A DNA stretch of 64,000 bases. Source: Calcarisporiella thermophila CBS 279.70 (Eukaryota > Fungi > Calcarisporiellomycota). The first letter of the stretch is position 1. Every line of letters begins with the position of its first letter. The DNA lies in the NCBI RefSeq assembly GCF_041956535.1, contig NW_027192198.1:380714-444713 (forward strand), given 5' to 3'. The position numbers were made by a program, and so were the translations under genes. The notes beneath the pieces are model-generated. The model saw nothing but the letters and a program-made list of their open reading frames with translations. It did not search any database and had not been told where the DNA came from. Below are positions 1 to 64,000 of the stretch, one piece after another.

Positions 1-630
1 CGGCAACGTGCCCTGTTTCTCTCGCTTTTTCCCCTTTGACAACGAAAGCGACTTTGCCGCAGCTCCTAATGTCCGATTACGAAATGCCAACGGAGTAGAC
101 AACCTAGATCCTGGTGGAGATAGTCCACCCTTTTCGCGATTCAGATCGTTTTTTCCAGCCTTATGTAAACCCGCTGTGGCCAATGATGGTCGCCCTCTCT
201 CTGTCTGGATTCTATATGGTCCCTCAAATATATTTTCCTCACCCCTTCCACTTCGATTCGCCATATCCAATGCCAAGTTGCCAATTATTTGACGTGACTT
301 TCCTCCAACGCGGGACTCCTTGCTCTTGAACTTTTCGTGTGAGAATAGACGGGTTGCCCGCTCGTTAGCCTCGCTTGAATACTCCTTTTCAGGATGGATC
401 TTTTCGCGTAGATCGGAGATGGCGGAATCCATGGGATGGGCATCCCCTATCAGATCTTGGGTCCATTCAGTGTCCTTACCCAATTCTCTCCTATTATTCC
501 GGCGGGAAGGCGATGGCGGTTGGAACACGTCCCATTTTGAGGGCGGAGGGGGTGACGGACATTGGAATTTGGATTGATGCCGAGAAGAAGAAGGAGGAGA
601 TGGTGAATCATAGAGATAACATGTGGACAT
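1..630 (-). CDS. Hypothetical low-complexity protein, runs off the left edge (5' part only)
   Basis: Reading the minus strand by hand from ATG 630 gives an uninterrupted frame of about 210 codons (MSTCYLYDSPSPPSSSRHQSKF...KGKKREKQGTLP) to the window edge. No recognisable domain. Confidence 0.45.
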   Translation of the reverse strand, partial: MSTCYLYDSPSPPSSSRHQSKFQCPSPPPPSKWDVFQPPSPSRRNNRRELGKDTEWTQDLIGDAHPMDSAISDLREKIHPEKEYSSEANERATRLFSHEKFKSKESRVGGKSRQIIGNLALDMANRSGRGEENIFEGPYRIQTERGRPSLATAGLHKAGKNDLNREKGGLSPPGSRLSTPLAFRNRTLGAAAKSLSLSKGKKREKQGTLP

Positions 631-1241
631 CTAGAGCTTTCAGCCAAACTGCTACAAAACAGACTACATGAAAACGCGGAGGAATCAAGGCGGGGAGGGG
701 GTATCCTTTCTAACTTGAAAGAACTAGAAGTATTAATAACGGGAGACAAAATTGGAGAAATCCCAAGTCACAGCACGAAATATCAGATGAAGGGGAAGCC
801 TGCCCGTAGTAGGTTGCAGTTTCAGTCTGTTGGACAACCAAGAATACGGCCGGTATCCCCACCCCGTATTGTACCGTGCTGAGATCCAGGCTGGTCATGA
901 ACCGTATTGACCAGATGGTCCAAGAAAGGGCGCAGTGAGCCACACTGGACGGCACCTACTTCCGTCCTCTCAGATTTATTAACATCTAATGGATAGAGGA
1001 TAGAGGATAAAGTTGGAGGCCCCTTTAACCAACATTCACCAGCTAATTGACACACTAGGGCTATAGAAATACATCCGTATAAGCACAGAAACAAAGGAAA
1101 CACTTTGAAAACACGCAAGGAACCCACCTCTAGAAGAAGCAAAAAACACTAGGAAAAATACATTCGAGAGAGTGTGGGGGGAGAAGCGAGAGGGATACAT
1201 GAACGAAAGACACTATGATACATAGGGGCCCGTCGAGCCAA

Positions 1242-2036
1242 CTAATCCAACACTTCTCGGAGCTTTCGCGTCAGCGGCACCCTCACCATGCAGTCCAACG
1301 CCGAATTCAGGGGGGAGTCCAGCGGCGGGGAGAATGGCTTCAACAAAGCGACCTTGGGTTCGGCGGAGAAGAAGGGGGAGGGCAGGGCCACCGGCAATTG
1401 GGGGTATTGCATCTGAGGAATGGGCTGAAGGGTGTTAGGAGGAGAGGAGGAAAATAGAACCGGCCTTGCCTCGGATGGAGTGGGCGGCGTGATCGAAGCC
1501 GTGACAACCTCGTGCCGAGGCTTGTTCGGCCTCCGGTCGTGCGTGGGATTACTCAGAGGACTACTCGTTCCCCTCTCTTCCTCGGCGGCGGAAAACCCCA
1601 TTGGGTGAAGCTTGCCATCCACGCTCTCCTCCTCGCGAGTCCCCTCCAGTCCACCTTTGTCGACTGGCTGCAGGAGCTTTCTTACGACCCGCTCTAAGCT
1701 TCTCAGCCGCCTCTCCAGATCCTCTGTATCCGACAACCCCTGCCGCTTCCACCGGTCAGAAGTATGGACGCAGAGGTGGCCGCTCATGGTGCAGTAGCCG
1801 CAAGGGTCCTTTCCATCGCACTTCGTCTTGCGACGACGGCAAGTCTCACAGGCGCTACCGCTGGAGAGCCGCTGGGAAGAGATCCGGGCAAACTTGAGGG
1901 GGGAAATGACGCAGTCAGAGGGGGCCGACTCGCAAAAGTTGCACGGGCTATTCCCATTGCACCAGAGGCCCTGCACCTTACAGGGGATGCAGAGGACGGG
2001 TGCTCGCAGCGGATCCTTTGAGTGTGGTGAAGACAT
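1242..2036 (-). CDS. Zn(II)2Cys6 transcription factor with two tandem binuclear clusters
   Basis: CIPCKVQGLWCNGNSPCNFCESAPSDC and CETCRRRKTKCDGKDPCGYCTMSGHLC both fit CX2CX6CX5CX2CX6C. They are followed by a coiled coil (LERRLRSLERVVRKL). Intronless 264 aa. Confidence 0.85.
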   Translation of the reverse strand: MSSPHSKDPLRAPVLCIPCKVQGLWCNGNSPCNFCESAPSDCVISPLKFARISSQRLSSGSACETCRRRKTKCDGKDPCGYCTMSGHLCVHTSDRWKRQGLSDTEDLERRLRSLERVVRKLLQPVDKGGLEGTREEESVDGKLHPMGFSAAEEERGTSSPLSNPTHDRRPNKPRHEVVTASITPPTPSEARPVLFSSSPPNTLQPIPQMQYPQLPVALPSPFFSAEPKVALLKPFSPPLDSPLNSALDCMVRVPLTRKLREVLD

Positions 2037-3039
2037 CTACATAAGGTGAACCTCTCAGCTTCGAGAGGAGATCGTGGCGATCCGAGAACCGAAGGTTGAC
2101 GGTGTCAGGAGGAATGTGCCACTAGTGCAGAGAGAGAGGGGCGAGGGAGAAGACGGAGACAACAGCGGTTAGCGTTGAGGCAGAGGTTGAAAATGGTTAG
2201 AAGTTATATATATTTAGAGAGAGAGGGAGAGCGGGAGGGAGGAAGAGGGGGGGGGGGGGGAGGAGATGATATGGTCAGAGCGGAAAACGTTCTCCTAGGG
2301 AAGAGTCCGTTGCCAGACCTTTATATACCCCCATCTTTGAGGAAGTAGATGGATACAACAGCCAGCCGCTCGGCTCGGCTTACCGAAGAATTCTTTCTCC
2401 GACCTTGGGTGGAGGAAATTAGGTGGCCTTGGGAGCGTGATCTCGCCATGTTTCAACGGTGGTCGAGAAAATGAAAAAACATCGGGGAGCGTGTAAAAAG
2501 TTCGATGGGGGGGGGAGGCTATTCTAGCCTTCCATTGTATTCCCACCAATGCTTCTTGCGGACTTCGTCCTCTTGGGGCGCCTTCGAAAGCCAGCAGCCC
2601 CACCGTTCCTCTTTCCCAACGTGGCCGCCCCGCCCAGTACCAAGGAAGACATGGCTGAGCGAAAAAGATTCTTGGTAGCAAATCGGTACTTGACCGTCAT
2701 GTTCCATATTTTGTCGGTTCGGTACCATCCATCTGGATATTAAAGTTGAGTCATTCCTCCTCCATAATTTGTTTTCGTAATCAGGACTGAGGATAATCAT
2801 GCCCTCTCCCCCCCTTACATCTCGATTTCCCTTTCGTTATAGAGCACACGTGACATGGCCCGAGTGGGTGGCTTGAATGAGTTTTATTTGGAGATTCATA
2901 AAACCTTGCCGGTGCTGTATCATAATTGGAAAGAGTTAATCAATATGGAAGGTGGCAATATAAAAAAGGAAGAGAACTATTAGAATAAATCATCGGCTAT
3001 AAAGACATTTCAATAAATAAATCAATAAATAAGGGGGTA

Positions 3040-3130
3040 AAAAAGATAGGTAAATAGTTAGATAGATAGTGGATAGATAGAGCAATAAATAAATCGATAG
3101 ATTGATAGAGAGGTAGATAGATTAGATCAT
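3040..3130. repeat. Degenerate (GATA/TAGA)n microsatellite
   Basis: gatagatag/atagatag repeats in the 3' flank of the G-alpha gene. Confidence 0.7.
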
Positions 3131-3247
3131 TATTAAGTGGAGGAGAATAAAAAAAGGGGGTCAAGGAGGACAGGCCCGAATGCTAAGGTCCCCCCCCCTC
3201 CTCGCCGGTGGAGGAGGAGGAGGAGGGGGAGGCAAGTCCCGCCCGAT

Positions 3248-4559
3248 TTACAGGAGTCCAATGGATTTGAGGTTCGATGAAATGATAATATCATTGCAAG
3301 CGGCAATCGTGTATTTCACCTGAGTGGTGTCGGTAGCACATGTAAAATGAGTATAGATGCGCTTCTCCACCGACTGATTCAATGACACGAAACGCCCCTG
3401 GAGGTACTCGCAGGCGGCTTCGAAATCAGAGCCACCCTGATAATCGGGGAAATAGTGTTGTAGGGGGCTGCGCGGAAGTTTCTCTCTGAACAGATCTATC
3501 TTGTTGAGGAAGAGGATAATGCTGGTGTTCACAAACCATCTGCAGGCACGAGCACAGGAGGTGGGGGGAGGGGGAGGGCATAGATTAGCGGCCGAGACAT
3601 TTCATTTTTGGGGAAACAATAAAGCCAAACCGCTTACCTTGAATTGCAAATCGAATCAAACAAGGTCAATGCCTCCTGCATTCGATTCACCGACTCGTCC
3701 TCGCGCAGCACTTGATCGTACTCGGAGATGGCGACCAGGAAAATGATGGCGGTCACGTTCTCGAAACAGTGGATCCACTTTTTGCGCTCCGACCGCTGGC
3801 CACCCACGTCGAACATGCGGTAGGTCAGCTCTCCAATCTGGAAAGTCATCTCGGTGATGCCCGTGGTCTTGACCCGCGAGCGCAACACATCCTGGTCGGT
3901 GGGCATATAGTTCGGGTGCGAGATGCGCTCGACCGAGTCGAAGTAGCTAGCAACCAAAAGGGGGAGAGAGAAACAGGGGAGGTCAGCTTCTTTCCTTGGA
4001 ACGCATCCGTCCGGCCCCCTCTACATACTATTTTGCGGAGTCGTTCAGCTGGTACTCTCGACTTCTCTCGAAGCAGCGCCTGACACCCGCATCCTCCCAC
4101 AGCTCGGCAATGGCCACCCCCACCTTGGCAGGCAGTCGATCCCCCTCCATCTGCGAGGGCAATTGCATCACGATCTCGGCATGATGGATGCTGGCCGGAT
4201 TAACAAACCCAATATCCATCGCCTCCATCGCATTCAAAATGACCTTCATGCTTTGGATAGTGTTGGAGAAGATAATCTCCTTGAAGGATTCGCGTTCGTC
4301 GAGAGAGTAGCCGCCATCGTGGATCAATTTCATCTGCTTCAGAATCGTCGACTTTCCAGACTCACCCGCACCTACATGGTTCCAAAACAAAAAAGTAAAT
4401 ACACGAGGCGAGGCGATAACAAAGAGGGAGCCTCCACTTGCCTAGAAGGAGCAGCTTCACCTCCTTACGCAGGTTCATACGATCACGCTTGAGCTGGTCT
4501 TCAATTTCGTCGTTCTTGCGGCGGCCCTCCGCATCCTCAGTACTCATACAGCAGCCCAT
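3248..4559 (-). CDS. Heterotrimeric G protein alpha subunit (Gi/group I-like), 4 exons
   Basis: MGCCMS lipidation N-terminus; P-loop LLLLG|AGESGKST; [12 protein letters not shown]; [16 protein letters not shown]; FLNKIDLF; HFTCATDT; C-terminus KSIGLL. Intron 1 is GC-AG (4441-4372). Confidence 0.97.
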
Positions 4560-5401
4560 TTTCTATCGTTGTCGTCTACTAAAAGAGGGAGAACAATAAT
4601 ATGGGAAAAATGCTTAGTGGGGCGCTCTAGCGATAGAAGACATGAAGGAGGATGTACGGGGAGAAAAGGGGCGGGGCGAAGAGAGGAAGAGGCGAGTAGG
4701 AGTACAAGAGGCCATGAAAATTCGACCATGTTTATCCAACTCGGTAAGTTGATTACGCGACAAACTTACTTGATCTATTAGTGTTTGGAATGTTTGCGGA
4801 GCAATGGGAAGAAAATGCCGTAGGTTTTGCGAGAAAGAATGGGCCGGAAATGCACAAGGGGAAATGGGCGAAAGAATGGGGGCCTTCGAGGCTCGGTCGA
4901 TGGAAAGCAAACAAAGACTTCAAACAAACGGCGGCCCGCTCTTCTCCTCCGCTAGTCGAAAAAAAAAAATTGCAATAAATAGTACACAAAAATTTTAAAG
5001 TTAAAATCGAAAGCTTCTGGCCGCGAACCCACGTGTAGCGCGAAAAAAAAAAAACAGGAAACAAAGCTTTGAACACTGTCAAAGGGTGTCAACATTAAAT
5101 CGCTAGCCGCGCTCTCATGGTCGCCTTGCGCTCCTCCAAGCTACGACCCGACCGCCGCAGAGCATTGTCTGCAGCGCGGGCGCGCGTCCTCACGAAGGCT
5201 CATCTCGACATATAGGTTTCCCCCCAGCTGCCGCTTGGCCCAATGGGCTCGTTCGGACCCGGATAAAATATAAAGCACAAGCCGCGAGGGAGAGAGGGGA
5301 TCCCTCTTCAGGGTCAGAAAGATCGAGACTAATTTAATCAGAGGAACGCAGAGGAAACGCAAAGTGGTACACTCTTTATTTAACAAGGCAGCACAACCTG
5401 C

Positions 5402-6739
5402 TCATCCTATTAGTAGCTCGACGCGCTCCATCAGCTGCGAGAGCTTCCCCTCCAAGCCCAGCACCTCCTTTCGTACCGCCCCGAAGCGCTCGAGTCCTCG
5501 CTGCACGCGTGTGCACGCCTCGTCCACCCGTCTCAACTCGCCCTCCAGCTTCTGCTGCTCTTCGGCGAGAATAGGCACCGATTCCGCAAAGGTCGCCGTT
5601 TCGATATGCAGGTGCTGCAAAGACTGCAGCCGAGCAAGGAGGGCCGGCGTGAGGGGCATGAGTGGGTCGATGTGCTCGAGGAGCCCAAAGATTTTCAGGA
5701 TGCGCTCCTCTGTCTCCTTGGTGTACTGGCCGGGGGGCGGGACATCCTTTTCTAGCAGATCGGAAAGCCGCTCAAGGTCATTGGTGAGGAGCTTGACGCG
5801 GCGGCTCATCCCTTCCAAGTGGCGCGGCTGGGTGAGGAGGGTCAGTTGATGCTCGAGCTTGTCGACCGTGGCGACGAGATTGCTATTCGCCAGAGGAGGC
5901 TAGAGAAAACGACAACGCGGATTGATAAGATGGCCGCCGAGAGTTAGTAGAAGAAAGGAGGGAAAAGGACATACCAGTTCCCCGAATTGGCCGCTTGTGG
6001 AGCCCATCAGTCTTTCCAGAGTCGCCACTCGAGAGTCCAAGTCTACCAGCGCAGAGGAAGGGACTGCCTCCGACGGCTCCTTCCCGTCGCCCTCGTCGCG
6101 CCCTTCCTTCGCCGCTTGCTCTTGGTGCCTCTTTTCTGCTTCCCTGGCCGCTGCTTGGCCCTCGGCCACTCGCCCGATGCGCCTCAGCTCCCTTTGCAAT
6201 CCAGAGATCTCCCCCAGGAGCTCCTTGTGAGAAAGCTCTCCTTTGGAATCATGCTCGGCGGGTTGGACAGAATTTTTCGACACTTGCTCGAGCAGATCCT
6301 GGATTTCAAAGGTTAAGCGCCGAAGCTTTTGCTTTGGGGTTTCTTCTTTGGAAGGGTGTGGAAAAATTTCGTATTCTGATGCATCGTGGTTGTGTGAAGA
6401 GAGCGATGAATGATGATATGATTTAAATGGTACAGTGGGTTTAGATCGGGACGGGCTCTTCTTAGCACCATTGCCTTCTTCCTCTTCGTAGCGTTCGTCC
6501 TGTTCAATGAGAAAGGGGGAGGGGGTCAGTACACTATGGAGTGCTCTCAAAAAAAGGTCGAGTATAGGCGACCAGCTCATGGGCAGTTCGGGTGTGGTCA
6601 CCATCGTCCACTACATCGGGTGTTTCATAGACATCAGGTTGTGTATCCTAATAAGGGACCCATTAGCTACAGCCTCGATGAAGCACAAACACGAGAAATC
6701 GCATACGATGTCCGGGAGAGCGGAATATTTGCTTGACAT
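5402..6739 (-). CDS. DCTN2: Dynactin subunit 2 (dynamitin/p50), multi-exon
   Basis: Spliced N-terminus MSSKYSALPDI|DTQPDVYETPD; ETPKQKLRRLTFEIQDL; LDSRVATLERLMG; LPLTPALLARLQSLQHLH-type motif (PLTPALLARLQSLQHLH). Confidence 0.9.
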
Positions 6740-6894
6740 GTCACAATGATGGATATAAAGAGAAATAAAATAATTTAGGAACGCGAAGCTGGATCCCGTA
6801 GGTGCGCAGCAAAAAAAAAAAAATTGGATTGAATCGATTCAGGTTAGATTTCCTCTCTTGCCACCACCAAAACTCGAAAACCCAATGCTCTCTC

Positions 6895-7846
6895 ATGGAC
6901 GCGCAGCAACTTGCAAAAAGCTTCCTCTCTAGCCTTGTCCTCACCCCTCAGCCAGATTCACCGTGCGTCACCCTAACTTATGCTCAGAGTCTAGATGGCA
7001 AGATTGCGGGAGAGAATGGAAAACAGATCCTTTTAAGCGGAAAGGAATCACTGGTTATGACCCATAGGTGCATTGTCTTCATCATGCGGTCCAGTTGCTG
7101 TTGCTTGGACTAATGGATTTTTCGATTAGAGCAGATTACGCGCAATGCACGATGGTATCATGGTTGGCATTGGCACGCTAATTAACGACGACCCTCTCCT
7201 GACTGGTATGTAGCTGAAGATGTCTTTTGTTTCCAAGTGCTTAGATCACTCTTGACTCTTTGGGCAGCCCGGCTCCTTGAGCCTAACGAGGTGGTCCAGC
7301 AACCCCAACCCATCATTTTGGACTCCACCCTTGACCGCTTCCCATTCCACTGCCGCCTTCTCAAAGCCGCCAGCAATGGCACAGGAAAATGTCCATGGAT
7401 CTTTGTTAGAGAGGGGCACAATCAACACCATGCAGAAAAGCTAAGGTCCATAGGTTGCAGAATATTTCCAGTTCCGGAAAGACTTGGCTACGTGTCATTA
7501 CCCCATATTCTCTCGGCGCTCCGCAAGGAAAACCTGGGCTCGCTGATGGTAGAGGGTGGAGCAGGAATTATACAATCATTCCTGCAGCAGCGGCATTTAG
7601 TGAGCCATGTGATAGTTACCATTGCACCAGTCTTTGTGGGAAGCGGGGTCAATGCGAGTGGGAAACTGCAGCCCGTTGAGGTAGTCCCCCTTTCTCTTTG
7701 GTTTTCGCGACCCTCCTAAGGTTGAAAGGCATTGATGTTTGGACCTACTGTTTTAGGGAAGCTATCCTCGAGTTCACCATGTGGTATACGAGAGATTTGG
7801 GCAGGATATAGTCATGTTAGGCCGTTTGGATGCTTCTAATGAATAA
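6895..7846 (+). CDS. RIB7: RibD C-terminal domain reductase (2,5-diamino-6-ribosylamino-4(3H)-pyrimidinone 5'-phosphate reductase), multi-exon
   Basis: VTLTYAQSLDGKIA; HDGIMVGIGTLINDDPLL; SLMVEGGAGIIQSFL; VIVTIAPVFVGSG; last exon ...FGQDIVMLGRLDASNE*. Confidence 0.88.
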
Positions 7847-7997
7847 ATCCATGGAGAGCGTTCTCTCATTTTTTTTTGTCAGTTCTTTCTTTCCCTCTCG
7901 TAGTGATATCTACTTTTGTTTTTTAAATCGGTCCCGAGGGCCAGTCATACAAAGAAACTAGAATAGGTTTATCAAAAAAAAGAGGAAACAAGGAAAT

Positions 7998-8779
7998 TTA
8001 ACGACTCTTGGCGGCAACGGTGGGGCGAGCACCCTTAGCTTGCTGCTTGGAGATCTTGGGCTGGTTCTTCTGGGTAGCCTAAAGGGGGGAGGGGACCAAG
8101 AGCAGATCAATAAGCAACCCTGGGGGGGGGGGCGCAAAGTCAGTTCTTCAATACACACCTTCTCGGCCTTCTTCTTGGCAGCCTCGGCCTTCTTCTTCTC
8201 CTTGCTCTCTTTGATGGCGGCCTGGCGTGCAGCCTGTCTTGCCTCGGGCTTCTGGTTGCGCTTGGCGCGGATGGCTTCCAGAGATGCACCAACAATGGCA
8301 CGCTGGTGCTTCACGGTACGGCGGGTGCGCTTCTTGGCGACCTCAACCGTGATACCCTTCTTGTGCATGCGACGGTACACGACAGTCCAGGCGATCTTGC
8401 GAGGATTGAGGCGCTGGTGGAAGTAGGAGTCCACCTTTCCGTTGATGAAGTGGAAGGGCTATGGAGGGGGGGGGGGGCAAAGAGGAGACGAGGGTAAAGA
8501 ATGAGAGGGGAGGACCGGATGGTAGAAAGAGGGAGGGAAAAGGGTACCCACCTTGCCATCGGAGCGGATGAAAAGTTTGCCCTTACCGGGGTAGATCCGG
8601 TATCCAGAGAAGTTGCAAGTCTCGGTCCTATGGAGATCAAAAATGGCTAGAGATTAGATCCATGGTTGTCTACTCATCTCTCGACTTCGCGAGCATCCTC
8701 CACTCCACCGCACTCCACCCCCTAATCCATCCCATCCATCCATCCATCCATAGCAAACAGAAAGGGATACTTGCTTCAT
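7998..8779 (-). CDS. RPL24: 60S ribosomal protein L24 (eL24), 4 exons
   Basis: Spliced MK|[25 protein letters not shown]...[19 protein letters not shown]...[20 protein letters not shown]. First intron is GC-AG (8774-8628). Confidence 0.97.
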
Positions 8780-8884
8780 GTCGATGATGCACCCCGAGCT
8801 ATCTAGTCTGTGAAGGAGAAAGGAGGGATCGCGTCGGGGTCCCATCGAGCCTCTTGATTCATAGCCGAAGGCTGGGCTGGTGTG

Positions 8885-8892
8885 TGACGTCA
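8885..8892. promoter_or_regulatory. CRE-type palindrome TGACGTCA upstream of RPL24
   Basis: Exact 8-bp palindrome about 105 bp upstream of the RPL24 ATG. A second copy lies at 14982-14989 upstream of the LARP gene. Function is not demonstrated. Confidence 0.35.
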
Positions 8893-9861
8893 CCGTGTAT
8901 CGAAATGGCTGCGCCGCGAGTGACGCCATCAGGATGGCTGTCCTCGGATGGCATTCGCGAAATTTCTACAGAGGTCAAACAGAGGTGAGGGGGAGGGGGG
9001 TACTTTAGGAGGGGAGGAAAAAGAAACCAATTTATGTTTAAGTTGACATAAATGTCTCGTGGCATAAGAAGAGAAGCCATGGAAATGAAAGTATGAGATT
9101 TCGTCAACAAGTTTTAGAGTCCATAAAGGCTAGGCCGGCCTGGGGAAAGGAAGGCGTGGGCCGGGGCTCGATAAGGACGTCCCCCCATCGCCATGCGACG
9201 GAGGAAGCCAGTGCTGGTCGCTCTTCCATGCTACGCCACGCTTCCATAAGGGAGGGGAAGGAGGCCGCAGCGCAGAGGACTTGGGGAGGACTGCGAAACA
9301 CCGGTGCCTATAACGAAACGCTGAGAAAAAAAGCGAGGAGCCCGCCGCTTATCACGCGTCATGCCGGCCCAAATAGGAAATGTCAGATAAGCAGCAGCGC
9401 GAGGAGCGGTTGGTGTATTTTTGACTGACTGGAACGGCAGGATTTTATCCGCGATGTCCATGCACAAGCAGATCCAACCGGTTGTTTGGGGGGGGGGGGG
9501 AGGGCGAGGGCGAGGGAGGCCGCGTCTCTGCAGTTCCAAGGCCCGGTTATTTATAGTTTAATTAAAGGGAAAGCGGCCCGTTAAGGAAGAGGTGAGAAAT
9601 AAATGCCAAACGCTATCGTGGGGCCGCAGAGCGGGGGGAAATGAAATGCCAACCAGCCTGCACCGCTTAATTTCCCAGAGTAAAACAAGAATGATCCTCG
9701 CGGCTGCCATATGCTGTGGTGCATCGGTTCAGAAGCTTCACGATTCGGCAGGTGAGCACGTTTCTCAAAACTGCATCCCCCCCCCCTCCGCTAATTATAT
9801 AAGGGGCAGGAGCCCAAAGTCATCCGCCTTGTTGCCATTTCTCTTTCTGTTGGATTCCACC

Positions 9862-10778
9862 ATGATCTCCGAACTCACCTGGTCCACCGACGATCTGTGC
9901 TTCTCCTCCCTGGCCCCCTCGCTCTACTCTCCCCTCTTGTCGCTCTCCGCGTGCCCTGCCGACGATCGCCAGCCTGCCGCCTACTTCCCCCCGCCGCTCC
10001 TCACCATTCCTCCCTTCGAGAAGACCACCGAGTACATCCTCGCCGACAGGGACGGCACCCTGATTCCCGCCTCGGGCAGCGGCAATACCAACCGTGGCGA
10101 CGGGCCTCTTCTCCTCGCTGCCCACTGCGCTTCATCGGATGCTGAGGAAAAACCGGAAGAGGAAGCGGGGCGAGGAGGGGATGCTGAACGCGGCGGTGGT
10201 GAGGAAGGAGGAGGAGACGGCGGCAGCGGCGGCGGAGGAGGAAGAGGAGAAGGAGAGGCCTTAGTAGCGCCGTCCAACATGATCATCCATCAGGGGGAGA
10301 TGGGCTCTGGCATGAGCCCCATTCCGTTTTTGGCCCCATTCCAATCCAGCCCTGCACCACTAGTCCCGCCCATCCCCCTCCTGCCCTTCGACCCGATACT
10401 GCCTCTGCGCGGATTGGAGCGCCAGTTCAAGTGCGACAAGGTTTGTATTCCTTTGGCATGGCTGCCACGGTTACACGCCTGAATCTCTTCCATTTCAATC
10501 CATATTGCTCTAGTGCCCCCAGGCCTTTCACCGCAACCATGACTTAAAGCGGCACAAGCGCATCCATCTGCAGGTAAAACCTTTCTCTTGTCTGGCGTGC
10601 AATAAGCAATTCTCTCGAAAGGTAACCGTTCTGCACCCTCTTCCTTCGCGCTCTCCTCCCTGTTTCAATAACCTTTTTTTCAACTTCAATTCCTTTCGGT
10701 ATTGCCCTCTTCTCACAGGACGCCCTGAAAAGGCATAAGCTTGTGAAAAAGTGTGGTTTGGATTTGCCTGAAAATTGA
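9862..10778 (+). CDS. C2H2 zinc-finger transcription factor (2 C-terminal fingers), 3 exons
   Basis: FKCDK|CPQAFHRNHDLKRHKRIHLQVKPFSCLACNKQFSRK|DALKRHKLVKKC with GT-AG introns. TATA-like tatataag at about 9797. Confidence 0.9.
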
Positions 10779-11088
10779 AGGACTCTGAAAAAACCGTCGA
10801 TTGTCTCTGTGTATATTACTAAGTTATCCTTTTTTTTAATTTCCTTGTTTGCTATAGTTTCTCGTTTATTTATCGGGTTGGATATGATTTTTGTTTTTTT
10901 TTCCCAGATAATTTAATATATCTGAATATTTACAAATATAACTAAAACTATATATTCCTTATTGTAGATACTCCCCACCCCCCCACTCACACACTCTCTT
11001 TCCAATCTTATCTTCTTGTTTATTTGTTTATCATGTAAAATACCCATTTTAAATCTTTATTCAGACTGACGTGAAACTCAGACAAAAC

Positions 11089-11709
11089 ATGGCAGATCCT
11101 GTTCCCATTCTGGAATCCATTGAGGTAAGACTCCTGAGCACAAACGTTGGCTCAGTTGCACGCCATATGTACTGAACCAGGCCGCTTACCATAGGGGAAC
11201 ATTTGGAGGAAGGCCTGGGTGATAGTGGCACCCCCCCTCTCCCCCCTCCTTCCTCCCCTCTGCGAATGCTTACGCTCATTTCTGAATGTATCTTTGTGCA
11301 CTCGATTTTTGCACGGCTTGCTGCAAATAGTGCTTCTTACCGCAAGACACCTCTTTAGATTTGGTTAAACTGGTCTCGGGGATCCAGCTTCAAGATGGAG
11401 GCCAGCTCCGCTTTCCCTTCTCCTTTGAACCCAGGTCGTATATCCTTTTCTTGAAGCAATTCGAATTTCCCACTGACGACCGTCGGCATGACTCTGATTC
11501 AGTAGACAGTCCCGTTTCTCGCGAAATCAAATCGCTTGATTCCTTGGCGCTTATACGCATAGGTATGGAGAGGGAGGCACCCCCTGTTTTTTCTTCTTTC
11601 TTCTTCCTTCTTCCTTCTTCCTTCTTCCTTCTTTCTTCTTCCTCCTATCTCCTCTGATTCTGCAATCCGAGCTATTCATGAGGTTGAATCAAATAACAAT
11701 CCGCCCTGA
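11089..11709 (+). CDS. Possible small multi-exon hypothetical gene
   Basis: ATG exon MADPVPILESIE followed by a GTAAGA donor; an open frame ...LVKLVSGIQLQDGGQLRFPF...LALIRI followed by a GTATGG donor and a pyrimidine tract. Exon structure could not be resolved. Confidence 0.25.
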
Positions 11710-12164
11710 GACGCCCTACTCTGATACAATCCTGCAAATTTTCGTTTCTCTTCTCTCTTTTCTCTTTTTTTCGGTGTGCTTCCACTGGCTGCAATTCAAA
11801 TGGCTCCTTTAGGTGATCTCCTTTGGATAGTAGTCGTATCGAAAATAAAACATGCCAACAGGCTTCTTTTAAGGCCTTCTTTTATCGATATTACCACTCC
11901 CAAGAAGTTATCCAATCAAAACGCACCTTTTGAAAAGGAAAATTTTCAGCTTCCATCTGAAAAGGGATTTAGATGCAATCTAATCAAATCAAATCGATGG
12001 CAAGCCACTGTAGCCAAAGTTTCGGGGAGAGGAATTAAAATTACAAAAGGCAGGGATAGTTCATTAACACTCGAATAAATAATAACATCTATATCTCATG
12101 CGCCCCATTTCTCTCCCTCCCACCCCCCCCCCCCACAATCGCTTTGTTGTTTTTTTTTCGAATC

Positions 12165-13523
12165 TTATGCATTCGAAGAGCCATGTTTCTCATGCTGACC
12201 TAATAGTGTCTCCACAGCTATATAGCAAACCGCCACAATGACACATAGAAAAGCAGCCATGGCCATGTTGAACCGAATCGTACACACCATGCGTTTGATG
12301 AAGGAGCGTCCAGGGGAGACCGAGAGCAGCCCATCGTCCGAACTGAAGGAGGGGGCGTCGGAGGTAGGCTCCTCTTGTGCTGCGGGTGCAAGCGAGACTC
12401 GAACTAGAGCTGCTTCGTCGTCGTGGCTGGGCGGACCCTGTCTTGCTTGGGTTGTGGTCGCCTCAAGGGGAGGGGGAACGAGGATCCGGGTCAGGTAGAA
12501 CCATGGTCTCCACCTCCAAATCCAGGAAATGAAGTGGCCTAGCGTGTGAAAGTGGGTCCACAGGGAAGGTGCCTCCATCTCTCCGTTGAGGTACTCCTCG
12601 TCGAAAATAGAGGGCATCTCAAAAAGACACACGATATTCGCGTCGAGGGTATTTTTCCGGAAGAAGCGCCTTACGGATGCGGACCGAAGGTAATCTTTGT
12701 CGGTGGCAAAGAGGTAGGCTCGGAGCCTTGGCTCCTCCTGTCCCCTTACCTCCTCTCGGAGATCTTCGCGGGAATTCTCCACCCATGCCCGGATAGGCAG
12801 CGGGGCGGCGGTAAGCGGGGCAGAGGGGAGGGAGGAAAGGCGTGGAAGTTCTCTCAGCGGCGACGTTCCAAGACCTGGCCGCTCCTGTTTCCCGGGCTTG
12901 AATAGCTCCTGTTCAAACGCGTCGTGAAGGGACGCGAACGGGGATCGAATGGTGGAGGTCGGACTATTGATCACGCTACGCGCCAGTTCGTGGCCCAAGC
13001 CTTGCGCAGGGGTGGGCGAGCCTGAGGAGAGCAGAGCGCGAATGGGGTCCCCATTATCTCTGGCGGGGGTGGGGGAGGAGGCGGGGGAGAGGGTATTTTG
13101 CCAATGCATATGCCATCCCGCCTGGCTCTCCGGGCTTTCTCCCGGATCGATAGGCCTCTTCTGTCCAGGGGGTGGGGGCACTGCGAAATAATGGACCGCA
13201 TGAATCTCCGTATTCGTCAATGGGTTTAGAACGCAGAGTCTATGAATGGCCCGGCGCTCGCCCAACTTTTGAGTGCAAAACAGAAGTTTGTTCAGATAGC
13301 CCGCATGGTACCAGGAATAGCACTCTTTGTTAGTTTGAGAATCGAGGGTGGTGACCCGTGCGAGCACAAAGGTGCTGCCCTGGGCATGATGCATGTGGAT
13401 GAGGTCCGCGAAGGCGTCCAGGGTGAAGGCGTCCATGGTGGAGAGCGGGAGAGTGCCAAAGGTGTGCTCGCCATAGGCATTACATATATGAAGGTCGACC
13501 TCGTGGTCGCCGGAGGGGCCCAT
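12165..13523 (-). CDS. Conserved hypothetical fungal protein with C-terminal TM helix (resembles the DUF5092-type family)
   Basis: Intronless 452 aa. N-terminal domain DAFTLDAFADLI..H...FVLARVTT..YSWYHAGYLNKLLF...NPLTN; C-terminal hydrophobic helix. The family call is from memory. Confidence 0.7.
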   Translation of the reverse strand: MGPSGDHEVDLHICNAYGEHTFGTLPLSTMDAFTLDAFADLIHMHHAQGSTFVLARVTTLDSQTNKECYSWYHAGYLNKLLFCTQKLGERRAIHRLCVLNPLTNTEIHAVHYFAVPPPPGQKRPIDPGESPESQAGWHMHWQNTLSPASSPTPARDNGDPIRALLSSGSPTPAQGLGHELARSVINSPTSTIRSPFASLHDAFEQELFKPGKQERPGLGTSPLRELPRLSSLPSAPLTAAPLPIRAWVENSREDLREEVRGQEEPRLRAYLFATDKDYLRSASVRRFFRKNTLDANIVCLFEMPSIFDEEYLNGEMEAPSLWTHFHTLGHFISWIWRWRPWFYLTRILVPPPLEATTTQARQGPPSHDDEAALVRVSLAPAAQEEPTSDAPSFSSDDGLLSVSPGRSFIKRMVCTIRFNMAMAAFLCVIVAVCYIAVETLLGQHEKHGSSNA

Positions 13524-15399
13524 ATTAAGTTGGGATAAGCAGCAAGCGTGTCGCGGAGGAAGTTGTAAATAAACGATCTGTGTTTCTTTAGCAAATATGG
13601 TGGTAGTATGGCATGGATAAGATGGCCGAGCACAATAGTATTATGTGGGATAAAGGCCCTGCCTTGGACAAGCAGTGGGGAGAGAGAAAAGAAAAGCAGC
13701 GGAGCCCATCTACCCGTCTGTTAGAGCGATCAAGGTGAAATCGGAAATTTTCCGCTGTCTTTCCCGCACATATACTAGAATCGGTGAATAAAAACGCTCG
13801 CGTTGGCCACACTTCACTGCTAAAACAGCGGTCCCAATAATGAGATGCGGACAAATTCAAAATGGATTAGGGCTTCTCTCTCCCTTTATCTCCATTGTGA
13901 ACAAGGGAAACTGATGGACGCTCTTCTTACCCGCGCTTGCTCGACTTTCTCAGCAGGATAGGTTGGCAGGGAAGTCGGAGGGGTCCCTCTTACAGGAGAG
14001 AGTTTACACGGCTTCAAATCAGATATGTGCTTAGGCTGGAAGGCTGCCAAGTCCCATGGAGAATGCCAATTCGAATCCCCCTCTCATAGCTGCGTCGAAG
14101 GCTTCTAATTAGGAAAGCGTAATTTGTTAATTTTTATCTCAAGCTCCACCCGCAATTTACTCAAATAAGAAGGTTGATCCACTAACATGTATCATCCTTC
14201 CTCTTTGTTTTTTTGATGTAATACAAAATCATTACGCTACATTGTTGGTTTGGGTTGTTCCCTCCCCTCCCTCAGGAAAGCACACATGTCCACAAACCAT
14301 GTTGACTAATTTGCTATTCATGCCATTAGACTTGCGTGTGCGCATTATGATTAAGCTTCAATTTTAGCAATGCTTCCTATTTCTCACACACTGAATGAGA
14401 TAATAGGTTGTCAAACAATCCCCGCCCTCTTCATATGCAGTTCAGTGCCTCCATTACCTTATGGGAATATCCGTGACAAGGAACATGTCTTTCGATTTGG
14501 GAAGGAAATGTTAACGTAATTTTTTTTCCCATCGATTCCAGCAAGAAGGGGAGGAGATGGCAAGGAGGTCTCGACCACTACGCTCTCACTGATAAGGGCT
14601 CGCAATAGATTGAACCGAGAGGGGTCCAACCCCTTTGGAATATGTCATGATGGGGCGAAAGCTACCCAACCCACGGAAATGTGAAAGGGATTTGGCATCA
14701 CAAGCCTTCTTTGGATCAATCAGGTGCATTTCGGGCTACCCCCCCCCCTCGATTTGGTGAGCCAAGCAGCGGATGCATGCATTTCGAGGCCGCGGCGACA
14801 CTGATTTCGTGGCTGAGGCCATTCGTGACCGGGGAGTGGTTCAGAAACTCTCCCCCTAGGAAAATGGAGTATTGCAAAAGCAACCGCATAGTTCTCCCTT
14901 CTCACAAGTTTAATTTTCTTTTTTCTTTTCGGCTGTCTCACTAGTCAGGCGTCACAGCGTGGAGATTTATTTTAGGCCTGCTGACGTCAATCGGTGACTT
15001 CAACGACTGAATAGGTCTTGGGAGTCCCCCTTTGACTTGCAATGCGTGCTTTTTTTAAACTCTCTAGACACTAAAAACTCTCATAGGAAAAAAAAACCCC
15101 TGTTTCCATAGCTGTAGTGTAGGCTCTTGGCCGCCCCTCTCTTATTTCTTTCACGCTTCTTTACTGTCTACTCTCCGCCTCTCCATCCCCTCCCATATAC
15201 CACTCCGTTGTCTTCGATTGAGCATTGATTTCTACGCTTTTGTATTTGGGGATTCCATCCGCTTTAGTAATCGTTTCTAATTGCACCCCCCTAATTCACG
15301 CTTCTCCTTTTCCATCCCCTCTTCTTTTTGCTTGCTCGTCTTATCCATCTTTTTTTCTTCCTCCTTCCTCCATTTTGGATATATCCCATCATTGAGCCA

Positions 15400-18300
15400 A
15401 TGGTGGCAGCTGTCCCTCCGACCCCAGAATCTTCTGGAGGCACTCAAAAGTTCGACCCGTCATCCTCATCGCGGCTTGGCCATTCCTCTCCATCGAGCAA
15501 CTCGTCGAACTCTTCTTACAACCCGGAACGTAAACCTCGACCATCGGGGAGATCTCGAGGTGGTGGATCGGCCACTGGCAATTATCACGGAGGCAAATAC
15601 AATCGACGTCAACATCGACACGAGCATCAATCACATAATCACCCCTCGCCACACTTGGCTCATCCTCATATACCCCCATATGGTTTCGACCCCGCAGCGG
15701 CAGCAGCAGCTGCCGCGATGTATGCTGCGTGGAATTTCCCTCATGGGCAGCCGCATTTACCGCCGGGCCTCCACAGCGCGCATCAAGGCGGCGAAGGAGG
15801 AAATCCACCTGGCGATCTGTTACCACCACACTATTTCTTCTATCCGCCAACCGGTTTGTATTATCCCGCACCAGGGCAATATCCGGTCGCCATCCCGCCT
15901 TTTTTCCCGAACAGCTCCCCAGCCGAGAAGCCATACTTATCGCAAGAGCAACACCCGGCTATTCCTGACGCAGATACGAATGCGAGTGGTTCACAGGATG
16001 GAGAGGATACGTTGCCCGAAAAATCCCCTGAAAAAGCGGCAAATGGTGCCGCAAGTGCATCATCAGGTATGAACATTTGATTGAACTATTTTTTGTTCAA
16101 TACACATTGTGGTACGTGCGGCCCAGCTCTTACACAAATACATTTTTCTACGTGTATAGGTGGAGAGGAGCTTCGTCAAGCCTTAAGAAAGCAGCTTGAG
16201 TACTATTTCTCAAAAGAAAACTTGTCCAAGGACGCGTATCTAGGTAGCTATTTTGTTTGATCCTCTGCCCCGCCATTGTCAAAGGCTTACTAGTATGGTG
16301 TATAGTCTCCCACATGGACTCTAACCTATTCGTGCCGATTACCGTCATTGCTGAATTTAAGATGGTGAAACACCTCACCACTGATCTTCAATTGATCGTG
16401 AGCGTGCTGAAGGAGTCCCCAAACATCGTTGTCGACGATTCGGAAACGCGGGCTAAGCCTAATATTCCTGCCAATAAACGCAATACCATCATTCTTCGAG
16501 ACGTCCCGTCCGATGTCACTGAAGAGGTACTCCTCCCCCCATCCTTTCTTCTCCCGCCACTGAAATTGTTAGGCTCACCCCTCCCCTACTTGCTTTTTTG
16601 CCATTTCTCTAGGAGATTCGCTCGATCTTCCAGGTGGAGAACTCTAGGCCCATAGTGAGTATTAAGCCGGAGATTGGAAATCTGTGGTATATCACATTCG
16701 AGACCGAGGAGGACACCCTGGAAATGTGGAGCGCCACTCGGAATAAGACGCTCCGGGGAAAACAGATTGCAAGCAGGATTAAATCGGAAAATATGCTTAA
16801 GAGTTTGTAAGTATCATGCATTGTTGCGACGAAAATGGCCCCACTTTTTTCATCCTCCTCCCATTTCTAGCTATCATCCAGACGCTCTCGGTCAGCTTAA
16901 AGGCGGGCCGTCCGGGGACCCCCATATTTCGCCCAGTATTCAACCGGACCACCGCCACGCAACTGGCCAGCCCATTGCTCCTGTCCATGTAATGAACAGC
17001 TACCAGGCCATGGGCCCCGCCATCGACCCTATTTACGGGGCTTACTACAACCAGGCATTGTATCCTCCACCCATGTATCCTTCTTCCATCAATGGCCGAT
17101 GGCTATCTCCACCCTACGGCTATATCCCCGATGGCTACAATCAGTACTACGACGGGAATGCGCCGGTACCACCCCCGTCTACGACACAACCGAGCCCGAA
17201 TCCCAGTAAGGAAGAAGACAATGAAAACGGTAGCCCGGTCCTGAACGGCAATGCCAATGGCAACGGCAGTGATGTTGCAGGGCATAATAAAAATTCTCCA
17301 CTGGGTCAAGGTTGGAGGGAAAAAGAGCCGCGCCCAAGAAAAGGTATTAGCGCAACTCTCAGGCCACTTTGATTCACAATTTCTAACTTCTTGTATTTAA
17401 CCTCTCCAACTAGAGCACGCAAACGAAAACCGGCCTGGATCCAACTACCGGTCTCGCCGCCCGTTTGACCATCGTATGTCATATCGAAGACACGCCGCTA
17501 CTGCCGAGGAAGAGGTGGAGGGTCTGCCCTCAAATATGGCTAGCAATGAGCTTGACCCAGTTGCTGGAGATCCCACCTTGATTTCCCAGGACAACCAAGG
17601 TGCCAAGGGCTATCCGAAACATGCGGCCAGACTTTCATCCGATCCCCATCCCCCTCACTCGAACTCTCTGTCGTGGGGTGCTTCCGAACTTCAGTATGCG
17701 GAGATCGTCGGCGGAGCCTTCGAGACTGGTCCCCATACATATGAAGGTGACCCTTCTTTCCCACGTGACGACTCCGAGTGGCGGAAATCTTCAGAGCCAA
17801 AGCGTGGTGCCGGGTCTTCTCGTCCACAGCCCAAGGATGGCAATCGGTCCAGTCGACGCGCAGAGAAAGGGAACCGCACTTGGATCCGACCCAACGAAGA
17901 ACCTTTGAGGCCGGGTAAATAGTTTCTTTTTGAATGGACTTTGACCTTATTACTGACTTTGCGCCCACCAATAATGCTAGCTCCGAATCTTCGCGAGGAG
18001 GAGCATTTCCCACCTTTACCCACTGCTAAATCGCCCACCCCAGACAAGCAAGGTAATCAGTCTTTCTGCGCTAACACCTCCCTTGTGGTTGACGAAATTT
18101 CTCCACTTTCGATTCTAGTCCCCACTCCCGCTGCGCACGGGTCTTTGGCCGACATTGTGAAGCGAGCCCTTCCTCAGCCAAAGTCACAGACGGCAGGACA
18201 CGAAGTTGACAGAGATACTTCTTTCCCGCTGCTAGATGCAGGCTCTGCTGCACAAGGCCAGTCCCCAGTCCCTCGGGAATCCTTGGACGCAAAAAGCAAT

Positions 18301-18732
18301 TCGAAAGAGTCGCGCTTGAACGACCACAAGAATGTCGACCAGGCCCCTCACGCCGCCTCCGCAGATGCGACTCGACCTTTGCCTCTAGCGAATGGGCGGG
18401 AGAATTCACCAACAAGCTACGGTAGAGGCCATGGTTTCGAGGCTCATCCTGAGCTGTTGTCGGCGGGATCCGCCGAAAACGCCACTGGCTCTTCTGTTGG
18501 CACGAAGTCCTCCTCTGTTGGAATAAGTTACGCACAGATATTGAAGCAGACTAAGGAAACCCATTTGGATGGGAAAGCGGATAGAAAAGAGATCGGAGAG
18601 CAGGCATTTGGCAGGGAGGTGGAGAAAAAAATAGAGATAAAATCGGGCCTAAAGGTAAGATTAACTTGATTGATCGAATAACCTGCCTCATGCACTCACG
18701 CGAAATGTGTGTTCCAATTTTAGTCAGAGTGA
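15400..18732 (+). CDS. La-related RNA-binding protein, LARP4-like (La motif + RRM), multi-exon
   Basis: La motif LRKQLEYYFSKENLSKDAYL|VSHMDSNLFVPITVIAEFKMVK; RRM KRNTIILRDVP...NLWYITFETEED...RGKQIASRIKSE; later HFPPLP and SYAQI motifs. Confidence 0.85.
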
Positions 18733-19529
18733 ATTGATAACTGCCTCCGGTACGGAGAACGAATTGAGCAAGCGACGAGAGAGAGAGGGAGTTAGAGAAG
18801 ACGCCTGGTTGGCCGAAAAATTTTTTTTCACTCCTAGACGAAGAAATTGAGTATTCGGTTCTCTTCCTTTCCTATGCTTAGCGCTCTTTATTGGTTTTAT
18901 TTCTTCTCTAAACCATACAATTGCGAACGCTGCGAAAATATAGTAGGTTTTATGCTGATCGAATGGACATGATACCGACCTGTCCCTATATATATATATA
19001 CATTGTTACATTTGGTTACTATTCTTTTTCTTTTCCTCTCCTGCGAAATATTTCTTTGCGTTGTTTGCCTTATTTTGCGTATTCTATCCTAATATCTTTT
19101 GCGATATTTTTTATCCTTTTTTTTTTGTTTACCTTGAGATCTAAGATATCATCAATTTATATATATATATTTGCCTTTAATTTTCTCTATCGCACATTGT
19201 GTAGATTTTCTTTTTTTTTTGGAAAGATGGAAAAAAAATTACGAGCTATAGGAAGTTTTTCTTTATAAACCATTGTATTTGATATATATATATTTCCTCT
19301 ATCTCTACCTCTTTTTTTTTTTCTTACTACTTTTTTATCCTTTCATGATTGTACTCGTCCCTTATATTGCATAAAAATAAAAGGTGGCAAACCAAATGCC
19401 CGGAAGGGGGCGCAGCCAATTTCTCAAAAGTTTCAGAACCTTATCAGATAGTCTCTGTGTCAAAAAAACGATTCGAATTCGAGTTGAAGGAACCTCCTCT
19501 TTCACTCTAAACCAAGACAGGCGATTATA

Positions 19530-20563
19530 ATGGTGAGTTGAAGCTCTTGTAAACTTCACCTTGAAGGATCAGGTTGGATGGATGATGCACAGAGGATTGA
19601 GCACATGATGGTGATATTTGGATGGATTGGATCGATGGATGTTTAGAGGGAGAGGGGGATGGGAGAAGGGGGAGGCATCTTTCGATGTCGATACATGAGG
19701 CTCTTGAGTTAAGAGCAAGGGACGGAGATCAGCTCTCCTAGAGGAAAAGACAGGAGATTATTTTGTGGCTCGAATGCTTTTGCATCCCCTGAATCCGTTA
19801 TTGGTCGTTGTACACTAAGATCCAGCTTTTTGACCTCGATTTCTTTATATGTTTCATTATAGGGTATCGACATCCAGAAGCACCACGTCAGGAACACCAA
19901 CCGGACTGCTCCAAGCAGCCAGGATGTCTACCTTCGGTTGTTGGTCAAGGTAGGGGATCCCACTGATCTATGCTCTTTTTATTTATTATTCTATTCGAAT
20001 GTCGGATTCTAATCCCATGCTCCATCACTTCAGCTCTACCGCTTCCTTGCCCGCCGTACCGACTCCAAATTCAACGCCGTCGTCCTTAAGCGTCTCTTCA
20101 TGTCGCGCGTGAACCGTCCCCCCATGTCCATCTCGGCTATTGCCAACCAGATGAAGAACAATGAGGACAAGACCGCCGTGATTGTGGCCACCGTCACGGA
20201 CGACGAACGCCTGCTCGAGGTCCCCAAGCTTACCATCGCTGCCTTGCGCTTCACCGCTTCGGCCCGTGCTCGCATTTTGGCCGCTGGTGGCGAGTGCTTG
20301 ACCTTTGATCAGTTGGCTCTTCGCGCGCCCACCGGTTCAAACACCGTGCTATTGAGAGGAAAGAAGAGCTCCCGGGAGGCCGTGAAGCACTTTGGTTTCG
20401 GTCCCCACAAGAACAAGAAGTATGTTGCTAAAGCCGCTGTGTCCCGCCTCCTTCCACGTTTGCTAACCTCCCCACTCTCCTTTCTAGGCCCTATGTCCGC
20501 TCGAAGGGACGCAAGTTCGAACGTGCACGTGGTCGCCGCGCCTCCCGAGGCTTCAAGGTCTAA
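19530..20563 (+). CDS. RPL18: 60S ribosomal protein L18 (eL18), 4 exons; first exon is the ATG only
   Basis: M|[29 protein letters not shown]|[14 protein letters not shown]...[22 protein letters not shown]...[19 protein letters not shown]. Confidence 0.97.
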
Positions 20564-20766
20564 ATTGGTTTACCCTTCTTTTTATTTTTTTTCTATATAT
20601 TTTGCTTCTCCTTTTACGCTTTTTCCCTTTTTGTTCCTGTTTTTCCCTTTAAAAAAAGCAAGATCAAATACACTCTATGTCTCTTGTACTTTGGGGTGAC
20701 GAAATCAATTGAAACTCCTCAAAATTTCTCCTCGTGAATTTTCAAGTGAAAGTTTCAAAACCCAAG

Positions 20767-22070
20767 ATGACGACGAGCGACTACAAATTCCAATGTGCGC
20801 TAACCATCATACAGGAATTATCTCCAAATGGACCGCTCCAGCCGACGAACGATGAGAAATTACAGGTATGTGCCAGGCTAAGGCTGGATCCGGCCTTCGA
20901 CCGATGCGGGCCATCCCGCCTTCATTTTTAACCTGTGTGCCACCCGTTTTTGTTAGCTGTATGGGCTCTATAAGCAAGCGATGCTGGGAGACTGCCAGGG
21001 GACGCGGCCATCGATGTGGGATCTGGTTGGCCGGGCAAAATGGTGAATGCAGACTCCAGATGGGGGGTGGATTTGAAAGATTTCAATAACCTCTTCTGGC
21101 ACAGGGACGCATGGAATCGCTTCCGAGGAATTGGCCAGGACGCGGCCAAGACGCGTTACGTAGAGACGCTGGTTGGAGTAAATCTTCGTCCCGATAGTGT
21201 TAGACGCGATATGCTTGAGCACTGATTCCCCTAATGGACATTTACATAGTTTCTTAGACGATATCCCAACATACCGCTGGCGGAAGAACTGATAGACGCC
21301 CTGGAGAAAGGCGAGCAGAATCCCCCCCATGAGTATGGTGAGTAGACTGGATGTTCTCTGCTGTGGCCTGTCAGTTGTGCATGGTATGCTAACCCCTTCC
21401 CCCCCGGCCTGGTACAACCTCGGCAACCCTCTCCCCTGTGGTAGGATCATACGAGTCTGAGTTGGATTCTGGCGAAGAGGCCGCCGACGAAGACCACGGA
21501 GACGACGTGGGAGAGGTAGCCGCAACCTCTCCACGCGTAGAAGCCACCCCTTCCAATACCTCGTCAACCTACCCTCGCTACTCCCCAACGCTCACGAAGC
21601 GCTCATTGCGCGGCTCTCCTCGACCTCCACGACCTGCCGCAGACCCCGCCGAGGGCTCCAGCCAACGCTTCGAAGAGTCTCCCCTCCCCTCTCCACACAC
21701 CCCCGCTCAGACCCCAACCTACTCCCGACGCAAGGTTGCGCGCACACGCCCCTTGGCAGGCAAGCAGCCCCAAGGCTCCACGAACGTCACCTCGGCGGTG
21801 GAGCGCGCCCTCGAGCTGCTCCAGATGGAGGTCACCGCCCTCAACGAACGTATCAACATGCTGCGCCGGGAGTTGGAGGAATCAGAGAGTAAGAAACGGC
21901 GCATGGGTGGGGTGTGGGGCTTCCTGAGGGCCGCCATATGGCAAGCAATTGTAAATATCGTCATTCTTGCCGTCATCTCGACGATCATCTATCGGCGGCG
22001 GACTTCATCCTGGCCATATGCCGTGCTGAGCTACCTGAACCCGCTAAAACAGCTGCGGGATGTCCAATAG
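20767..22070 (+). CDS. Acyl-CoA-binding domain membrane protein (ACBD5/Atg37-like)
   Basis: ACB domain PTNDEKLQ|LYGLYKQAMLGDC..RPSMWDLVGRAKW|DAWN...AKTRYVETL. It is followed by a disordered linker, a coiled coil (LELLQMEVTALNERINML) and a C-terminal TM (AIVNIVILAVISTII). Confidence 0.88.
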
Positions 22071-22716
22071 TCCAGGCTGGCTCTACTGGTTGAACCGTTT
22101 AGCAGAATCTTTTTTTATTTTTTTTTACGGTTTCTTCATCCTCGAATTTAACGGGAACCATATAATGCTGTACATTAATTTGACTTTTTTTTTTTCCAAG
22201 GCGCCAAACCAAGCTAATCACTAAGATAAATAAACCCTCCCACTAAAACTCTCTCTTTTCTATTTTATTCTTCATTCTCTCCGCTACAAAGGCTTGTCTG
22301 AGATGGGAGGGGAGGGATGGTGGATAGAGCTGGAGGAATATAGGGTTTCGCCGGATTATCAAATATTGTCAGAGGGTGTGCCTTCGAATCTTATCGTTGA
22401 TTAAATAAGTGTAAATAACGAATTCTCAGCAGTTGATGCGTCAGCGTTATGAAGAATCGGACAGCCCTCAGAAATGTTCCCATGGGGGTGGGAACCTGAA
22501 TAGGATTCATGCTTGCTTAGGTGTATTAATGCGCTTGTACTCTGCAAAAACCCTAATTTCTCCCTTGGATTTCCATTCTGATCTGAAATATGTGCTGCGC
22601 CTATTTATTTCTATAAATTTCTCCGTGGAGACCTAAAGACCTGTGTCCCTTCCCTCTCCATCGTGAGTTTCTTTTTTTAGAGTCTTTTTCTCCCCCTCTT
22701 CCCTTCCTCAAAGGCA

Positions 22717-24975
22717 ATGGCGGAAGTCCAGCCCACCGCGCCGGAAATGCGCACCGATCACCCAATGGAGCAGGATGATATCTTCATTTCCTTTCTCAAC
22801 GAGGATTGTTTGGATCCTGTTGATGATTCGTATCAGCCTCCCCTAGAGGATGAGAATCTCTATCCCAAAGATTCTCAAGCTCCAGATTGTTTCTCGCCAT
22901 CCTTCCCTGACCACCACCATCACACAGACAGCAAGCCGCTCTCCCCGCCATGGTCGACATCCTCGCTATCGGATGGTGGGCTCAATGCAAGCCCGCGCTC
23001 CATCGTCCAGGATGATATTCCACTTTGCAAAGATGAGCCTCTCGACTGGCAGCTGTTTGGGAGCGCCATCAATGCATCAACCCTGCTTCCCGCCTCGCCC
23101 CAGCAGGACGACACCATTTTTAATAGTGCGATGCAAATCAGCGGGCTACATCCGGATTTCTCAGTCCTCTCGACATTGGCCGATATTGGCTCCACGGGGC
23201 TCCCGTACATCACACCATTGGCGACTCCTGTGGATGAGCAGCCGAAAAAGAAGCGCGGGCGAAAAAAAGCAAAGCAGGACAATGCACCCGTAGCTACTAC
23301 ACAAAATCCTAATCACCCTACGCGCCCCCGATTAGTCACTCCCTCGGATAATGCCTCGGAGCCCGCAAGTCTTCCCTCGCCCCCTCCGGCCGCCGCCGCA
23401 TCTAAACTTCTTCCTGCCTCCCAGCCCATATCGCCTAAGCAGGAGGGCAACACTCCCATTGCTCCCGACCGTAGAGCCTCTCTTGCGTCAGTTGCAGTCC
23501 GGCCAGCCACCCAGATTCTCCCAGCCGTGAAGGCAGAGCCCTCCACCCCCGCCGCCATCTCCTCCTCAACCTCCTCCTCCTCCCCCAGTCTAATTTCCAC
23601 ATCACCGGGCACCAGCTCCAACGATTCTCAGGACCCGGCGCTCGCCGCTGCGATTGCCAAACGACAAGAGCGTCTGATCAAGAATCGGGCGGCCGCTCTC
23701 CTCTCCCGCAAGCGCAAGCGCGAACACGTCACCAATCTCGAGCAACACAATGAAAAGCTCTCCTCGGAAAATTTGGAGCTCAAGTCGCGGATTGAGGAGC
23801 TAGAGCAGCGAGTGGATGTGCTTGTGAAGGAGAGAGATGCTGCGCGGAAGGAGGCGACGGAGTTGAGGGAGCGCTTCATGCGGCAGGACAATTCGTGGCA
23901 GCTGATGGACATCGAGCGTGACGCTTATCATCACGGAAACCAGCTCGTACAAAATCAAATGCAAGAGCGCGTGCTCAGCTCGAAGACAACCGGAGTTGTA
24001 TTCATGGTAATTTTATTTTTTTTTTGTGGAACTTGGTCTTCAGTGGTATAATAATTGTACAATGCATGGTCCTTACTATTAGATTATTCTCTTTTCGTTT
24101 GCCCTCTTCACTCTGCCGACGACTCGGTTGACCATTGGCGGCGTGGGGAGTCGACCGCTCCTTTCCCCAAGGTAAACTACTAGTGATCCACGATGGCATT
24201 CGACAAATTGCATGTACTGACTTCCTCTTCTTTTATTTGCAGCCCACCCTCATTCGCAGGCCGAATGTTCCTACAGGGGGCTTCTCTGCTAGACGGCTCG
24301 ACTCACCCCGCTCCCGAGAGTGAGCCCGCCAACCCCCCCGCGGCTCCCGAGCAAAGCTCCAACACCGACATCATCACCTTCACTGAGTCAAAGGACGTCC
24401 AAATATGGCTTGCGGACCGACTCGAGCACGCCGACTCCCAGGCGGAGTCCAAGGGCTCGGAGAGCGAGGCTCAGAAGGGAGTGAGCGTAATCAACAAGGC
24501 GCCCGGCAGGAGCGCCAGCATGGGGCCTTCCTCCCCGCTTGTCTACTGCCCTCGCCTGCCCAGCGTGTTTTCGCCCGAGATGATGCGCGCGGTGAGCAAT
24601 GGCGACGGCAACGCCGACTCGACCCAACGCCTGCGGCTCTCTCTCCTTTCGCCCCTGGCCAAGTCGCCCATTTCCGCCGCGTGGACCGACATGGGCATGC
24701 AACAGTGGGCCCTCCTTGCCAGCAACCACAACAGCAACTCGAGTGAGGGTACCGACTCCGGCGCTGTGGAGCCGCATCTTCTCCAGGTAGATGTTGAGGT
24801 GGTGGGCAGCCGCCTTGTGCCCGCTCCTCGGTGGGGCCTGGTGACCGGCGACGGCAAGACGCTCTCCGCCTCCAGCCTGAACTCTTCCGTTTTGGAGCGA
24901 GCCAAAGACCTGCACACCAACCGATCCGACCCCCCTGCGGTGAAAAAGCGTAAGATTGTGCGTGAAGCCATGTAA
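22717..24975 (+). CDS. Membrane-tethered bZIP transcription factor, ATF6/CREB3-like, 3 exons
   Basis: bZIP KRQERLIKNRAAALLSRKRKREHVTNLE...; spliced TM TGVVFM|IILFSFALFTLP; luminal RPLL; C-terminal LLQVDVEVVGSRLV. Confidence 0.85.
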
Positions 24976-25917
24976 TCTCTTGTCGCCTCCCCACCCCTCT
25001 CCCCTTTCCCCCCCTACATACAACCACTCGCACGCATTCACACTCACACACTCACTCACACACAAATCCACAAGAGACTTGTTCCCCCCCCCCCCCCTTA
25101 CTATCTGGATTGGGAGTATATAATGCTTTGTTTTTCATGTGTATAAACATCTCTTTTTTTTTCTTCTCTCTCTTCCTTTCTCTCTTTTGGATATGTAAGT
25201 AGATAATATATCGTATTTTTTCCCCCACTAAAAAAAAAACAATCTGTCTGGATGGTCTGGTCAACAACGCATACGAATAAGCCGAGTTCTCCACCCCCGG
25301 GCCACCCATAAAAACCGCTTTTCAACGGCCTTGATGCTACACTATCTGTTGTTCCTATTCAGGCCTCCTTGGCTGCGTTGACGCCGACCCTGGTTTCCCG
25401 GCAATAGACATCTAGTCACCGAGTACCGACCGGGCTCATTCCTCTCCCTCTCAGGCAATCCGAACTGATCTGATGACGGAGTTTTCTTAGATAAGCACGT
25501 TTCCCGGTGCATTTCAGGCCCCGCCTCACTCCGCGCTTCAAACTCCACCTTAGTAGGCTGATTGGTGAAGCAATGAGGTGTTCTGACAGCAGAGGAGAGG
25601 AGTCATCGATGAGGCATCGCCAGTGTGAGCCACCCGTGGCTACAGTGGCGCCTGGAATTTGGAAAAAAATAGGCGGGGATGTAAAGGGGAGGGGATCTTT
25701 ATTGATCATGATGCCAGTGTACAATATATTTAGAAGGGTTCAATGTACGTGTATAGGAAGAAGGGGATCCTTTGGAAATCAGAAAGCAGGAGGCAACAAA
25801 AACAAGAAAAACAAAGGGAACCTGAGTGGAAGAGTATAAGGGAGGGTGAGGAAAAGAATATATATTTTTTTATGTGTTTAGGTAGAAACCACAGCGTTGC
25901 CGGTGGTTGTCGTTAAT

Positions 25918-27753
25918 TTACAGGGATTGCTCCAACTCGCGCATCGCCTCGTCTAATCTCTGCTCCACCACCACATTGAGAGGCGCGTTCGAGCTTCGCT
26001 TGCGGCCATACCTACCGGCCGCCGGGGAGGACATAAGCACGCCGTTCACGCCCGCATACCCCGCCTCCAAGGCTCCTCGCTGCGAGCCCTGACTTGATAC
26101 GGAGTAGCCGCGACCGTTTCTCTCCTGCATGTAGCCGTGGTCGCCCACGTGCTGCGTCAGCTTCTCCATCAACCTGATGGTCGTGAAGTACTCGTCCTCC
26201 TCCCCTTCCTCGCTGTCGTAGTAGTAATCCTCCTCGTCTTCGAACGAAAACGCCGAGTTCCGCGACAGCTTCTCCGCGTTGCCCAGGAATACCCCCACGC
26301 TGTCCTCCTCGGGCATCATCTCCTCGTTGAAGTACAAGTTGTAGATGCTCGACCCGCGATATCTAATGCGTCCCCTCTCGTTCAAAGCCATCCCATCGCT
26401 CGATGAGAGGCTACGGCGTTGCCGGGAGGTTTCCGTCCCGGGAACCGTTAAAAAGTCGCGGCTCTCGGCCCCGGCCGCTCCTTTGCCAAAGGAGGCCTCC
26501 TCCTTCGAGGGCTCGGCACGACTCGGACGTCTCGCGGCCTCCGCCAGATTTGCCGACGAGTGCATGGGATGAAGCTTTCGGAGGGGATTTTTGGGAGTCA
26601 GGGGGGGTGCTGCCACGTCATCATCGTCGTTATCAGCGTTACCCTGCGGACCCCTCTTTCCGCAGCTCTTGGGCAGCTCCAGCTCTTTTGCGACGACGCG
26701 GGTCTGGGTGGAGGGCGATGGTGGGGTCTCGTCCCGGCGGGCCTTTTCGGCGTGCTGGTCTTCCTTGTGCTCCGCCTCTTCCCAGTGGGCCTTCTGTTCG
26801 ATATGCACGATGCCAGCGTGCTCTTGAGGGTTGCGCTGCCCCTCTGCTTCCTCTCCGCCGAGGGGCTCCTTGGCCCCCTTTGAACCGCCCTTGCCGTCGG
26901 TCCCTCGACGGCGCAGTGTGATCTTGCGAACCACGTTGGTGATGCGCTTCAACGGGCGCTGCAGGCTAGAGTCCTCGTGCTTCTCGGACGTGGGTGCCGT
27001 CGAGGCGAGCGGGACGGTGCTCACGGTACAGGTGGTCGAAACAAGCTGTGGGTGGGAGATTTCCAGAGGGCGGTCGCCCTTTGACCGCCACCAGCCCTCG
27101 CGAGTGCTGTGAGACCGGCGGAGGTGGGCGTGGGGGTGGGCGGCGGCGGCGGCGGCGGCCTCTCGTCTCTCCTGCTGTTCCTGCTGCATTTTCTCGATCA
27201 GATCGTGCAGGATGTAGTGCTGAGACTCGCGAAGAATCGCCCCCTTCTTCTTTGCGCCCTCGTTCTCCTTCTCCTCCAAGTTTGGCGCCAAGCCACCGAG
27301 CTTGGGGGTCCCCTTCATCTGCTTCTCGTGGAAATGTGCGTCGTGGATGCCCAAGTCCCGCAGGGCAGCGCCATACCTATCGAGCGGCGACTCGGTTTCC
27401 TCCAGGATCGCGAGTGGGGTGGTGACCATCGTGTGCGACGAAGAAGAGGAGGCGGCAGACGCAAGCGTGCTGTCCGAAGAGGTCGAGTTTTGCCTCTCCA
27501 AGTCGGGCACCCGGGCCCGAGTACGCATGCTCGGCGAGCGCAGGATGGAAAATCGCTCCTGCAGCTCGGGGAGAATGGGGGAGGTGGGCAGCTCTTGCCG
27601 AAATGCAGTGTTTGTCAGATGGTATTGGGCGCGGCGAGTCATGATTGCAATGTCCCTCTGCTCCAGGCGGGGAGTCTTGCGAAAGGATTCGGAGCGGGAG
27701 ACGGCGGCATGGTCGTGAGGAAGCATGGTCGTAGCTATCCTGTTGTTATTCAT
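25918..27753 (-). CDS. Hypothetical intronless 611-aa disordered protein
   Basis: Long ORF, Ser/Arg/Glu-rich, no recognised domain. Confidence 0.75.
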   Translation of the reverse strand: MNNNRIATTMLPHDHAAVSRSESFRKTPRLEQRDIAIMTRRAQYHLTNTAFRQELPTSPILPELQERFSILRSPSMRTRARVPDLERQNSTSSDSTLASAASSSSSHTMVTTPLAILEETESPLDRYGAALRDLGIHDAHFHEKQMKGTPKLGGLAPNLEEKENEGAKKKGAILRESQHYILHDLIEKMQQEQQERREAAAAAAAHPHAHLRRSHSTREGWWRSKGDRPLEISHPQLVSTTCTVSTVPLASTAPTSEKHEDSSLQRPLKRITNVVRKITLRRRGTDGKGGSKGAKEPLGGEEAEGQRNPQEHAGIVHIEQKAHWEEAEHKEDQHAEKARRDETPPSPSTQTRVVAKELELPKSCGKRGPQGNADNDDDDVAAPPLTPKNPLRKLHPMHSSANLAEAARRPSRAEPSKEEASFGKGAAGAESRDFLTVPGTETSRQRRSLSSSDGMALNERGRIRYRGSSIYNLYFNEEMMPEEDSVGVFLGNAEKLSRNSAFSFEDEEDYYYDSEEGEEDEYFTTIRLMEKLTQHVGDHGYMQERNGRGYSVSSQGSQRGALEAGYAGVNGVLMSSPAAGRYGRKRSSNAPLNVVVEQRLDEAMRELEQSL

Positions 27754-29635
27754 TTTATTTTATTTTATTCACTTGCTCTTCAGTGTTCAGTCCTAAGCCA
27801 AGATTGTAAACTGTCAATACGAGAAAGCCACACTACGCAGGGAAGAGAGCAAAGGGGGGGGGGGCTACCCTAAGGAGTCTCCGCGGTAAAGATACGTCGA
27901 AAATGACAATAAACCAGTTGTCAAGCTAATCAATGCGTAAGGAGGTGATGGTGGGCGAAAGGCCAGCTTTCGATGCGGGGAAATAACGAGGGGGATGGTG
28001 GATGGGATGGGAATGAGAGAGGAATGGCCAAACGCACCCGGCGAAAAATAAAGCGTGAAGATGAAAAGTGGTCGAGGAAACAGGAAATATCTCACTGCCG
28101 GAGTTTGATATGCCTGTTCATTTTCCTTTCAAATGGCCTGTGTGCAACTCAGCTTGCGGCGCTCCCATTGGTGTAAGCAATCAACAAGCGGCCCTTTTCT
28201 GATACAATCAGCGAAGGTCTCAGGCAGCGAATATTATTTTCAAACAAGATGAAGACGGCAACCAACGGAGCCTCCGTACAAGCTTATCTCCATGGCACCG
28301 TCTTCATTTCGGCTCTCCTTCTCCTTCCGGCCCAACCTCCAAAATTGCCTCCCACGGCCGGCTCTTCCGGCCGTCTGGGTCATCGCCCCCCGCCGCCCCC
28401 CAGCCCATCACCCCACTTGACGCTTTCTGGGCTAGGGGCCTCTCGGCGGGCAGTGCCACGCGCGTTCGGATTTCCTCTCTGCCAATGCAGACGCTTCGTA
28501 CCCTCCACAGCAGCCCGTGGAGGCAGGCGAGCCTTGCCTGTTTAGGGCCCTGGAGATGACAGAACCACTCTGTTTTTAATTAACTTGGATCGATTCCACC
28601 AATCTGGTCGTGGTGATTAAAAATACGCCAATGACACTAGGCCCAGATTGTCAATCGAATCAGGGCTGCATTTGGTAATCAATGAAGGATCCAGACGAGG
28701 TCGTCTCTGCAAATCGGGAAATCGGAATTGCCATCCTCCTTTGGACATGCAGTATGACGACGGATATGCTCAGTCTATCGAGCTAGGCAGGTATTCCAAG
28801 AATCATGGGCACGGCAGGAACTCTTGCCAAGAGCCTGCTTTACCACGAAAGTTGGCGGCTGTGGCTTGGAGGGGATCAAACTTGGGTTCTTTATAGCAAG
28901 ATTGAGTGGTTGGAAATCTCAGAATATTGGATGTTTCGGAAGCGATCTTCCTTCCCCCCCACCCCCTCCCATAATTTTGTTCAGAATTAGGACAAGAAGC
29001 CAAGAGGAGTGGGTTCACGATGGAATTGCGCGCCTAGTACTAATTTATAATTAATGACCGATTTTCTAATTGCCAACCTAACTCTACGCAATAGAATTAA
29101 AACCTCAGTTCTCGAAACATTTAATTACTAAATCTTGGAGGGGGGCTGATACAGCCCCTTAGTGCAATTCAGGACATCTTAGGTTAACTAACCAATCCCT
29201 AACTGTATAATGTACGCAGAGTATATTCGTATTTATTACAGTTAATAAAAAGCCGCTCGCGTTATGCGATATTTCGCTGCCCTCCATCTCCCCTTATATG
29301 TTGGACATGGTTGCGTAAGCAGGCTGTGCCAAATTGCTTGTCAGCGCAAATATCGCTGTACAAACCCTGTACACCGGACGCACGCTGTACCGCACAGCCT
29401 GTGAGGTGGACATTGGCCCCTGAAAACACCTGCCTGGCACACAAGGTGAGGCACTATATATAGAACCTGCCCTCTTTGTTTGAGCACCCTGGTGGCTTTT
29501 ACAACAAATGCGCCACGTCACGTGCGGGGAGCGACCGGCATCGTATTTTTATACGATGCCAGTCGCAACGAGCCACAAGCCACAGGCCCGTTTCGCCTGC
29601 TCACTCTGCACCAGCGTGTCCCCTCTCCCCCTTCA

Positions 29636-31567
29636 ATGGCCGCCTTACCCACCACCGATGCTGCCGCTGTCTTCGCTGCCCGCCGTTTCCTCAACTTTGC
29701 CGCCGAGCAGCATGATGCCAACTGCGCGTGGCTGCGGAGCGTGTTCGGCAAGGACAGCAACATCTACGATGGCGTGAAGAGCTACGAATGTGAGTCTGCA
29801 ATGAAGAACTTTGTTCGGTTTGCGCATTCGCGGGAGCATCCTTATCGCCAGAGCGAAGACGACGACGATGACGACGAACCATTCCAAGTGACGCCCGTCG
29901 ACGTTGCAGCGCTAGTGGTGATGACTGCCGTGCAAGATCATCCGCGCTACCATCACGTGGTGCAGGTCGCTGCGCGGTGCATTGCGCGCTCTGTAGTAGC
30001 CATGCTCCGCTCCCATCACGACAGCGCTCCATCTCTCGCCTCGGCATCTGCTATCAGCATCGAGCCGGAGGCCACGGCGAATGACACGTTTTCCGAGTAT
30101 AGTGAAGGATGGACAATTGGCCAGTTCTTTTGGGTTGGCAATGTAGAGCGGGCAGCAGCGCCCGATGCGCAGCTGCGCATTGCGCGTGCGCGAGCCGCTG
30201 GCGTGCATCCACACGAGGATGATGTGGCAATGTGCAGCAGCGTCGCTAGAGACGACGACATTATGCGCGCACGCGCCGGGCCGATGCGCGGCAACCCATC
30301 GGCCATTCGCTTGACCACGGGCGCCGACGTGCCGCCGTGCGACGCATTCTGGGCGGATGGTGGGTCGCATGAACCGCGGCTGCTGGCGCTGGTGGCGCTG
30401 GCCGAGGCGCGACTCGGCGTGCCGATTCCGGTGCTGGCTGGCGACGTGGTCGCCGACGATGACATGCCGAGCATGGGCATCGATGCCGCATTCCTCGTGC
30501 TGATGGCGTGCGGCGTGCTGGGCGGCGACGACACGTTAGATAACGGAGCCAAGTTTTTGCTGCGGCCAGCCACGATCAAGGCATTGCGCGACATTGGCGC
30601 CGGCAGCGCTGCTGGTACCCTTACCGGCGCTCCAGATGGTTGCGACGACATCGAGATGGTCGCCACGTACGCATTGCTACTTCGCCACAGCCAGTACGAT
30701 ATGTCCGCCGAGCCCAGCTATCCGAGCCTGCCTTACAAGCCGCTGTGGGGCATTCTTTTGGAGCCCAGCCACGAGCGCCGCTTTCCGGCATTAACCAGCC
30801 TGGCACGCGTCGCCGACATGGCGCGCAACGTGACCGATGATGACCGCATCGTGCTGTGCGATAGCTGTCAGTACATGCGCATCTTCTCGGTGGCGTGCGA
30901 CTGCGCCGACGCCGGTACGTGCGAAGTGTGCCGGTGCGCGGAGGTGCTCCGCAGCGTGTTCTGGCAAAACGCATTGCGGCCAGCAGGCGAAACTGGCTTT
31001 GCGCAACTTTCGATGTTGCGCAAGTACTGCTGGGACAGCGTGGGTGGGTCGAACACGACGCACCAATGGTTGCCGCCGCCATCATGCGCGTCAAGTGCAG
31101 TCGAACCGACAATGCTGTGCACCACCGCGGAGCCCAGCGTGCCGCTGCGCAGCTTGCTCAAGCTGGGCGTGTTTCCGAGCACCGTCGGCAGTCTGAATGT
31201 CTCCGGGCTGCCCGACGTGCCACTGATCCGGCCCGAGCACCAGTTCACTCCGGTGTACACGATGACTCAGCAGCTCGTGCTGGCTGCGGTTCCGCAGCGG
31301 TACGAGCTGGCGATGGTGGATGTGTACAAGCCGTGCTTGCCTGACAGACTACACAGCGTGCTAGGCCGCACGTACGAGCAGCCGCGACGGGCCAGTGAGG
31401 ACTATACGTCGCTTAAGCGCGAGACGATGGAGGCGCTGCACAGTGTGCGTGTTTGGGAGCGGAGAACCGATGTGACGAGCCAGTCTTGGTCTCAGAGGTA
31501 TGTTTGGCCTTCGACAATTCGTCACGAACTGCAGGACGACGTGCAGCTGTGGCTGACGCCAGAGTAA
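29636..31567 (+). CDS. Orphan GC-rich intronless protein (about 643 aa) with Cys cluster; possible foreign/viral origin
   Basis: The frame is open from 29480; first ATG at 29636 (MAALPTTD). TATATA at about 29455. Contains CDSC-x9-CDC-x5-CEVCRC. CG/GC-dinucleotide-rich, with none of the poly-C/G tracts or introns seen in flanking genes. Confidence 0.7.
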   Translation: MAALPTTDAAAVFAARRFLNFAAEQHDANCAWLRSVFGKDSNIYDGVKSYECESAMKNFVRFAHSREHPYRQSEDDDDDDEPFQVTPVDVAALVVMTAVQDHPRYHHVVQVAARCIARSVVAMLRSHHDSAPSLASASAISIEPEATANDTFSEYSEGWTIGQFFWVGNVERAAAPDAQLRIARARAAGVHPHEDDVAMCSSVARDDDIMRARAGPMRGNPSAIRLTTGADVPPCDAFWADGGSHEPRLLALVALAEARLGVPIPVLAGDVVADDDMPSMGIDAAFLVLMACGVLGGDDTLDNGAKFLLRPATIKALRDIGAGSAAGTLTGAPDGCDDIEMVATYALLLRHSQYDMSAEPSYPSLPYKPLWGILLEPSHERRFPALTSLARVADMARNVTDDDRIVLCDSCQYMRIFSVACDCADAGTCEVCRCAEVLRSVFWQNALRPAGETGFAQLSMLRKYCWDSVGGSNTTHQWLPPPSCASSAVEPTMLCTTAEPSVPLRSLLKLGVFPSTVGSLNVSGLPDVPLIRPEHQFTPVYTMTQQLVLAAVPQRYELAMVDVYKPCLPDRLHSVLGRTYEQPRRASEDYTSLKRETMEALHSVRVWERRTDVTSQSWSQRYVWPSTIRHELQDDVQLWLTPE

Positions 31568-31949
31568 GCTCGACTGCCGTGATATGGCCAAAGATTTTCT
31601 TCAGACAACTCTTGTTCTTGGTCTCTCAATATCATGGATGACTGTGCACGTGCTTATGCTCGCTCCTTCCCACAAGCGTACAGCCATACCGCCTTTTCTT
31701 CAGGACATTGTAATGTGTATATTGAGATAGATAGATAGATGTTCCATGATTAAATAATAAATTGATAAAAATCATTTCCTAGTGTCTATAGATCTTTGTG
31801 AGCGGCCTATTTCACTCGTGTGGATTGCGATTAGCTATTTCTATAGAAATCCTTCTATCAATGGCACTAAATACACTTAAATAGTCTACATAACCAAGAA
31901 ATGTCGGAATCAGCTTGAATGCTTCCGAGGTAAAGGTAAGATATGTAAT

Positions 31950-33150
31950 ACAATATAATTGCACAGCATGAATACACGGTTTTATCCACAACGTGCCGAC
32001 ATTATGCTCGAAAGAAGCTTGGCCAGTTTCGCAGTGGCGGCAGTCGAAGTCGAGATTTACAGAATACAGTAGCCAGAACAACAACCCGCATCTCGGCTAG
32101 GGTCGGTACTGTTTTGATTGGAACCACCATGATTCTTGGCCGATGTGCGTTTAGATTTCGTATACATTTGATACATCCCGATCCAGGTGTGGTGACATAT
32201 GAGCTGGGGGTTATTGCAATCACTTCGCCGCTAGTTTTTTTCGGTGGCTACGGCCAACTGTGGCTGCGACTTTTCATCCCCAGAGGCATAGCAACGCAGA
32301 ATCTTCGGTCGCGCCTGCAAGACTGGTCCATGCAAGCATGGCTTTTGGCCGAAGACGCTGAAATTGCTCGTCGAAGTCATCGCCAAAGAGTCTGATAATG
32401 CCAGTATTATCGAGTAGGCCATAATATGCGGCAAAAGCACCGGGACAAAGGCCATCTGCATTCGTTTCTGTCGGCAGCTGGAAGGCTTTTGCCAGGTCTA
32501 CGTGTACACTTTTCGTTGTTTCCAGGAAACTCGGGAAGTCCTTGTACCAATCGGCGAGTTGGCCCATGCTCAAGATGAAGAACGCTTCTCTTATGGAAGT
32601 TATACCAGCTATATCCATGATTAAGTCGTTTCCGTTTAATCTAATCCAATGGATCTCAAATGCCATCTTGACACCTGTAGTTGTTATGCCAGAGCCCTGC
32701 ATTATATCTGATCCCAGGTAGGCACATGTGCTAAGATCGCCGCGTTCGACACTTAAGGCGTGTAGCTTTGTGGTGAGATTGACGACGCTCCCGGCGTAGT
32801 TAACCAGCGATGGGCGACATGATAAGAGTCCACATATGCCATACACCCTGTCTTGTTCGCGTGCTGATCGCCTGCATTACGTCCCAATAGCTTATTTCGT
32901 ATTTTCGATACATCTGTCGGAGCCTTATTATTTTTCACGTTTTACTCTGCTGGAGTTCTTGAAGAATGGCCTTTCCGAGAAAGTCTCGTTGCTGCAGCAG
33001 TAAGTCGGCTAGCAAGTCACATAATCCTATCGGCTTGAATAAACACGCACCATAGTGAGTTGCAATCCCCTGGCCAGCCGACAGCTACCACCGTTTTAAT
33101 GTCGCACAGTATCCCCACTGCCCTGCGATAGTAGGTCCATTCATTGTTAT
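31950..33150 (-). pseudogene. Degraded HET-domain-associated (heterokaryon incompatibility family) gene remnant
   Basis: SYWDVMQAISTRT / DRVYGICGLL..SLVNY..V..L...L....GDLS is split across a frameshift near 32850. In-frame stops at about 32935 and 32274. Matches the R..T..DrvY..lGll..vdY motif found C-terminal to HET domains. Boundaries are approximate. Confidence 0.55.
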
Positions 33151-34287
33151 CTCTTTGCCAAAATATCGATGTTTCTCGTGCCTCCGTAAAGAGGGAAATG
33201 AGGGAAATGAAGAAAAACAATGCTAATCCTTAATCGCGTTGCCTAATCTATTTCGGGATAAGATTCTTAGCTCTAGATAACAGCCATTAAGCCTAAAACT
33301 CTCGCTTTGTATGGCTAATTTAGACTCCAAGGTTGACATCAACCTGAATGCGTTTTCATTCGAGGCCTTGGCCCCTAGACGCTCTCCTGTTCCTGGCTCT
33401 TCTTTGCAGCAGCCTTCATTAAAGAGAGGAGAAGTAGGCGCTGGAATTACTCGGGCATTTCTGTTTGGGGTTGGGGAGAGAGCTGGGCATGGGGCGAGTG
33501 TTAGCCATCCGAGAATCGCGTCCGAGAATTTGAGGCTAAAACCTATTCCCTTTTTCCTCTGCGCTCCCAGCCTATGCCACAATACCCCTTGAAGAAGCGT
33601 TTGTGGCTTTGGTTTCATGCCAGTTTCATCAACTCCATCACAGCCCAATTTTCCCACCTCCTCCACCGTGGCTCTCGTCCCAACTCTCACCAACACACTT
33701 GCCCAAGGGGTCTCCTTTGTTGCCCATGGCCCCCATCCACCCCCGCTCATTTATGATGAATACGTCGTAGTATATACAAGGAATTATTAAAGATTGATAA
33801 AAATACCCGTGCGCTAAAATGAAAATGGAAAAGAGCTTTGCGGGGCAAAGGGGCCACGTCATAAATTGCATATCGTAGATTATGTATCAGAGGAGAGGGG
33901 GGAGGGGAGGATGTTCGAACGTTTGGAGGCAATCCTTGGCTGGGGGCCGCAGGCATAGGTCTAGTTCTGATAAGCATGTGACACATCTTCTATATAGATT
34001 TGTCACCGCGATAATAAGCTATGCCCTTTCGATAATGCAATAGGGAGCACCCGCATCTGTCTCAAGAAAGAATGCCTAATCGATGGCCATGGCACGAAAT
34101 GCGCTAAGGATAGGGCGGTCGACTGGGGAGTGGAGGGAGGGGCCAATGCGCCCATTCTAGGATGGACTCGCGAAATTTCTACTTGCGGAAGAGGGAATGC
34201 CTGTTGTTTGAGCGATAGAGGGGCTGCTCCGCGTTGCGTGGTGCTCGGAAGAGCTCCAAGCTATCAGGAGGAGAGGCCCATTTTTGC

Positions 34288-34301
34288 AGAGAGAGAGAGA
34301 A

Positions 34302-34332
<31 letters not shown>

Positions 34333-34664
34333 NNNNNNNNNNNNNNNNNNNNNNNNNNNNNNNNNNNNNNNNNNNNNNNNNNNNNNNNNNNNNNNNNNNN
34401 NNNNNNNNNNNNNNNNNNNNNNNNNNNNNNNNNNNNNNNNNNNNNNNNNNNNNNNNNNNNNNNNNNNNNNNNNNNNNNNNNNNNNNNNNNNNNNNNNNNN
34501 NNNNNNNNNNNNNNNNNNNNNNNNNNNNNNNNNNNNNNNNNNNNNNNNNNNNNNNNNNNNNNNNNNNNNNNNNNNNNNNNNNNNNNNNNNNNNNNNNNNN
34601 NNNNNNNNNNNNNNNNNNNNNNNNNNNNNNNNNNNNNNNNNNNAGAGAGAGAGAGAGAGAGAGA
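34288..34664. repeat. (GA)n microsatellite spanning an assembly gap (N at 34333-34643)
   Basis: GA repeats on both sides of the N run. Confidence 0.95.
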
Positions 34665-35180
34665 GGCAAGATCGGCGTTATTCTCCTCTCAAACAGGCAT
34701 GCAACATGAGGCACATAATCTCGCCTCGATCTCCTACTCTATTTGCGCATTCCGTGTTTTTTTTCAAGTTTTATTTCCCCATTAATAAATCCAATTGGAG
34801 AGTGAGAAGACAAATCGCCTTTTGAGCCGGCCCGCAGGATTGTCGCCTTCTTTTCGGGGGATTGTCGTGGAAATGAGGGGAGAACTCGGCGCGAGGGGGG
34901 AGAAATGCGTCGCATGGGGGCGGGCGATGACGTACGGCCCCGCAGGATGCTCTATTCCCGCTCTCCACCACTCTCTCCCAGCAGTAAAACATTTGCCGTA
35001 CAAAATGATAAGAAACAGCTCGGTGGTTACACCAACGATAACTTAGGTGAATGCCTCTCAGCCAAAAAAAGTTTCTCTTTTTTTCCTTCTTTTTTTTTTC
35101 CAACCCTGTTCTCCACTGGAGATTTTCCTTGCCATCGAAAGCCCATACTGCTGCTCCCAGCCATTGTCTCCGGATCCGCC

Positions 35181-36336
35181 ATGTCACAAACCCACCCCTC
35201 CGCCGCCGGCTTCCTCGCGCCCACCAAGCGCATCCTCGTCAACCCCGCCCTGGACCCCTTGGACGCTCTCGTCCCAGAATTGGACGCGGCAAGCACCACC
35301 GCGGAACAAGGTGATCCGGATATCGACGACATCGACGTCGAGGTGGACAGCGTCAAGCGCAAGCCCTCCGTCACCTTCGAGCCGCCCATTTCGGACAACC
35401 TCAATTACGCCCAGCGCCGCAGCTTTGACACTCTAGCTTTATCAACGGCGCTGCAGGACATCGGCGGAGAGCCGGTGCCGCCCTCTCCACAGCTGGACAT
35501 CAATGCACAGCTGGTGCCGGACGAAATCTTAGTTGCATTGTTGGATAGAGACAAGGTAGGTTGGCTCGAGTGGGATGGGGGAGGGGGCTCGATGGGGCTT
35601 TTTTTTGGCCACTGTGCCCTGGCCCCTCTAATGCTTTTGCAGCTCCGCTGAACCCTTCTTGGCACGGTAGGAAATGCGAGATCTTGTCCGTTTAAATGGA
35701 GGCTACTTTGAGCAGATCCGGCATTCGCTCGCAGACGACTACGAGGACTTCCTCAATCTGCTCTACGTTCCGCGGGACGAGCTTCCCGACCGGATGTGGA
35801 TGGAGCGTGTGCGGGAATACATGACCTCCACCCCTTGTTATTTCCAAAAGTTCAAGCTACTCGTCGGCTACGACGACGAAGATGAGGATGTGGACGACGA
35901 CGACGACGACTTACAGAGTGAGGCAAGCTACGACGAGGTCAACCTCGCCGCCATCCGGGGGTACCCATTCAAGATGGCGCTTCTCGAGAAGAATTATCCT
36001 CAGTTTTTCGTGAACGCACGACGGAGCCTACGGGATATGCCGCATGCTACGACGCAGACGAAGGAGAGAGAGAGACAGGAGGAAGAGGAGGAAGAGGAGG
36101 AGGAAGAAGACTATGCAGAGCTGGAGGAAAGCGAGCGGTACAAGCAATTCTGCCGCATCCTCTTCACGCGTGTTGAAGAGTTGTCGGATGACGAATGGAA
36201 GCGCAGCCTGTACGAGTGCCTAGAAAATGCGCCCAACCTCCTCCTACAGTTGAAGGAGATTGTGTACTATGAGACTTCGGGCAACACGCCTGCTGAAGAG
36301 GTGCCCAAGTGCATTGAACGCTCAGTCCTGCTTTAG
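35181..36336 (+). CDS. Hypothetical protein with two internal helical repeats (PAH/HHD-like), 2 exons
   Basis: Exon 1 MSQTHPS...LLDRDK|gtaggt, exon 2 EMRDLVRLN...; the duplicated unit is separated by acidic tracts. Confidence 0.8.
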
Positions 36337-37131
36337 CCCCTCCTCCCCCCCCCCCTAATGGCATTAGATTGAATACTTTCGTGTTTCCTGCCTATTTTCT
36401 GTTTCTTTACATGTTTATACTTTACTTTTTTTTTCAACCAGACAATATATATTACTGTACTTTACTTCATTTCATCTGTGCTCTAGTTTGTTTTTGTTTT
36501 TTTTTGCCTCTTCTAAGGGAGGCGCAGGGCGCGTGCCTCTGCAGTCTCTCCTTCTCTCCATTTTCCAACTTTACAATGCTCTTCCTTTACACTGGTGTTT
36601 ATTCTTTATTTTGAATTATAAAAAAAATAAAACAAAGACCATGCTTGCCGAATGGATGCTGTGCAGCAAAATAGAGAGATAGGAGCAATAGAGTGGAAAG
36701 GGAACACTAAAGGAAATCGCCACAGGACGACAGGAGAGCGGAGACGGCAAGGGGAGAGGTCGGGTATGTTGGCGAGTGGAGAGAAGAAAAAAGAGGCCTG
36801 TTGTAAAGTGGAAATAAATATAGACAAAGCATTGGGTGGGGTATGTGTATATTGCAAAGATCAGGAAAAAGTGGTGGGAGGGGGTGCATAGGGTGAAAGG
36901 GGAATATGACTTTGCACAAAATAGTGGGCGAGGAGAAGCCGGGATGGATTAAGAAATAAAATAGAGATAGAGTAGAGAGTGCCAAGTCGAGCTTCTACAA
37001 GACTAACCAACGGCCCTCTGACCCGGAAGAGGGGCTCGGTTGAGTGCTTTGGATTCGTCCAAGTGACTCGGTCAGCGAAAAAGGGGCTTGGGGGCTAGCC
37101 TTAGAGGTGATTGCCCCTTGGCTGACTTCCT

Positions 37132-40100
37132 TTATCTGCCCGTATTTCGCTCGGGGTCGGACTCGCCAAGCTCTTTTCCCTCCTCGTTTTCCTCCAGGCT
37201 ATCGATGCTGATCTCCAAGGGGTCTGCGGATCTCCTCAGGGGAGATCGGTCGACCGCTCTAAATGGATCGGATGCGGCCAGCTGAGATGGTAACTGCAGA
37301 GGGCTGGGAGGCGGCGAAAACCGATTGGAATGCAGTCTCACACGATGCGCCTTGGGCGACATTCTGGGGGAGGCGGAGAGGAGTTTGGGGAGAAGGCCCG
37401 TGCCCAGGATCATCTTGGGGGAGCTGGGGGGGAGGTGGGAGGACCACCGAGGGGCAAGCGGGGTGGATTGCGAGCTATTCGGCGGGTGGATGTGAGAGAC
37501 GCTAGCGGAGGTGGAGTTAGAGGGGCCTGTAGGGGCGAGATGGAGGTCGGGGTGGATGTGGTCCTCCCGGAGGTGCTCAGAAGACTCTACGAATAGGGAA
37601 GACCCAGCCGTTAGACACCATTGGGGTGAAGGAAGAAGAAAGAGACCATCACTCCGATGCAGGAGGGTGCTCACCTCGAGAGAACCCGGTCACTGGCCCA
37701 GGGTATGAGCTAAGGAAATGGAGGAAGTGGTCCTTGTTCCACCCTTCTAGCTCCCACACTCCCTTGTTGGTGCGCAGGGTTGCTTCGCACCGCTCCAAAT
37801 GCCTGACGACGATTTCCGTGGAGCTGATGCGCAGCAGCGCGAGACAATGCGCATCGCCCTGCGTTTTGGATTTACGCAGCATCAACATCCAGTCCAAGTC
37901 GCTGAGTATGAGAAGCTGGATCCGCCGCCAAGGGCGCAGAAAGCCATTGCGCCGCACGTTAAAGCCCCACTTCGACGACTAGCAACCGAAAAGGAAACAC
38001 AAAGAAAGGTCAGCTCTTTCCGTATCAACTGAAGACGGGAAAGGTGATTTTTTTTGGAGGGGGGGGGGGGTGAGGTTAAGCCAACTAGACATGGCTTAAA
38101 TCCAATAGCAAAAGTTACCTTTATCTTCTTCACCCATCTTGACTTAGAGTCCTCGCGGTGGCAGGTGAGCGCGGCCGGCGAGAGCTCGAAGTTGGCGAGG
38201 CTATTGTTTCCATCCTGTGCCACCGCTTCGGGCTGAGCACCCGTAATAAGCTTGAAAAAGTGGGGGCTCTCGATAACGTCGTTGCCTAATGGACTGTCGG
38301 GCGCCATCCCCGCGTTGAGTGGGTCCTCCATGGCGGCGCCGCTATTCCGCCTGATTATAAAGTGCAGCTTGGTCCAGAAGAGGAGCACAGTGCACGAAAA
38401 GACGCAGAGGAGAATCACCGACGATCGCAGGCTGAACTGCGCGTAGATGTTCACCGAGGGGATGTAGATAACTTGAAAGCCATGAAAGCATCGAAAATGG
38501 GAGGTTAGATATCTAATAGGGCCAGGGTGGATGTCTCGTTTTCTTCGCTTCCCCCACTTACCGGAGATCATGGCCAGAACGGGGACCGAGACGGTGTACA
38601 CCGAAAAGGAGATGAGCCTGCTTTCGTTGAAGGCGAAGTTGCGCACGTTGCGAGTCTTCCACGCGAAGATCAGGCAGCTGATGAGGAGCATGGCGTTGAA
38701 GCCGTACAGGAGCGTCAGCATGGTGATCTGGACGGTGTCGGAGGAGGAGACGCAAACCTCCTGGTAATCCTTGAAGCCATGAAAGAGGCGCGGCGTGGGG
38801 CTATCGATTCCAAACCAAATGCCATTCAGAATCTAAGATGAATCAGAGCGCACACAGGTCAAGTCAACCATCCATCCCCTCCCCGGGCCACATAATTCCT
38901 TTGTACTCACGATCTCCACGGCCAGGATGACGCCTCCCAGCGCTAAGAGGCGGCTATCCGGCACCGCCTTATTGACCACCATGGCCTTTTCTACAGAGAG
39001 CCAAATATTCCAGTCAAGATGCAATGGGGTGGGCCAATTTCCAGATTCCCGCTTACCAAAGATCTCGTAAATTCGGTACGTTTTGGCGAGCAGCATGCTG
39101 GATTCCGTTTGAAAGCAAGAGGCATGGTTTAGTCAACATTAGCGAAGTCCCGAGGAGGGGCCCAGTCCAGTCCCACCTACCCAAACACCAGTCCAAACGA
39201 GCAGCTGAGCACGATGGGGATTAGCCTACACTTGAACTCGGAAAGCCTCCCCAGATAGAGAAACACGTTCGTCAACGCGAGAAGCATGCCCGCCGCCATC
39301 AGGCACAAGAACAGGGGGCTCGCCGCCCGAACGACGGGGTGTGCACGATACTGCCAGATGATCACCAACGAGGTGGCCACCATGACCAGGAAGACCAGGG
39401 TGAGGGCGATGAAGAAGAGCCCGAGCGGGGAGCCGTACTCGATGACGATGGGCTGGGCCGGCTCCGAACAGTTGCCGTAGCGGTGGTTGGTGTACTCGAT
39501 GGGGCATTGGCACTGGACGTCGGCGGGTTGGAAGGCTCCGTCCATTTCACACGCGCCGTGCGCACACCCCACATCGCACGGCGAGCGCCCAAAGAGCGGC
39601 CGTCCCTGCCAGGTGAATTCGGTTCGGAGGAGGCCCAGCACTTGGTCGGTGACGGCGGAGATCGGCGCCACAAATTTGTAGCTCTGCAGGATGCTCTGCG
39701 CGGTGGGGTCCGTGTACGTCCACCACAAGAAGCGGAGGGCCTTCCGCATCCTCTCGGGGTCGGGCCAGTTGCGGGTGTGCAGAATGAGGTACGCGTAGCC
39801 GCACATCGGGTAGGACTCCGGGCTGGGGCCGTCCACGATGGCGGTGGGAGGGAAGGAGGCGCTGAGCGCAAAATCCTTCATGGCGCTCTCGATGCTGGTC
39901 TTGTTGGGCCAGGTCATGAGGCCCTGGCGGTTGAGGACAATGGCGCGCTTCAGCCCGTTGGTCTGGACGTCGGCATCGTCCATGTACCCGATCGAATAGT
40001 TGAGGGCGTAGATAAACTTGCCGATGCCGCTGTTCAGCGCCGCCCGCAGGTCCTTTCGTGGCCAGTTCGGCAGCGTGCTCGCCCCGACCCTCTCGGCCCA

Positions 40101-40913
40101 TGCGGGGCTGAAGGCGGAGAGGGCCGACGTGAACATGTAGGTCGTGCCGCTGCCGTCCTCGCGCACCACCAAGCGAATGGTTTCGTTGGGCAGGTGGACG
40201 CCGTGGTTGGTGCTCTGGATCAGGGGATCCGACCAGGTCATCACCGAGCCATTGAAGATCCCCACGATGGCCTCGCGAGAGAGGACGATGGGCGGGGCCT
40301 TCTTCAGCTCCGGAATGTTGTACGCAATCGAAATGGCGCCGGCCATCGTGGGCAGCATTCTCTAGGTTGCAAGACCATGTGTTATTAATTGTCTTTCTGT
40401 TTAGAAACGGTCATCAAAGCGAAAATTTCCGCGACAGAGTCTGAAGAGAGGGCATACCAAGTCATCCGAGTTTCGATAGTGGGTCGCGTTGAGGGGCGCC
40501 TCGCTCCCCGCGAAATCGACCGTGCCTGGCCCGGTGATCGCGTCGATGCCGGCCTGTGAGCCTATCGCCTCATAAGACACGACCACTTGCTCGTACGGAC
40601 GCGCATTATAAGTGATGGTCCACGCCGAATAGACGCTAAAAGGGAAGCTCCCACCCGCGCCTTTAATGTGGGTGATGTTCGAGTTGTCGGGAGTTTCAGA
40701 AACGAGGTTATGTGGATTGCGAGCTTCAAGACGGGTGAGAGGGAGGAAAGATGGGGGGCGGGGTTAGCGCGAAATTCGGGTTTAGGGTCATCCAATCTCA
40801 CACTCACATTCAGGCAACGCAGAGCAAAGTGGGTTCGATATGAGCCAAACGACAATGACAATAGTTAAATAGCGCCAAACATGAAGAGACCTGTGCGTCT
40901 GGCGCCTCGGCAT
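37132..40913 (-). CDS. PstS-type phosphate-binding protein fused to an EGF-like module and a class C (7tm_3) GPCR, multi-exon
   Basis: Signal peptide (MPRRQ...YLTIVIVVWLISNPLCSA). PstS motifs KGAGGSFP, YEAIGSQAG, VDFAGSEAPL, WSDPLI, VVREDGSGTT, SIGY, SYPMCGY. Six-Cys EGF-like module. 7TM motifs YRAHPVVRAASPLFL, LLAKTYRIYEIF, FAWKTRNV..FNESRLI. The 3' end is less certain. Confidence 0.9.
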
Positions 40914-42870
40914 GCGTGGAATTAGTAGCAATGGGGCATGGAGCGCTCAAAAGTTCATGAAATCCCGCGCACTTCGGGTCAGCGTTGCTTTGTACGCCAA
41001 GTCAAAGAGAAGCGCCGTAGGAAGCCGGTTTGCTTTTATTCGGGTAGTTGGATTGAAATGTAGAAGGGGGAGGACGTATAGGTATGGGGGAGCGGGGAGA
41101 CGGAGAACCCAACGGCTGGGGAGCAGTGGTAGTAGAGAAGAGGAGGGCGGCGGGGGGGAGGGGGGGAGAGGGTGAGGAGAGCCGAACGCTATGATGTAAA
41201 AAAGATCATTTATTGAAAACACAAAGTGGCGGTGTGGCGGTTCCATTCCAACAACTACTCTAGATTTGCGAGGGCACGCGGGGGCTAGCCTCCATCTAAC
41301 GGCTGAATTTTTTAAGGTTCCAGCAGAGGGGGCGGCCGCCTGCCATCGCAAGACATAAGGAATTTCTGCAAAAAGCAGGGGCGAGATTCGTGCCCGCGAG
41401 AGGCCAGATGATTGGACTCGGCCAAACCTCTTAGGGAACTTTATGGCAGAAACTCCCCTCCTCCGCTCTAAAGCAAGATACCTCCTAGGCTTGCTTTATA
41501 TGGGACGTCTGGTTCCTAGCCGCAAATGTTAATCTTGCCATCGGGAGCCGAGGAGGGCGATATCCTGCCGATATACTCAGCGCTCCGCGGATGGGTCCCC
41601 CACAGGTCTACGTCATAGGTGCGTAGCAGCATTCCCGGTTGCTTCCCCCGTGTCCATGCGGCTTGCCTCTACACAAGGGGCGGGAAAATGTAGGCGTTAT
41701 CTGAATAAACAAGCCGGAGATTGGATTCATCACCTGCAAGGCATCGGCGCCCTTGGCCATACCGGACGTAGTTGTCATCCATCTCTGCACTGTGAGGAAC
41801 GCTGCGGCAGGCGGGTCCACTGTACGCATCAAGCTCGTCTTGGTAACTTAGACCCGGAAGTTTGGGATTGGTACAAGAGGCAACCTTCCATTCTGCTAGC
41901 TTTCGATCTCCACATTTTTGGAAGAAAACTAGCAAGAAAGAGCAGGCGAAACCCAATTCATGGACGCTGCGTGTGGGATAGCGAGTTGACCCGGCAACCA
42001 TTTTCAGGAGAAGGGCTCAATTAGAAGGGAAGTTCGATCCCGTCCATAGGAGCTCCAGAATGCTCGAGGGTGATTATTTTGGGGTGGATAATCCTTCAGT
42101 TAGAAAGGCATACATATAGGCGGTAATGCCAAATATGGCCAAGATAGCTTTGTGATGAAGAGCGCATAATAAAAACATAGAATGCTCCATCCCAAATCAA
42201 CCCGGTCTCGCTCGCTTTTGCAATCGACTCTGAATAGTGGGCGATAGCGCTCTATTCGAATCTGTAACAGGGGCCAAAATGTACCAATGTGGTGCAGGGG
42301 GAGACGAGGGAAGGCATCACATGGGATAGATCGTGTTTTCTTATTCACACTTTACTATCTGGATCTTGGATTCCAGGCGGGAGTTAATTTCCACTGCGAG
42401 CGTCGCCAACTAAGAACGCCCGGTGGAAGCCGACTGGGCCTCCAGGGGGGGAGGGGGTGGGAGAGAAACATGGTTGGTTGGCAGGAAGAATGCAGGGGGA
42501 TGTACAGTGTAAATTAGAAGCGAGCACAAGTGTTGCCAAAGCTTCTTATCTATTTCCACGATGAGCATCGAGCTTCTTAGTTCTCTCCGGAGTTCCAATG
42601 CAGCCCCCTCCCCCCTCCCCCTCTCGATGGAATGTGGTGTGATGCTAAAGGCCCAGAAATCTCGTTTCTCAGGCTTCGGGCCAATCTCGACCCTTTATTT
42701 GTGGCTTACTGCTGACATCACACGGCCCGCTTTCATCGAGCTTTAGTGCAAGGGTTTATTGTTTATTATCGCTCTCGACCTCGTGGAGAAAAAACGTTCA
42801 GACCGGTCGAGGCTGCCTTCGTACTTGTGCTGCTTTTATCTACATTGCGATCTCTATAATCCTATCCCAA

Positions 42871-43956
<1,086 letters not shown>

Positions 43957-44663
43957 ACGCGTGGCTTCTTACGGAAAGGATCCATTGTAGATTATTACGC
44001 CTTTTTTTCCGGTTCCTTGTTTCCTCCCCTCCTCCCCCTCTCCCCTCCTCCTCCCAAGCCTCCTCCTTCTTCCTCTTGATGGGCCTTGTTTTCCTTTTTT
44101 TTCTTCCTCCTCCTCTTCTTGGGAGCGAGTGGAAATAATAACACTGGTTTTGACACAACGCCTTTGGTGACGGAGCAATTGGAAGCGGTGTCGCACTTCA
44201 CCTTCACCCTGCACCCAATGGCTGCATGGCAAATGATTTGGGGTGGGACAGGTGCAACGCGAGAGGACAAACGAAATTCGCGGACGGGCCGGCTTGGGCT
44301 TCCATTCCAGATACCTCCCGTTTCAGTTCGGTAACCAAACCAGCTCCGCGGCCCTCCTCCAGCCGCTGCTACCATGCCCCGCTTCTAGATCGAGTGTGTC
44401 TGCTGACCATCGCATTCCCCTGCATCGCCTCCCCACGCCATTTGCTGTCGGCTCCTCGCATTGCCTTCATCGTCCGCGCCGACGGCGGCCTGCATCCCCC
44501 CTCCCCCCCCCCCCGTTAGATCCACTGCAATCTGATTCATCTAGCATCTCTGCACCTCCACCTTGTCTTCATAGCTTATTTCATACGCTTACTCTAGTTT
44601 AATATTGTGTTTCTACCGGATCTTTGACCGGCTAATTGGGATCCCCGCGGCCATCGAACCACA

Positions 44664-46933
<2,270 letters not shown>

Positions 46934-47196
46934 TCTCTCTAATTTAGTATTTAATGACATATCTCCGCTATATCTCCTCATTTTTTCTTTTTCTATTCAT
47001 CTCACCCCCTCACTCTTACTCCCTCTCCCTTTCTATACAAATAAGTATATGATATATAGATTTATATATATACACATATGGCCTTCTCCCCCCCCCACCC
47101 TTGTTCTTTGTCCCAGCGCTGTATTTGTTTTATCTTCTGTTTGTCCCTCACACTGTACTGGAATTCACACATTAAACGCATTGTCCGCTCTCGAGG

Positions 47197-48590
47197 TCAA
47201 ATCCAGAGGTTCTGCGCGACCTTCACCCTGAGGGGTGGTTCAAACCGGCCATCCAATAGGCGCGCAGCAGGACATGACCTCCCTGCTGTGCTCTTGGGCG
47301 CCTTTCTTTTTCCAATGGCTTCTTTCTCTAAGGTTCTTTTCCAAGTCCTCCAAAAACTGGCCCACCGCGCTTTCATGCTGCAGCTGCATTGGCCGGAATT
47401 GGAATGATGCTTCTGGCAGAAATCTTGGCCTCTCTCTGCACATGTGAACCAGCTCATGGACAGGGTCGACGACACTCTTGGCTGAATGAAATCCACCGGG
47501 CAGTTGCCAACCAAGAGCCAAAAGCCAAAGGGGGGGGGGATCACTGATTTAGATTGTGAACAGCTCCAGTCCTATTTTGGGCAAATGACCCTCCAAGTTG
47601 CACTCCCCCTCATAAATGTCTTACCGGTCCATGAATTTGTTACCTCGCTTCTGTTCTACAGGAGTATGACATAATCGAAAAAGAAGCTGCTTTAGAGAAA
47701 GGTCTCTGCTCCCTTCACGTCCACTGTTGGACCGATAACCGAGAGTTTAATTGCAGCTTAATCGATTTGGCGTTGGGAACACTATTCCTTCTGAATTCCA
47801 AGTCATCCCACCCCCCCCCCCCTCGGCCCTCCAGAGCCGCTTATCGGCATCTCTCGTCGCGAAAGGTTTACCGCGCTTGCTCTCCATTGGCACCCTTTCT
47901 GAGCGGCTCGTATGGATGCCATTGATCATTTTTCCGGATTTCCCCCACAAACATGTGGTGGGACAATGAGTCGCATGCACCTTCTGCATCATTTCGTTTG
48001 TGTATCGACCACCAATCCCTTGGAGATAGGCGTGCTTGTGGACGCGCTAGCACGCCAGGAGGAGCCGGGAGAGGCGGGGCGTTTCCTTTTGGTTTCCTCC
48101 TCCTCCCCTCTACCGTCGTTTCGGGGAAAAGCTGGGATCTCGTCTCCAAGGGACGTTCGTGGCTGCAGCATCCCCAAACGATAGCGGGCTGGAAAATGCC
48201 TGGAGGCGATCCATTGGAGTACACCATCCCTGTGCCGAATTCTGTGCTATTTTTTCATATTCTGCTTGGACAGAGCCAAGTTTAAGTGCGCATAAGTTTT
48301 AATCTAATTTAATACCATTAAGTTTGGATTCCAGGATGATCCTGCGGGAGCCCGTCATACCGCCACATCGCCTTGAGATCACCTCGCTCAGGCCTTGCTC
48401 CTCTCCCCTTCCTCGCATGAGACCGGTGGGAAGGGTGAGGGGGGAGGTGTCTAGCACCAAACCCGTTCGATTCAAGTCATATGCCTCCTCCCCCCCCCTC
48501 TTCCCTGCTCTAGTTAGACAAAGCGTATGTCCATGGAAACCGAGCTTACCTTTTTCGGGTGATTCCGATTCGATTCATCGATGGCCCATG
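47197..48590 (-). CDS. Possible multi-exon low-complexity gene
   Basis: A series of short open segments on the minus strand bounded by plausible GT/AG sites (e.g. ...QLQHESAVGQFLEDLEKNLRERSHW...). No full model and no domain. Confidence 0.25.
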
Positions 48591-48946
48591 GTGGTCACAC
48601 AGGCTCTCCCCCACAAAAATGCAAAACCAAAATGATCCTTTGACGCGTCAGATTCCTTATCGCCAAACAATATTTATGTAACACCTTATTAGTCAATCCA
48701 AATCTGTACTCTGAGATAAAAGGATGATAATGGAAAAGTTAAACTTATTTGTGGCTCTCGTATATATTTGACAGCGATGATTCGCACTTTTTTTTTCGTT
48801 TTATTTCATTGTTGTTTAGTTCTCCCTCCTTAAAGAGAGCCCTCCTTTCTCTTTCCCTCCACTGTCCCCCCCCCCCCCGCTTTCTTGCCCTAAGCTCAGC
48901 TGTGTTTTTTTCTTACTGAGGTCCCACCCCTTCGCCTTTGCACACC

Positions 48947-49186
48947 ATGTCCACCACGCCATCTCCTGGCAACAAGACCCATCCCTACATCAGTGCGTCC
49001 TCCCGCTTGACGACTCAGACCCTTCATACCGCCGCCAGCGAAGCCGCCAATTCTGGGCACAATACCGCCCTCAGCGCCGCCTGCTTTGCTTCTGGCCCAG
49101 GGAGTGGGCTGCAGGGCCCCACCTGGACCACACCTCCGCAAAAGATATCCGCCATATGGACAAGGCGCCGGGGGAGCAACCATTAG
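48947..49186 (+). CDS. Small hypothetical protein (79 aa)
   Basis: ATG in CACC context, TATA-like element at about 48761, and a pyrimidine-rich leader typical of genes in this window. Confidence 0.4.
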   Translation: MSTTPSPGNKTHPYISASSRLTTQTLHTAASEAANSGHNTALSAACFASGPGSGLQGPTWTTPPQKISAIWTRRRGSNH

Positions 49187-50147
49187 ATGGAAGGGGGTCA
49201 TGAGTAGGAGTAAAGAAGATAGTGAAGGAGGAAAAATATAATGCAAGGAAGAAAAGCATGGTTGATGCAACCGTCTCTCCAAAACGCACCCCCTCTGCTT
49301 TGTCGCCATTTTTGTTGAATACCGGTCTGAACCGTTGACTATTCTCACCCTTAGTTGTTGGCCGTGGGCAGCGACACATGCCCCCCCCCCCCTCTCGTAG
49401 GATTCGCCAAATCCCCCTTTCAGTTGTACATTCTTCTTATAACTTGGCTTAGGTGTTCCCCCCCTCCCCTTCCTCTCCCATTCATGCTTTTGTCTCTATT
49501 TCAATGCATTAATAGAAATAGTGCTGGTTCTTTCCCCTCCCGTTTTTCGTTACTAAAAGGAAATCGTTATCAGAAGTCAGGGTCATCTGATCACTCCCCC
49601 TGAGCTTCCCTCTCTTCAGAGGACAAGCGCCTGTGTCTTGAACTCAATTCAGGTGAGTTGTACTTGGGGAAGATTACACGGCGCACAGAAAGGGAGCTTT
49701 ATTTAGCATTCAGCTTCGATATCCATATTCGTTGCGGCCACAACACGGCCAAGCGGTTAGAGTTGGTTTAGAGTCAAGGAACAAAAGGGTGCAAAAAATA
49801 GGAACCGTGGCGGATGGCTAGAGAAATAGATAGATAGATAGATATATACAGACAGAAAGAGGCATGAAAAAAAAAAGTCAAGTCGTGGCTTAGCCTACTG
49901 AAGTATAGTATAGGAAGGAAACCATCAGTCCTAAGAGGGAGACAAAAGGAGAAAAGAAAAATACGATTGAGCTTACAAATACAGAAGGGGATGAAAGAGT
50001 GTTTTAAAGAGAACCAGAAACAAGAGTCCGCAAACAAGTAGAGAGTAAAATAAAGCGAGGAATATGAGAGAGGGGGGGGGGGGGTGAGAGTGGGGATGCG
50101 AGAGAAAGCATATTTAACTTTCGAACGCGTTTTGGGTTTATTTTTAA

Positions 50148-50768
50148 TTAATCCAGGAAGCGTCCCGTTAGGATAGCGTTCCGCATGGGGGAGGCCGGGC
50201 GGCATGGTATCTCCTCCTTAATTGGCTTGGTCCTGGAGTCCTTGGAGGATGGGTAGACGTGCGTAGTTGGGTGGGGAGCCATGACAGAAAGTGTGGGTAG
50301 AGTCTTTGATCTTTGATGACGCGATATGGATGCAGAGGTATCTGATGGGGTCACAGAGCAATGCATGTTAGAGCAAAATGCAAGGTTGTGAAAGGCATGC
50401 ACACTTACTGTTAGTTGGGTGTATAGAGGTCATGATGGTAAACGGATCCTGTGCCTTCGCGGGATGGGTTAATTCTTCGTGCGAGAAAGAGAAAAACAAC
50501 TACCTACCATGAGCGTGGCCGGCGGAGTGACGGAAAATGTTCCAGATGAGCGCCGCCGCGAAAACGAATTGGGGGGCGAGTTGTTTCCTAACGATGGCTG
50601 GGTGAAGAAGGGGTAGCTCATGGATGTAGCCGATGTGGGGGTGGGGGGCATGCCGGTGGGGGTGGTGGGAGAACAATTGTCATTGAGCCAGGTGAGGGTG
50701 AAGGGGGTGCGCGCGCTGCCCTGGGGGATGGGAATGGATAGAGGCCGAGGGCCGCGATTCTTATCCAT
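50148..50768 (-). CDS. Small Ser/Pro-rich protein, 3 exons
   Basis: MDKNRGPRPLSIPIP...TLM|AQDPFTIMTSIHPTN|...RPASPMRNAILTGRFLD* with GT-AG introns that keep frame. Confidence 0.7.
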
Positions 50769-51999
50769 CGTGTACTTAGGCGGCGAGGGCGGGGGCTTGA
50801 GTTACTGAGCTAGGCCTGCGTGGGATGGAGGGAGGGGGCGAAGGCGGTGGGGGGGAAGCGGACGAGCCAAGCGGTCCAGGAGGAGAAGAGAGGAGAGGAG
50901 AGCAAGAGCAGGAGCAAATCAATGTTCCCATGACCTCCTCGCTTTATCTGCCCAGTCAGAGGCAGGGTGGAACAGGGGGAAATTTGAGTTTCCACAGATC
51001 CTCTTTCGCGACAAAGTTTCACTTCCCGCTGTGGCAGTCCGCAAAATCAGGTCAGCGAGAATTGCAGGGGAGGCCGCCGCGTTAGGAAACCCGGCTCAGA
51101 ATCACTCGACTTAACAGGCTATATTCCATTCAACATGCAAGCGTATGCACCACCTCCTCCTCCTCTGTCCGTCTGGGAAATGGCGCGAAGAACACGAGCA
51201 ATGAGCGCCCGCTCGGCCCAACCTCTCGGCCCGCATCCCACCCTCCTGAATTGCCCTCTTTTGCGTCGCGCCTCTGACCTCCCCCTCCTGGCCCCCTCCT
51301 GACGCCGCTTCGACCCTGCCTCTCCCCCTGTTTCTGTTTCTACCCCAGCGGCCCTCCACACCCGGTCACGGCGTGGCCCTGGCATCCAAGGGGTTTCCTG
51401 CCACCCGAAGCTGATGGCTGAACTGAGTATGATGTCGCGCTCACGTGCCTCCAGAGTTTCCGGTTGAAGCCGCGACATGCTGAAGTCCAGTCGACCTGAG
51501 ATGAGGGTTTGGCATGGATGCCTTTTGAGTTTGCATAGACTCCTCTCCCGCAGAAGGTGGGCCGTGCTTGAGGAAGAGGCTGGCAGAGGGTCAGCCTAGT
51601 TGGCCGGAACCTGAAATGAAGCCGGAATTTCTCACGTTTTGGAGCGTGTCATTTTCCCAAGAGGTTTATCTGTCCTTGGGCTGCAGTGTCCCGTAACACC
51701 GTGCTTTGGCTCAGGGCGTGCTAGCCCAGAGCTTTTTTCCCCGTTTGGAGAGCTTAGAACCCTCCCCTGGACAGACAAACCAGAAGCCAAAATGTTTATT
51801 AGCGAGAGTGGGGGCTTTTTAACATACGCTAGAGCACTGGAAATGGGCCCATTCTTCAAGCCCACAGCCGACACTTTGATTAATAGGGTCGGACGTTATA
51901 TACCATTGTATATTGATGCGGCCGCGGTCTTAGTAGCACAGCGTGTCGGTGGGTCACAGGCATTGACCTTCTCGTAAAAACAAAGCATTCTCTACAAGT

Positions 52000-53262
52000 C
52001 TATCTATTGATCACCGAGTCTAGTAGTAGGACTCTTGCGGCAGGACTTCCAAGTTCGTCCAAGGCGGAAAACCGGTTTTGCTTTTCCACCCGCTCCAGTT
52101 TGAACCGTACCTGCTCCGCTGGCGTAGGACTGGAAGGCGGTGTTCGGAGAGACATGGTGTACACGGGCCCTGTGATACCGCGTGTTAAGTGAGCCTTTCT
52201 AGTGCTCTAAAATGACCTCGCTTACCAGTTCCCTCTCTCTCGGCCTCCACCTCCACCCACCACGACGCCCAGTATCTGATGATGGCATCAGGTTGAATGG
52301 AAGATTCGGTCACTATTTGCCGGACAAAACTGGTGTCGCTGGCTCCGGCTGCGATCTTGGCCCAGAACGAGGAGGAGGAGAGGATGGGGAGGTTGGGATA
52401 GGGCACCTGGTGGGGCTCGACAAAGACCAACTCACAGCCATGTCTAGATCAGAGGTAAGCAATGGATTAGCCGGGTAACGAAGACCGCCATAATGAAAAT
52501 GGCCAATATCTACGGATGGTGGCGGCCCATAAACTTCACTGAATCAATGATGGTGGCCACCAGTCTAGCAATGGCATCCGCACTATAGAAAGACAAAAAA
52601 GTTCGTGTAAGCATTTGCAAGTAGCGGGTGATCTTTGCTCCACTCGATACTACTTCATTGAAACTCCATGATCCGCTTCTACAGAACCCAGCAAACCGCA
52701 AATAACCACCAATGAGGGAGCCCGCGTTAGCAATGAAGAGGAAAGCAGAGGTGCCTCCGAGGAGAAACATGGCGAAAGATGGATGGACGAAAACAAGGCG
52801 GCAAGATGGGTAGAATTAGGAACATATCTACCATAACAAATAGTGCCATTCGTGTGAATGTAATCAAAGCTACTCCAGAAAAAATCCCAAAAATGCAGAG
52901 TACCTCATATCTGCATTCGCGAGCCAATGCCACACGTTTGCCTCGCCTTCCTCGCTAGCCTCCTCCTCTAGCCATTCTACAATAGCTCTCTCGGCGCGTT
53001 CTTTTCCATGCCAGATCATGAGACAGCGCCCGCCATTCTCGGGAGAAACGCGATGAAGATGGGCACGAACGTACCGAAATATTGCACTAGAATAAAAGAC
53101 CCATGAGACAAGCATCTAGGAGCTATTTCCATCGCCAGATACTACTTGCCTGCCTCGAAGGTCCCCGCCAAGGAGCCCTATTGACGAATGGGAGTGTGTG
53201 GGCACGGTAGAATTAGCGAAGAAGTGGTGATGTAAAAACGACGGCTCAGAGGATTGATCCAT
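52000..53262 (-). CDS. Divergent RecA/RAD51-paralogue-like protein, SWSAP1-like, multi-exon
   Basis: Spliced model MDQSS...IGLLGGDLRG|SAIFRY...RCLMIW...ADMR|YVPNSTHLAALFSSIH...APSLVVICGL...AIARLVATIIDSVKF. It parallels SWSAP1 RFQYPPSTRELFRLLCSAH..APSLLLLDGL..AYLIALLLDT (from memory). The last exon is uncertain. Confidence 0.55.
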
Positions 53263-53523
53263 GGAGGTGCACAGTTGACTCTTTTTATTCTACCCCATTC
53301 GATCTCGTTTATTTTGCGGATTTCAAGCGAAAAAAACGAAAAATCAAAAATAATCCCATCCAAATTTCATAATATCATATCATACATACTAGAATATTAA
53401 ATTTTTTGAAGCGCGTTTTTCTATTTTTTTTTCTTTTGTTGGGTGTCAGAGGGTATAAAGACAGATAGTTTGATTGCATTTCTTAGGAGATCCAACGCAT
53501 TCTCGTTCAAAGCACACGCGGCC

Positions 53524-56680
<3,157 letters not shown>

Positions 56681-56892
56681 AAGTGGCGGGAGGGGAGGAA
56701 ACTAGAAGGAAAGATAGGATATGTGAATCAAATCACCCTTCCATTTTATTTTTCGGATGGACATGGGTGGTGTCCTACACCATGATGATTGTATATAGTA
56801 CATTATTGTTGTTATCCAACTAATAAAGGGGGAGGTGGGGGGAAGACGGGAGAGAGACCCTGTTTAGCCACAGCTTTAGTTTGTCTATGACC

Positions 56893-57832
56893 TCAGACAA
56901 GTTTTGCTCCGTTTCTTTGGACCACTTTCTCGAAATACTTTGTCTTCAGCACGCCATCTTGCCCCTCCGTTAAAATGACGCCGTTTGCGGAGCGGAAGAA
57001 TTCAATTCCATCTAGACGTTATGGATGACCTAGTAAGCGATATCTACAGAGCTAGACGAAAAATGCCCAAAGATACGAACCCGCCATCGCCTTTTTCGCG
57101 TCGATGTAGATAAAGACTTCCGCACTTTTTCGCATCCCTATCGCCGTAGTGAGTCAGAATCCACCATCAAGTAGGAGGCAGCAGCTAACCTACCACTGAT
57201 GACGCCATCTTCGCCGGCGAGCCCAGGTGCAAAGTGGATATGATTGCGGTTCATTTTTAACAGACCTTTTTTCGCTATCATAATCAATATGGTCAGCTGG
57301 GAAGAGGACGCGGGTGGAGACACCAAATTGAATCACCTATGCTCTCCCAATTCCGCAAATAGGTGCCATGCACCACAACTGGGATATCGTCAGGTGAATT
57401 GATCTTGGTGAGCTCCAGGTCCTCAACCTGCTCAGCAACCAAAAAATAATTAGGCCTCCTCACCAATTGTATACTGAATGCAAGGTTAAGCTTACTATTA
57501 AACTATGCCCTTGATTTGCGCGTATATACCATTCTCCATTCTCTTCCGCAAGCAGAAATCGCTTCTTGTCATTATTATCCACTACTTCTTGTATTTTGGC
57601 CAGCGTGTAGCGCTTGAACCGGGGATGCTGCAGCTATCCCGAAAAAAAAAGGTCACCGTGTCAGGAACAAGTGGAAACTAGCATGCATGTGCTAGACAGA
57701 GGACAAAAAAAAATGACGTACCAGATCTTTCACTGCAACAAACCCATCATTTCGCATCAAGATCCCTTCTCTCTCAGCACCGTGGCGTAGAACGTAAGAG
57801 AGGGATTTGGACAACTTGATGTCGTGTGTCAT
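56893..57832 (-). CDS. TPT1: tRNA 2'-phosphotransferase, multi-exon
   Basis: LSKSLSYVLRHGA; NDKKRF; IRANQGHS; VVHGT; MNRNHIHFA; FFRSANGVILTEG. Confidence 0.93.
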
Positions 57833-59235
57833 TGAGCAAAGAGAATTACAAAGTCTCTGTGACTGACTAATTTTTAGTAGTCAAGCGTTCAATTTATCAA
57901 TAAGTCTTCCTCCCCAAAATGAATATAGAATGGAAATAGAGAGTATTCTCGTACTCATACATGATATAAGTGAATCAGCAAAAAAAGGGGGGAAAGAAAG
58001 GAATGCTCACAAGGAATAAAAGAGAAAACCATTCTATCTTCATCCGCTTTCAAAAACGCGCTGCCATAGACCATTCAATAATCATTAAGAAAAAAAAACC
58101 TCTCATTACATATTCACCGCGGTCCGAGTTTGCTTCCTTAAATGCGGGATAAACTCTGCACCATTCGCCATCATTCCGGGTTTCAGGTTCAGTGCGAGAT
58201 TGCTCTTACCCCCCCAGGCATTTCCAACGTGCTTGTGGACATCAAATTTTTCTTTCCGCAGGAGAACATGAATAACAATGAATGCATATGAATTGTAATA
58301 ATACAATACCTTGATCGTCAGTTGGATTCTGGAGCTGATTCAAAGCATCTGCCCAAGCTATGTTAAAAGAATGCACAAATCAGAACTTTGCGAACAAGTG
58401 CCTGCTTAAAAAGAATTCAACACTTACTTTTCACAAGGAAAGAGGTCACCTCATTAGCATTAAAACCATTCACCGATACATGCGGATCTTCAAGTGGGGG
58501 AAATTGGTCGGAGGTGGGGACAAAAGGTGGGCGGCTAGCATCCTTCCCGTTGCGACCTTTGCGGAAAAATAATACATCAATGGAAATTAGGTCGTCCAAC
58601 AGAATTCGACATTAACTATGGCGATCATCGCGGCACGCAATTATAAATGCGGCGGTCTACTTACTGATTGAACCGGTGCGCTGCTTGGCCCCTATCCCCC
58701 GCCGTTCGTCCTGCTTAAACCTAATCAAAGATGGATAAACTGCACACGTAAATTTGGGCCTCGAGGAAAACACTCACTGCCTCTCCTCCTCGCGAGCCGG
58801 GCCAGCCATGTTTCGTGAACAAGTGGACGCGCTATGGAATTAATCGATGGGAAAGAGATTGGGCAACTCTAGTAATGGTTGAAGAAAAGAATTCCCAAAG
58901 AAAGTATCTAGTCCCCCATCCAGGCCTTGGATTTTATTCGACGTCACATTCTGCCCGATACCTTGCTTTGGCCTGCAAGCAATATAACTATATCATCGGA
59001 TATAGTTGGCCCATGGCTGAAGGGCTTATAGTTTGGAAGGACATTGAATTTAGCTCTGTAGGATCTCTGTCAATGCCGCTCTGATGTTCTCCAAGGTTCT
59101 ACCTAGAAAACCTCCTTCATTTTTGTGTGTCCCCTTTGATGAATAAGAATGGATAATATCGGCCTAACATGCCCCCAATTTTTTACGATTTTTTAATCAT
59201 ACGTTTTTTTTGTTTTCATTTTTTTTCCCTCATAA

Positions 59236-60571
<1,336 letters not shown>

Positions 60572-60942
60572 AGGAGTAGGCCATTGACAGGTTAAAATGC
60601 TCTATCTATCTATTTCGGGTTCAACCTATACCTTCCTACTTCTTTTGGGTTTCTTCTAACTTTATACATATATACACACATACATATTTCTCTCTTCAAA
60701 AAGGATAAAGAAAAGAATGAAAGAAAATATTGAGCTATTCAGGACATTTCCCCCTCTTCTTTTGAAGGTTGCAATGGTTTAAATAGAATTAATGTTATTT
60801 TAATATTTAAAAGGGATTTATTAAAAAGCAAAACACTGGTTCCATAGGATAAAAACATAAATCCTCACTGACGTCTAACCGTGCTCTCACACGAAAAAAA
60901 AAAAAAAAAATAGCAAAAGACAAAGAAGATACAAAAGCCATT

Positions 60943-62466
60943 TCACTCATCCTTTTCGTCCTCATCGTCCTTCTCTGTTGATTTTGTTGTCAGCTTCACT
61001 GGCGCCTTTTTCAAGTTCGTCAGAAACTCACTCGGGAAAATCCCATTTCCGCTAACAGCAGTTGACTTAGGGGACTCTGGTTGAGACGGCTGCTCTGCTT
61101 CCTCACCATTCCCCTCGTTTGCAGGTTTTTCCTCTGACGGCTCTGCATCGCCATGTTCGTTAGAGGTGCTGTTCTCCTCTGTGGGCTCCTGTGCACCTTC
61201 ATGCTGCTCCTCTGTCTGTTGCTGTTGTTGGTCATAGCCATGGAAGTAGTTTGGGTCGTAATAATAACCCTGGCTATCGTAATAATATCCACTCTGAGGG
61301 TCATAGTAGTAACCCTGTTGTGCATAAGGGTCCTGCCCTTGTGCCTGGCTCGGGTCGTATCCAGCATACTCTGCGTAGTATTCGGAGGAATAGTGGTCAC
61401 CCTCGCGCGCACGTTTATTTGGCGCCCCTTGCTCATCACCTACATAACCCGCTAGCGCAAGCTGTTGATCAGACTGTCTAGCCATCTCCTCAACTTTACG
61501 TTTGAGCTCTTCTTTCTGGTTTTTGTAAGGGTCCTCTGTGGCCCAGCGCACATTCAGAATCTAAATAGAATACGTGGCCCTCAGCAAACCGCATTTTCTG
61601 CTCCATTTCGGCAACCCTTTAACTTACCTCATTCTTGTCCAAGCTTTGGCCTGACATGGCTTCCTTCGCAAATTCGGCTTGCAATCTACTAGCATAGGTG
61701 ACGAAGGCCACGGGTTTTGTTTTCAACAGCTTCACTGTATAAACACCCCCAGATTGGGTGATTAGTGGATGCTGGCGTATAGGTACAGAGCCAAATTCTC
61801 ACCTGTCTCGATATCTCCCCATTCCTGAAAATGCCTTACCACCACCTCCTCGGTATTGTGATAGGTGCCAACTCCGCCGACATAGAGTGTTCGATTGTCA
61901 CGCTGGAATGAACCAACACCACCCATATCATCACGATTTTGTCTGTTAAAAATTAACGATAAGCAAAAATTCAACTTAATCACGATGGAATGGCACATAC
62001 GCGAATCTTTCCCGCCCAAAGCAATCCCGTGTGATCTCCATTACTTCATCTGCTTTCGGTGTTCTGTGCCAATAGCGGCAATCAAACTGATAAAGGAGAA
62101 CAGATCTCATAGTTAAACACCGGAAACATATTGGAAGTTAACGCCCATATTTACCCCATTGGGGCAGCAACCCCTTGCGAAATAGAGGCAAAAGCATGAG
62201 CCTGGATCCTTCGATCCTTTCGTTTCGCCAGCATCTGTTGCAACTTTACAGCGTGTCTTTGCCTTTTCTCTATGTATATCAATGCATCGTGTGAGATTAA
62301 CAGCGGGATCTAGGAATTGATTCGAGCTAATCGATGAATTCTACCTCGTGTATCTGTGTGTGTCACCCCCAGACCACCGATTGTAATAAATGTTGTAATA
62401 AGCCCCCTCGGGTGCAGCAGCTACTGTTCGTACCTGCTCAGTCACCTGTTTCCTTGCCCGTTTCAT
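60943..62466 (-). CDS. CWC2: Pre-mRNA splicing factor Cwc2 (Torus/CCCH + RRM), multi-exon
   Basis: MKRARKQV...YNIYYNRWSGG; FCLYFARGCCPNG; DCFGRERF; RDDMGGVGSFQRDNRTLYVGG; AEFAKEAM..QSL; LNVRWATEDP. Confidence 0.93.
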
Positions 62467-63008
62467 TATTAGTTTTTAAGGGTGAAATAGAAGGTAGATC
62501 GGCTTCGAGAAGATGCTTGATGGCACTATTTGAGAGAATACAAATTGTATTTTCAAGATTTATGACTTGAGCAGTCATTAATTTCAGATCTTTCAGAGTG
62601 TCCATTGGAGTATCTTTGTGATTCAGAGAGAGGTTAAAAAAATAGACCTTCATTGAAGCCAAAATCGGGCCGCCAAGGATATATATACCACCAATTCACA
62701 CTTACAAAATATATTCGAACAAGAAGTGCTTATGATTTTCTACTTTTTTCGAAAAAAATCGCACAATTTGAAATATTGCACCTGCTACATTAACCGGTTG
62801 TGACTTGATTTTTAGGGTGCCGAGCGGTATTGCGGCAAAATTCGGTCAAGTATCCAAAATCCGAGTGAATTTTTTTAATTTTTCCTCGCCAAGCACCCGA
62901 GCCAAGCTCCAATTTGAGGATATATATACTTGTGAAAGCGCATTAATTCAAAAGATTTTCATTCCACTCATATACTACAACTTCATTACCTAAAGTATTA
63001 ACTTAACA

Positions 63009-64000
63009 ATGGCTTTTCGCTCCTCTTCTCTTCGTCTCTTTATGAGCCCTCTCTCATACAACCAGATTAGTTCGGCCCGTGCGGCACTACGGTCTCAAAA
63101 TCCCAGCATTTTGTATCTGCGTAGTAGTTTAGCAACATCTCACAAATCTGGACCGTCGCTTCAGAGCCGTTTATTCAACTCATCATCCTCCTTCTCTGCT
63201 CTCCCGGTTCCTAAATCCGCCACAATATCTTCGCTCTGCCGCAATCAAATCCGCACGTTCCACCGCGATGCACGAGAATATTACAAGGACGAATGGGACA
63301 AGGCCTGGCATCACTGGCATAAGAGATACAGCAAGCAATTTGGAAAAGATTCTGCGAAATGGGAGTCCGCAGACATGCCTCCCTATCCTCCACACTACCT
63401 TTACTATCGCGGATGGCGTCCATTTTACGGCTATCACCGGTGGGGCTACTACTGCCATCCCCGCCACAGAATCGCCAAGCTTCTGCTATTTGTTGGAGTC
63501 CCCATCGCCTATTTTGCTAGCGGTTCTAGTGCAGCAATGACTGTAGCCGCCGGAGGAGTAGCTTTGGCATTGATTCCTTCGCTATTTTCAGCCGCCAGCT
63601 TCGTGGTATTCACAGCGTTTGGTATCATGTTTGTTACTGCTGTGGGGGGAGGATTCGTATTCGGCGTCCCGATGATGGAAATGAAATATCGATTGGAGGA
63701 ACTAATCGATGACGGCTTTGATTCAGAGAAATGGACCATCCACAAGTCGGCGAAAGACTTGCCAAATGAAATGGAGCGATGGAGAGTGAAGTGGTTCGAC
63801 AGACACGAGAGCAAATGGGAGAGTTTAATCACCAGCGGTGAAGTCGAAATGAAAGGAGAGAAAAAGCAGGTGCGATTTTCCTGCGATAGAAAGGGTGACA
63901 ATATAATGCAAGAAAAATATCTCCGAGTGGCTGCAGCAGTAGAGGAGGAGTTGGCGAAGCGTGAGGCATTGGGGGATATGTATCCCGACAAGGTCTACCT
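63009..64000 (+). CDS. Putative mitochondrial membrane protein, runs off the right edge
   Basis: Open frame from ATG 63009 to the edge. Arg/Ser-rich, acid-free presequence-like N-terminus; aromatic-rich segment; 2-3 hydrophobic helices. Confidence 0.7.
   Translation, partial: MAFRSSSLRLFMSPLSYNQISSARAALRSQNPSILYLRSSLATSHKSGPSLQSRLFNSSSSFSALPVPKSATISSLCRNQIRTFHRDAREYYKDEWDKAWHHWHKRYSKQFGKDSAKWESADMPPYPPHYLYYRGWRPFYGYHRWGYYCHPRHRIAKLLLFVGVPIAYFASGSSAAMTVAAGGVALALIPSLFSAASFVVFTAFGIMFVTAVGGGFVFGVPMMEMKYRLEELIDDGFDSEKWTIHKSAKDLPNEMERWRVKWFDRHESKWESLITSGEVEMKGEKKQVRFSCDRKGDNIMQEKYLRVAAAVEEELAKREALGDMYPDKVY

Follow-up and report, generated by a model that had tools for sequence, protein, structure and literature searches.

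A gene on the minus strand at 40913-37132 of the window, by which we mean the whole 64,000-nucleotide stretch of Calcarisporiella thermophila (Mucoromycota) DNA that was analysed, encodes a predicted class C G protein-coupled receptor (GPCR) with an ectodomain of the bacterial phosphate-binding PstS type. The best reading of this protein, which we hold with somewhat more confidence than doubt, is that it is a receptor for extracellular phosphate or oxyanion. Nine exons joined by GT-AG introns give a frame of 1018 aa without internal stop, in agreement with an earlier note on this DNA that had proposed a single spliced protein. Its predicted order is signal peptide, PstS domain, 6-Cys EGF-like linker, class C seven-transmembrane region (7TM), PH-fold module and disordered tail; the domain list of the note was the same except for the putative PH-fold module of exon 8, which it had left out. 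The 1018-aa model contains one signal-peptide and seven transmembrane (TM) hydrophobic peaks. The exons and the residues of interest are distributed as follows:

40808..40913, minus strand: exon 1, ATG and signal-peptide-like segment, aa 1-35 (hydrophobic peak aa 15-33; N-terminus the same as in the NCBI model)
40458..40723, minus strand: exon 2, start of the PstS domain (PBP_like_2 E 5.5e-6; alignment to 1ixh)
40649-40644, 40559-40557 and 40502-40500, minus strand: predicted pocket residues in exon 2, respectively S61 and F62, S91, and E110 (E. coli D56)
39181..40361, minus strand: exon 3, remaining PstS domain, 6-Cys EGF-like linker and TM1-TM3 (profiles, AF2 model, Foldseek)
40163-40143, minus strand: predicted pocket residues R191, D193, S195, G196 and T197 in exon 3
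about 39578-39462, minus strand: 6-Cys linker in exon 3, C386-C422
39057..39097, minus strand: exon 4, end of TM3 with the class C K3.50 motif (exon borders as in Jimgerdemannia)
38911..38990, minus strand: exon 5, ICL2 and TM4 (hydrophobic peaks; Jimgerdemannia intron positions)
38562..38832, minus strand: exon 6, ECL2 cysteine, TM5, ICL3 motifs and TM6 (7tm_3 54.4 bits; mGlu5 E 4e-8)
38119..38471, minus strand: exon 7, TM7 (xPKxY proline replaced by Thr) and linker
37675..37978, minus strand: exon 8, predicted PH-fold cytoplasmic module, aa about 766-860 (alignment to the paralogue)
37132..37586, minus strand: exon 9, Ser/Pro-rich tail, probably disordered, and stop codon

The fusion of PstS to 7TM is independent of splicing, as the earlier note had argued, because the single uninterrupted ORF 39177-40358, which covers the C-terminal part of PstS, the 6-Cys module and TM1-3, scores on its own with TIGR00975 (147.9 bits, E 3e-43), PBP_like_2 (58.9 bits, above the Pfam cut-off) and 7tm_3 (46.6 bits, above the cut-off). 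The profile comparison suggested in the note thus gave the expected matches, with a further 7tm_3 score of 54.4 bits on exon 6 alone. Profile searches were run on single exons or on database proteins, while the joined 1018-aa model served to check the frame and for alignment with fetched proteins. Scored exon by exon, TIGR00975 reaches 148-151 bits, below its equivalog cut-off of 205. Residues 55-381 align end to end with PstS of Yersinia (E 2e-44) and E. coli (E 2e-41), and the PDB sequence matches are phosphate-binding proteins in 19 cases out of 19. Structure prediction, also proposed beforehand, led to the same fold: an AlphaFold2 model of the ectodomain from an 81-row alignment (pLDDT 95.5, pTM 0.92) superposes on solved PstS structures in Foldseek with TM 0.92-0.93 by target and an rmsd of 2.0. 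Phosphate-binding proteins occupy Foldseek ranks 1-49 and the molybdate-binding ModA first appears at rank 50. By sequence and model the ectodomain is of the PstS type and not a generic solute-binding domain. The protein is not a PstS transporter subunit: it falls below the 205 bits of the equivalog, has no pstCAB partners and is fused to a eukaryotic 7TM.

With the phosphate contacts of E. coli PstS as reference (PMC6549937), the predicted pocket is formed by S61, F62, S91, E110, R191, D193, S195, G196 and T197, corresponding to T10, F11, S38, D56, R135, D137, S139, G140 and T141. Seven of these nine positions are identical and the two substitutions, T10S and D56E, are conservative. The pocket residues and class C motifs quoted in the earlier note sit where it had placed them, with a Glu at the D56 position. 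T10S is common among the receptor-fused PstS family; D56E is found, among fungal rows, in the two Calcarisporiella paralogues only. A136E adjoins the pocket in the window protein, and judging from the sequence both D56E and A136E could shift affinity or selectivity. Residue D137, which we take to be the partner of R135, is gone from most chytrid members of the family and is retained in the window protein. E. coli D56N and D137 mutants have been crystallised with phosphate bound (PDB 1ixi, 1quk, 1qul, 1qui). Over 33 GPCR-fused domains the nine pocket columns have a conservation of 0.82 vs a background of 0.44, with none of 100000 random draws as high, a figure that is partly circular as pocket motifs also steer the search and the alignment. 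The 80 GTDB PstS sequences were retrieved by a pattern that includes the R-D-S-G-T motif, so their conservation at these positions is circular.

Between PstS domain and membrane lies a linker with six cysteines (aa 386-422), termed EGF-like from its cysteine spacing, its model and the name of an ESM Atlas cluster; the Pfam EGF profile matches it weakly (E 0.7). Neither an ANF_receptor flytrap nor a nine-cysteine domain is present in the ectodomain, which has only PBP_like_2 and the 6-Cys linker. Exon 6 matches mGlu5 (E 4e-8), and the best PDB match for the 7TM of the paralogue is GABA-B2 (E 6e-20), followed by mGlu and CaSR. The class C features present include the ICL1 Ser, the TM3 and ECL2 cysteines, K3.50 and the ICL3-TM6 motif with the TM6 Glu. 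In the TM7 xPKxY motif the Lys is retained and the Pro is replaced by Thr in the window protein and its paralogue and by Ser in Jimgerdemannia; aphelid and Paraphysoderma members retain the proline. From these motifs and scores, the protein is a member of the non-animal 7tm_3 class C family and not of the canonical flytrap type. The exon 8 module aligns to aa 764-852 of the paralogue (E 2e-7), a region whose predicted ESM Atlas model matches PH domains at TM 0.67-0.79; the Pfam PH profile gives E 0.057 on the orthologue and no match on exon 8 of the window gene. By eye, a segment resembling the PH-fold tail also follows the 7TM in the three ANF-type class C receptors of the genome, and such a module seems to be common to these fungal class C receptors in general.

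The paralogue, VTP21DRAFT_9284 (996 aa, contig C5), is 57% identical, and neither the pocket string nor the 7TM motifs differ between the two copies. Codon differences between them peak at third positions (0.54 vs 0.33 and 0.26), which counts in favour of the phosphate-receptor reading. Only two PstS-type domains were found in the genome, both on these paralogous GPCRs, which also favours this reading; the three other class C genes carry ordinary ANF_receptor flytraps. More than 10 G-alpha loci were counted in the genome, which also encodes SPX proteins and several Pho84-like transporters, so the receptor would supplement the usual phosphate routes and not replace them. No Pho4-type CACGTK box occurs between 39270 and 46115, which is uninformative.

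A domain-architecture survey, as the earlier note had advised, recovered the combination of PstS and 7TM in early-branching fungi and protists, on about thirty of the best 150 library matches. Carriers belong to Endogonales, chytrids, blastoclads, aphelids, a nucleariid, Plasmodiophora and an amoebozoan, and include Endogone, Jimgerdemannia, Paraphysoderma, Amoeboaphelidium, more than 10 chytrid genera, Parvularia (with an additional RGS domain), Plasmodiophora and Clastostelium. Several ESM Atlas clusters of at least 50 members have both domains. No Dikarya are among the named matches, which are an incomplete census. Single-pass receptor cyclases carry the PstS module as well, with an intact pocket; the guanylyl cyclases of Tubulanus and Babylonia are among them.

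Phylogeny of the binding domain, another comparison that had been called for, separated receptor-fused from soluble prokaryotic-type PstS in three trees (FastTree 97; mixture-model quick tree 86; LG+G4 98/91). In the LG+G4 tree the window protein lies within a clade of 14 fungal and aphelid rows (96/95). The rows of the LG+G4 tree were picked after earlier trees and exclude near-duplicates; since prokaryotic sampling is narrow and the trees are unrooted, no donor can be named. The soluble prokaryotic row adjoining the receptor branch (P0089) is in an operon of the PhoB/PhoR-pstSCAB-phoU type, which supports a phosphate ligand. An AU test did not reject a single origin of the GPCR fusion (p 0.20). 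Because receptor-fused PstS, including that of animal receptor guanylyl cyclases, sits apart from prokaryotic PstS (98/91), the recruitment of PstS appears ancient. The idea that a bacterial module was recruited to a GPCR therefore holds for the PstS-type ectodomain itself but not as an event in the Calcarisporiella lineage, as the family is old and widespread. A recent transfer into that lineage was rejected by the same trees, and bacterial contamination by the introns, the fungal neighbours, the 1.2 Mb contig and the orthologues with the same introns.

Sequence and model together make phosphate binding likely; we infer the location at the cell surface, the coupling and dimerisation, the output through a G protein and the role in physiology. 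In the mechanism that we propose the protein would sit in the plasma membrane as a class C GPCR whose usual type I Venus flytrap is replaced by a two-lobed, type II PstS domain. The cleft would hold extracellular orthophosphate (or arsenate) through S61, F62, S91, E110, R191, S195, G196 and T197, and the lobes would close upon the anion. The stiff, disulphide-bonded EGF-like linker could then relay this movement to the 7TM bundle, probably inside a dimer (a homodimer or one with the paralogue), and the bundle would activate a heterotrimeric G protein while the PH-fold tail may contact membrane lipids or G-protein partners. Against phosphate as the signal, a receptor with an affinity in the nM range, as in bacteria, would be saturated in most habitats if that affinity were not lowered. 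The replaced TM7 proline, D56E, A136E, the loss of D137 in chytrids and the TIGR00975 score under its cut-off are further observations on that side.

A ligand other than free phosphate, such as a polyphosphate end, pyrophosphate, a sugar phosphate, a nucleotide, a phosphonate or another oxyanion, is a reading that we consider unlikely though the most serious of the alternatives. D56E and A136E here and the loss of D137 in chytrids indicate a remodelled pocket, paralogue expansions (4 entries in Jimgerdemannia, 3 in Paraphysoderma) and tandem domains in protists suggest that ligands have diversified, and a class C receptor for polyphosphate, GrlD, does exist. Yet the direct phosphate contacts are all retained or conservatively changed, and E. 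coli D56N and D137 mutant structures still hold phosphate. Moreover, the PstS pocket buries its anion and leaves little space for esters.

The presence of two paralogues, with GABA-B2 as the best 7TM match, raises the question of whether phosphate instead serves the structure as a cofactor or modulates the receptor allosterically, or whether this copy is the non-binding or non-coupling half of a GABA-B-like heterodimer with its paralogue. A saturated high-affinity site would behave as a cofactor, and phosphate is a non-competitive antagonist at CaSR. We find this less probable again, given that pocket string and 7TM motifs are the same in both paralogues and that there is no second ligand domain. 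The Pho84-like transporters, the SPX proteins and the conserved PH-fold tail would fit a role without G proteins, either surface capture of phosphate for Pho84-type transporters or signalling through the tail. Such a role is very improbable as the class C intracellular motifs are conserved across fungal evolution and the ANF-type receptors seem to bear a similar tail, which is then not specific to phosphate.

That the copy is truncated or decaying, as the NCBI model VTP21DRAFT_11006 (518 aa, 3-TM) with its end at an in-frame TAG just inside intron 3 might imply, is hardly credible, given that 8 of 8 introns are GT-AG and placed as in the Jimgerdemannia orthologue (including the phase-2 intron at intron 3) and that the exons downstream of intron 3 are stop-free and score with 7tm_3. 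VTP21DRAFT_11006 equals the first 518 aa of our nine-exon model. It is most likely a truncated annotation of a longer gene because Jimgerdemannia has an intron at this place and the paralogue, uninterrupted there, reads through. The paralogue has five of the remaining introns in common, and the position of intron 1 is shared by the gene, the paralogue and Jimgerdemannia. The gene is intact by all sequence tests.

Eukaryotes are known to sense phosphate through intracellular SPX proteins and inositol pyrophosphates, through transceptors (Pho84) and by the allosteric route of CaSR. If phosphate reception is the correct reading, these proteins could form an old eukaryotic family, so far unrecognised, of receptors dedicated to phosphate at the cell surface, a proposal to which we give slightly less than even weight. 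Acquired early, one PstS-derived module would have been attached both to class C GPCRs (in early-diverging fungi, aphelids, nucleariids, Plasmodiophora and amoebozoans) and to receptor cyclases (including nemertean and mollusc receptor guanylyl cyclases). It would give a direct report of phosphate outside the cell that depends neither on uptake nor on SPX signalling, and would apparently be missing from Dikarya. The family lends itself to a direct test, with an ectodomain that is soluble, a ligand that can be predicted and a receptor output open to GPCR assays in yeast or HEK cells, and could become the first ligand assignment for a fungal class C receptor. Close orthologues are present in Endogonales, plant-associated fungi where phosphate foraging matters, and animal receptor guanylyl cyclases, which carry this pocket too, extend the question past fungi.

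A 2026 review describes fungal class C receptors as without experimental validation (PMC13308352), and in searches of the open-access literature we found no paper that ties PstS to a GPCR or reads the family as a phosphate sensor. The domain pairing (2012) and ectodomain swapping on non-animal class C receptors are known; the probable ligand seems to have gone unrecognised.

The fungal domain resembles bacterial PstS (E. coli 1ixh, Yersinia 2z22, Burkholderia 5wnn) in fold (TMt 0.92-0.93) and pocket at about 30% identity, but is set on a eukaryotic 7TM in an intron-containing gene, with D56E and without the context of a PstCAB operon. A bacterial precedent for PstS as a sensing subunit is the Pseudomonas chemoreceptor CtpL (PMC8050422), which counts in favour of phosphate reception here; in that system phosphate-loaded PstS likewise triggers a membrane receptor, but the two are separate proteins and the output is bacterial chemotaxis. 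Metazoan class C receptors (GABA-B, mGlu, CaSR) share the 7tm_3 bundle with its ICL1 Ser, TM3-ECL2 cysteines, K3.50 and TM6 Glu, whereas their ectodomain is a type I flytrap, in most cases accompanied by a nine-cysteine domain. In CaSR, phosphate occupies an allosteric anion site and inhibits the receptor as a non-competitive antagonist (PMC6795806). Dictyostelium GrlD, which responds to polyphosphate (PMC6724513), is likewise a non-animal family 3 GPCR tied to an extracellular phosphate species; it differs in its ligand, and Grl ectodomains are described in an amoebozoan survey as ANF, BMP or unrecognised, not PstS. Closer in build are the gut-fungal class C GPCRs with type II solute-binding domains of Seppala et al. 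2016 (PMC5168858), in line with the earlier note's statement that such receptors are known from some early-diverging fungi. There too a type II domain replaces the ANF flytrap, without nine-cysteine domain and sometimes with an EGF-like one, but the domains resemble sugar-binding proteins and not PstS, and their function is likewise only predicted. Krishnan et al. 2012 (PMC3251606) had already given SPPG_06488, a Spizellomyces class C "Glutamate" GPCR, as PBP_like_2 plus 7tm_3, by Pfam label. The word "phosphate" is absent from that paper; of the claim that no PstS version had been characterised, the part on the phosphate role thus stands, while the domain pairing itself was on record. By eye, PstS motifs, a 6-Cys linker and 7TM motifs can all be recognised in the supplement sequence of SPPG_06488, which lacks the D137 that the window protein has, and with the same PBP_like_2-EGF-7tm_3(-PH) domain order and ectodomain clade the two belong to one family.

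Calcarisporiella thermophila carries further class C GPCRs besides the window receptor:
G000:C5:468026-471573 (L019:1527-5073), VTP21DRAFT_9284, full-length paralogue of the window receptor
L020, L021 and L022 (contigs C2, C22 and C6), three class C GPCRs with ANF_receptor (type I flytrap) ectodomains
The pocket of VTP21DRAFT_9284 matches that of the window receptor, including the glutamate at E. coli PstS position D56 (D56E), and the two could possibly form a heterodimer. The ANF_receptor proteins apparently end in a PH-like tail resembling that of the window receptor. The genome also holds more than 10 G-alpha loci, one of them within the window, where we noted:
about 3284-4375, minus strand, G-alpha gene
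29480-31567, plus strand, intronless ORF of 695 aa
42871-43956, plus strand, downstream-facing neighbour of the receptor gene, resembling adenylate kinase as read by eye
The 695-aa ORF, possibly of mobile or foreign origin, differs from its neighbours in that the GC content around it is high (64% at 30001-31000). No sign of phosphate gene clustering was seen near the receptor gene.

Gene models of the PstS-class C GPCR family are often broken; NCBI model RUS21415 (Endogone, L024) misses the TM2-TM4 exons though the contig encodes them. Among other PstS-bearing proteins, P0056 (Parvularia atlantis) unites PstS, 7tm_3 and RGS in a single chain, and P0004, P0006, P0007, P0013 and P0094 have 2-4 PstS-like domains in tandem; some of these proteins also carry an ANF flytrap or multi-TM domains, TRP-like ones among them.

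PstS domains were also found on receptor guanylyl cyclases:
P0029 (XP_074655677, Tubulanus)
P0164 (Babylonia)
P0070, P0108 and P0110
All five combine PBP_like_2, a single TM, a kinase-like domain and a cyclase, with an intact PstS pocket, and two (P0029 and P0164) are named animal proteins. Our search of the open-access literature found no paper on them; we propose these cyclases as candidate phosphate receptors of animals.
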